NCBI GenBank assembly: GCA_963514005.1
Contig: OY740808.1
Location: forward strand, 11,842,001 to 11,906,000
DNA: 64,000 bases
Direction: 5' to 3'
Source of the DNA: Raja brachyura
Lineage: Eukaryota
Shown here piece by piece: positions 1 to 64,000 of the stretch. Positions within the stretch are counted from its first letter, which is position 1. Every line of letters starts with the position of its first letter. The translations under genes and the position numbers were made by a program. Under the pieces are notes generated by a model. It had not been told where the DNA came from. It saw only the letters and a program-made list of their open reading frames with translations, and searched no databases.

Positions 1-1640
1 TGATAAACACCTTATCGAACTGTTGCTGCCTTCAATGATGAGTGTACTAAGATGCCTATGTTCAGTACTTCCTTGGACCCTACTGTCATTATGTATTAAC
101 ATTATCACTTTACCCAAAATGCACAACTCTTCAGAATTAATATCCATCATTCCTCGGCCTACCTTACCATATCAATGTTCTGTAAATGAAGACTACCCTC
201 CACATGATCAACAACAGTTCCATGATTTGTGTCAACTGTGCAGTTACTGATCATATCCTACATTTACATTCAAATTAGTAATGTATATAACAAACATCAA
301 GGGCCTGAGCACCAATTACTTCATACATACTGGTCACAGGCTCCAATGCAAAAAGCTTCCTTGACCGTTACCTTCCATACCGAATCACCAAACATATTTT
401 GCATCCAATTTACCAATACATTGAGGAATGGGACTGCTGGGAATGATCAGAGTACAAGCATGGGTACTCACAGCATGGGCTGAATTGTCATCTAAAGTAA
501 GTGTAGGAAGGTGGGAATCTGACCAGACAGTCAAAAGAACTATCGAATCGGAAAATAATAAAATCAAGGGTGTAGAAAGGAACTGCAGATGCTGAAGATG
601 AGAGGGTCTCGACCTGAAACTCACCAATCCTTTTTCTCCAGAGGTGCTGCCTGACTTGCTGAATTACACCAGCACTTTGCGTCTATCTTCATTAATAAAG
701 TCAATACTGAGAGAATTGGTATCGGATGGTTTGAGAAAAGAGCTGGAAGTGGCAAATTTATAATTGCGGAATTAAATGGGATTTGAAGCATATCTTGCGG
801 TTGATTACAAAGATGTACTATAGCGTGAGAAAAACATCTATCTATATATAAGTGATGGTTGTTGACCATCAATTATGTTTGCAAAATTCACACATTTTAG
901 CTATCGTGTAAACTAGCCTCACAGGTTGTCAGGCAGTATTGTATTCTGTGGCGAGAATATTTGCAGTCAGAGGATGGTGTAAAACAGTTTAGCGATTTAT
1001 GACCTTTATATTGTTTTGCTATTGCAAAGACCCCTTTGATGTAACACCTACGCGAGACAAAACTAACCAGGTGCGTGAACTATTGCAAAATTTCACCAAA
1101 CTTGTTAAATTCACACCTTTGAAACATCCACACCAGTTCCTAACAACGAGCCAAGAGCTATTCTGCTTCTATATTGCATGAATAATAATGAGATTTATTC
1201 CTTGCATTGATCTCACATCTCTTTCAATCATCCCCTCCACCATTAACCCACGTGTGCTCGTTCGGCATTTTGCCCACTTAATACATTCTATTTACTATTT
1301 TTTTCATTCTTTTTCTGATCAGTAATCATTTACTTGCCAACCTGGACACGTACATTGGGTGAAATTTCTGGCCCAACAGCCGCTCAGAATATAGTCGGAT
1401 CAACAGGGTCGCTGGCTATATCGCTATTGGTCGCCACAGGTACATCTTGTTCCCTTTTGTGTCGCTGGTAGGTTCTATCTCAAATCCACCGCCTTGGCGT
1501 CACAGCAGTTTTTATATTAATTTATCTGATAAAATCACTGGGATTGATTTAATACAACCAATGAATATTTAAACCTCAAATTTGCTCCAGGCAGTGTTTG
1601 AAGCTGCAAAAGAGAGACTGGGGTGAATTGAGGGGTGGGA

Positions 1641-3985
1641 TGCAAGTCAAGAGAGTTTATTGTCATGTGTCCCAGGTAGGACAATGAAATTCATGCTTGC
1701 TGCAGCACAACTGAATATTGTAGGCATAAATACAGATCAGTTCAGTGTGTCCATATACCATAGAATATATATATACACACATAAATTAACAGATAACGTG
1801 CAAAAGGCTGTTCAGAGTTTGTTTGAAGTTGTGTTTAATAGTCTGATGGCTGTGGGGAAGAAGCTGCTCTTGAACCTGGATGTTGCAGATTTCTGGCTCC
1901 TGTACCTTCTACTTGATGGCAAGCGGAGAGATGAGTGTGTGGCCAGGATGGTGTGGGTAGTTGATGCTGCTGGAAGCCTTTTTGTGGCAGCAACTGCAAT
2001 AGATCCCTTCGATGGTAGGGAGGTCAGAGCCGATGATGGACTGGGCAGTATTTACAACTTTTTGTAGCTTTTTCTGCTCCTGGACGCTCAGGTTGCCGTA
2101 CCAAGCCATGATGCAACCGGTCAGCTTGCTCTCTACTGCGCACCTGTAAAAGTTCGAGAGAGTCCTCCTTGACATACCGACTCTCCTTAATCTTCTCAGG
2201 AAGTAGAGGTGCTGATGTGCTTTCTTTATGATTGCATCAGTGCTGGGACCAGGAGAGATCATCGGAAGTATGCACACGCAGGAATTTGAGGTTCTTGACC
2301 CTTTCCACCAATGACCCATTGATATAAACAGGACTGTGGATCCCCATCCTACCCCTTCCGAAGTCCACAATCAAGTTCCTTGGTTTTACTGGTGTTGAGA
2401 GTCAGGTTATTGTGCTGGCACCATTTGGTCAATCGGTCGATCTCACTTCTATACTCTGACTCGTCCCCATCAGTGATATGTCCCACAACAGTTGTGTCGT
2501 CGGCGAACTTGAATGAATAAGTTTGCGCTATGCCTGGCTATGCAGTCATGAGTATAGAGTGAGTACAACAGGAGGCTGAGCACACAGCCTTGGGGTGCTC
2601 CCGTGCTGATTGTTATCGAGGATGACACATTTCCACCAATTTGGACAGACTGTGGTCTGTGAATGAGGAAGTCGAGGATCCAATTGCAGAGGGATGTGCA
2701 GAGACCGAGATCTGAGAGCTTGGTAACCAGCTTGGCGGGGATGATTGTATTAAATGCCGAGCTGTAGTCAATGAATAACAGCCTGACATATGAGTTTTTG
2801 TTTTCCAAGTAGTCCAGAGCGGTGTGGAGAGCCAGTGAGTTCGCATCCACCGTTGATCTGTTGTGGCGGTGGGCGAATTACAGTGGGTCCAGATTTTTGT
2901 TGAGGTATGAGTTGATTTGCGCCATGATCAGCCTCTAAAAGCACTTCATCACCACAGACGTTAGTGCCACTGTTCAATAGTCATTGAGGCATGTCACCTT
3001 GCACTTCTTGGGCACCGGTATTATTGATGCCCTTTTAAAGCAGGTGGGAACTTCAGACCTCAGAAGTGAGAGGTTGAAAATGTCCATAAAAAGTCCAGCC
3101 AGTTGGCCCGCACAGGTTTTGGTATACCATAATGTCCAGGCACTTTCCCAGGGTTCACCCCTCTGAAGGATCTTTTGATGTCGGCCTCTGTGACTGTGAC
3201 CGAAATACCATCACGGCGAATGGGGGCTCTGGAAGGCACATAAGTGTTCTCCCCATCAAAGCATGCATCAAATGCATGGAGCTCGTCATAGAGTGATGCT
3301 TCGCTGACATTTGAGCAGCCTTCTGATTGCGCCTTCTAGGAGGTGATTGCATTCAAGCCACGCCACAGTTGCCGAACATCCGTCTCATCCTCCAGCTTGG
3401 AACAGAAGTCCCTTTTGGCCCATGGTCGTATCTGGATTCTTGTCGACCATTGTATCTCCAGAACAGCAGAAGAATGCGGATCTCATGGTTCATCCAAGGC
3501 TTCTGGTTAGGAAACACTCGGAAACTTTTTGTTGGGATGCAGTCCTTCACACATTTCTTTATGAAGTCTGTAACGACTGTGGCATATTCATTCATGTCTG
3601 TTGCCGAGTCCCTGAACATTGCCCAGTCTACAGACTCCAAACAGTCCTGGAGTTGTTCCTCTGCCCCCCCCCTCCCCCACCCCCTTGACCAGCTCTGTAC
3701 AGTCCTCACCTCTGGGGGTGCGCTCTTCAATTGCTGCCTGTAGGCAGGAAGAAGCAACACCGCGGTATGCTCAGATTTACCGAAGTGAGGGTGAGGAATA
3801 GAGCGATAGGCATCCTTGATGGTCGTGTAGCAGTGGTCGAGGATGTTTGGTCCTCTGGCACTGTAGGAGACATGTTGGTGGAAGTTAAGGAGCGATTTCT
3901 TAAGATTGGCTTTGTTGAAGTCCCCGGCTACGGTGGTAAATGCCTCTGAGTAAGCCGCCTGGTGCTTGTTGATCATGGCGTACAG
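1641..3985 (-). mobile_element. Degenerate non-LTR retrotransposon, Rex1/Babar-like (EN + RT fragments)
   Basis: Minus-strand ORF pieces: EN 'VAGDFNKANL...NILDHCYTTIKDAY' (3353-4063), RT '[19 protein letters not shown]...GAPQGCVLS' (2470-2850), C-terminal 'HLYFLRRLRR' (1909-2370). Frameshifted; ends approximate. Confidence 0.8.
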
Positions 3986-4984
3986 ATAGAAGAGTTTTGG
4001 AAAATGGTTGAGGCTGGTTTGGGGTGGATGGGGAGGGTAGGGAAAACAAAGTATTGAAGACATTAGTGGGATGCGAGGATGGGGTGCTGATGATTTTCAG
4101 GAAAGGTAGGAAAAAAACAGTCCATGTATATTAATATATTGGATAGGAAACAGAACATCGTTTATAATGAAGAACAAATTGTGAAAGGTCAACTTGCTAC
4201 TTTCCTCTTGCGCTCATAACCCAATCATTTCCAGAATAAAGAAAGGATTAATTTCATAATGGTAGTGAACTGGAGATCACATTTCCCCAACAAATGTAAT
4301 TTTTTTCTAATTGTACAAAATCACGGCATCCATCTAATTATCGCATCACCCCCGGGGTGAAGATAGGCAGGTAGGTAGCACATTTTAGTTTGGATAGTGA
4401 AAACAAAAAAAAAGTGCCATTCAGGAGACATTACGAGGAGAGGAGGTATAATTTAGTATCGTCTTCGAGGCTGGATGGTTAGCATCCCACCCTCCCATCC
4501 CACTAATGCCCTCACTGTTTCAGCTCCCCAATCACCTCATAACACTCCCATCCATCCCCCAACATGGGCGATCGAACGGCAATCACATACTTTACGAGGG
4601 GAGAAATGTTTTATGGCTTGAACAGTGGATAGGGAAAATGGGAATATGATTACAGAAGGGAATGAGGAGAGTGGCTCAGCAGGCAGTGCTGATGCCTGAT
4701 AGCTACAACGGATTCAATGCTGCAGTCTGGTCCTACGTCAGTGGGGGCGTATAGTCTCCCTGTTACCACATCCCAAAGACTTGCTGGTTGGCAGGTTAAT
4801 TGTCTACTGCAAATTACCCCTTGTGTAGATGATGGTAGAGGTAATTGATGGGAGAATCGGTGGTGGTGGTGGGGGAGGGGTGTTGTTAATGGGCATGTGA
4901 GAGAGAATAGGTTACAGGGAAATAAGTAGGGGAAGAGGATTGATGGGATTATGGCGAACCCACGTATATGTCGAGGCGGTGGGG

Positions 4985-6090
4985 AGAAATCGGGTAGGGT
5001 CTACTGCAAACCCACTGACTCCCAGAAGTATCTCGACTACACCTCTTCCCACCCTGCTTCCTCCAAAGACTCTATCCCCTACTCCCAATTCCTCCATCTA
5101 CACCGCATCTACGCCCAAGATGAGGTGTTCCATACTACAACATCCGAGATGTCCTCAATCTTTAGGGAACAGGGGTTCCCCTCTCCCATCAAAATGAGGC
5201 CCCCACTCGCGTCTCCTTCTCCCTTGCTCACACCTAGTCACAACAGAGTCCGAGTCCCTCTAGTCCATACCTTCCACTCCATCAACCATCGCATACAACA
5301 CATAATCCTCCGAAATTGCTACCATCTCCAACGGGATCCCACCACTAGCCACATTTTCCCATCTCCACCCCTTTCCACCTTCCGCAGAGACCGTTCCCTC
5401 TGCAACTCCCTGGTTAACTCATCCCCTTCTACCCAAACCACCCCATCCCCAGGTACCTTCCCCAGAAAATGCAAGACCTGTCGCTATACTTCCTCCCTCA
5501 ACTCTGTCCAGGGACCCCGACAGTCCTTTCAGGTTAGACAGTGTTCACTTGCACCCCATTCATCCGCATCTACTGTATCCGTTGTTCAAGATGTGGACTC
5601 TTATACATCGGTAATACCAAATGTAGACAGGGCGATCGCTTTGTGGAACACCTTCGCTCTGCCCTCGTGAACCAACCTGATCTCCCGGGTGCCGGATACT
5701 TTAATTCTCCTTCCCATTCCTATACAGACCTTTCTGTCCTCGGTCTCCTCCATTGTCAGAGCTTGCAGCCCATGGTATGAATATTGATTTATCTCACTTC
5801 AGGTAGCCCCGGCATTCCCTCTCTCTCCATCCCTCCCCCACCCAAGTCGCACTAAATTCTCATTTTCACCCAACAAACAGCTTAGAATGGCCTGTTTCCT
5901 TTATCATCATTACTTTTTTACATATCTTTCATTCATTGTTCTTTATCTCTCCACATCACCGTCTATATCTCTCGTTTCCCTTATCCCTAACCAGTCTGAA
6001 GAAGGCTATTGACCCTAACGTCACCCATTCCTTCTCTCCAGAGATGCTGTCTGTCCCGCTGAGTTACTCCAGCTTTTTGTGTCTATCTTC
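4985..6090 (+). mobile_element. Penelope-like element, 3' part (RT C-terminus, GIY-YIG endonuclease, terminal repeat)
   Basis: 'YCKPTDSQKYLDYTSSHP...SIPYSQFL' then 'IYCIRCSRCGLLYIGNTK...RFVEH' (GIY-YIG). Followed by the terminal repeat ctgaagaagg...acgtcaccc seen many times in the window. Confidence 0.8.
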
Positions 6091-6475
6091 AGGGTAATTG
6101 AGTGATTACCTAAAATGGGTTAATTCAATGTTCATAACGTTGGTTTGTAAGATACCCAAGTCGAATATGAGGTGCTGTTCCTCCGGGTTGCGTGCGGCCA
6201 TATTTTGGCAATAGAGGAGGCTCCAGACAGAAAGGTTAATGTGGTCATTGGAAGGTTTTGCTTGTACATTCGAAAAATGGCCTTAAAACATTATCTGCAC
6301 CCTGATCACTAATCCGGAATATGGTGAGCCGACTGGCCGTCATGGAATGAAGTGTTCGTCACCAATATTTTCTGAACACAGGAGTTGAGAGATGGTGAAC
6401 CAGAGTCCGCATCCACGCCTGACATCAAACTCGATTTTTTATTGAGAGGAAGGATGGGTTTCCCCCCTTGTCTAG

Positions 6476-7509
6476 TAGCAATGTTACAAAATTTTGAGAT
6501 TTAAAAAATCAAGTCTGCAATTTATCCCATCAGACAAAGCATAAAAAGAAGTTTAATCTGATACCTAATTCACGTTCATATCTTCAGTATTAAGAAAGTT
6601 ATGGCCATTTTCATACTCGGAAATTAGCATCTTGTTCCCCATTGCCTTTCAATTGACTTAATTCAAAAGCTGTGATCTGGAACAGTTAAAAGCCCATAAC
6701 TTTCTTAAAAATTAAGAGAACTCAATGACATTTTCAGTTATTATAGATTGAAGCATTCTGAAACAAATATGAAACAATCTTACTTGGATGACCTGAAATT
6801 AAAGCATATAATTAGTTAGTTATCTAATTGTAGCTAATTACAAAATTCAATGAGTAGATCTAAACATCTATCCATTTCTTAAGAAAAGATAAACTTTTTT
6901 TTAATTGCCTAAGTGTCCAAATAACATTCACACAATAATCCACAATATAACATAATTTTTAAATCTCATTTTCATGAATTTCTGGGCCAAATGGAAGGAA
7001 TTTAGTGTTTTATGCCTGTAAATTAATGGCCATTTAAATCAACTAGCGAGTGGGTTTTAGTGGAATGCGGTGGATTGGAACGTTGCGGTTAGCGGTGAAG
7101 TTGGGAGGAAAAATACTGTTTGTTCATACATTTTTTTGGACCCCATTTCGCAACATGAAAATGGTATTAAAGCCTCGCAAAAAACCAACTTTTAATATAA
7201 AAATAAACTATTTACCTTTTTTTCTCCCCTACGCAAAACCCTTCCGGTTGTCGGCGCTCACGGCTTTTGAAGGTGATATTTAAATTACTCTAGTTAATAA
7301 ATAATTTAGAGTAATTTAAAAATACCTTCATTCATGAAATGTCGGAGCGATTTTTCTTCCGCAACAAAATCGCCCGACATTGATCGATTTTCCCTGCCTG
7401 TGGAAAAACGCAACTTTAAGCCCGCCCCCCTCTGAAAGGCACCAAAGTCGCGCACACGGGGAGCGGCAGAACTGCAGCGCTGCTCAAGGTAAGCTTTGTA
7501 ACATACCTA
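6476..7509. mobile_element. Non-autonomous TIR DNA transposon
   Basis: Imperfect TIRs tagcaatgttacaaa ... tttgtaacataccta. Direct repeat TGTCTAG at 6469-6475 and 7510-7516. No transposase ORF. Confidence 0.7.
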
Positions 7510-7579
7510 TGTCTAGCACCACCAGGGAGATGACCTTGATTACACAGGATTAATTTGGCAGCCAAATATTATTGGAGGT

Positions 7580-7813
7580 AGACAAAAGTGCTGGAGAAAC
7601 TCAGCGGGTGCTGCAGCATCTATGGAGGAAGCAAATAGGCAATGTTTCGGCCCGAAACGTTGCTTATTTCGAATCGTTGCCTATTAGTATTGCGTAGTTT
7701 GGCCCGAAAAGTTGCCTATTTCCTTCGCTCCATGGATGCTGCTGCACCCGCTGAGTTTCTCCAGCACTTTTGTTTACCTTCGATTTTCCAGCATCAGCAG
7801 TTCCTTCTTAAAC
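7580..7813. mobile_element. Short inverted Penelope-terminal-repeat-derived element
   Basis: Fold-back copies of the agacaaaa..gctggagaaactcagcggg..gcagcatc repeat. Flanking 12-bp direct repeat ATTATTGGAGGT at 7568-7579 and 7814-7825. Confidence 0.7.
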
Positions 7814-8269
7814 ATTATTGGAGGTTTAAACTGGACGATCTTGTATTCATGTACACAAAATTATCTTTATCCACTTAATTCATTTTGATACCTTTCAATA
7901 ATCGGACTAACGAATTCCTGAATCCACATTGGGACGCAATTGTATATTGTTCAATCTCCACGTCTCCAAATGATTAAAATGAACATTTACCCTTTTTGAC
8001 GACTGGTGTATTTTTATTTTTCCGCCACTCAATTATAAAGCTAATTAACGCAATAGTTGGCATTGTCTGTGAAGCTGAGTAACCTGTCTGTGGGACGTTG
8101 TCAACAGGATAGAAGAATGGTGTGCGCTCCCATGTGTAATGAAAGCTGGAGGGTGGGGCAAACTCTTGCAAGTAATAGGTGGATACAGGTGACTGGGGCG
8201 GCCGGGGGGGGAGGGGAGAAATCGGCTGACGGCTGGACAAATGCCGGATATGAAAAGACAAAAAATATG

Positions 8270-8855
8270 AAATCTACTATAAACCTACCAACTCAAACAG
8301 TTATTTCGATTACACCTCCTCCCACCCTGAATCTTCCAAAGATGCCATTCCTTCTTTCAATGTGCGTAACTGTCTCTGCTGCATCTGCTTCTAAGGCGAG
8401 GCTCTCCATTCCAGGACATCTGAGATGTCCTGTTTTTTTAGTGAACATGGATTCTCCACTGTTGTAGTAGATGAAAAACCCAACCCCATCTCACCTGTGT
8501 CCTGTAGTTTTGCTCTCATCCCCCTCTCTACAGACTGAACAAGGATAGAGTTCCCCAGGTGCTTACCTTTCACCCCATGAGCATTCGTATCCAACATAAC
8601 ATTCTCCAACAATTCCGCCACCTTCAATGTGATCCTATCACCAGTCACATTTTTCCCATTCCCACCCCTTTCAATTTTCTGTACAGAACACTCCCTGTTC
8701 AACTCCGTGGTTCCCTTATCCCTTCCCACCCAAACCACCCGCTACTCATGTACTTTCTCCTGCAACTACAAGAGACGTTACACCTATCTCAATATCTTTC
8801 CCCTCAAGTCTATTCAGGGACCCCAGCAGTCCTTCCAGGTGAGGCAGAGGTTCTG
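8270..8855 (+). mobile_element. Decayed Penelope-like fragment
   Basis: 'LTFHPMSIRIQHNILQQFRHLQCDPITSHIFP' and 'IQGPQQSFQVRQRF' match the 4985-6090 element. Confidence 0.7.
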
Positions 8856-9169
8856 AATCCTTGCCCCTGCACCAAATCATCAGCCATATTTTCATCCATC
8901 CTACCTTCCTATTCCTGCCCTCACTAGCATTTGGCACTGGAAGTAATCTGGAGATTACCGGTCTCGAGGTCCTGTTATTAATCTTTTGCTTAACTCCCTA
9001 TAATCACTGTTCAAGGTCTCACCCTTTACCTACCTATGCCAGTTGTGCACACTTGCTTCTGTCTGCTCGATCACCCACAAGAATGTTCTGTAGGTGCTTT
9101 GAGACATCCTTGACCAGGAATGTAAGGATGGAGTCAACAGTATAATCAGCTACCTCCATGCTGGAGTCA

Positions 9170-9700
9170 ACTGTATAATCAGATACCTCCTCTGACAGCT
9201 AATTCCAAAGACCTACCACTGTCTGAGCGAGAAAGTTACCTGTCAGGTACCTAGTAAATCTTTTCCCTCCCACCTTAATCCTATGCCCTCTAGTTCTTGA
9301 TTCCCGTATCTTGGGAAAAAGACTGTGCATCCACCAAATCTTTTTTGTTTATGATTTTATATACCTTTATAATATCACTTCTAAGCTTCCTGCGTTCAAA
9401 TGAATGAAGTCTTAGGCATTTCAGCCTCCCCCTATATCTCAGGCCTGCAAATCCAGACACACCTTCATAAATCTTCTTTGTATTCTTTCCAGCTTGCTGC
9501 AGGATGACCAACACTGAATATGATATTCCAAGTCCAACCACACATGTGTCTTGTACAAAGGTAACACCAAGTGCCAAATACCAAATCCAATTCCCTGACT
9601 AATGAAGACCAACATGCCACAAGACTTCTTCACCACCCCATCTAACTGTGTTGCCACATTTAGGAAACATTATAGCAGAACTCTGCACTACAACACTCCC
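9170..9700 (-). mobile_element. Decayed CR1-like LINE 3' fragment
   Basis: 'LEYHIQCWS...LERIQRRF' and 'LRLHSFERRKLRSDIIKVYKII' resemble the CR1 ORF2 C-terminus. Confidence 0.65.
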
Positions 9701-10484
9701 CAGGGTCCTATTGTGGTCATTCATTGTGAAGGACCTGCCCATAATGCACAGTTGTGCTTTCACCCAGTCTTCTTAAATAGGAGGGTGAACTCGAGAATCT
9801 GAATACTGATCCCTGCTCCCAATTTGAACGTTGGTATGTTTTTAGATGTTGGCAACATATTGACATCTGTTTTTGAAGACTGCGATCACCTGAGGCATTA
9901 TGCACTATTGGCTAAAATGAGTCAATATTTAAAGTGATGGACAGGCTTCTAATCAATTTAGTTGCCTTGTGCGAGATCGTTTTGAACTTCTTCAGATCTC
10001 AATGAGTTGGACTCATTCAGCAATGGAAAAACATACCAGAATCACATAGTGGTCTCATTTTGCAATTTGTATATGATGTGAATGTTTTGATGAGTCAGAA
10101 GATAAGTTACTTCCCACAGCATACCCAGCCAATGGCCTACTTAACAATCCAGAAGCAGCTACATTATTTTACTGAGAATAGTTTATTTTTCTTGCAAATG
10201 GTGACAGACAGGAAATTTTATGGCGAGCTAGCCATTGATACAGCAAATAAATTTGAAGAAGACGTGATTAGAATCTCTGTTGATGGATGTGATGACTGAC
10301 TAGTACTGGTATGACATGAACACCTGTCTGTTCAGTTCTTGCCACACATGGGAACAGTATTTTATATTTTCTGACAAGCTGTGAATGAAACTGAACATTG
10401 CAGAGTAATCAGTAAACATATCCATAGCTGACATTTTGGTGGAGAAGAGTAAGATGTATCAGCTGAAAATGGTTGATGCTGCCA

Positions 10485-11215
10485 ATAGACAATAGGTGCA
10501 GGAGTCAAGCCAGCACTGCCATTCAATGTGACCATGGCTGATCATCCCCAATCAGTACCCCGTTTCTGCCTTCTCCACATATATCCTGACTCTGCTATCT
10601 TTAAGAGCCCTATCTAGCTCTCTCTTGAAAGTATCCAGAGCACCGGCCTCCACCGCCCTCTGACGCAGAGAATTCCACAGACTCACAACTCTATGTGTGA
10701 AAAAGTGTTTCCTCATTTCTGTTCTAATTGCCTTACCCCTTATCCTTAAACTGTGGCCCCTGGTTCTGGACTCCCCCAACATATTTCCTGTCTCTAGCGT
10801 GTCAAAACTCTTAATAATCTTATATGTTTCAATAAGACCCCTTCTCATCCTTTTAAATTCCAGAGTATACATACCAAGCCGCTCCATTCTCTCAGCATCT
10901 GACAGTCCCGCCATCCCAGGAATTAACCTTGTAAACCTACACTGCATGCCCTCCATAGCAAGAATGTCGTTCCTCAAATTAGGGGACCAAAACTGCACAC
11001 AATAATCCAGGTGTGGTCTCACTAGGGTCCTGTACAACTGCAAAAGGACCTCTTTGCTCCTATACTCAACTCCTCTTGTTATGAAGGCCAAAATGCCATT
11101 CACTTTCTTCATTGCCTGCTGTACCTGAATGCCTACTTTCATTGACTGATGAACAAGGACACCCAGATCCCGTTGTACTTCCCTTTTTCCAAACTCGACA
11201 CCACTTAGATAATAA
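10485..11215 (-). mobile_element. CR1 LINE 3' fragment
   Basis: ORF 10552-11142 'LVRPHLDYCVQFWSPNLRNDI...RTRGHSL' followed by the CR1 3' UTR. Confidence 0.85.
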
Positions 11216-11635
11216 TTTGAGAGAACGTCCTTAGGAACACGATAGGTGGTACCACCTGACTGACATTCTCAGCAACTGACTGACATGGCCTCCAGCACTC
11301 TCCTATGTGTGCAACGTGACAATGTCCAGTTAATAATCTTCCCCTGATTTACACTGATCCTCGTTGTTTTATTAAAGACAACATTCTCATATCACCTCCC
11401 CCAACCGACCCCACCCCACCCAAATTCCACATGATCACTGGGGGCCATTTAGAGTAGCCAATTAATTCACCAATTTACACGTTTTTGGGAAAGTGGGAGG
11501 AACCCCGAGCACCCGGAGGCTACTCACTCGGTCCAAGATCAGGAGTGGAGCCAATTCCGCCGTATATAAGGAAAACAATTGATTTATTAAGCGTCAGAGA
11601 CGAGTGGCGCTATAACCGTGCAGCGAGAAACCATT

Positions 11636-11855
11636 GTTTAAGAAGGAACTGCAGATGCTGGAAAATCAAAGGTAGACAAAAATGCTGGAGAAACTCAGCG
11701 GGTGAGGCAGCATCTATGGAGCGAAGGAAATAGGCAACGTTTCGGCCCGAAACCCTTCTGAGTCTGAAGCAGGGTTTCGGCCCGAAACGTTGCCTGTTTC
11801 ATTCGCTCCATAGATGCCGCCTCACCCGCTGAGTTTCTGCAGCATTTTTGTCTAC
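11636..11855. mobile_element. Palindromic Penelope-terminal-repeat-derived element with TSD
   Basis: Near-perfect fold-back centred at about 11760. Flanking 15-bp direct repeat CAGCGAGAAACCATT at 11621-11635 and 11856-11870. Confidence 0.8.
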
Positions 11856-12672
11856 CAGCGAGAAACCATTCGTAGGCGTTGCGCGGTAGACTGTGTGGGC
11901 AGTTTTGTGGCCTGTAATAACGGTGGATGATGCATCTAGACGCTGCAGTCTGCACGCAAACAACATAGAGGATGAATATGCATTATCACTTAAATTAACC
12001 CTTGAATGTTGCCTTCTACAGCCGTGCCAGTGTGAGAGTGTGGTGTTAATGTGAAAGTAAACCGGCATCAGCGTCTCAAAAGCTAGGAGTGGTGGAGACG
12101 TGAATAATGTTCAAACTGGCGGTGAACCTGCAGCAGTTTCACGGCGAAGGAGGTGTCGCGGCTCGTTGGGCTTCATCTGTCTCAGTAGGTGCCGGCGCAT
12201 TTCTGCCTCGGGTTGTTGGTCCTGCTGAGGCTAAAACTGTAACGTTGGTGGATGTGTGGGTCAGTTATCAGGAGAGGATGGCAATGGTACGCGTCCTTTC
12301 GTTTTACCTTTTAAGGCGGGGAGTAGACCAAAGATCCTATAGCGGAGGATCCTATCGCTATTGGCTCTTTGGAGTAGACCAAGCCTTCAGAAGGACTCGC
12401 TGTCCTCCTGCTGCATGAAGCGGGTCAAGCAGCATCTTTGGAGATTAAGGATGGGTGATGTTTCGGGTCTGGACTTCCCAACTCCCCCCCCCCCCCCCCC
12501 CCCGCTGCTCTTCTAGTGAAAACTAACTTGCATCTCTCTCTTCCCCAGTTCTGGCGAAGGATCGCAAACCCGGAAGATTTTTCATTCTACAGACCTTACT
12601 TGACCTTTTGATTTTTTCGCCCCGCAGGAGATTCTGTTTTTGTTTCAGATTTGCAGCATCTGCAGGTGTTTT

Positions 12673-12706
<34 letters not shown>

Positions 12707-13104
12707 AGTGGGAGCGCAACTATAGCTTCAGCTCAGAGCTTACTCTCCGAAGGGCAAGGTGATGTTTAATTTACACAAATGTTGTTGCTCTTTTATTCGG
12801 GCCAAGTTAACGTGAAGTCATGGGGTCAATTACAAGACAGCAATGGATCCGTCGATAGAAGTCTCCATCTCAGTTGATCTTTAGTCACGACATCTCAAGT
12901 TCCTCAGATGTTCGTTCCAACGTTTTAAGCGCCAGTCATGTCGCTGAGAACTGGTCATGCAAACTGTGATCAGTGCTTTGCCGTACCAGTGTCCGCCACG
13001 TTACCGATTTATTAAAAAATAATAGAAAATACTGGACATGTTACAGTCAATCACAATATTTGCAGAATGAAACACAAAACAGGAGCACTGAATCATTTGA
13101 TCTT

Positions 13105-13110
13105 TTTATT
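13105..13110 (-). terminator. Candidate polyadenylation signal of the receptor gene
   Basis: AATAAA on the minus strand about 300 nt after the stop; a second copy at 13008-13013. Confidence 0.4.
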
Positions 13111-13415
13111 AGAACATGTAGGCAGGTTTGAGAAATTACACATCAAAATAACGGCGACGGGAAACAGGAAATTTTTCGCAGAGATTGGCTGAGGATGTAC
13201 TGAATAAAATGACGGCGCACAGCAAAGGTAACTGACAGCGAGGTTCAATTTCTTAACCTGCAGGCCCTACCTAATCAGCGATTTCTAACTTCAGATTTCG
13301 GCATCCATACATTTTGCTTCGGTGGTGAAAGTTTTGTCGGAGACAGTGACCAACAGTCACAGTGACTGTGATTTACAGTTACTGAATGCAGGTTGTCACA
13401 ACTAGCCTAGATTTT

Positions 13416-13517
13416 TCATTTACGCTGCAGCTGGGAGTAAACGACAGGTACTTGCTCTCTATCGCAACTCTGGTTTTGGGGGCTGGCTTTGCGCATGTTC
13501 AGAAGTGAATATTGTAC
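13416..13517 (-). CDS. Receptor terminal exon: ITIM2 + ITIM3
   Basis: Acceptor ttctctatatttgcag|; encodes VQYSLLNMRKASPQNQSCDREQVPVVYSQLQRK-stop. Confidence 0.85.
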   Translation of the reverse strand, partial: VQYSLLNMRKASPQNQSCDREQVPVVYSQLQRK

Positions 13518-16500
13518 CTGCAAATATAGAGAATGTAGATAGCGGTTAATTGTCCTTATTTTGCCGTATACGATATTTAGCGAACAGAATGTTTACATTT
13601 ATTAAATTAGTCATTACAATTGGCAGTACATTCACGTGACTTTAACCTGTAACGTTGCGGTAAGCATGTTTTCAAACAATGTTAACTTCAGGCAAGTCAG
13701 CTTTAAAATAGGTCTGCCCTTTTCTCATTCATTATATATTATATTTCACAACGGCATATTCAGTTCATCGAGAAGATGGGGGCTCACTAAGGAATCCCAT
13801 TCCACCGCGAATTTTTCTGAGGCATATTCTCCCACATTCCAATCAACATCCCTCCCTCCCAGATTCTACCACTCGCCTGCAAACGGGGGGGGAAAGCAGC
13901 CAGTTTACAGCTGCTGTCCCCCCCAGCGGCCAGTTAATTACAGCGGCCAGTTAATCTTTGGGATGGGGGGGGGGGTCACCTGGGGGAAACCCGTGCCTTC
14001 ATGGGGAGAATGGGGGAAAAGTCATCACCTACAGCGTGGACAGCCGTGTTCTACAGGAGATAGACACATAAAAGCTGGAGTAACTCAGCGGGACAGACAA
14101 CATCTCTGGAGAGAAGGAATGGGTGACGTTTCGCGGCGAGACCCATCTGCAGTTGCACCTGAGTTTCTGGAGCCGCGAGGCAGCTGCTCTCTTGAATGGG
14201 GACATTGACTTGGACTTCCCTTAGGACAACTATCTTTAATTGTATGTTTTCCAGTAAAGCCTGTGTAGTTGGGGGTCTGTCCGAATACATTGTCACGTAG
14301 CTCGAAATGCACGTTTTTTTGTTTTGTTTTTACAGCAATACCTGCTCTGTAGAATTATTGGTGGCCTTTGCTATCACAAGATCAGAATAAACGACATGTG
14401 AATCTGCAATCTGACCGCTTTCCGCCGGTGTTGTAGAAGACATATTCGTATATATACCAGGTCCTGAAATGTCCTTTGGGAACAAGAGAGTAAATTTCAC
14501 CAAACTCAGTAACTACATGTTGAATCAGGATATATTGTCCACAATCTATGAGGGAAAAATTACAATTCATACCTTCGCTGTTTACTTTGTTTAAATATAA
14601 TATCATGCTTTCAAATTGAACAATTATTTTCAATTCGTGTATACATTTCTGCCATTTTATCACTGCTTTCCCCTAAATACCATAATTACCAGAATATCAA
14701 TTACCTTTTATCTTTGCACAAACCTAGGTCGAATATATTCTATCGCCTCATTGGATCCTCAATATTTATTTTTCCAATACTAATGTCGCTAATATGGCTT
14801 GCCCAGTCTAGTTGTTTGTCTGATTTTTCAATTTCCCTTTAGCTCATCAGAGGTTATCGCTGACCATGGAACTTCGCAAGGCGCAGCGATTAGCATTCTA
14901 AGTGGATACTTTGAATTTGACTTGAACATGACACTACTTTGAATCCAAGTGTCGTGTTCCTAAAAATGATGGAGAACAACTAAAACAGTGAAAGCAAACA
15001 ACGATTAAACAGCTTTTGGAAAGTATATGTCACTTGTTTGCACTAAAAACATATGGTGCGTAAAGGGCGTATATTGTGCAGTTACACTACCTCCAGTACT
15101 GCTCCAGGAGTCGAATCACTGTGCACCATTAACCGCTTTTCTAGAATTACAAAAAAAAACAAGCATTATTTCAAGAGACATGTTATCACTGTGTCAAGAC
15201 TGCAAACATAATCACAGGTGCTGCTTTATACAAAATGACACAAACTGCTCGACTAATTCAGCGAAACAAGCAGCATCTCTGGAGAGCACTATGAACATAG
15301 AGTTATCCAACGTATTAACCCATTCACCCCCATTCTCTTCTCACGCCTCCCCTGTGCCCCACCTGGTCCCACACCTATTTTTCTCCTCCCACTCCCCCTC
15401 CCCCTCGTTGTACATTCTTACCTCTGGCTTCACAATTCGCAGCTCTTCAATCTGTACTTCTCACACTTTCTGTTCGAATCCCCGGCCTTTGTCCCTACCA
15501 AATATCAAGCCGTGCCACCACCGATTACCTGCAAAGCTATGTCCGGCCTCCCCTCTCTTCCTGCTCCCCCCCTCTCCTACAGTCAATCTGAAGAAGGGTC
15601 CCGACCCGAAACGTCACCCATCTAACAGTTACACACTTTCACGCATATTTAAGCACATTGTACTACACATACGATGGGTCAAATTGGGTACTCATTGCTG
15701 TGCACTTCTATGATTCATTTTCACTGTTTGAAATCGATCGCCAACAAGGTAAATTTTACCTTAATAATTTGTTAACGAATATTATATATCCAGAGTATAT
15801 GCGTTATTTGCAGCGGAAAATTGGCGTATGCCTCTCACATTGGCGGTGAAAGCTTAATACTCACGTTTTACTTTCCAGCAGCTTACCGCTATGAAAATAG
15901 TGACAAATACCAGGAGGCAAATCAGCGGATAAAGCCACGAATGTTGTTCTTTGCAGTAAACAGGACCTTTGAAAGAAATGTGCAAATATCAAGGTTGAAG
16001 TTAATATTGATAGGAAACTATAAATTGGCACGTTTTAATGAAAAACAATGGAGTAATATATTGTTAAAGAAGGAACTGCAGATGCTGGAGGATCGAGGGT
16101 TACACAAAAAGCTGGAGAAACTCAGCGGGTGCAGCAGCATCTAAGGAGCGAAGGAGATAGGCGACGTTTCGGGTCGAGACCCAATGGAGTAATATATATC
16201 ATTGTGCGCTCGCGGAGAGATGACCCACTACGCCTGCATCGTTTTGAGATCCTTTACAATATTATATATGTAATCAAACTTAAAATACCTATTATAATAT
16301 TTAGTCTTTTCTCATTATATTCGGCCGCATTTTGCTTCTCGGTGGAAGTGCTTTCCATTGAGATGATTAAAGTTTATATCTTTTTTAAAGACAGCGGCAA
16401 GATGAGTTTCCTGAAGAAGAAAACTGATCAACTGATATCGCAAAGCACGTTTGGCCGTCAACGTTTAAACTAGGAGTTCCCGCCGATGTAAAATTGGCTA

Positions 16501-18300
16501 TTGAAGACTCGGAATATTCATGTGGAATTAGAAGTTGTCAATATTTTAGAAGGCATCAGTTATGGAATTCAGGTAAATTGTGAATCGAAACATTTATAAT
16601 TTAGCCAAAGTTGCTTCCTGACCTGCTGAGTATTTCCAACACATTTCAGATTTTCCGCATCTGCAATGTTTTGTCCAAAATTATCATAGGGCAAGATCAC
16701 CCGATTTGTGCCATTGCTAGCTTTTGCGGTTGCATTACTTTTCTTGAATAAACCTTCTTGTGCAGACTTTCTGGAAATCAACAATCGACTGCAACAATTC
16801 CAGTAAAATCAACATGGTTCAACTATACTGTATTTTATTTTTTATAGAGAATTCAAGATTCTCATCCACGATAAAGATCTCGGGTCGGGAACCATGTCAA
16901 TCCAAGTTACAGATATATAGACGTGGTCTGATCTGCATTCACCAACATCGTTAACTGTATAGAAAACAGGACAATACAAGACTTGAACAGGTGCCTCGGC
17001 CTGCAACGTATGTGCCGAACACGACACCAACTCTTATTTGCCTGCACGTAATCCATATCCCTCCTTTCCGTGCTTATCCATTTGCTTATCTAAACGTCTT
17101 TTAAATGCCATTATCGTATCTACCTCTGGCATCATTCCCGTCGTTCCAGGCACTCCCTGCCCTCTGTAACTTTTTTTTTACCGCTCACATCACCCTTAAA
17201 CTTTGCCCTCTCACAAACCAAACAGAGCAGCTTTAATACTTCTAAATTCTCACACTGATCCAAAAGATGATGCCAACTCTAATTCAATATAACTATCATA
17301 GAGACGTTGCTCACCCGTTTGTATATCTACCGATCAGGTAAGAATATTTAGGTTACAAAATGATGCGTTTAACCATACTCGGGCGTACAATTACACCAAT
17401 GCCAACTACCAAATGAAGTCGACGGGAAGCAGAATATTTTGAGATTATCTACATTGATCTTCTAAACCAGTTTGCAAGTCGAACATTTCCACATGTTGTT
17501 TCCATCTTTCTTCTTTCCATCTCCCTCGAAGACTACATTTCTTTTTGTGGGGACATCTAATTTGCAAATGCTGTTTCGTGTTTAAAGTCTACCAGTACAT
17601 TTCGCCCTCGAGGAGACCCCGTTTTTTTTTGGCCCAGGACAATCCTACCTACACCTTCCCACACTCGGGTAGATCACAACGCCCATTACTGCTACTCAGT
17701 AATGGTCGGGAGCAACAATCCCACTGACACCCTATTGCACTCAATTGCACCCCCACTCAAATCTCGAGCCGCTGCTGATACCCAGTGACATCTCTGTCGA
17801 TTTTGTTTTGCTAGGATCAGGAACTGAAGGCTGTTGTTCACTTGATTTAATTTGAATTTAATTATGAATAATTGCATAATCCTACCTGTAACTATTAATC
17901 TGCTTCCGCTGCCGTTGAAACTCCGAGTGGATGGTGGATTCAACGTAATCAATTCACAGTAATATGTGCCGCTGTCTTCTTGCTGAAGATTATTTATCGA
18001 CAATTGGCTTCTGTATAAATGTTGGTCCCTAGTAAATTCTAGCCCGAAGGAACGGAGTACTTTGGATTTGTTCATGTAAATTAGGTAGGTCCCATTACCT
18101 GCATTGCTTGATTCGCGAAACCAATTGATCATACAGTCGTGGATTTTATCAATTAAAACGATGCAGTTCAGCTTCGCTGTTCCTCCTTCAGACACTGTGA
18201 GATTACTAGGAATCTGGTAAACCTGCCTGTCAGTAGCAATCGGTGACCAGGTAGTGCAGAAAGTCCACATATAAAAAGATATAAATGCAACGATGTTCAT
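13416..18300 (-). CDS. Single IgV (VJ-type) type I transmembrane immune receptor, CD28/CTLA-4-family-like, with YxNM + 3 ITIMs; 266 aa predicted
   Basis: join(complement 18300-17886, 15966-15865, 15140-15091, 14473-14342, 13517-13416) = 801 nt. All introns GT-AG, phases 1,1,0,0, no internal stop. Yields signal peptide, V domain (C..W..DSGTYYC..GSG), stalk, TM and tyrosine-motif tail. Confidence 0.8.
14342..14473 (-). CDS. Receptor exon 4: YTNM motif + ITIM1
   Basis: Acceptor ctctcttgttcccaaag|; encodes DISGPGIYTNMSSTTPAESGQIADSHVVYSDLVIAKATNNSTEQ; donor CAG|gtattg. Confidence 0.75.
15091..15140 (-). CDS. Receptor exon 3: juxtamembrane cytoplasmic
   Basis: Acceptor gtttttttttgtaattctag|; encodes QKRLMVHSDSTPGAVLE; donor GAG|gtagtg (weaker); phase 1-0. 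Confidence 0.6.
15588..15615 (+). ncRNA. Minimal hammerhead-ribozyme-like core in a Penelope terminal repeat
   Basis: CTGAAGA-A-GGGTC-CC-GACCC-GAAAC-GTC matches CUGANGA / stem II / GAAA / palindromic ACGU / cleavage triplet. Lies antisense within receptor intron 2. Confidence 0.5.
15865..15966 (-). CDS. Receptor exon 2: stalk + transmembrane
   Basis: Acceptor catttctttcaaag|; encodes GPVYCKEQHS-WLYPLICLLVFVTIFIAVSCW-KVK; donor C|gtgagt; phase 1-1. Confidence 0.85.
16062..16181 (-). mobile_element. Short Penelope-derived insertion in receptor intron 1
   Basis: Flanking 16-bp direct repeat CAATGGAGTAATATAT at 16046-16061 and 16182-16197. Confidence 0.75.
17886..18300 (-). CDS. Receptor exon 1: signal peptide + VJ-type IgV domain
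   Basis: aacATG start. Hydrophobic MNIVAFISFYMWTFCTTWSP, then QVYQIPSNLTVSEGGTAKLNC...INWFRE...LSINNLQQEDSGTYYCELITLNPPSTRSFNGSGSRLIVT. Phase-1 donor G|gtagga. Confidence 0.85.
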
Positions 18301-18750
18301 GTTTACCAGACGCTACTGCGGGCAGACAGGTTTGCATTCCCAGTGGTTTGCTAGAGATACCAGAGTTTGAGGCAGACACAAGGAACTGAAGATGCTAGTT
18401 TACAAAAAAAAAGAGACACTGAGTGCTGGAGTAACTCAGTGGGTCAGGCAGCATCTCTGGAGGTCAAGAGTTTGAAGCTACCGGTTACTGTTACCCTTTC
18501 ACAGTTCGGCCGGATGTGGGGTGTGCAGAACTCGGCGCTCTGCAGAAGCCATGCCGCTGTTTATCGGACCGTGTGGGTTCTGAAAATAGCTGTCGCAAAA
18601 TAGATGCAGAAACGTAGAACCAAGTGTCATTCGAACGCCTCGCCTCTGCGCCGAAAACCAACACCTTAACTCGAGCTTTGGTGCGCTTGACATTTAAGGT
18701 ATGATTTTCTTCAAACCAGCCTACGCTGAAAATAAGAGGAGAAAATCTAA

Positions 18751-19629
18751 TAGGGGGGTTGCACGTAAGGTCACTGGGGCTTGATGCACGGAGCCGCTCA
18801 ATCCATCTGGAGGACTTTGGTAACTTCCGGTATATGTTATTAATACAAGAAAAGGGTACTGTTAAAAAAGCGCTAAAATGTTGAATTTTTGCGCTGTAAA
18901 AAATTGTGGAAGTCGGGGAACATGAGAGTTATGTACCCAACTTAATAATTCCAAAAGTGAAGCGAAATTAAGGTAAAGAGAAGCGAGAGCTGAAGGGACA
19001 TCAACAGCTAAAGTGCTTGGAGAACATTGGACGTGCAGATATCGGAATTGGAAATATTGGGAATTATCGCGTTTGCTCACTGCATTTCATCAACAGTGAG
19101 GCATTATTTGTGGTTTTTCTTGATTCCTTTGGTATCTTAAAAGTCTCAGTAGTGATAAATCTGACTGTAAATTTTGCTTCAGAGGCGATTTCTTTTTGTA
19201 TGTAAAAACCCACTTGAGAACCACGGGCGATTTTAAATTTTTACAGCCAGATTTATCACTTCTGAAACTTTTTAGATGCCAAAGGAATCAAGAAAACCCC
19301 CCAAATAATGCCTTAGTTGATGCAATGCAGTGAGCAAACGGCCAATGTTCGCCAAGCACTCTGGCTGTTGTTGTCCCTTCAGCTCTCGCTTCTATCTACC
19401 GTCATTCCTCCTCACTTTTGGAATTCTGAAGTAGGCTAAATGTCTCTCACGCTTATCCCGATTTCCATAATTATTTACAGCGCAAAAACGGACAATTTCG
19501 GCGGGGTTTAACGGGCCCGCTACGGTGGAAACAATGGTAAGTGCTTACCTGAGGTTCATCGCGTGTACTCCACTTGGCGTAGCGTAGCAACAGTACGGGT
19601 CGTGACCCGACTGCCGTGAAACCTCCCTA
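18751..19629. mobile_element. MITE-like non-autonomous DNA element with long internal inverted repeat
   Basis: Termini taggggggttgcacg ... cgtgaaacctcccta, with TAA on both sides. Internal arms (about 18980-19172 and 19240-19392) are reverse complements. Confidence 0.7.
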
Positions 19630-19849
19630 TAAGTGAAATATGTAAAATGAATTCAGCGAAACAAAGGCTACCAGTGATCAGCGAACACATCTTAATTCGA
19701 TCAAATCCAATTCAGTCGTAGCGTCGGAGGGAACAGCAGATGCTGGTTTAAGCAGATGATGGACAGAAACTGCTGGAGTAACTCAGCGCGACAGAGATGC
19801 TGCCTGTCCCGCTGAGTTACTCCAGCATTTTGTGTCTCTCTGAAGTAGT

Positions 19850-20850
19850 GCCCTTCTGATCCCGGTGTTCCGGGAAGAAACTGTCCCTGCATCTGGACGT
19901 GTGCGTTTTCACACTTCTGTACGTCTTGCCTGAAGAGAGAGACAGGAAGAGAGGTTGTCCGGGGTGAGACTGGTCTTTGGGGTGGTTCGGGACATGCCAA
20001 ACCTCCTAAAGCCTTCTAAGGAAGTTGAAGCGTTGGTACGCTTTCTTGGCGATAGCTTCGATGTTACTGGTCCAGCACAAATTGCTGGTGATATTTGTTC
20101 CTATGAACTTGAAGCTTGCAACCATCTCTGCTTCGGCGCTGCCAATGTATACTGGGGTGTGTGTACTGCTTCGCTTCCTGAAGTCAATCGCAATCTCCTT
20201 TATCTTGCTGATATTGAAGGAAACGTTATTGTCTTGGCAACAGGTTACAATGTTCTCAAGCTCCTTCCTGTACTCCGACTGGTCATTATTTGATATCCGG
20301 TCGAGTATACTGGTAGTGTCTGCTCAATTGTAAATTGAGTTGGATTGGTATATGGCTGTGCAGTGTAGATATATAAGGAGTATAGTAGGGGGCGGAGAAC
20401 TCATCCTTATGGGGCATCATTGATGGTAGTGGATGATTGGTCACCTATCCTCACAGATTGTGGTATGTTGGTCAGGAAGTCGAACACCCAATTGAAGTGG
20501 GGAGTGCTGATTCCGTTCCAATAGTTTGGAGATGAGCTTGCTTAGGCTAATGGTATTGAAAGCAGGGCTCTAGTATATGAATAGGAGTCTGATGTAGGTG
20601 CTCATCTCATCCAGATGTTCTGGGGCCATAAAGTGTAGGACCAGAGAGATGGCTTCAGCAGTGGACCTGTTGTACTGCTGTAGAACTGCTGTAGATTAAG
20701 GCTTCTTGGTCGGCTGAATCTGGCTGCTCGAGAAGCAATTCGTAATGGTGGATGTGAAGACATCTGGACAATAGTCATTGAGGCATGAGATCTCGATTTG
20801 CTTTGGCACCGATATGATAGTGGTCGTTTTGATGCATGTCAGTACCTCAG
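19850..20850 (-). mobile_element. Decayed Rex1/Babar-like LINE RT fragment
   Basis: Antisense similarity to the RT region of the 1641-3985 element. Its right part (from about 20435) is repeated at about 42575 and 61850. Confidence 0.65.
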
Positions 20851-20859
20851 AATTAATTC

Positions 20860-21455
20860 CCGGTCTACAACTAGAGCAGTCCGATGTACCACAAAGAGCA
20901 AATTATATGATTTTTCGATGATCTACATTGATATTCCTACACCAAGTTGCAAGTCGAACATCTCCATGCTTTGGCCCCATTTTCCTTCCCCCGCGAGGCT
21001 TCGTTTGCTTTTGATGGGCGACGAGTATTTTGGAAATACTGGTCAGCGTTTAGTGTTTCATCAACGCAGTTTTCGTCAAACTCCATACGAGCTTGGATAT
21101 TTGGCCCAGCAAGCTCCGCGGCGCCACGTGGTTTATTTACACTCAGAAATGACAAGGAACATTAATCTTGCTGATAATCCTTCCCCACTAACCCCTATTC
21201 ACCCACGACATCTTCCCTACTCAAAAACCATTGTTGCTGGCCATTGGCAGATCCGTCGATGGTTCTTTCCTGGGATCCTGAAACTCATGCCGTTGTTCAA
21301 TGGCTTTAATGTTCACATCAATGACAGGTTCTTCTTCGTTCCGGCTGTATTTGGTAAGATTATGTTGGTTCTGGCACAGTGGAATTGCAATGCAGTTTGT
21401 GGAAATAGGTTGGTCAGACCAGACATCAAGGAGTGGACAATTTACATGTTAAAAC
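20860..21455 (-). pseudogene. Decayed coding-like exon of an unidentified gene (copy 1)
   Basis: Stop-free stretches HVNCPLLDVWSDQPISTNC...EEEPVIDVNIKAIEQRHEFQDPRKEPSTDLPMASNNG and SFLSVNKPRGAAELAGPNIQARMEFDENCVDETLNADQYFQ..., broken by stops and frameshifts. No TE motif recognised. Confidence 0.4.
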
Positions 21456-22312
21456 TGTAAAGCACCACTTTCAATGGTGTCAGATCAGATCAATAACCTG
21501 AATCCAATAATCCACATTTTTAAATATGTACGTATCCACGTAGGAAACTGCAACAGTTTCAGAAGGAAATGTCACTTCCTAATAAAAAAAAACAGCAAGG
21601 GTCTACATTTTGGTCAACAGAGATGGCTTTGAGGTCAGCTACAAGGAGAAGTACAAAGGAATGAACTGAGGATATGTTGGGGCGAAATTCCAGAGATTTG
21701 GGGTTTGCCAGATGAAGACTAACGCCAATAATAAAATAGTTAAAGCCAGGGATGCTTTTAGGTCAAGAATTTGAGCCCTTCTGCTCTTTCCAGTTGATAT
21801 ATTCTTTGTGTCTGATCAGCTATTTATTGCAAAATTGCCTCCTAATGTAGGTAGTCTGGTGAAATGAATAATGGGGGTTTCAATGAAATTAGGGGAGAAT
21901 CAAATTATAGAACCACATCCTTTAAATGTGCTTCGACTGCAAGCTACTGTGATATATTTTCAATTGCATTACTATACTTTAGCAAATTTCACCAGTTATA
22001 TCCACCATATACTGCATTTACAACTCATAAGTCTGCGCAACAACCTGGGAGCTCTCGAGAAAATTCTCATTTGTTCTGCAATTTTGTTGACTTCAGGAAG
22101 AAAATCCCAGAGGGCAATATCTTTCAGTCCCGGTTAGAAGTAATTTCGCATAAGAAATGGTAGTACGTCTCACATAATATTACGTAAATGATTGGAAAGT
22201 TTATGAAATTGCATTTATTTGAGAGCAGATTATTCGTAAATAACAATATAATTGGATACAATCCCTATGTTTTTTGATCACAAGTGGATGGATCGCAGTT
22301 CACAACCGCTGG

Positions 22313-23776
22313 TAGGTTGTGGGCCGAGCATCAACAAATCTATCAATCAACTTTCGTGACCCATGCCTCGGAACTACATTAAATTTTGCACAGATTTAGG
22401 TAAACTATAATTGAAAAGGAAGTCATAACTCGTCAGTGCCAAAAGTTGCACAATAATTAATTAAACTAATTAGAATTAATTAAACTATATAATTAGAAAA
22501 TGAGATCGAAAAAGTAAACGCCATCTAGTGTCCAATGCCCATATTACACAATTGGGAGCCTATTTACGAGTTGCAGTCTATTTAAACCACGTATTATGAT
22601 ACCGTCTATATATATATATGACTTGTGAATATGACTGTAATCATATATAATTATGTATAATTATATTATATAAAAATAATATAAATAATATAATTGTGTG
22701 TGTGTTTTGAATGAGACTGCCGCAGAGGTCTGGCTCCTGAACCAGCCTATTAATGGGTGAAGGCAGTTCTTCTGGGTTCCCCCATTTACTGAACCCCACT
22801 GACTGCTAGTGTGCAGAGTGGGGGTCACGGTCACAGTGGGACTGGGGCAGTGCCAGGCAGGGGGAAGGCTAAGGCATCTTCCACTGAGAGAAAAATGCCT
22901 AACCCTATACTAACCCGAACTCGCCCCCCTACAGAGCTGCCCATGGCTGGAGCTGGAGCTGCTTTGGGACTGGCTGCGGGCTCCGTACATGTGGCTGCTC
23001 AGCGAGCCCACCTCGGCCAGCATGCCCTTCTGGATCGTCGTGGTGATGATGGCGGGGAGCAGCACTGCCCCGCACGCCACCCGGGCCGCCTTCAGCATCC
23101 CCATAGCGCCGTCAGTCCGCCCACACGCTCGCTGCAACACTGGCCTACCGACAACCCGACCGACCCTTCGCAGCTCTCACCGGCCGTCTGACCACTCTCA
23201 CCATCCACTGGCGGACCGACACCCCTATCGATCCTCCACAGCATCGTCGGCCTACTGACAAACCCTACCGACAAGCCCTACCGGCAAGCCCGACCGACCG
23301 ACAGACTGGCCGATTGACTCTAATCCTAACCCTAACCCTAACCCCAATCCTCACCCTAACCCTAGCTGTACATATGTTATTTATCATTTTTATTTAACAG
23401 TTCACATCATAACTTTATAAAGATAAATCAATTGAAACACAAAATGATCAGCAAGGTGAGCATTACCTTTATTCCTTGGAAACCTTGCTATTGTTTTGAT
23501 GTAATGAGGAGGCAGCCATGATCCCAGGGTTCTCGCTGCCCAGCGACCATAAAACAAAGCGCAGGATTGGTCAATTTGCGTCAGACAATGTCAAACATGC
23601 ATTGATTGGACAATTACTATTCGGAAAATTTGAAGTTTTTCTCATATTTAAACAAAATGTGCACGTTTTGTTCTTGACGAGTTTCAGATATGATTTATAT
23701 AATATTTTAAACATTCAGGTAGTTCCGTGAGTTGAGTCACGAACCTGAACGAAAAAGCCCCTCGGCCCCCAGCCTA
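22313..23776. mobile_element. Non-autonomous TIR DNA transposon, unit-1-specific, 3-bp TSD
   Basis: 16-bp TIR (14/16 match) taggttgtgggccgag / ctcggcccccagccta; TSD TGG. Empty sites with a single TGG at 44349-44351 and 63617-63619. Confidence 0.85.
23318..23365 (+). repeat. Degenerate interstitial telomere-like (CCCTAA)n
   Basis: ctctaatcctaaccctaaccctaaccccaatcctcaccctaaccctag. Confidence 0.7.
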
Positions 23777-24142
23777 TGGTTCTTGATTCTCCTACTCTGG
23801 GTAAAAGAGTAGAGGAAGAAGGTTTAATGTGAGAGGGGAATGATTTAATAGGCGCCTGAGGGGAAACATTTTCGCTCAGTCTGGTTGATGAGTGTATGGA
23901 ACAAGCTGCCAGAAGAGGTAGTTCAAACAGGTACTATAACAACATTTAAAATACATTTGGAAAGGTACATTGATAAGAAAGGTTTAGAGGGATACGGGCC
24001 AAACGTGGGCAGGTGGACTTGTTGGGCCGAAGGGCTGTTTCCCTACTGAATAATTCCAAGTGATACATGCTTACAGCGGATCTGCATAAATCATCGGGAC
24101 CTGTACAAAAAAAAAGCCCAGTTGCAGAGGAATGCGGGGGCT

Positions 24143-24210
24143 CATCTCTGTATCGTAACATCTCTGTATCATCTCTGTATCGTAACATCTCTGTATCATC
24201 TCTGTATCGT
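24143..24210 (+). repeat. Short tandem repeat of catctctgtat(cgtaa)
   Basis: Five copies of catctctgtat. Confidence 0.7.
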
Positions 24211-25211
24211 GTGAGTTGACTGGCCGCTCACAATAACCCCAGATGTAGTTCGAGTAAATTTCCACCCTGCGTGATGAGGCGCTGCATTCGACGATCTTCT
24301 GTGGTCCCTGCCGTTATCTTGCCCTTAGATGCTGAATCAATCCAAAATAGTGGCATAATCTGCAGCGCCTTTGGGATATTTACAGTTGTTGTAATTTATG
24401 GGGAGCAAATGCAAACTGCTTGATGTGAAAATGCTGGTATTGCCCAAATGTTCGTCTCTGCGCCGGACAGTCTTGCAACAGTAGATGACAGCATTGCATC
24501 GGTTATGAAATAATGTTCATTTATTGCGGAGATTAAGATAATGCAATATTAAGATAACGTGTAAGCCCATAAACCCATCTGTTATCTACTCATTTGGCGA
24601 TTATGGGCGTGGATGCGAATGAGGAGCGGTTTTAACTTTTGACACTAGACAGTAAAAAAGACGGAGGCAATACACTTACTGAATGCTCAATTGCACTTGG
24701 AGAAACAAACACAAAATATTTTTCCTCGTAAGCTCAATTCATCGTGACGGTCTTAAAAAAAGAGTTCGGACAAAAAACATACAAGCAGCTCTCACTGGGT
24801 AAATGCGGTAATAGAAAAAAACCATTTGACCGCGTGGGCAGAATATACCGATGCAGTCTCCGATTTTAACGGTAGATGGCGGTGCCGTGCCTTACTTCTG
24901 TGGTGAAGCTCGACACATCCCTATTCTGAAATGGGTCAACCACAATAATATGTCTGAGCTCACGTATAGGCCAGATCCGCAATAATTAGATTATTTTCCC
25001 CTTGAAGGATATATTTGGGATCCAGATGTTTTGTAGTAATCAATTGTATAACCTGATGTTTCTTTTGAGATATTCCAGACACTTACAATAATTTAGATTC
25101 CACACCTTCCCTGTTGAAATAGGTCTGGATGTATGGTCCAGGCCTCTGCGTTCGTAGTGATGTGATTTCGGTTCGAAACCATTGCTTATCTGCTCTTCCT
25201 TCACCTTTGCA

Positions 25212-28016
25212 GGGACCAAGGCTGGGAGCTGAACATCCAGGGATATTCAATATTCAGGAGCGATAGAGAGAAAGGAAAAGGAGGTGGGGTAGCGTTGCTG
25301 GTTAGAGAGGAGATTAACGCAATGGAAAGGAAGGACATTAGCTTGGAGCATGTGGAATCGGTATGGGTAGAGTTGCGAAACACTAAGGGGCAGAAAATGC
25401 TAGTGGGAGTTGTGTACAGGCCACCTAACAGTAGTAGTAGTGAAGTTGGGGATGGTATCAAACAGGAAATTAGAAATGCATGCGACAAAGGCAAAGCTGT
25501 TATAATGGGTGACTTCAATCTACATATAGATTGGGTGTATGAAATTGGCAGGGGCGCTGAGGAAGAGGATTTTTTGGAAAGTATGCGGGATAGTTATCTA
25601 AATCAACATGTAGAGGAACCAATGAGAGAGCAGGCTATTTTAGACTGGGTATTGAGTAATGAGGAAGGGTTAGTTAGCAGTCTTATTGTGCGTGCCCCCT
25701 TGGGCAAGAGTGACCATAATATGGTCGATTTCTTCATTAGGATGGAGAGTGACATTGTTAATTCAGAAACAATGGTTCTGAACTTAAGGAAAGGTAACTT
25801 TGAGGGTATGAGACGTGAATTGGCCAAGATTGACTGGCAATCAATTTTAAAAGGGTTGACGGTGGATACGCAATGGAAGACATTTAAAGACTGCATGGGT
25901 GAACTACAAAAATTGTTCATCCCAGTTTGGCAAAAGAATAGATCAAGGAAGGTAGTGCACCCGTGGATAACAAGGGCAATCAGGGATAGTATCAAAGCAA
26001 AGGATGATGCGTACAAAGTAGCCAGAAAAAGCAGCATACTAGAGGACTGGGAGAAATTCAGAGACCAGCAGAGGAGGACAAAGGGCATTATTAGGAAAGG
26101 AAAAATAGATTATGAAAGAAAACTGGCAGGGAACATAAAAACTGACAGCAAATGTTTTTATAGATATGTGAAGAGAAGGAGATTAGTTAAAACAAATGTA
26201 GGTCCCTTGCAGTCAGAAACAGGTGAGTTGATCATGGGGAACAAGGATATGGCGGACCAATTGAATAACTACTTTGGTTCCGTCTTCACTAAGGAAGACA
26301 TAAATAATCTGCCGGAAATAGCAGGGGACCTCGGGTCAAAGGAGGACTTGAGTGAAATCCAGGTTAGTCGGGAAGTGGTGTTGGGTAAATTGAATGGATT
26401 AAAGGCCGATAAATCCCCAGGGCCAGATAGGCTGCATCCCAGAGCACTTCAGGAAGTAGCTCCGGAAATAGTGGATGCATTAGTGATAATCTTTCAAAAC
26501 TCTTTAGATTCTGGAGTAGTTCCTAAGGATTGGCGGGTAGCAAACGTAAACCCTCTTTTTAAGAAGGGTGGGGGGGGGGGGGGGGGGGGGTGAGAGAGAA
26601 AACAGGGAATTACAGACCAGTTAGTCTAACATCGGTAGTGGGGAAACTGCTAGAGTCAGTTATTAAAGATGGGATAGCAGCACATTTGGAAAGTGGCGAA
26701 ATCATTGGACAAAGTCAGCATGGATTTACGAAAGGTAAATCATGTCTGACGAATCTTGTGGAATTTTTCGAGTATGTAACTAGTAGCGTGGATAGGGGAG
26801 AACCAGTGGATGTGGTGTATCTGGACTTCCAGAAGGCTCTCGACTAGGTCCCACATAAGAGATTAGTATATAAACTTAAAGCATACGGCATTGGGGGTTC
26901 AGTATTGATTTGGATAGAGAACTGGCTGGCAAACAGGAAGCAAAGAGTAGGAGTAAACGGGTCCTTTTCACAATGGCAGGCAGTGACTAGTGGGGTACGG
27001 CAAGGCTCAGTGCTGGGACCCCAGCTATTTACAATATACATTATTGATCTGGATGAGGGAATTGAAGGCAATATCTCCAAGTTTGCAAATGACACTAAGC
27101 TGGTGGGCAGTGTTAGCTGTGAGGAGGATGCTAGGAGACTGCAAGGTGACTTGGATAGGCTGGGTGAGTGGGCAAATGTTTGGCAGATGCAGTATAATGT
27201 GGATAAATGTGAGGTTATCCACGTTGGTGGCAAAAATAGGAAAGCAGACTATTATCTAAATGGTGGCCGATTAGGAAAAGGGGAGATGCAGCGCGACCTG
27301 GGTGTCATGGTACACCAGTCATTGAAAGTAGGCATGCAGGTGCAGCAGGCAGTGAAGAAAGCGAATGGTATGTTAGCTTTCATAGCAAAGGGATTTGAGT
27401 ATAGGAGCAGGGAGGTTCTACTTCAGTTGTATTGGGTCTTGGTGAGACCACATTGGAGTATTGCGTACAGTTCTGATCTCCAAATCTGAGGAAGGACATT
27501 ATTGCCATAGAGGGAGTGCAGAAAAGGTTCACCAGACTGATTCCTGGGATGTCAGGACTGTCTTATGAACAAAGACTGCATAGACTCGGTTTATACTCTC
27601 TAGAATTTAGGAGATTGAGAGGGGATCTTATAGAAACTTACAAGATTCTTAAGGGGTTGGACAGGCTAGATATAGGAAGATTGTTCCCAATGTTGGGGAG
27701 GTCCAGGACAAGGGGTCACAGCTTACGGATAAGGGGGAAATCCTTTAGGACCGAGATGAGAAGGACTTTTTTCACACAGAGAGTGGTGGGTCTCTGGAGC
27801 TCTCTGCCACAGAGGGTAGTTGAGGCCAGTTCATTGGCTATATTTAAGAGGGAGTTAGATGTGGCTCTTGTGGCTAAGGGGATCAGAGGGTATCAGAAGG
27901 CAGGTACAGGATACTGAGTTGGATGATCAGCCATGATCATATTGAATGGCGGTGGAGGCTCGAAGGGCCGAATGGCCTACTCCTGCACCTAATTTCTATG
28001 TTTCTATGTTTCTATG
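25212..28016 (+). mobile_element. Young 5'-truncated CR1 LINE (near-complete ORF2, frameshifted), unit-1-specific
   Basis: ORFs 25295-26593, 26590-26847, 26905-27489 and 27516-27917 give EN (VYRPPN, MGDFN, SDHN) and RT (YLDFQKA, QGSVLGP, FANDTKL). (TTTCTATG)3 tail. Empty site at about 45410-45420. Confidence 0.92.
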
Positions 28017-28169
28017 AATTGGAGGAATCTTTCACTGCATAAAAATATTCTTCTTTCACAGTTTTCTGATTATGCTACGGTTTAACCAAAGCTTGAGTAC
28101 TAACCTCTCTGCTTACTCAATACTTCGTTCTTTGAAACCCCACACGTATCACAGTTTTGCCCACTACTC

Positions 28170-28626
28170 TCTCATATGCTGAGAGAATGGAGCAGCTGGC
28201 TTTGTACACTCTGGAGTTTAGAAGGATGAGAGGAAATCTCATTGAAACATATAAGATTGTTAAGGGCTTGGACACACTAGAGGCAGGAAACATGTTCCAG
28301 ATGTTGGGGGACTCCAGAACCAGGGGCCACAGTTTAAAAATAAGGAGTATGCCATTTAGAACGGAGACGAGGAAACACTTTTTCTCACAGAGAGTGATGA
28401 GTCTGTGGAATTCTCTGCCTCAGAGGGCGGTGGAGGCAGGTTCTCTGGATGCTTTCAAGAGAGAGCTTGATAGGGCTCTTAAAGATAGCGGAGTCATGGG
28501 ATATGGGGAGAAGGCAGGAATGGGCTGCTGATTGGGGATGATCAGCCATGATCATATTGAATGGCGATGCTGGCTCGAAGGGCCGAATGGCTTACTCCTG
28601 CACCTATCGTCGATTGTATATTGTCC
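28170..28626 (+). mobile_element. CR1 3' fragment, unit-1-specific
   Basis: ORF 28157-28531 is the CR1 C-terminus, followed by the 3' UTR. Empty site at about 45570. Confidence 0.85.
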
Positions 28627-29269
28627 ACCCTCGCGATATATCTTTCTACCTTTGCAGATGTGTGCTCACGAACCCAAAGTCCCTCGGTTCCTGCGCACTA
28701 TGAACGCACATTGCCTCCCCCTCCCCCTCTCCTCCATACACGAGGCAAACTATACCAGCTCAGAGTTCTCTGTGATAGATTTCATCCATTATTCACCTAC
28801 TCATTCTCCTGTCATATTGAAGTTTGAAGTGCACGCTGAGTACTCTCTTCCTCTCCTGCATGTAAGCCGCTATTGTATCACGATTGTTGATGTGAATATA
28901 TTGCTGTCGGTACAGAACACAACTAGGTATGGGGATAGAGGAAAATGAAATAATTCGCCAAAATGTTCGTGCATGCTGAATGTGAATAATGAGAATGTAA
29001 CCTTATATATCTCCGGGAGAGCCCTTCATTTTTTTGGGGACAAACATGAAGACAGTTGCAAACAGGATTTTGCACATTTGAGTGGGGTTTGGACCCAGGT
29101 TTTTACCCCCAGGTTTTCCATCTATCCAACTTGCCAAGTGGTTCTGAATGTCAATGAAAGTCATAAAGATTAAAAAATGACGCATGACATAAATAACTGA
29201 ACATTATTCTCTTAAAAGAAACAAACAGAAAATCAAATTACAACACATTTTAAACCGAGAACTCTTGCT

Positions 29270-29850
29270 TGCAGAAACATCGCAGACACGTGGACTGTGA
29301 CAGAAAATACACAGGAAATTTTAAAATATAAATTATACATACACATCTGAAAGAAAGAAACAAGATTGCGACAAAGAACATAATAATAATTTAAAAATGT
29401 CGATAGTGTGCAAGTTTGGGGGCATAGTGTCCCGTTATCGAGGCAAGATTAGGGGTATGTAGGTCCTTCCACAAACTGGATAGTTGTAGGCAAGTAGCTG
29501 TTCTTGAACCGGGTGGTGTACTTTCTGTAGTAGATCTGTAAAAGTTTGTTAGAGTATTAGGAGACATAAAGTATTTCTTTAAAATGCTTTGAAAGCATTG
29601 GCGCTCCTTCGCGGATGCACATGTTTGCTGGGCCCGGGACAAGTCATCCACGATGTTAATGCCTAGAATTTAAAGCTGATAACTCGCTCCACCACTGCTC
29701 CACCAAAGACAAGGCCCCTGGACTTCCTCTTTCTGAAGTCAGCGATAAGTTCGGTCTTGTTGCTTTGGAGCGAAAGGGTTGTTGCTCTGACACCACTCAA
29801 CCAAGTGTTCCGTCTCTCTTCTCTATGCTGACGCAGCACCATCCGCACTC
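29270..29850 (-). mobile_element. Decayed Rex1/Babar-like LINE 3' fragment (paralog 46940-47685)
   Basis: 'TELIADFRK', 'VERVISFKF' and 'TLTNFYRSTTES' motifs. Confidence 0.6.
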
Positions 29851-30804
29851 GGTCACTTGAAGCTAATTTATCAAACAATAAAATGGTGACTAATCTGATT
29901 GCAACCTCTCAACTGCAGTCCCACCCACATCTGTTAACATATCGCTACCCCACCTTGTTTATTAGGAATATTTTTACCTTTGGAAAATAATAAAGATTGC
30001 TTCTACCACATTTTCAGAAACGTAATTGATGAGGCTTTCTACATTCTCAGAGATGTGTTTTGTTTCTTCACTTTATGAAGTAGGCATTTTTTTTTGTTTA
30101 ACCGGGACGTTTAGTTTTAGATTACCCCAGACGAATTGTCCTCTCCCTTCACATGCTATTCAAACTTAATTCCTCATTAAACAACTCACTCGTTGCAGAT
30201 ATGGGTCTACTAGTAATCATTTTCTGAATTGCTTCAAAGGCATTTACATTTGCACGATTCTGCGATTAAGTATGACTGGAGCACTAAGAACCTCTCTCTT
30301 TTGTATTCGTTTTTTTCTGGCGTTAGATGATAACACTGTTACCTTTCCTTGGCAGTTGTTGCACCTCATTCTAGCCTGTGGCGAATCCTCACCAGCAAAT
30401 CGAAATAATTATGCATCTCAAAACACTGAAAACTGTCATAATGTAAATATGAAGGGCCTCGACCCGAAACGTTAACCATTCCTTCTCTCCAGAGATGCTG
30501 CTTGTCGCTCTGAGTTACCCCAGCTTTTTGTATCACTTACCCTGTCAAAATTGACATTTCACATGCTCCCACATCCCGCATTTAACAGGCCTTTGCCCAT
30601 TCATTGGAACTATCCACATACACGGTGGCCTTGTTTCGTTCTTCATGTCATTAACAAATTCAATTTTTTTTTAGCATTTTAGAAATTGGGGCTCCAGCAC
30701 TTATCTATGAGGCACTTCAGTTTTTACATCATTCCAACCAGAATTTTGCCTGTTTATGCGTGTTCTATGTTTCAATGTTCTTTTCTTAACCATAAATACC
30801 AGGA

Positions 30805-31910
30805 CTCTTAGAAAATAGGTGCAGGAGTAGGCTATTCGGCCCTTCGAACAGCACCGCCATGCAACATGATCATGGCTTATCATCCAAAATCAGTACCCCG
30901 TTCCTGCTTTCTCCCCATATCCCTTGGTTCCATCAGCCCTAAAAGCTATATCTAACTCTCTCTTGAATACACCCAGTGATTTGGCCTCCACTGCCTTCTG
31001 TGGCAGAGAATTCCACATGTTCACAACTCTCTGCGTAAAAAAGTGTTTCCGCATCTCCGTCTTAAATGGCCTACCCTTTTTTTAAACTGGGACCCCTGGT
31101 TCTGGAATCTCCCATCATCGGGAACATTTTACCTGCATCTAGCGTATCCAATCCCTTAAGAATGTTATATGTTTCTATAAGATCCCCTCTCATCCTTAAA
31201 AATTCCAGTGCATATAAACCCACTCGATCATATGTCAGTTCCACCATCCCGGGGATTAATCTGGTGAACCTACGTTGCACTCCCTCAATAGCAAGAATGT
31301 CCTTCCTCAGATGTAGAGACTAACACTGCTCACAATACTCCAGGTGTGGTCTCACTAGGGCCCTGTACAACTGCAGTAGGACCACCTTGCTCCAATACTC
31401 AAATCCTCTCGCTATGAAGGCCAACGTGCCATTCGCTTTTCTTCACTGCCGACTGCACCTGCATGCTTTCTTTCAGTGACTGATGTTCAAGGCCACCCAG
31501 GTCTCGTTGCACCTCCCCTTTCCCTAATTTGACACCATTGAGATAATAATCTGCCTTCCTGTTTCTGCCACCAAAGTGGATAACCTCACATTTATCCACA
31601 TTATTTTGCATCTGCCATGCATCTGCCCACTCACCCATCCCATCCAAGTCACCCTGCAGCCTCATAGCATCCTGCTCGCAGCCCACACTGCCAAACAGCT
31701 TTGTGTGATCAGCAAACTTGGAGATGTTACATTTAATTCCTTCATTTTAATCGTTAATATATATTATGAATAACCGAGGTCCCATCGCTGAGCCTTGAGG
31801 CACCCCGCTAGTCACTGCCTGCCATTCAGAAAATAACCCGTTAATTCCTACTCTTTGCTTACTGTTTGCCATATAGTTATCCATCCATGTCAATACCCTA
31901 CCCCCAATAT
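30805..31910 (-). mobile_element. CR1 fragment shared by units 1 and 2 (paralog 48462-49472)
   Basis: ORFs 31071-31280 and 31399-31686 match the CR1 RT C-terminus. Confidence 0.85.
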
Positions 31911-34272
31911 TACCATATTATTTGCCAGATTTACCTGTGATTTATCACCTTATCAAATGCCTGCTCGAAATTATATCTGCCTGGCATGGTACTCCTTCAA
32001 AGCCTTTCGGTAAATTGGTGAAACATCCTTCATCAATTCATAAATTGTAGGAGGAGAATTAGGCTATTCGGCTCATCAATTCTACCCCGGCATTCTATCA
32101 TGCTGAATTTATCTCTCCCTCTCAACCCTATTCTCCTGACATCTTCCCATACCCCATAACGCTCTCACTAATCAACAACCAATTAATCTGCACCTTAAAA
32201 CTGTCAATTGACTTGGCTTCCACAGCGTTCTGTAGCAATGAATTCCACAGATTCACCACCCTCTGACTAAATAAATTCCTCCTCATCACCTTTTGTAAAT
32301 GTACGTCCTTTTATTCTGAGGCTATAACTTTTGGCCCTGGACTCCCCCGCTCGTCGAAACATCCGCTCCACATCCACTCTATCCAGGAGGGGAGGGGGCG
32401 CTCTCCTAAAGTCTGCTATCAATTCCACCGTCTTAAGAGCATTGAGCTCCAGATTGTTATGAAGGCACCAGGACGCCAGCTGTCACTTCCTGTCTGTAGG
32501 CAGATTCCTCCCCAACCTGGATCAGTCTAATTAGGGTTGTGTCGTCCCTGAGATCCCTGGGATCACCCTCGTAAACCTCCTCTGGACTCTCTCCAACTCC
32601 AGCTCAGTCTTCCTCAGATTGGAGCCCAAAACTGTTCACAACACTCCAAATGCGGTCTGACCAGTGCCTTATAAAGGCTCAGCATCACATCCCTGTTTTT
32701 GTATTTTGTTTTTTGTGTTCTGGCCCTCTCGAAAGAAATGCTAGCATTGCATTCGCCTTCCTGACTACCGACTTCTAAATTAACTTTTGGGGAATCCTGC
32801 ACCAGCCCCTTTGCACCTTTCATTTCTGAATTTTCTCTCTTTCTCAACAACATTTTGACTTTTGCGAGATTACATTTTTGATCATTTTGTCAGTACCCTT
32901 TATATCGTTTTAGTAAGAGCTTGCAACATTTCTGTCTCTCTTCCATTCTGAATGAAAATGATCACCAAGGAACTTCTATGGTAGCATTGAAATAAAAACT
33001 CAAAGCAATGAATTCAGAGCTGCAATGGGATGAATTAAGATTCTTGAATGAAATACAATACATCTTAAGACCCTGACAGCCCGTGGCTCTATCACCTTCC
33101 TAATGATTGCAACTTTTGTGAGTTTGTTCCCTGCTTCAACTACCATGTCTGCAACCGTTTCTGGGATGTTGTCCGTGTTCAGTAGTGAAGATCGATGAAA
33201 AATTACAGTTTCCATTATCTGACATCTCGATATTCCCCTTTAATTTTACTCCAGATCCACTTTGTCCACTCTGTAGATTGTAATAAAAATGACAGAAATT
33301 CTTATTATCATGCATTTACACTTCTAGCTGACGTCCAACAATACTTTAATATTTTCGTACTCATTGAGCCCTTCGTCATATTTGTTACAATTCGCTGTTC
33401 AATTTTCTGATTTCCATTCAACTTTGCTCATAGAAAATGTTTTTGCTCTTAGTTTATTGCTGTCTGTTACATGTTTAGATAATCGGGGATGTGTCGTGCA
33501 CTTGGATTTTATTTCTTGTGGCACGTGTGTATGATCTGTCTTTTGAATGCTCACATTGGAAGCTCACATTGAAATCTGGAATTTCCGATATTTTATTTGA
33601 ATTTGCTAGTGGACTTCAAGTTCAAGTTCACATTTAGTGTCACACGCAGCAATTAAGATACAGTGATATTTGAGTAAACGTGCAGCCATACAAGGCTAAA
33701 AGGACACAATACATTCAGCTGGCTCCGTTCCATGGCATGCATTTACCCCTCTACAGCATTATTCACTCCCTCACACTTCTACTTTAATTAATGATGTATT
33801 GTTCTTCCCATGCCCTTCAATTCGACCGTCTGAAGCGTCAACATCTTCTCGTTCTCTCGCACTGCGATGAAGACATGTTAACAGACTTTCTTGTGCCGTT
33901 TAATTTGACCATCAAAGTGGACACTTTAAATGCAATGAAGGGGCTTAGTGGAATGGTGCCTTGCGATATTACACGACTGCGAATTATTTGTATGAAAAGG
34001 GCAAATGTTTTATTTTATATTTATTTGGGAGCTTAAGGGGATTAGTGCAAAGTCTCTACAGTCCCATCATTCGACGCAGCTGACACCTTTTACTCAGTAA
34101 ATAAGAGCCTGCTCTCACACAACAGTTCTCGTCTGAGTCTCAGAGCTTCTCTCTCCCTCCCCTCGCCGCCGTTGAGTTCACCGTTGTCTGCTGTTCTCCT
34201 CCCACTGAAAACAACATGAAAATGTCTTTCTCCCAAAGGACTGGAGCTGCAGAAATATCATTTTACACCGAG

Positions 34273-34361
34273 CCAATAATTCAGTGAATCGATGTCACGT
34301 GGATAAAGATTTGCATGAATAATTAATAATTAGTGACGTTGGGATGCTGAAGACTTTAAAA
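34273..34361 (+). promoter_or_regulatory. IgL V promoter 1 (CCAAT, E-box, octamer ATTTGCAT 34309-34316, TGACGT, TATA-like TTTAAAA)
   Basis: Canonical light-chain-orientation octamer about 110 nt upstream of the ATG; identical in cluster 2. Confidence 0.8.
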
Positions 34362-34425
34362 GAGAAACTTCGAAAGGGCTCAAAACCGCGCTTGTGCAGC
34401 AAAATATTCCTTTGTCACCTTCGAC

Positions 34426-37400
34426 ATGGCTGAATGGGTTTGGGTTCTCGCCTTGGTGACCTGTTTCCACTGTGAGTAGAGCGCAGAATGATTAATGCTG
34501 TATCGTTTTACATTCTGCTGTGTTTTTTCTAATGGTTTTGTACATTGATCTGTTTTTTTCTATCAGCTATAAACGCGGAGACGACCTTGACTCAGGACCC
34601 GTCTATATCAACCTCGCCGGGAACAACCGTCAAAATTTCCTGTACCCTGTCAGGGGGCAGCATCGGTAGCTTCTACACGAGCTGGTACTGGCAGAAGCCG
34701 GACAGCGCTCCTGTCTTGGTGTGGTATGGAAGCTCCAGAGGCACCGGAATTCCAGACCGATTCACGGGTTCCGTGGACTCATCCACGAACCAAATGCATT
34801 TAACCATCACCAACGTGCAATCGGAGGACGCTGCCGATTATTACTGTGGTGTGTGGGACAACACTAATGACGAATTCACCTTTGGGAGAGGAACCAAACT
34901 GAATCTAAGCAGTAAGTAAAGTATTCACGTTTTGAAACTTCGAATCGTTGAACTTAACTTTTGCTTTCCACCATAAATCCTCGGTAGAAAGATCCTATAA
35001 ACCTAAGTAGAACACAACGGGGCAGCCAGCAATTCAGGTAGACGTAGGGATGGGCACTATTTCGTGTCGGGAGACTTTCTCGAACGGAAATATGGTCTTT
35101 CTATGTCATCCAGAGATGCTGTCTGATCCGCTGGATTACTTCAGCTCTTTGTGCTGTACTCAAGATGGCAACTTGTTTCTCCTACGTGAACTTGGTGTTT
35201 ATGATCCTTTACCTCCATCCCTACAACACTCCGAGAAATCTGCGCTCACCCAACCGTGGGTTCTTGATCATCGTGGAATTTAACGCCTTCACATACTGAC
35301 AGCTGTGCATCAAAGTTGTTTAATTCTGGAATGATCTCCCGAAGCTCTATTTTCCCCATTGTTCCCTGATGTTCATGAAAACTGCTCGTTCAGCCGAAAT
35401 GCTGATTTGAAGCCTCCTCAAGTGGCGGGTTTCATTCGAGACTGCTGCTATTGATCACTTTGCTTCACTATAAGGGTAATGCAAACGAAAACTGTTGCCG
35501 TTACTTGAAAAAATGTTCGGGAAATTATGAGATTTTATTAGTTTACGGTATATTGTGGACACGGAGAATACCAACTCTGAGAGTGGGCCAAATAGGATAA
35601 TTGGAAGCATCCAAAAGAAAGTTAATAAACATTTGCAAGGGATGTTGGTGAATTTAAATGGGATGTTTTTGAAATTGCAAATACCCATTAGGGCAATTTG
35701 CGCGAAGTTGATTTCTGATCGTTTTAATGATACCATCAGGGTGAAGTGGCGTTTCGGCAGGTTTACATGCGCTCCCTACAACAGCGCTAAAACTAATTGC
35801 CAGGGAAAAGGTAAAAAACAAATAATTAAACGCTTCGCACCGAACCATTTCAATTCTCTCTGCGCGAAAGTGTGGAGGATTGTTGCAAGTCTGATTCAGC
35901 TCCGAAATTAGAAACAAGAGCAGAACCGTATTCGGGTTCATTTCTCGTTCAGCTAGCCATTGCCACCTAAGCTGATCACATTTGTGTGGATATGCCGTCA
36001 GGCTCTTTGTACCCACCTTGTAGAACCTGCAAGGGATTTTGATGCAGGTTCTCCGATTGCCATTGAGTGCATGATATAGCAGACAACGCAGACTGTTCAC
36101 TATGCTGTCAAACATGATCCCTCTGATTGTTGATTTTTTTTACGGGCAGGCAGTTGGTGGACCGACCTGTCAAAAAGCTTAAAAGATCGAGACATAATTT
36201 TGCCATTTTCTGATAAATTAGTGCGGAAATGGGCACACAAGTATACGAGGTTGTTGCTGAATTGCCTAGAATCGAAAGATTGGAAGGAAATAGTACAGCG
36301 TCTTTAAATTCAGCATTAACTTGAAATGTTTTTAAAAGTTCGAATATGTTGGATGTTAAACCCAGAGCTGTCTGGATATGTGTCAGAATGAATTTGAATC
36401 TGACCAAACCATTAGTTTTACCTTTCCTTTTTCTGACCGCCACCATCCTTGAATCATGGACTTTCTGGACGATGTGGAAGATACACTAATAAGTAATATT
36501 CTAAAGACAATTCCGGGAAAGAATTGGGATCACTGTTTAAACAAGCATGAATTTGGAAATGCTGCTCATTCTGCTAGGATGAGTTGTAATTCCATTTTTT
36601 TTCTGCCCGTTTCCATGATGTGAAGAAAATCGTAGGGTACATGGTTTACCCTACGATGGTACAGTGAAAATTAACTTATCACGATTCTGCTGTATAAAAC
36701 GAGGTTTATAAATCAACGGTAATTGTAAAGCCAGTGCAGGACACGGCCATAGAGCCACAGAGTTATGCAGCGGTGGAACAGACCTCAAGTCCACCTATTT
36801 CATGCCGACCGAGGTGCCCTTCTTGCAGGTCCCATTTGCGTGTGCCATTCCCATATCTCTTTGAACCTTTCCTATCCAAGTATTAATTCAAATGTTTTTT
36901 AAATGGTGTTATTGCACCTGCCTCAACAACCTCTCTGGGGAACTGGAGTCAATGCATTATGTGTACAAATGTTGCTCTGAACCTAAGCCCTCTAATTCTT
37001 CATTCTCGTACTATGCGGAAAAGACTCCGTGCGCTAACCCTATGTATTCCCCTCGCGATTTTGTACACCGCCATGCGATCACCCTAAGGTCTTCTACACT
37101 CCAAGAACTAACGTCCTCGCATATCCAATCGATGCCTACAGTTCAGGCGTTCGAAACCTGGCACCGTCATCGTAAATCTTGTCTGGAGTCATTCCAGCTG
37201 AATCGATTCTGACTTTTAACGACAACTGATCAATAATTCATTTATATTTATTTCAATTCTTATTTCCAGGTCCGCGTCCCCCCACCGTTTCCATTCTGGC
37301 GCCTTCAACGGGTGACGTCACCGCAAAAAGTACCGCCACCCTGGTGTGTTTGGTGAGCGGGTTCAATCCGGGCGTTGTGGACATCGAGTGGACCGTGGAC

Positions 37401-37592
37401 GGCAGTGCGAGAAGTGATGGCGTTGCGACCAGCCGGGTCCAGCAGGAGAAGGACTACTCGTTCAGTGCGAGCAGTTACCTGACTCTGCCAGCCTCCGACT
37501 GGAACTCACACGACCTTTACTCCTGTGTGGTTAAACACGAAACCCAGACAACCCCGATTAAGGCCAATATCGCCAGATCCAGTTGCCTGTAA
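34426..37592 (+). CDS. IgL: Immunoglobulin light chain, lambda-type (type II), germline-joined VJ, cluster 1; 237 aa
   Basis: join(34426-34471 leader MAEWVWVLALVTCFH, 34567-34911 VJ ETTLTQDPS...WYWQKPDSAP...YYCGVWDNTNDEFTFGRGTKL, 37270-37592 C SPRPPTVS...ATLVCLVSGF...YSCVVKHE...SSCL). Phase-1 GT-AG introns, no RSS. WYWQKPDSAP and VDSS..MHLTITNVQSED are typical of elasmobranch type II chains. Confidence 0.95.
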
Positions 37593-37771
37593 TTCAAAGG
37601 ATCAAATTCCCGATTTGCTACATTTCTTTGTAAATTGATCCAATATTCAGATATGGAATGTTCGCTTTAACAGGGTGTTTGTTCAAACGCAGCACATGTG
37701 CATTTTGTTGCCTTGGATGCGCTGTCCGTATTTTACGGTGAACTGAAAAACAAGAATGTTACATTTAATGC

Positions 37772-37777
37772 AATAAA
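37772..37777 (+). terminator. PolyA signal, IgL cluster 1
   Basis: AATAAA 180 nt after the stop; conserved in cluster 2. Confidence 0.7.
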
Positions 37778-38869
37778 ACCGATTATTCTATTTACGATGC
37801 ATCGTTGTAATTTTCTGTGCAAATGTCCTTGCCTTCAATAGAATAAAAACAATAATGTCCGGAGTATAAACTGGTATTTTATGGAACAGAAATGGGATAA
37901 ACAGCTTTCGGGATATGGCAACTGCTTGGATGTTCTTCTCTGGGAATTTAAAAAAAAGTTTAACCGGGGGAATAAATTGTGAAAAGTGATGCACTGTGGC
38001 TGGGGAAAATCTGCTACCGATGTGGGTAAGCCGTATCTGGAGAGACCCTCCAGTACGATGTCAATTTCATGTAGTAAAATAACAGGTTCGGGACGTGTGC
38101 TGTCTATTTTCACTCCATCCCTTCCTCCACGGTTGTCAGTCACTCTCTTTCCCCCTTATTTTGTGGCTGACTTCGCTTCTTGTTCCCTTTTCACCCCCAG
38201 CCTTTGCCAATTAACCCCCCACCCCCATCTGCCAATCAACCTCTCTCACATGTATCCACCTATCACTTGGCAGGCTGTATCACACCTCATATCTATTTTC
38301 CATCTTTCTCCCCTCTGTTCCAATGAGTCTGCAGAAGGTTGTCGACCTGAAATGACGCCTCGCCATTCTAATGAGATATTGCCTGACCCGGCGAGTCATG
38401 TAGAGCGAAGTCTTGTTTTGCTGGATTTGTCGGTATTATGACCACCTCTCTGATCGAATTTACCTCTTCAATCCACTTCGTGTCAGACATAACATAATCT
38501 CGGAGGCCCTATTAATTAAACGGAGAGCCGAGAGTAGAAAGAAAAGTAACGGTTTATCCTTAAATATATACTATTTTCATTATCTTGAATCGGCTTTTCC
38601 AACGATATAATTAATTTACAAAATGTGATTTTTTAAAAAAGAAACAAATCTCGTATTTTATAGTTTTACAACCCCTTGTAAAATTGAAGTAATTTGGTGG
38701 GTAAAGCCTCAAAGTTAGTGACAGAAGGAGAAGCTCCGTCCTCAGCATTCCCCTCTCTTGTTCCAGGGCTAAGGCTTGATTGCTGGCGTGCATGAGGCGT
38801 TGGTGAGACCGCATTTAGAATATTGTGTTCAGTTCTGGGCACCATGTTATAGGAAAACTGAAAAGAGTG

Positions 38870-39900
38870 CAGAGATACCCATCCTGGATCAGCCCAATCA
38901 GGGTTGTGTCGTCTGCAAACTTGAGAAGCTTGACAGAGGTGTCTGTGGAGGTGCAGTCATTAGTGTGGCGAGAGTTGAGGGCAGGAGAGAGTACGCATCT
39001 TGCGGTGCTCCTATGCTGAGCGTTTGCGGGTTCGAGATATGCTTTCCCACCTCACATGCTGCTTCCTGTCTGTCAGAAAGCTGGTGATCTACCGACAGAC
39101 AGGTTCAGGCACAGTCAACTCAGAAAGTTTGGAGCGTTGTTGCTCTGACACAATGGTGTTGAATGCAGAGCTAAAATCAACAAAGAAAATCCTCCTATAG
39201 GTTCCCTGGCAGGCTAGGTGCTGGAGGATGAAGGGCAGGCCCAGATTGACTGCATCATCCACAGATCTATTGGCTCAATATGCAAAATGCTGAGGGTTCA
39301 GTAGAGGGATTGTGATATTTTTCAGCTTAGCCATCACAAGCCTTTCACCAATCTTCATGAATACAGAGGTCAGTGCGACAAGCCTGTAGTCATTAAGGCC
39401 AGTAATCCTTACTTTTTGTGCGCAGGGACAATAGTGGAGACATTGAAGCAGGCAGGGACAATACATGTTTGCAGGGACTGGTTAAAAATTAGTAATTGGG
39501 TGTGAACTGGTGATTGGAGTGGGGTGGATGTAGAAGGGCCAAGGCTTTGCAAACTAAGGTCAGGCTGTGAGTGGGTGTGAAGTGTTGGTTGGGGGTGGGA
39601 AAGGGACCACTCTTTTCATACTGGAGCCTTGCCTTAAGTCGGTGTGAAGTGGTGAATGGGAAGGAGAGGGTGCAGGGTCCATTCTTTGCAGACTGGGATC
39701 TGGCTGTCTTTGTTGTGGAGGGGGTACCTGGGTTACGTTTCTGATTTTCAAAACAGCAGATAAACTCATTCAGGTTGTTCGTCAGCTAACAATTTTCCAA
39801 AGAGTGGGGTGCTTTCCTCTTCAAGCTGGTGATTTCTTGCATGACCTTCCAAACTGAAGAGGGGTCACTAGCTGAGAACTTGCTCAGTACCTTTCGAAGG
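38870..39900 (-). mobile_element. Decayed Rex1/Babar-like RT fragment (paralog 57465-58930)
   Basis: 'ITGLNDYRLVALTSV'; the paralog reads 'FVDFSSAFNTIVP...WITSFLTDRKQHV'. Confidence 0.7.
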
Positions 39901-40199
39901 CAGCAGTGAATCCTCTTCTCAGCTCTTTATAGATTTGGCTATCTTTTAACTCTTTAACGATTAGGCTATCGGCTTGACGCATATTTGCCCTCACCCCCCC
40001 ACCGATCTCGAAATGGAAATGTTACATCTATATGTAATGATGCCATTAAAATTTATATTTATGTCACAAACTATGGAATTTATATTTTTCAGTATTGTTA
40101 TCAAGGAAAAGAAAGCAGTTCCATTTGTTTGGTATTATTTGATATTGTTTAAAATTATTCATATGGAGGAGGAAATATAATAGCTCTAAAACCTACCTT

Positions 40200-40870
40200 A
40201 ATTTTTAAATCTCACTGGTCATCTTTCTCCCCTCCCCTCCCCCACTCTCTCCCCCTCCCCCCCTCTCACATCCCCCCTCTTTCTTTTATTTTATTATTTA
40301 AAAAAAAAAAAAATTCTTTATTAGAACCAAGTGTACAAAAATATAACTAACACCATATGACACAATACAGTTATTGTACAGCTTCAATTTTGGCTTTTAG
40401 CTATAGTTTGAAAAACAGAAAGGAGAAAATGCAAGCGAGAGAAAAAGTGGAATGTGCAAGGATAGAACACTTAGATTACCAAAATGGTGTAGCCAAGGAG
40501 TAAATAAAATAAATAAGAAAGGACTAGAGAAATAAAAAGACCAAAAACAAAAGAAAGAAAAATGTGATGATATACCTGCCTCGCATCCCTCCCCACCCAA
40601 CACCCAACCCATAATTGGATTTAAATCCAAAATTGTGTTGTGTCATACTATCCTTGTAGTAAATCAATGAATTGTGTCCATGTCTTCCAAAAATGACCTG
40701 TTTTTTCTGCTAAGATAAGTCTAATATTGTCAAGATGCAGCGTCTTGGACATCTTTGTAGTCCACATTTTAAGAGTAGGGACAGATGTATGTTTGCAAAA
40801 TTTGAGTGTTAGTTTTTTTGCCATTATCGGGCCATAATTAAGGAAACGTATTGGAAATAACGATAGCTCA
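40200..40870 (-). mobile_element. L1/Tx1-like LINE 3' end (paralog about 59230-59900)
   Basis: 'GPIMAKKLTLKFCKHTSVPTLKMW...LHLDNIR...KTWTQFIDLL' resembles the L1-clade ORF2 C-terminus, followed by a T-rich UTR. Confidence 0.6.
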
Positions 40871-41749
40871 GAGCAGGCTTGGGGAGCAGGGAGCGATGAA
40901 GGTGGCATGGGCCCGGCGGGTGTTCCTGGGGCTCATCAGCGGTCAGTGGGGTTGGCGTGGGCCTAGCGGGGATCACGTGGGTCCAGCGGGGGTCACGTGG
41001 GCGTAGTGGGGGTGGCGAGGGCTCAGTGGGGGTGGCGTAGACCCTGCGGGCGTCAGTGGGGGTGGCCTGGGCGGAAGGTAGCTTGGGCCCCGGTGGCAGG
41101 AGGAGGCAAGGGGAGCGGATCCCGCTGCAGTGGCTTCTGGTGTTGGGGTTACAGACGCTGGGTTCAGATTCAGCCACTCCCACCCAGCGACGTGACAACG
41201 GTAGACGCGAGGCATCGAGCTCAATGTGTGGAGTACAAATGGATGTCCGATCCCACCCGGGCCCACTGCACACGCGCCGAGTGACAGCGTCATTTTGTGT
41301 CGCTTCCCCAAATGCGGAGGCGTGGATGGTCGCATTGTTTTAACTTCTCCCAAATCATCTAGTGGCCGGAACCAGAATTGCAGGAAATTTCCGACAAAGT
41401 GGACACGCTGATTGCGCTCCGCTTTTTTTTCTCGGGATTTTTTCTTACTGGTGGGGGGGGGGGGGGGGGGAAGGGGGGTGCGCTCACACCCAACGAACAC
41501 ACACCCTCCCCCACCCCCTTCGGTCAGCCATGCAATTACCTTCTGTAACTTGTCCCTATTGGATATATATACTGTATGGGCTGATTGTTGGTCGTTGTTG
41601 ACTCGATTAGCTGAAGGGCCTGTTTCCACGCTGTATTGAATTAAACTAAACACTTCAGTCCACGAATTTACTGGATTTGAATGCTCGTCCGTTTCTTCAC
41701 TTCCTAGTTCAGTTGCAAAACCAGAGATCGATCCCGGCTACACGAGCTT

Positions 41750-41915
41750 CTTTGTACGGTGTTTGTACGTTCTCCCCATGACCTGCGTGGGGTTTCTCCG
41801 AGAACTTCGGTTTCCTCCCACACTCCAAAGTCGTAGGATAGTGTTAATGTGCGGGGATCGCTCGTCGATGCGGACTCGGGGCCGACGGGCCTGATTCCGC
41901 GCTGTATCTCTAAAC
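41750..41915 (+). mobile_element. V-SINE/HE1-like fragment (paralog about 60890-61055)
   Basis: gtttgtacgttctcccc..gcgtggggtttctccg..cggtttcctcccacactccaaag central-domain motif. Confidence 0.6.
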
Positions 41916-42164
41916 TACCTAATGCCTTTGACGCAGTCGCTCCACAGTTCAACCTCATCATACCCTTCTCCCAACCCATTCAATGCCAGAGCTTGTTTTA
42001 GACTTTGTTGAACGTAACAAAGTCTCTGACAGATCAGAGCTGTAATTCCACAAACATTTGGATGAAAATAGAAAACACTTTTATTTATTCCCCATCTGAA
42101 CCGTAATTCCACCATTAAACATGGATATCGCCTAAACGACGCAGGTCAGTGGACTCATCGATCG

Positions 42165-42570
42165 TGTTCCACTCGAGTTCCCCGGGCCTCATCTTTCACC
42201 CCACCAGCCTCTGCATCCAACACATAATTCTCTGACATTTTCCTCTGATCCCACCACTAAGCACATCTTCCAATCTCCAACCCTTTCCGCCTTCCGCAGA
42301 GAACATTCCTCCGCAACTCCTTGGTTCACTCATCTCTTTTCACTGAAGCCACTCCCACTCCTGCCAACTTACCCTGCAACCGCGGGAGATTTAACATCTG
42401 CCCTTATTCCTCCACCCTCAGCTCCACCCAGGGACATCGGCAGTGAGATTCACATGCACCTTCTCTAACCTTATCTCCTCGATCTGGTGTTCCGGAGGTG
42501 GGTTACTGAGCATCGGCTAGACCAAGCGTAGATTCGGCGACCGTTTAACCGAACGTGCAAAGGCCTACTA
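42165..42570 (+). mobile_element. Decayed Penelope-like fragment at unit junction (paralog 61310-61850)
   Basis: Nucleotide similarity to 5250-5750. Confidence 0.65.
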
Positions 42571-42869
42571 GATGTTTGGAGATGAGCTTGCTTAAGATAA
42601 TGGTATTGAAAGCAGGGCCCTAGTCTATGAATAGGAGTCTGATGTATGTGCTCATCTCATCGAGATGTTCCAGGGACAAGTGTAGGGCCAGAAAGATTGC
42701 ATCAGCAGTGGACCTGTTGTGGTAGTAGGTGAACTGCTTGATAGGCTGAATCTGGCTGCTCTAGAAGTAATGGTGGATATCTGGACGATAGTCATTTAGG
42801 CATGAGATCTCGATTTTCTTTGGCACCGCGGTGATAGTGGTCTTCTTGGTGCATGACGGTACCTCAGAA

Positions 42870-43470
42870 TTAATTCCCGATCTACAACTAGACCAGTCCC
42901 ATTCACCAGAAAGAGCAAAATATATGATTTTTCGATGATCTACATTGATATCCTACACCCAGTTGCACGATCGATATCCATGCTTTGTCCCCATTCTCGA
43001 TTCCCCCGCGAGGCTTCGTTTGCTTTTGATGGGCACGGGGAGTTTGGAAATACTGGTCAGCGTTTAATGTGTCACCAACCTCAACCTCCATACGAGCTTG
43101 GATATTTGGCCCAGCAAGCTCATGCCTGCACATCTCCGCGGCGCCACGTGGTTTATTTACACTCAGAAATGTTAAGGAACAATAATCTTGCTCATAATCC
43201 GTCCCCACGAACCCGTATTCGCCAACGACATCTCTTCCCTACTCTAGAACCATTGGTGCTGGCCAGTGGCAGATCCGTCGATGGTTCTTTCCTGGGATCC
43301 TGAAACACATGCCGTTGTTCAATGGCTTTAATGTTCACACCAATGATTGGCTATTCTGCGTTCCGGCTGTATTTGGTGAGATTTTGTTGGTTCTGGTACC
43401 GTGGAATTACAATGCAGTTTGTGGAAGTAGGTTGATCAGACCAGGCATGGAGGACAATTTACATGTTAAA
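42870..43470 (-). pseudogene. Decayed coding-like exon (copy 2)
   Basis: Paralog of 20860-21455; ORF 42903-43208. Confidence 0.4.
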
Positions 43471-45022
43471 ATTGTTCCACTTCCAAAGTTGTCAGATGGT
43501 GTAACCTGAACCCAATGAATTCCAATGGTGTCACCTGAATCCAATAATCCACATTTTTTAATTACCTTTATAATAAATACATTTGAAATACATGTATAAA
43601 ACTGCAACAGTTTCAGAAGGAAATTTCACTTCCCAATAAAAAAAAGAACTGGGGTCTAAAATGTGGTCACAGAGATGCTTTTGAGGTCAGCTACAAGGAG
43701 GAGTACAAAGTAGTGAGATGAAGATATGTTGGGGTGAAATTTCAGAGATTTGGGATTTGCCAGGTGAAGACTGACGCTAATAATAAAAATAGTTAAAGCC
43801 AGGGATGCTTTTAGGTCCATAATTTGAGCCCTTCTGCTCTTTCCAGTTGATATATTCTTTGTGTCTGATCAGCTATTTATTTCAGATTTTCCTCCTATTG
43901 AGGTCGTTAGTCTGGTGAAATGAATAATGGGGGTTTCAATGAAATTAGGCAAGAATCAAATTATATAAATACATCTTTTAAAGGTGCTTCGACTGCGAGC
44001 TACTGTGATATATATTCAATTGCATTACTGTACTTTAGTAAATTTCACCAGTTGTTATATCCATCATACGTTACAACCTGGGAGCTCTCGTGAAAATTCT
44101 CATTTGTCCTGGAATTTGGTTGTCTTCCGGAAGAAAACCCAGAGGGAAATATCTCTCATTCCCGGTTTGACTTAATTTCACAGAAGAAATGATAGCACAA
44201 GTCTCACATAATATTACGTAAATAAATGATTGGAAAGTTTATGAAATTGCATTTATTTTAATGCAGATCATTCGTAAATAACAATGTAATTGGGAACAAT
44301 TGCTATGCTTATATGATCACAAGTGGATGGATCGCTGTTCAGAACCGCTGGTTCTTGATTCTGCTACTCTGGGTAAAAGAGTAGAGGACGTAGCTTTAAG
44401 GTAGCTTTATGATTTACTAGGAACCCGAAGGGCAACATTTTCGCACAGAAGTTGGTGAGTATTTGGAACGAGTTGCCACAATCCAAAAGAGTGACATCAT
44501 CTGCAGCACCTTTGGAATTTTTACAGTTCTTGTCATTTATGGGGAGGCAAATGCAAACAGTAGATGGCAGCATTGCATCGGTTATGAAATAATGTTAATT
44601 TAATGCTGAGATAGGGCAAATGGTGAATTATCACTGTAGCAATATTACGATAATGTGCATGCCCATAAACCCATCTAATGCCTACTCATTTTGGCGATTG
44701 TGGGTGTGGATGCGAATATACTAAGTGAGGAGAGGCTTTAACTTTTGACACATGACAGTAAAAGAGACGGAGGCACTTACTGAATGCTCAATTGCACTGG
44801 GAGAAACAAACACAACATATTTTTCCTCGTAAGTGCAATTCATAGTGACATAGTCTTAAAAAAAGAGTTCGGACAAAAAACATACAAGCTGCTCGCAATA
44901 GGTAAAGGCGGTAATAAAAATCGACCGTGTGGGCAGAAGGTACAGATGCTGTCTCCGATTATAACGGTAGATGGCGGTGCCGTACCTTAATTCTGTGCTG
45001 AAGCTCAACACGCCTATTCTGA

Positions 45023-45114
45023 GGGTTTCACAAAAAGCTGGAGAAACTCAGCGGGTGCAGCAGCATCTAAGGAGCGAAGGAGATAGGCGACGTTTCGGGT
45101 CGAGACCCTTCTTT
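45023..45114 (-). mobile_element. Short Penelope-derived insertion, unit-2-specific
   Basis: 14-bp TSD CACGCCTATTCTGA at 45009-45022 and 45115-45128. Empty paralogous site at about 24915-24930. Confidence 0.85.
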
Positions 45115-48100
45115 CACGCCTATTCTGAAACGGGTCAACCGCAATATTGTGTCTGTGCTCACGTATAGATCAGACCACCATTAATTTGATTATTTTCCCA
45201 TTGAAGGATATATTTGGGATCCAGTTGTTTTGCAATAATCAATCATACACCGTGATGTTTCTTTTGAAAGATTCTAGACATTTAACATAATTTAGATTCC
45301 ACGCTTTCTTTGTTGAAATAGGTCTGGATATATGGTCAAGGCCTCTGCGTTCGTAGTGATGTGATTTCCGTTTAAAACCATTGCTTATTTGCACTTCCTT
45401 CACCTTTGCTGGGAACGATTTGGTGGAATCTTTCACTGCATAAAAATATTCTCCGTTCACAGTTTTCTGATTCTATTACGGTCTAACCAGCTTGACAGAT
45501 AACCTCTCCGCTTACTCAATACTATGTTCTTTGTAACCCAACATATATCACAGGTTTTGCTCACTACTCTCGCGATATATCTTTCCACCATGCCAGATGT
45601 GTGCTCATGAACCTAAAGTCCCTCTGTTCCTGCGAACTATGAACCACATTATCCCGCTCCATACACGAGGCAAAATATACCAGCTCATGCTTCTCTGTGA
45701 GAGATTTCATCCATCATTCATCTGCTCATTCTCCTGTCATATTTAAATTTGAATTGCACGCTGAGTACCCCTCTCACTCTCATGCGTGTCAGCCGCTATT
45801 CTATCACGATTGTCGATGTGAATATATTGCTGTCGGTACAGAGCTCAATTGGGCATGGGGATAGAGGAGAATGAAATAATTGGCCAAAATGTCCGTGCAT
45901 TATGGAGCGCCTTTAATTTTTATTCGACAAACATGAAGACGGTTGCAAACAGGATTTTGTACATTTGATTGGGCTTGCTTTACTATCACTTGCCCAAAAT
46001 CGAAGCTCTGGACAACGCAGAGTGGTTGCTTTGAATGTATTGTTGCCATTCTCCATTACACAGTTTATTGTATTGAAGGAGCTGTTCGGCAAATTCTGAG
46101 TAATTGTGGGTGTGGGGTCACATTCATTTTAGACTTTTCCTTCTTAAAGTAACTGAAATTAGTTTAAATTACAGCCCAATTGCGTCATGCTCGCTTTACC
46201 AATTCCAGCTTTTAATTTCAAGTTTACTTTAACTCTGATATCAGCGCCAAATCACAGACATATTGAATTCAGTTATCTCCAATTGAGCTGAATATCAAAA
46301 AGACTACAGGTAAGATGCGTGATTCATTTATTCAAAGAATATCAATGTTTGTTTTGCCTGTCTTATTATGTGTCACGATTGGACAATAATGATGGTCCAC
46401 AATTGGACAGGGGAGAATAACAAGAAATATACATGAATATCTTTCCCCTCTTCCATTAGTGACATTACTTCAGTCCTTCATGAGCTGCATTTGCCATCTA
46501 CATCCTCCAGTCAGATGTCCGCACTCACCAGGCTTATTTCTTCAGATCTGCACAGGCAGCTGACACCTGCTTTCTGCAAGGAGACCTCGAACGTGGGCCC
46601 GGACTGGGGTGAGTAGGTCTGACAGAGCCGCGCCAACGGACTTGCCCTTGATACAGGCAGGACACATCCATTCCCAGGTTTCCATGTCCTCCAGAGGTGC
46701 TGCACGATTCGCTGAATTTCTCCTGCACATTGTGCGTTTTTTAAAAATCAGCACCTGAAGTTCTCAGTACCCCCCAGGTTTTCCATCTATAAATTTACCA
46801 AGGTGTTTGGTTCTGAATTTAAATGAACGCCATAAAGATTTAAAAACGACGGCATGACATAAATAAATGAACGCTATTCTCTTAAAAGAAACAAACAGAA
46901 AATCATATTACAACTCATTTTACACTGAGAACTCTTGCTTGCAGAAACATCGCTGGCACGTGGACCGAGACAGAAAAAAACACAGGACGAAATTATACAT
47001 CAATTATACATATAAATCTGAAACAAAGAAACAAGATTGCGTCCAAAAACACAACAATAAAAAAACATGTCGACAGTGTGCAAGAAATGTCGAGGCAACA
47101 ATAGGGTTATGTTGGTCCTTCCAAAAACTGGATAGTTGTAGGCAAGTAGCTGTTCTGGAACCGGGTGGTGTACCTTCTGCAGTCGATCTGTAAAAGTTTG
47201 TTGGAGTATTTGGAGACATAAAGTTATTTCTTTAAAATTCTTTGCAAGTAGAAGCATTGGCGCTCCTTCGTGGATGCATTTGTTTCCTGGGCCCGGGACA
47301 AGTCATCCACGATGTTAATGACGAGCATTTAAAGCTGCTAGCTCTCTCCACCACTGCTCCACCAAAAACAAACTGGCCCGAGGTCCCCGGACTTCCTCTT
47401 TCTGAAGTCAGCGACCATTTCGGTCTTGTTGCTTTGGAGCGAAAGGTGGTTGTTCTGACACCACTCAACCAAGTGTTCCGTCTCTCTTCTCTATGTTGAC
47501 GCAGCACCATCAGTGATTCATCCAAACAAAATGTTGAGTGGTGTTGGGGGTAGACCAATAGAAGACTTTGGAGCTGTGCTTCATGCCAAGGGGTAAAGGA
47601 AGTAGAACAGGGTGCAAAGCACGCAGCCTTGAGATGCACTGTGTTGATGGTCAATGGGGCGGAGATGATGTTCCCCATCCACGTTGGGTCACTTGAAGCT
47701 AATTAACCAAACAATAAAATGGTGACTAATCTGAGTTTAACCTCTGACCTGCATTCCTATCCACCTCTGGTAAAATATCACTACCCCACTTTGTTTATTT
47801 TGAATATTTCTACCTTTGGAAAAAAATAAAGATTGCTTCTACCACATTTTCAGAAACGTAATTGATGAGGCTTTCTCTTTTCTGATATATGTGTTTTGTT
47901 TCTTCACTTTTTGAAGTAGGCATTTATTTTTGTGCAACCGGTGACATTTAGTTTTAGATTACCCCAGACGAAATGTCCTGTCCCTTCGCATGCTATTAAG
48001 ACCCCGCATAATCACCCGTGCTTCAATTAAAGCAGCTTTCACGTTTCTAACCGTCGAGCAATTCCTCATAAAACAACTCCCTGGTTGCCGATTCTGCGAT

Positions 48101-51100
48101 GAAGTATAACTGAAACACTAAGACCCTCTCTCTTTTGTATTCGGTTTTTTCTGGCGTTAGATGCTAACACTGTTACCTTTCCTTGGCAGTTGTTGTACCT
48201 CTTTCTAGCCTGTGGCGAATCCTCACAAGCAAACCAAAATAATTCTGCTTCTCAAAACACTGCAAACTGTTATAATGTAAATATGAAGGGCCTGTAAATA
48301 TGTAAATATGCCTGTCCCGCTGCGTTACTCCAGCACTTTTGTACCTATATTGGAAAGAACATTCTTTGATATCACTTACCCTGCCAAAATTGACATTTCA
48401 CATGTTTCTATGTTTCCAACTAATCGCACTATATTCTTTTCTTAACGATAAATACCAGGACTCTTAGAAATTAGGTGCAGGAGTAGGATATTCGGCCCTT
48501 CGAGCAGCACCGCCATTCAATATGATCGCGGCTGATCATCCAAAATCAGTACCCCGTTCCTGCTTTCTCCCACATCCCTTGATTCCATCAGCCCTAAAAG
48601 CTATATCTAACTCTCTCTTGAATACACCCAGTGATTTAGCCTCCACTGCCTACTGTTGCAGAGAATTCCACAGATTCACAACTCCTTGGGAAAAAAAAAT
48701 GTTTCCACATCTCTGTCCTAAATGGCCTACCCATGTTTTTAAACTGGAACCCCTGGCTCTGGATTCCCCCAAATCGGGAACATTTTACCTGCATCTAGCG
48801 TATCCAATCCCTTGAGAATGTTATATGTTTGTATAAGATCTCCTCTCATCCTTCAAAATTCCAGTGCATATAAGCCCACTCGATCATATATCAGTTCCAC
48901 CATCCAGGGGATTAATCTGGTGAACCTGCGTTGCACCCCCTCAATAGCAAGAATGCCCTTCCTCAAATTTGGGGACCAAAACTGCACAGAATACTCCAGG
49001 TGTCGTCTCACTAGGGCCATGTACAACTGCACTAAGACCACCTTGCTCCTATACTCAAACCCTCTCGCAATGAAGGTCAACGTGCCATTCGCTTTTCTTC
49101 ACTGCCGACTGCACCTCATGGTTTCTTTCAGTGACTGATGTTCAAGGCCACCCAGGTCTCGTTGCACCCTCCCTTTCCCTAATCTGACACCATTCAGATA
49201 ATAATCTGCCTTCTTCTTGCCACCAATGTGGATAACCCCAAATTCATCCACGTTACACTGAATCTGCCATGCATCTGCCCACTGACCCATCTTATCCTAG
49301 TCACCCTGCAGCCTCATAGCATCCTCCTCGCAGCTCACACTGCCACCCAGCTTTGTATGATCAGCAAACTTGGAGATGTTACACTTAATTCCTCCATATC
49401 GTTAATATATATTGATAATAACTGAGGTCCCATCACTGAGCCTTGCGGCACCCCACTAGTCACTGCCTGCCATGTGAATGAAATAAAATACCAAAGCAAA
49501 AGGAGGCAACAGACAGTTAGTTATTGAGTATAGCTACTGCTCGTGAAAAAAACGCCTTTTTTATGTCTGAATGTGGCAGCTTTTATGGGAAACGCTTAAA
49601 AGAGATGATCTTACTGGCTCGCTTCCTGGCCTTTACGGCGTACAGTTCGTCAATGGGTTGAAGGTTGCAGCCAGCAACATTCTCAGCTGATCGAACGATT
49701 CGCTTCAGCCTCCGGAAAACGTGCTTGGTGGCTGAGCCAAACCAGACTATGATGGAGAAAGTGAGGACAGACTCTACGATGGTAATATAGAATGGGACCA
49801 TCATTGCCTTGGCAGAATGTGTTTCCTCAGCTGCCGCAGGACGTACGTCCTCTGTTGGGCCTTTTTGACCGTGGACTCGTTGGTGGTCCCCCATTTAAGG
49901 CCCTCGGAGATGATGGTTCCAAGGAACTTAAAGGACTTAATGGTGAGAGGGGAGGGGGAGCTGTCCTAAAATCTACAATCAATTCCACCTTCTCAAGTGC
50001 ATTGAACTCCAGATTGCAACGAAGGCACCAGGACGCCAGCTGTGTCACTTCCTGTCTGCAGGTAGATTCCACCCCATCCTGGATCAGTCCAATCACGGTT
50101 GTGTCGTCCCTAGGGTCCATGGGAAACCTCTTCTGGCCCTCTCCAACGCCAGCTCAACCTTCCTCAGATTGGAGCACAAAACTGTTCACAACACTGAAAA
50201 TGCGGTCTGACCAGTGCCTTACAAAGGCTCAGCATTACATCCCTGTTTTTGTATTTTGTTTTTTGTGTTCTGGCCCTCTCGAAAGAAATGCTAGCATTGC
50301 ATTCACCTTCCTGACTACCGACTTACAAATTAACTTTTGGGGAATCCTGCACAGGCACTCCCAAGCCCCTTTGCACGTTTCATTTCTGAATTTTCTCTCT
50401 TTCTCAACAACATTTTGACTTTTGCGAGATGACCTTTTTGATCATTTTGTCAGTACCCTTTATAACTTTAAGTAACAGCTTGCAATATTTCTGTCTCTCT
50501 TCCTTTCTGAATGAAAATGATCACCAAGGAACTTCCATGGTAGTTTTGAAATAAAATCTCAAACCCATGAATTCAGCGCTGCAATGGGATGAATTAAGAT
50601 TCTAGAATGGAATACAATTCATCTTAAGAACCTAAAGGCCCATGGCTCTATAAACTTCCTAATGATTGCAACTTGTGTGAGTTTGGTCCCTGCTTTAACT
50701 ACCATGTCTGCAGCCGTTTCTGGGATGTTGTCCGTGTTCTGTAGTGCAGACCGTTGAAAAATTACAGTTTACATTATCTGTCATCTCCATATTCCCCTTT
50801 AATTTTACCCCAGATCTACTTTGTCCACTCTTCAGGTTCTAATAAAAATGACAGAAATCCTTATTATCATGCCTTTCCACTTCTAGCTGACGTCCAACCA
50901 TACTTTAATGTTTTCGTACTCATTGAGCTCTTCGTCATATTTGTTTACAATTCGCTGTTCAATTTTCTGATTTCCATTCAACTTTGCTCATAGAAAATGT
51001 TTTTGCTCTTAGTTTACTGCTGTCTGTAACATGTTGAGATAATCGAGGATGTGTCACGCACTTGGATTTTATTTCTTGTGGCACGTGTGTAGGATCTGTC

Positions 51101-51824
51101 TTTTCAATGCTCACATTGAAAGCTCGCATTGAAATCTGGAATTTCCGAAATTTTAATTGAATTTGCTAGTGGACTTCAAGTTCAAGTTCATATTTAATGT
51201 CACATGTTGCAATTAAGGTGCAGTGATATTTGAGTTAACGCGCAGCCATACAAGTAAAAAGCACACAATACATTCAGCTGGCTCCGTTCCACGGCATGCA
51301 TTTACCCTTCTACAGCATTCCCTCACTCCCTCACACTTCTACTTTAATTAATGATTTATTGTTCTTCCCATGCCCTTCAATTCGACCGTCTGAAGCGTCA
51401 ACATCTTCTCGTTCTCTCGCACTGCGATGAAGACATATTAACAGACTTTCTTGTGCCGTTTAATTTGACCATCAAAGTGGACACTTTAAATCAATGAAAG
51501 GGCTTAGTGGAATGGTGCCTTGCGATATTACACGACTGCGAATTGTTTGCATGAAAAGAGCAAATGTTTTATTTTATAATTATTTGGGAGCTTAAGGGGA
51601 TTAGTGCAAAGTCTGTACAGTCCCATCATTCGACGCAGCTGACACCTTTTACTCAGTAAATAAGAGCCTGCTCTCGCACAACAGTTCCCGTCTGAGTCTC
51701 AGAGCTTCTCTCTCCCTCCCCTCGCCGCCGTTGAGTTGTCTGCTGTTCTCCTCCCACTTAAAACAACATGAAAATGTCTTTCTCCCAAAGGACTGGAGCT
51801 GCAGAAATATCATTTTACACCGAG

Positions 51825-51913
51825 CCAATAATTCAGTGAATCGATGTCACGTGGATAAAGATTTGCATGAATAATTAATAATTAGTGACGTTGGGATGCT
51901 GAAGACTTTAAAA
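51825..51913 (+). promoter_or_regulatory. IgL V promoter 2 (octamer ATTTGCAT 51861-51868)
   Basis: Same motif set as promoter 1. Confidence 0.8.
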
Positions 51914-51977
51914 GAGAAACTTCGAAAGGGCTCAAAACCGCGCTTGTGCAGCAAAATATTCCTTTGTCACCTTCGAC

Positions 51978-54900
51978 ATGGCTGAATGGGTTTGGGTTCT
52001 CGCCTTGGTGACCTGTTTCCACTGTGAGTAGAGCGCAGAATGATTAATGCTGTATCGTTTTACATTCTGCTGTGTTTTTTCTAATGGTTTTGTACATTGA
52101 TCTGTTTTTTCTATCAGCTATAAACGCGGAGACTACCTTGACTCAGGACCCGTCTATATCAACATCGCCCGGAACAACCGTCAAAATCACCTGTACCCTG
52201 TCAGGGGGCAGCATCGGTAGCTTGTACGCGAGCTGGTACTGGCAGAAGCCGGACAGCGCTCCTGTCTTCGTGTGGCATCAAAGCTACGGCATAGGCACCG
52301 GAATTCCAGACCGATTCACGGGTTCCGTGGACTCATCCACGAACCAAATGCATTTAACCATCACCAACGTGCAATCGGAGGACGCTGCCGATTATTACTG
52401 TGGTGTGTGGGACAACACTAATTACGAATTCACCTTTGGGAGAGGAACCAAACTGAATCTAAGCAGTAAGTAAAGTATTCACGTTTTGAAACTTCGAATC
52501 GTTGAACTTAAGTTTTGCTTTCCAACATAAATACTCGGTAGAAAGATCCTATAAACCTACGTAGACACAGCGGGGCAGCCAGCATCTCCGGTAGACGTAG
52601 GGATGGGCACTATTTCGTGTCGGGAGACTTTCCCGAACGGAAATATGGTCTTTCTATGTCATCCAGAGATGCTGTCTGATCCGCTGGATTACTTCAGCAC
52701 TCCGTGCTGTACTCAAGATGGCAACTTGTTTCTCCTACGTGAACTTGGTGTTTATGATCCTTTACCTCCATCCCTACAACACTCCGACAAAATCAGCGCT
52801 CACCTAACCGTGGCTTCTTGATCATCGTGGAATTTAACGCCTTCACATACTGACTGCTGTGCATCAAAGTTGTTTAATTCTGGAATGATCTCCTGAAGCT
52901 CTATTTTCCCCATTGTCCCTGATGTTCATGAAAACTGCTCGTTCGAGACTGCCGCTATTGATCACTTTGCTTCACTATAAGGGTAATGCATACGAAAACT
53001 CTTGTCGTTACTTGAAAAAATGTTCGGGAAATTATGAGATTTTATTAGCTTACGGTATATTGTGGACACTGAGAATACCAACTATGAGAATGGGCCAAAT
53101 AGGATAATTGGAAGCATCCAAAGGAAAGTTAATAAACATTTGGCAAGGGATGTTGGTGAATTTAAATGGGATATTTTTGAAATTGCAAAATCCCCATCAG
53201 GGCAAATTGCGCGAAGTTGATTTCTGATCGTTTTAATGATACCATCAGGGTGAAGTGGCGTTTCGACAGGTTTACATGCGCTCCCTACAACAGCGCTAAT
53301 ACGAATTGTCAGGGAAAAGTTTAAAAAACAAATATTTAAACGCTTCGCACGGCACCATTTAAATTCTCTCTGTGCGAAAGTGTGGAGGATTGTTGCAAGT
53401 CTGATTCAGCTCCGAAATTAGAAACAAGAGCAGAACCGTATTCGGGTTCATTTCTCGTTCAGCAAGCCTTTGCCACCTTAGCTGATCACATTTGTGTGGA
53501 TATGCCGTCAGACTCTTTGTACCCACCTTGTAGAACCTGCAAGGGATTTTGATGCAGGTTCTCCGTTTGTCATCGAGTGTAGGATGTGGTAGAAAACGCA
53601 GACTGTTCACTATGCTGTTAAACATGATCCCTCTGATTGTTGATTTTCTTACGGGCAGGCAGTTGGTAGACCGACATGTCAAAAGAACGAGACATAATTT
53701 TGGGATTTTTGGACAAATTAGTGCAGAATGGGCACACATGTATACGAGGTTATTGCTGAATTGCTCAGATACGAAAGATTGGGAGGAAATAGTACAGCGT
53801 CTTTAAATTCGGCAGTTAGTTTGAAATGTTTTTTAAAGTTCGAATATGTTGGATGTTAAACCCAGAGCTGTCTGGATATGTGTCAGAAGGAATTTGAATC
53901 AGACCAAAACATTTCTTTCGTTTTACCTTTCATTTTTCTGACCGCCACCAACCTTGAATCATGGACTTTCTGGCCGATGTGGAAGATTCACTAATAAGTA
54001 ACATTCTAAAGACTATTCCTGGAAAGAATTTGGATTACTATTTAAACAAGCATTAATTTGGAAATGCTGCTCATTCTGCCAGGATGAGTTGTAAATCCAT
54101 TTTTTTCCGCCCGTTCCCATGATCTGAAGAAAATCGTAGGGTACATGTTTTACCAAACGTCGGATAATCGCACTAAAAATAACTTATCATGATTCTGCTG
54201 TATAAAATGAGGTTTATAAATCAACGGTAATTGTAAAGCCAGTGCAGTACACGGCCATTGAGCCACGGAATCTTTCAGACCGAGTTTCACATTTGCGCAT
54301 ACCAGGCCCATATCTCTTTGAACCTGTTTCATCCAATTATTAATTCAAATGTTTATTTAAATTGTGTTATTGTACCTGCCTCATCAACTTCTCTGGTGAA
54401 CAAATTCCATGGAGTTCACGCATTTTGTGTTGCCCTGAACCTAAGCCCTCTAATTCTTCATTCTCCTACGATGGGGGGAATACTCCGTGCGCTAACCCCA
54501 TGTATTCCCCTCGCGATATTGTACACCGCCATGTGATCACCCGAAGGTCTTCTACACTCCAAGGACTAACGTCCTAGCATATCCAATCGATGCCTATAGT
54601 TCAGGCGTTCGAAACCTGGCACCGTCGACATAAATCTTGCCTGGAGTCATTCCAGCTGAATCAATTCCGACTTAACGTAAACTGATAAATAATCTATTTG
54701 TATTTATTTTAATTCTTATTTACAGGTCCGAGCCCCCCCATCGTTTCCATTCTGGCGCCATCAATGGGTGAAATCACCGCAAAAAGTACCGCAACCCTGG
54801 TGTGTTTGGTGAGCGGGTTCAATCCGGGCGTTGTGGACATTGAATGGACCGTGGACGGCAGTGCGAGAAGTGATGGCGCTGCGACCAGCCGGGTCCAGCA

Positions 54901-55048
54901 GGAGAAGGACTACTCGTTCAGTGCGAGCAGTTACCTGACTCTGCCAGCCTCCGACTGGGACTCACACGACCTTTACTCCTGTGTGGTTAAACACGAAACC
55001 CAGACAACCCCGATTAAGGCCAATATCGCCAGATCCAGTTGCCTGTAA
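51978..55048 (+). CDS. IgL: Immunoglobulin light chain, lambda-type (type II), germline-joined VJ, cluster 2; 238 aa
   Basis: join(51978-52023, 52118-52465, 54726-55048). Intact frame and splice sites; CDR3 GVWDNTNYEFTF; C ends SSCL. Confidence 0.95.
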
Positions 55049-55227
55049 TTCAAAGGATCAAATTCCAGATTTGCTACATTTCTTTGTAAATTAATTAAAT
55101 ATTCAAATATCGAATGTTCGCTTTAACAGGGTGTTTGTTCAAACGCAGCACATGTGCATTTTGTTGCCTTGGATGCGCTGTCCGTATTTTACGGTGAACT
55201 GAAAAACAATAATGTAACATTTAATGC

Positions 55228-55233
55228 AATAAA
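55228..55233 (+). terminator. PolyA signal, IgL cluster 2
   Basis: AATAAA 180 nt after the stop. Confidence 0.7.
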
Positions 55234-56732
55234 ACCGATTATTCTATTTACGATACATCGTTGTAATTTTCTGTGCAAATGTCCTTGCCTTCAATAGAAT
55301 AAAAGCAATAATGTCCCGAGTTTAAACTGGCATTTTGTGGAACTTCGTTATATTTCAAATAAACTGCGTTTTCATGATTGATAATGATCCATGTGTTCGG
55401 ACAGCTGAAGGGGTGGCTTGCAAGTATCCCCAAATTGAAGAAATTAGGTGCAAATCCGTTTCTTCTATTTTGAATATCCCAGAAATACGGAAGTGCAGTC
55501 GTGGCATTACGCTAATATGCTTAAAGTACCCAAATGTCTCCAATCTTACCGCACAAAATATCGCAAGATATCAGTTTATTCCATTAAAAACGCGATGAAA
55601 AGTGTGGTTTGACGAATTAGTTAACCGCGGCATTAACGTGGTCTTAAATCAGCTCAACATTAATCACCAAAAGTGCTCATATATTTAAACAGTATAACAA
55701 GAGGAATAAATAAGGCTCGTAGGGGTGAGCGCTAGGCTCATCTTGAAGGGGGGCTTCGCACCAACAATTAACCGAAGTAAAAGTAGTTACTTCGCGATTC
55801 GCAGAAATGGGATAAACAGCTTTCGAGATATGGCAACTGCTTGGATGTTCTTCTCTGGGAATTAAAAAAAATGTGTAACAGGGGAATAAATTGTGAAAAG
55901 TGATGTACTGTGGCTAGGGAAAATCTGCTACCGATGCAGACTCTTATCTGGAGAGACCCTCCAGTACGATGTCAATTTCCAGTAGTAAAATAACAGGTTG
56001 GGGACGTGTGCTGTCTATTTTCACTCCATCGCTTCCTCCACGGTTATCATTCACTGTTTTTCCCCCTTATTTTGTGGCTGACTTCGCTTCTTGTTCCCTT
56101 TTCACCCCCAGCCTTTGCCAATTAACCCCCCACCCCCATCTGCCAATCAACCCCTCTCACATGTATCCACCTATCACTTGGCAGGCTGTATCACACCTCA
56201 TATCTATTTTCCAGCTTTCTCCCCTCTGTTCCAATGAGTCTGCAGAAGGTTCTCGACCTGAAATGACGCCTCGCCATTCTAATCAGATGTTGCCTGACCC
56301 GGCGAGTCATGTAGAGTCCAATAGCGAAGTCTTGTTTTGCTGGATTTGTCGGTATTATGACCACCTCTCTGATAGAATTTACCTCTTCAATCCACTTCTT
56401 GTCAGACATAACATAATCTCGGAGGCCCTATTAATTAAATGGAGAGCCGAGAGTAGAAAGAAAAGTAACGGTTTATCCTTAAATATATACTATTTTCATT
56501 TTCTTGAATCGGATTTTCCAACGATATAATTACTTTACAAAATTTTAGAGAAACAAATCTCGTATTTTATAGTTATACAACCCCTTGTAAAATTGAAGTA
56601 ATTAGGTAGGTAAAGCCTCAAAGTTAGTGACAGCAGGAGAAACTCCGTCCTCAGCATTCCCCTCTCTTGTTCCACGGCGAAGGCTTGATTGCTGGCTTGC
56701 ATGAGACGTTGGTGAGACCGCATTTTGAATAT

Positions 56733-57406
56733 AGATACATAGAAACATAGAAATTAGGTGCAGGATTAGGCCATTCGGCCCTTCGAGCCTGCACCGCCAT
56801 TCAATATGATCATGGCTGATCATCCAACTCAGTATCCCGTACCTGCCTTCTCTCCATACCCTCTGATCCCCTTAGCCACAAGGGCCACATCTATCTCCCT
56901 CTTAAATATAGCCAATGAACTAGCCACAACTACCCTCTGTGGCAGAGAGTTCCAGAGACCCACCACTCTCTGTGTGAAAAAAGTCCTTCTCATCTCGGTC
57001 CTAAAGGATTTCCCCCTTATCCTTAAGCTGTGACCCCTTTTCCTGGACCTCCCCAACATCGGGAGCAATCTTCCTGCATCTAGCCTGTCCAACCCCTTAA
57101 GAATTTTGTAAGTTTCTATAAGATCGCTTCTCAATCTCCTAAATTCTAGAGAGTATAAACCGAGTCTATGCAGTCTTTGTTCATAAGACAGTCCTAACAT
57201 CCCAGGAATCAGTCTGGTGAACCTTCTCTGCACTCTCTCTATGGCAAGAATGTCCTTCCTTAGATTTGGAGACCAGCACTGTACGCAATACTCCAGGTGT
57301 GGTCTCACCAAGACCCTATACAACTGAAGTAGAACCTCCCTGTTCCTATACTCAAATCCTTTTGCTATGAAAGCTAACATACCATTCGCTTTCTTCACTG
57401 CCTGCA
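56733..57406 (-). mobile_element. Young CR1 3' fragment, unit-2-specific
   Basis: ORF 56829-57407 and a (CATAGAAA)n tail. Empty site at about 38820. Confidence 0.9.
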
Positions 57407-57877
57407 ATATTGTGTTCAGTTCTGGGCACCATGTTATAGGAAAGATGTAAAACTGAAAAGCGTACAGAGATCCCCATCCTGAATCAGTTCAATCAGGGTT
57501 GTGTCGTCTGCAAAGTTGAGAAGCTTGACAGAGGTGTCTGTGGATGTGCAGTCATTAGTGTGGCGAGAGTAGAGAAGAGGGGAGTGTACGCATCTTGTGG
57601 TGCTCCTATGCTGAACGTTTGCGGGTTTGAGATATGCTTTCCCGCCTCACATGCTGCTTCCTGTCTGTCAGAAAGCTGGTGATCCACCGACAGACAGGTT
57701 CAGGCACAGTCAACTCAGAAAGTTTGGAGCGTTGTAGCTCTGGCACAATGGTGTTGAATGCAGAGCTAAAATCAACAAAGAAAATCCTCCTATAGGTCCC
57801 CTGGCAGGCTAGGTGCTGGAGGATGAAGGGCAGGCCCAGATTGACTGCATCATCCACAGATCTATTGGCTCAATATG

Positions 57878-58312
57878 CATAGAAACATAGAAACATAGAA
57901 AAACAGGTACAGGAGTAGGCCATTCGGCCCTTCGAGCCTGCACCGCCATTCAATATGATCATGGCTGATCATCCAACTCAGTATCCCGTACCTGCGTTCT
58001 CTCCATACCCCCTGATCCCTTTAGCCACAAGTGCCACATCTAACGCCCTCTTAAATATAGCCAATGAACTGGCCTCAACTACCTTCTGTGGCAGAGAATT
58101 CCAGAGACTCACCACTCTCTGTGTAAAGAATGTTTTCCTCATCTCGGTCCTAAAGGAATTCTCCCTTATCCTTAGACTGTGACCCCTTGTTCTGGACTCA
58201 CCCAACATCGGGAACAATCTTCCAGCATCGAGCTTGTCCAACCCCTTAAGAATTTTGTAAGTTTCTATAAGATCTCCCCTCAATCTTCTAAATTCCAGCT
58301 AGTACAAGCCAA
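57878..58312 (-). mobile_element. Young CR1 3' fragment, unit-2-specific
   Basis: ORF 57978-58283 and a (CATAGAAA)n tail. Empty site at about 39283. Confidence 0.9.
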
Positions 58313-60045
58313 TGGATGCAAAATGCTGAGGGTCCAGTAGAGGGATTGTGATATTTTTCAGCTTGGCCATCACAAACCTTTCAACGGTCTTCATGACTAC
58401 AGAGGTCAGTGCGACAAGCCTGTAGTCATTAAGACCAGTAATCCTTACTTTTGTGTACAGGGACAATAGTGGAGACTTTGAAGCAGGCAGGGAATATACA
58501 TGTTTGCAGGGACGGGTTAAAAATGAGTAATTGGGTGTGAAGTGGTGATTGGAGTGGGGTGGGTGTAGAAGGGCCCAGGCTTTGCAAACTAAGGTCAGGC
58601 TGTGAGTGGGTGTGCGGTGTTGGTTGGGGTGGGAAAGGGTCCACTCTTTTCATACTGGAGCCTTGCCTTAAGTAGGTGTGAAGTGGTGAATGGGAAGGAG
58701 AGGGTGCAGGGTCCATTCTTTGCAGACTGGGGTCTGGCTGTCTTTGTTGTGGAGGGGGTACCAGGGTGACGTTTCTGATTTTCAAAACTGCAGTAAAACT
58801 CATTCAGGTTGTTCATCAGCTGACGATTGTCCAAAGAGTGGGGTGGTGCTTTCCTCCTCAAGCTGGTGATTTATTGCATGACCTTCCAAACTGAAGAGGA
58901 GTCACTACCTGAGAACTTGCTCAGTACCTTTCCTTGGCAGCTCTGATTCCTCTTCTCAGCTCTTTATTAATTTTGCTATCTTTTAACTCTTTAATGATTA
59001 GGCTATCGGCTTGGTGGATATTTGCCCCCACCCCCCGATCTCGAAATGGAAATGTTACATCTATATATAATGATGCCATTAAAATGTATATTTATGTCAC
59101 AAACTATGGAATTTATATTTTTCAGTATTGTTATCAAGGAAAAGAAAGCAGTTCCAAATGTTTGGTATTATTTGATATTGTTTAAAATTATTCATATGGA
59201 GGAGGAAATATAATAGCTCTAAAACCTACCTTAATTTTGCAATCTCACTGGCCATCTCTCTCCCCTCCCTTCCCCTCTCTCTCTCCCCCTCCCACATCTC
59301 CCCCTCTTTCTTTTATTTTATTATTATTATTTAAAAAAAAATCTTTATTAGAACCAAGTGTACAAAAATATAACCAACGGCATATGACACAATACAGTTA
59401 TTGTACAGCTTCAATTTTGACTTTTAGCTATAGTTTGAAAAACAGAAAGGAGAAAATGCAAGCGAGAGAAAAAGTGGAATGTGCAAGGATAGAACACTTA
59501 GATTACTAAAATGGTGCAGCCAAGGAGTGAGTAATAAAATAAATAAGAAAGGACTAGAGAAATAAAAATACCAAAAAAAGAAAGAAAAATATGATGATAT
59601 ACCTGCCTCACATCCCTCCCCACCCATCACGCATCACCCAATCCGTAATTAGATTTAACAGCAAAATTGTGTTGTATCATACTATCCTTGTAATAAATCA
59701 ATGAATTGTGTCCATGTCTTCTAAAAATGACTAGTTTTTTCTGCTAAGACAAGTCTAATATTTTCAAGATGCAGTGTCTTAGACATGTTTGTAATCCACA
59801 TTTTAAGAGTAGGGACAGATGTATGTTTGCAAAATTTGAGTGTTAGTTTTTTTGCCATTATCAGGCCATAATTAAGGAAACGTCTTTGAAATAACGATAG
59901 CTCAGAGCAGGCTTGGGGAGCGGGGAGCGATGAAGGTGCCATGGGCCTAGCGGGGGCTCATCGGCGGTCAGTGGGGTTGGCGTGGGCCAGCGGGGATCAC
60001 GTGGGTCCAGCGGGGGTCACGTGGGCACAGCGGGGGTGGCGTGGA

Positions 60046-60130
60046 CCCAGTGGGGGTGGCGAGGGCCCAGTGGGGGTGGCGAGGGCCCAGTGGGGGTGGC
60101 GAGGGCCCAGTGGGGTGGCGGAGACCCAGC
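60046..60130 (+). repeat. GC-rich 20-bp minisatellite (cccagtgggggtggcgaggg)n
   Basis: About four copies; fewer in the paralog near 41005-41040. Confidence 0.75.
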
Positions 60131-61850
60131 GGGTGTCAGCGGGGGTGGCCTGGGCGGAAGGTGGCTTGGGCCCCGGTGGCAGGAGGAGGCAAGGGGAGCG
60201 GACCCCGCTGCAGTGGCGTCTGGGGTTGGTGTTACAGACGCTGGGTTCAGATTCAGCCACTCCCACCCAGCGACGTGAGAACGGTCTCCTGGTCGCCAGG
60301 CTGGCTTTGGCGAGGCTCCGACTCGGACGCCGATGCCTGCAACGCAATATTCCACTACTTACCTGGAGTAGACACGAGGCATCGAGCTCAATGTGTGGAG
60401 TACCAATGGCAGTCTGATCCCACCCGGGCCCACTGCACACGCACCAAATGACGGCGTCATTTTGTGTCGCTTCCCCAACTGCAGAGGCGTGGATGGTCGC
60501 ATTGTTTTATCTTCTCCCAAATCATCCTGTGGTCGGAACCAGAATTTATCGAACCGCTGATTGCGCTCCGATTTTTTTCTGGGATTTTTTCTTACTCTGG
60601 AGGGAAATAGGGGGTGCGGTCGCACCCAACACACCCCCCCCCCCCCCGCCCCCACCCCCTTCGGAGGGCCATGCAATTACCTTCTGTAACTTGTCCCTAT
60701 TGGATAGATATACTGTATGGGCTGATTGATGGTCGTTGTTGACTCGAATAGCCGAAGGGCCTGTTTCCACGCTGTATTGAAGTAAACTAAACACTTCAGT
60801 CCACGAATTTACTGGATTTGAATGCTCGTCCGTTTCTTCACTTCCTAGTTCAGTTGCAAAACCCGGGGTCGATTCCGGCTACACGAGCTTCTCTGTACGG
60901 TGTTTGTACGTTCTCCCCGTGACCTGCGTGGGGTTTCTCCGAGAACTTCGGTTTCCTACCACACTCCAAAGTCGTAGGATAGTGTTAATGTGCGGGGATC
61001 GCTCGTCGATGCGGACTCGGGGCCGACGGGCCTGATTCCGCGCGGTATCTCTAAGCTACCTAATGCCTTTGACGCAGTCGCTCCACAGTTCAACCTCATC
61101 ATACACTTCTCCCAACCCATCCAATGCCAGAGCTTGTACTAGACTTTGTTGAACATGACAAAGTCTCTGACAGATCAGAGCTGTAATTCCACAAACATTT
61201 GGATGAAAATAGAAAACACTTTTATTTATTCCCCATCTGAACCGTAATTCCACCATTAAACATGGATATCGCCTAAACGACGCAGGTCAGTGGACTGATC
61301 GATCGTGTTCCACTCGAGTTCCCCGGGCCTCATCTTTCACCCCACCAGCCTCTGCATCCAACACATAATTCTCTGACGTTTTCCTCTGATCCCACCACTA
61401 AGCACATCTTCCAATCTCCAACCCTTTCCGCCTTCCGCAGAGACCATTCCTCCGCAACTCCTTGGTTCACTCATCTCTTTTCACTGAAGCCACTCCCACT
61501 CCTGCCAACTTACCCTGCAACCGCGGGAGATTTAACATCTGCCCTTATTCCTCCACCCTCAGCTCCACCCAGGGACATCGGCAGTGAGATTCATGTGCAC
61601 CTTCTCTAACCTTATCTCCTCGATCTGGTGTTCCGGAGGTGGGTTACTGAACATCGGCTAGACCAAGCGTAGATTCGGCGACCGTTTAACCGAACGTGCG
61701 AAGGCCTACTAGATGAACCGGTGGCGAGCCCCTTTAACCCACCCTCCCCCCACCTTCCCATTACACTGGCCCTTCCGGCCTGGGTCTCCTCAACTGTCAG
61801 AGCGAGTTTACACACACATTGGAGGAATAGCAACACATTTCCACCGGGAG

Positions 61851-64000
61851 CTGATTGGTCACCCATCCTCACAGATTGTGGTCCGTTGGTCACGAAGTGC
61901 TGATTCCGTTCCAATAGTTTGGAGATGAGCTTGCTTAAGATAATGGTATTGAAAGCAGGGCTCTAGTCTATGAATAGGAGTCTGATGTAGGTGCTCATCT
62001 CATCGAGATGTTCCAGGGACAAGTGTAGGGCCAGAGAGATGGCATCAGCAGTGGACCTGTTGTGGTAGTAGGTGAACTGCTGTAGATGAAGGCTGCTTGG
62101 TAGGCTGAATCTGACTGCTCTTGAAGCAATTCGTAATGGTGGATGTCAAGACATCTGGACGATAGTAATTGAGGCATGAGATCTCCATTTTCTTTGGCAT
62201 CGATGATCTACATTGATATCCTACACCCAGTTGCACGGTCGATATCCATGCTTTGTCCCCATTTTCCATTCCCCCGCGAGGCTTCGTTTGCTTTTGATGG
62301 GCGACGGGTAGTTTGGAAATACTGGTCAGCGTTTCGTGTGTCACCAACCTCAACCTCCATACGAGCTTGGATATTTGGCCCAGCAAGCTCCTGCCTGCAC
62401 ATCTCCGCGGCGCCACGTGGTTTATTTACACTTAGAAATGACAAGGAACAATAATCTTGCTCATAATCCTTCCCCACGAACCCGTATTCGCCAACGACAT
62501 CTCTTCCCTACTCTAGAACCATTGGTGCTGGCCAGTGGCAGATCCGTCGATGGTTCTTTCCTGGGATCCTGAAACTTATGCCGTTGTTCAATGGCTTTAA
62601 TGTTCACATTAATGATAGGCTCTTCTGCGTTCCGGTTGTATTTGGTGAGATTATGTTGGTTCTGGTATGGTGGAATTACAATGCAGTTTGTGGAAGTAGG
62701 TTGGTCAGACCAGGCATGAAGGACAATTTACATGTTAAAATTGTTCCACTTCCAATGTTGTCAGATGGTGTAACCTGAACCCAATTAATTCCAATGGTGT
62801 AACCTGAATCCAACAATCCACATTTTTAAATGTCCTTTACAATAAATAAATTTGAAATATATGTATAAAACTGCAATAGTTTCAGAAGGAAATTTCACTT
62901 CCCAATAGAAAAAAGAGCTGTGGTCTAAAATGTGGTCACAGAGATGCTTTTGAGGTCAGCTACAAGGAGGAGTACAAAGTAGTGAGATGAAGATATGTTG
63001 GGGTGAAATTTCAGAGATTTGGGATTTGCCAGGTGAAGACTGATGCCAATAATAAAAATAGTTAAAGCCAGGGATGCTTTTAGGTCCATAATTTGAGCCC
63101 TTCTGCTCTTTCCAGTTGATATATTATTTGTGTCTGATGAGCTATTTATTTCAGATTTTCCTCCTATTGAGGTCGTTAGTCTGGTGAAATGAATAATGGG
63201 GTTTCAATGAAATTAGGCAAGAATCAAATTATATAACTACATCTTTTAAAGGTGCTTCGACTGCGAGCTACTGTGATATATATTCAATTGCATTACTGTA
63301 TTTCAGTAAATTTCACCAGTTGTTATATCCATCATACATAACAACCTGGGAGCTCTCGTGAAAATTCCCATTTGTTCTGCAATTTGGTTGTCTTCCGGAA
63401 GAAAACCCAGAGGGAAATATCTCTCATTCCCGGTTAGACTTAATCTCACAGAAGAAATGATAGTACAAGTCTTACATAATATTACGTAAATAAATGATTG
63501 GAAAGTTTATGAAATTGCATTCATTTGAATGCAGATCATTCGGAAATAGCAATATAATTGGGAACAATTCCTATGCTTATATGATCACAAGTGGATGGAT
63601 CGCAGTTCACAACCGCTGGTTCTTGATTCTGCTGCTCTGGGTAAAAGAGTAGAGGACGTAGCTTTAAGGTAGCTTTATGATTTAATAGGAACCCGAAGGG
63701 CAACATTTTCGCACAGAGGTTGGTGAGTATATGGAACGAGATTGCCACAATCCAAAATAGTGACATCATCTGCAGCACCTTTGGAATATTTACATTTCTT
63801 GTCATTTATGGGGAGGCAAATGCAAACAGTAGATGGCAGCATTGCATCGGTTATGAAATAATGTTAATTTATTGCTGAGATAGGACAAATGGTGAATTAT
63901 CACTGTAGCAATATTACGATAATGTGCATGCCCATAAACCCATCTAATGCCTACTCATTTGGCGATTGTGGGTGTGGATGCGAATATACTAAGTGAGGAG
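61851..64000 (+). repeat. Start of IgL tandem duplication unit 3 (truncated by window)
   Basis: Closely matches 42575-44730, and less closely 20435-24630. Confidence 0.85.
62200..62740 (-). pseudogene. Decayed coding-like exon (copy 3)
   Basis: Paralog of 20860-21455; ORF 62208-62477. Confidence 0.4.

What the first reader, a model, noticed from the sequence alone, without database searches (positions are those of the whole stretch)
13416..14473. Tail combines a CD28-type YxNM motif with three ITIMs
Seen: IYTNM, VVYSDL, VQYSLL and VVYSQL; the last two Tyr are 24 aa apart. Established: YxxM binds PI3K p85 and YxN binds Grb2 (CD28 has YMNM), while V/IxYxxL binds SHP-1/2. Inference: a dual activating/inhibitory tail. 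The similar VVYSxL motifs in exons 4 and 5 may come from internal duplication.
Basis: partly seen in the sequence, partly recalled or inferred. Interest (0 to 1): 0.7.

Follow-up and report, generated by a model that had tools for sequence, protein, structure and literature searches.

The report
Unnamed PD-1-like receptor of cartilaginous fish
This is an unnamed single-Ig-domain immune receptor gene shared by sharks, rays and a chimaera that likely acts as a PD-1-style brake; the CD28-like 'accelerator' motif flagged here is in the sequence but absent from all seven relatives that could be checked, so it is likely a recent change in one lineage rather than a conserved dual switch.

Summary
The four motifs are real: GIYTNM, VVYSDL, VQYSLL and VVYSQL, with Tyr spacing 21/18/24. 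They lie in the tail of a 266-aa, five-exon, minus-strand gene (leader+V, TM, a 50-bp exon, two tail exons) that is single-copy in a cartilaginous-fish genome. Orthologs occur in nine other chondrichthyans, all 'uncharacterized' or 'PD-1-like'. First and last tyrosines are kept in all orthologs that cover them. Exon 4/5 likeness is no higher than to unrelated ITIM tails, so duplication is unsupported. Best reading: an inhibitory, PD-1-style receptor of the CD28 structural group whose proximal motif changed in this fast-evolving lineage. Mixed tails are already known (TIGIT, CD96). The gene sits between RPLP0/PXN-like genes and an Ig light-chain cluster, 1.1 Mb from the markers of CD28HL3, a gene reported missing in cartilaginous fish. 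Its CDR3 fails the CD28HL3 motif and a second gene on another contig competes, so orthology is open. Expression, splicing and binding are untested.

The parts
17886..18300 (-). Coding exon 1: predicted leader and V-set Ig domain in one exon (Cys46, Cys115; CDR3 loop C-x6-PP-x6-GSG); ends phase 1
   Evidence: (Pfam V-set 5.5e-14); orthologs start at an equivalent Met in sawfish and stingray
15865..15966 (-). Coding exon 2: short stalk, uncharged transmembrane helix with a Cys, stop-transfer residues; phase 1-1
   Evidence: (71% identity to sawfish 150-173)
15091..15140 (-).
   Evidence: AG/GT borders; tblastn to sawfish ortholog, E 0.001 within the window
14342..14473 (-). Coding exon 4: tail exon, phase 0-0, with Y197 and Y218
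14441..14458 (-). GIYTNM (Y197): YxNM here; [S/T/I]xYAT[L/V] in 7 of 7 orthologs
14378..14395 (-). VVYSDL (Y218): strict ITIM here only; +3 is T or P in the 5 orthologs that keep the Tyr
13416..13517 (-). Coding exon 5: last tail exon with Y236, Y260 and stop
13500..13517 (-). VQYSLL (Y236): strict ITIM; Tyr kept in 7 of 8 orthologs, +3 always V or L
13428..13445 (-). VVYSQL (Y260): strict ITIM; Tyr kept in 8 of 8 orthologs, +3 L/V/M
13105..13110 (-). First AATAAA downstream of the stop, candidate poly(A) signal (untested)

Best explanation
The gene encodes a single-V-domain type I membrane receptor, found across cartilaginous fish, that likely works as a PD-1-style inhibitory receptor, and its YxNM motif is likely a lineage-restricted change of an ancestral ITIM/ITSM-like site rather than a conserved activating arm. 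Shown: exon anatomy with canonical borders, V-set fold, uncharged TM, four tail tyrosines, ortholog motif table. Inferred: a cell-surface ligand (possibly B7-like) clusters the receptor on lymphocytes, a Src-family kinase phosphorylates the tail, and paired tyrosines 18-24 residues apart dock the tandem SH2 domains of SHP-1/SHP-2/SHP-2L to damp antigen-receptor signalling. In relatives the first and last tyrosines would carry this. In this species Y197 lost its -2 and +3 ITIM residues while Y218 and Y236 fit the strict ITIM consensus, so the net output would stay inhibitory. Any Grb2 or p85 binding at Y197 would be secondary and could itself be inhibitory, as in TIGIT.
For: Orthologs in 9 species at 34-56% identity to the model. 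Y197 context YAT[L/V] in 7 of 7 and Y260 kept in 8 of 8. YxxM and YxN also appear singly at other tyrosines of single species (stingray Y4 VVYSQM, white shark Y2 IVYSNP), as drift would give. The window's V branch is long (0.55 versus 0.14 for sawfish) and 8 of 24 conserved tail columns differ. No charged TM residue, so no sign of DAP12/FcRg-type pairing (pairing rule recalled). Atlas features of the sawfish ortholog rank PDCD1 clusters 2nd and 3rd (0.96). [quoted passage not shown] TIGIT's Grb2 site is inhibitory, and CD96's YxxM is primate-only (PMC9263721 passages).
Against: Three adjacent single-base amino-acid changes (A>T, T>N, L>M) hit a site that is nearly invariant elsewhere and land exactly on YxNM. 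Given that both +2 and +3 change by one base from the needed codons, N and M together come up about 1 in 30 (codon neighbours; a post hoc figure). YTNM is also the motif of pike and salmon CD28H (supplement 4). Strict ITIM matches in orthologs are fewer than the word 'inhibitory' suggests (Y4 strict in 1 of 8 because -2 is Met in sharks). Y2 is usually YSxP, which fits no ITIM.
Confidence: 0.68

Rival explanations
1. Lineage-specific rewiring: in this batoid lineage the ancestral proximal ITIM/ITSM was converted into a working CD28-type p85/Grb2 site while two distal tyrosines became stricter ITIMs, giving a true dual tail.
For: Exact YxNM reached by three one-base changes, with +3 Leu at Y218 found only here; YxNM is membrane-proximal as in CD28/CD28H; YxNM in 0.6% of tail shuffles.
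Against: 0 of 7 orthologs share it; the lineage is fast-evolving across V and tail; YxxM/YxN arise sporadically in other species; motif presence did not predict direction for CD96 or CTLA-4.
Confidence: 0.2
2. The gene is the chondrichthyan ortholog of CD28HL3, which Quiniou et al. 2024 could not find in cartilaginous fish. This concerns identity and is compatible with the best explanation.
For: Same contig carries PLA2 (10.07-10.17 Mb), CNH/CIT-like (10.45), CD225/TMEM233-like (10.71), AMPK-beta/PRKAB1-like (10.75) and CCDC60-like (37.2) genes, the markers of supplement 7. No other V-domain ORF in 1.79 of 1.82 Mb from 10.02 to 11.842 Mb. Tail pattern YAx[L/V] ... YSx[L/V/I] as in CD28HL3.
Against: CDR3 motif YxCxxxxx[IAVL]P not met in the window or in the nine ortholog species. 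The gene is 1.1 Mb from PRKAB1-like, whereas the fish blocks listed span roughly 40-190 kb. The YAxL...YSxV tail is generic (controls). A second gene at C19:11.106 Mb looks closer by eye to sterlet/bichir CD28HL3 in CDR3 and in its ICYAKL motif.
Confidence: 0.35
3. The gene is not a CD28-family member but an independent germline-joined VJ-type receptor, for example derived from or co-located with the neighbouring Ig light-chain cluster, with a convergent inhibitory tail.
For: Lies about 16 kb from the first light-chain V of a cluster whose C exons span 11.879-12.924 Mb; best PDB sequence and fold matches are Ig/TCR V domains, with PD-1 tied within 1 Z unit (Z 14.5, rmsd 2.0, 108 aligned); leader and V share one exon, unlike the separate leader exon recalled for CD28-family genes.
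Against: The V domain does not group with the window's light-chain V domains; its C-x6-PP-x6-GxG loop has the register of shark CD28H/CD28HL2; atlas neighbours are PD-1/CTLA4/BTLA clusters.
Confidence: 0.2
4. The copy in this species is decaying, and the tail changes reflect relaxed selection.
For: Long branch; 9 of 56 conserved V columns and 8 of 24 conserved tail columns differ.
Against: All five exons are open with canonical splice sites and in phase, both V cysteines, all four tyrosines and the stop position are kept; contigs of a second organism cover exon 4 without gaps.
Confidence: 0.07

Closest known systems
PD-1 (PDCD1)
   Same: Single V domain, uncharged TM, tandem inhibitory tyrosines; ancestral YAT[L/V] resembles the PD-1 EYATI core; atlas and fold neighbour; elephant-shark ortholog auto-named PD-1-like.
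   Different: Four tyrosines, proline-bearing CDR3 with GxG, different locus; published skate and shark PD-1 sequences are other proteins.
CD28HL3 (Quiniou et al. 2024, PMC11599192)
   Same: Single V, ITIM/ITSM tail, marker genes on the same contig about 1.1-1.8 Mb away.
   Different: CDR3 motif not met; four rather than two Tyr motifs; a rival candidate on C19; reported absent from Chondrichthyes.
CD28 and CD28H/TMIGD2 group
   Same: Membrane-proximal YxNM in this species; CDR3 prolines and GxG in the same register as shark CD28H/CD28HL2.
   Different: No PPP or EIP, no TM YxxxxT, YxNM not shared by orthologs, distal ITIMs.
TIGIT, CD96 (and BTLA, recalled)
   Same: One tail with a Grb2- or p85-type site plus ITIM(s); shows that the mixed architecture is already known.
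   Different: Nectin or HVEM ligands and unrelated ectodomain details; no orthology claimed or tested.

Membership tests
CD28 family (criteria of PMC11599192) | One extracellular IgSF V domain, TM, cytoplasmic tyrosine motifs | tested here: met
CD28 family (criteria of PMC11599192) | CDR3 proline motif and G-strand GxG in canonical positions | tested here: met
   C-x6-PP-x6-GSG, same register as shark CD28H and CD28HL2, though two prolines not three
CD28 family (criteria of PMC11599192) | Located in the conserved synteny block of a named member | tested here: inconclusive
   CD28HL3 markers on the same contig at 1.1-1.8 Mb, not adjacent
CD28 family (criteria of PMC11599192) | Binds a B7-family ligand | not testable with these tools
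   no ligand known
CD28HL3 | CDR3 motif YxCxxxxx[I/A/V/L]P | tested here: not met
   window has YYC-ELITL-N-P; none of the nine ortholog species fits
CD28HL3 | Cytoplasmic [I/V]xYxxL ... VTYxxV (ITIM/ITSM) | tested here: inconclusive
   ITIMs present but four tyrosines and no VTYxxV; pattern generic
CD28HL3 | Linkage to prkab1, pla2g1b, tmem233 | tested here: inconclusive
   family-level matches on the same contig, 1.1 Mb or more away; only V gene in the scanned interval
CD28HL3 | Clusters with bichir/gar/sterlet CD28HL3 in a tree | not tested
   those proteins were not returned by the searches
PD-1 | CDR3 without conserved prolines | tested here: not met
   PP or P in all orthologs
PD-1 | Tail (I/V)(D/E)Y(A/G)(E/V)L then (T/V)EYATI | tested here: not met
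   skate PD-1 is a different sequence
CD28 / CD28H | Conserved membrane-proximal YxNM or YxN motif | tested here: not met
   present in the window only, 0 of 7 orthologs
CD28 / CD28H | PPP (CD28) or EIP (CD28H) in CDR3; TM YxxxxT (CD28) | tested here: not met
ITIM-bearing inhibitory receptors | Strict (S/I/V/L)xYxx(I/V/L) motifs in the tail | tested here: met
   3 in the window; at least one strict ITIM or ITSM in 7 of 7 orthologs with exon 4
ITIM-bearing inhibitory receptors | Phospho-dependent SHP-1/2 or SHIP recruitment and inhibition | not testable with these tools
   needs bench work

The most novel reading that the evidence does not exclude
This is an undescribed checkpoint receptor of cartilaginous fish (the missing CD28HL3 or a tenth CD28-family member, parked beside the Ig light-chain cluster) caught switching polarity: in one batoid lineage three point changes turned its conserved PD-1-like YATL site into a working CD28-type YxNM PI3K/Grb2 site while distal tyrosines took over SHP binding.
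Probability: 0.15. Interest if true: 0.62.

Novelty: new member of a known kind. Interest (0 to 1): 0.36.

Why it matters
The mixed tail itself is not new. The gene matters modestly: it is a PD-1-style receptor kept from chimaera to rays that two recent surveys of the CD28/PD-1 family do not list under the accession numbers checked, and it lies near the block of the one family member thought absent from cartilaginous fish. Placing it would settle whether the ancestor of jawed vertebrates had that member, and it adds a candidate checkpoint for shark and skate immunology. If the YATL-to-YTNM change is functional, it is a natural three-mutation switch between PD-1-type and CD28-type signalling that can be tested with peptides.

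Tried and rejected
Expression: no RNA holder listed, no evidence either way. DNA contigs of two organisms were laid: they cover exon 4 without gaps, but the rows for exon-4 differences were not shown, so the motif in close relatives stays unread. Word-index search with the first exon alone found nothing (lengths 75-242 only); no skate protein appeared. Four-exon model without the 50-bp exon (TM donor 15864 to acceptor 14463) keeps the same tail frame but drops about 20 residues that all orthologs have; rejected. A separate upstream leader exon was looked for by tblastn of orthologs over 12-24 kb and not found. The 20.5-22.3 kb stretch is a repeat shared with the light-chain clusters. Internal duplication of exons 4/5: p about 0.02-0.03 against shuffles in this species but 4 of 7 species above 0.1 and no better than unrelated tails; rejected as unsupported. 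Fold search cannot separate V-set families (top 50 within Z 13.6-15.4); CD28, CTLA-4 and NKp30 chains were not among the rows, which is not informative. V-domain tree left deep branches open. Tandem paralogs: none in the window or genome above 38% identity. Literature: no paper holds six ortholog ids; 'CD28HL3' occurs in one paper; searches gave no description of this gene; six ids/strings absent from the 9 supplements of PMC11599192 and three ids absent from the 6 of PMC12151841. Figures and subscription papers were not visible. Earlier scan findings: none.

Full report
Observation. The window is G000:C30:11,842,001-11,906,000 of a 2.7-Gb genome. Tyrosine spacing is 21, 18 and 24 residues. 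In 200,000 shuffles of the 98-residue tail, three or more strict ITIMs arose in 0.085%, a YxNM in 0.6%, and any YxxM or YxN in 28%.

Gene anatomy. The tail belongs to a five-exon coding model of 266 residues: 18300-17886 (predicted leader plus V domain), 15966-15865 (stalk and TM), 15140-15091 (50 bp), 14473-14342 and 13517-13416. All introns are GT-AG and phases run 1, 1, 0, 0. The 50-bp exon was found by homology to the sawfish protein. The V domain matches Pfam V-set at 5.5e-14 and folds as a V-set sandwich (mean pLDDT 73). The TM has no charged residue, and the ectodomain has four N-glycosylation sequons. The gene is single-copy: the next own-genome matches are 27-38% identical. Splicing and expression are predicted only.

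Orthologs. A full HMMER scan and two profile searches returned orthologs from nine chondrichthyan species: Pristis, Hemitrygon, Carcharodon, Cetorhinus, Heterodontus, Heptranchias, Chiloscyllium, Stegostoma and Callorhinchus. All are named 'uncharacterized' or 'hypothetical' except the chimaera one, 'programmed cell death protein 1-like'. Identity to the model is 34-56%. In a V-domain tree the window's protein joins sawfish and stingray (support 88/96), so the genome is inferred to be a batoid; its end branch is 0.55 against 0.14 for sawfish. The Callorhinchus model is truncated before the tail and the Cetorhinus model used skips exon 4, so 7 species inform Y197 and Y218 and 8 inform Y236 and Y260.

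Motif conservation. Y197: STYATL, STYATL, TIYATV, ITYATL, STYATL, TIYATL, SIYATL. That is 7 of 7 YAT[L/V] (5 strict ITIM, 1 strict ITSM, 1 near) and 0 of 7 YxN or YxxM. Y218: Tyr kept in 5 of 7, +3 residue T or P, 0 strict ITIMs. Y236: Tyr kept in 7 of 8, +3 V or L, 2 strict ITIMs. Y260: Tyr kept in 8 of 8, +3 L, V or M, 1 strict ITIM because -2 is Met in the sharks. Single species also show YxxM at Y4 (stingray) and YxN at Y2 (white shark). Against a pure drift reading: YATL becomes YTNM by three one-base changes at a site almost invariant elsewhere, and landing on both N and M is about 1 in 30 given the needed ancestral codons (post hoc). For drift: 8 of 24 conserved tail columns and 9 of 56 conserved V columns differ in this species. 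Contigs of a second organism cover exon 4 with 10 differences in 708 bases and no gaps, but the positions were not displayed, so the motif in close relatives is unread.

Internal duplication. Exon 4 versus exon 5 scores 24 (64 of 2000 shuffles reach it). Across 7 species only 3 fall under 5% of shuffles, the mean is 22.9, and 10 unrelated Tyr-motif tails score 18.9-28.0 against exon 4. The likeness is that of any two ITIM-bearing segments.

Neighbourhood. To one side lie a ribosomal L10/P0-type gene (11.834-11.840 Mb), paxillin, a PP-loop gene and a sirtuin (the names RPLP0, PXN, CTU1, SIRT4 and their human 12q24 position are inferred or recalled, and only 145 of 1,309 candidate ORFs of that flank were scanned). 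To the other side an Ig light-chain cluster begins inside the window, with C exons from 11.879 to 12.924 Mb. Further out on the same contig are PLA2 genes (10.07-10.17 Mb), a CNH-domain gene (10.45), a CD225 gene (10.71), an AMPK-beta gene (10.75) and CCDC60-like (37.2). These are the families of the CD28HL3 markers in supplement 7 of PMC11599192, a gene that paper could not detect in Chondrichthyes. A profile scan of 1.79 of the 1.82 Mb between 10.02 and 11.842 Mb found no other V-domain ORF among 26,066 ORFs; the same profile finds the window's V and light-chain V exons. However, the CD28HL3 CDR3 motif is not met, and a second single-V gene at C19:11.106 Mb, 28% identical to this one, looks by eye closer to sterlet and bichir CD28HL3. 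I therefore do not file the gene as CD28HL3.

Mechanism. Best reading (0.68): a PD-1-style inhibitory receptor. Shown are the anatomy and the conservation pattern. Inferred are ligand binding, Src-family phosphorylation and docking of tandem-SH2 phosphatases, whose binding residues are conserved in sharks (PMC12151841, passages). In this species Y197 has lost the ITIM -2 and +3 residues while Y218 and Y236 fit the strict consensus, so the output would stay inhibitory. A Grb2 site need not activate: TIGIT uses one to recruit SHIP1, and CD96 has YxxM only in primates (PMC9263721 and PMC5225559, passages). The rival of a working dual tail limited to this lineage gets 0.2.

Comparison and novelty. 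It works like PD-1 by inference but is not PD-1: the CDR3 has prolines, the tail consensus differs and skate PD-1 is another sequence. It meets the domain and CDR3 criteria of the CD28 family as defined in PMC11599192 (I read parts 1-5 of 6 of the text, supplements 4 and 7 whole, parts 10-11 of supplement 3 and skate/shark rows of supplement 2); synteny is inconclusive. Atlas features of the sawfish ortholog place it among PDCD1, BTLA and CTLA4-like clusters (lead only). Searches found no description of the gene; figures and papers outside the library were not seen. Verdict: a real, apparently undescribed member of a known kind; the flagged dual tail is not a conserved feature and the architecture is known. 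Interest 0.36.

Noticed in passing
window 34533-37589 and 52048-55045 (+): Two Ig light-chain units with V and J already joined in one open frame plus a C exon (type recalled as lambda-like); first units of a cluster whose C exons run to 12.924 Mb on C30 and switch strand between 11.99 and 12.54 Mb.
   Followed up: partly
G000:C19:11.09-11.106 Mb (L069:5730-6356 -, L068:4834-4941 -): A second single-V gene with CDR3 PPP and GSG and a candidate tail exon with ICYAKL and TVYSPV; by eye close to sterlet/bichir CD28HL3 and matching none of the little-skate CD28-family CDR3s listed in PMC11599192 supplements 2 and 4. Its TM exon was not found.
   Followed up: partly
G000:C19:11.076-11.081 Mb (L067:848-1240 -, L066:8557-8754 -, L066:6047-7813 -): Right beside that gene, a B7-like V exon (best PDB matches CD276/B7-H3 and VTCN1), then a TM-like exon and a NACHT exon on the same strand. 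Possibly a B7-NACHT fusion gene or two close genes; a receptor-ligand pair side by side is possible.
   Followed up: partly
G000:C358:176-183 kb (L074): Two V exons about 6 kb apart with P-bearing CDR3 and GxG; one falls, on a long branch, near this gene's ortholog group.
   Followed up: no
window 18300-17886 (-): Predicted leader and V domain share one exon, with the start Met at an equivalent place in several orthologs; unusual for CD28-like genes (recalled) and unexplained.
   Followed up: partly
window 15919-15917 (-), TM Cys155: A TM cysteine is kept in most orthologs (lost in the stingray); could serve dimerisation or palmitoylation.
   Followed up: no
P0004/P0152 and P0058/P0161: White shark and basking shark each have two loci of this gene, one annotated with a tail lacking tyrosines: a possible duplicated, signalling-dead partner in lamniform sharks.
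   Followed up: no
G000:C30:10.07-10.17 Mb: At least five near-identical secreted PLA2 genes in alternating orientation.
   Followed up: no
window 20524-25215: Non-coding stretches upstream of the gene are 81-87% identical to parts of the light-chain repeat units at 42.6-45.4 kb and 62-64 kb, marking the eroded edge of the cluster.
   Followed up: no
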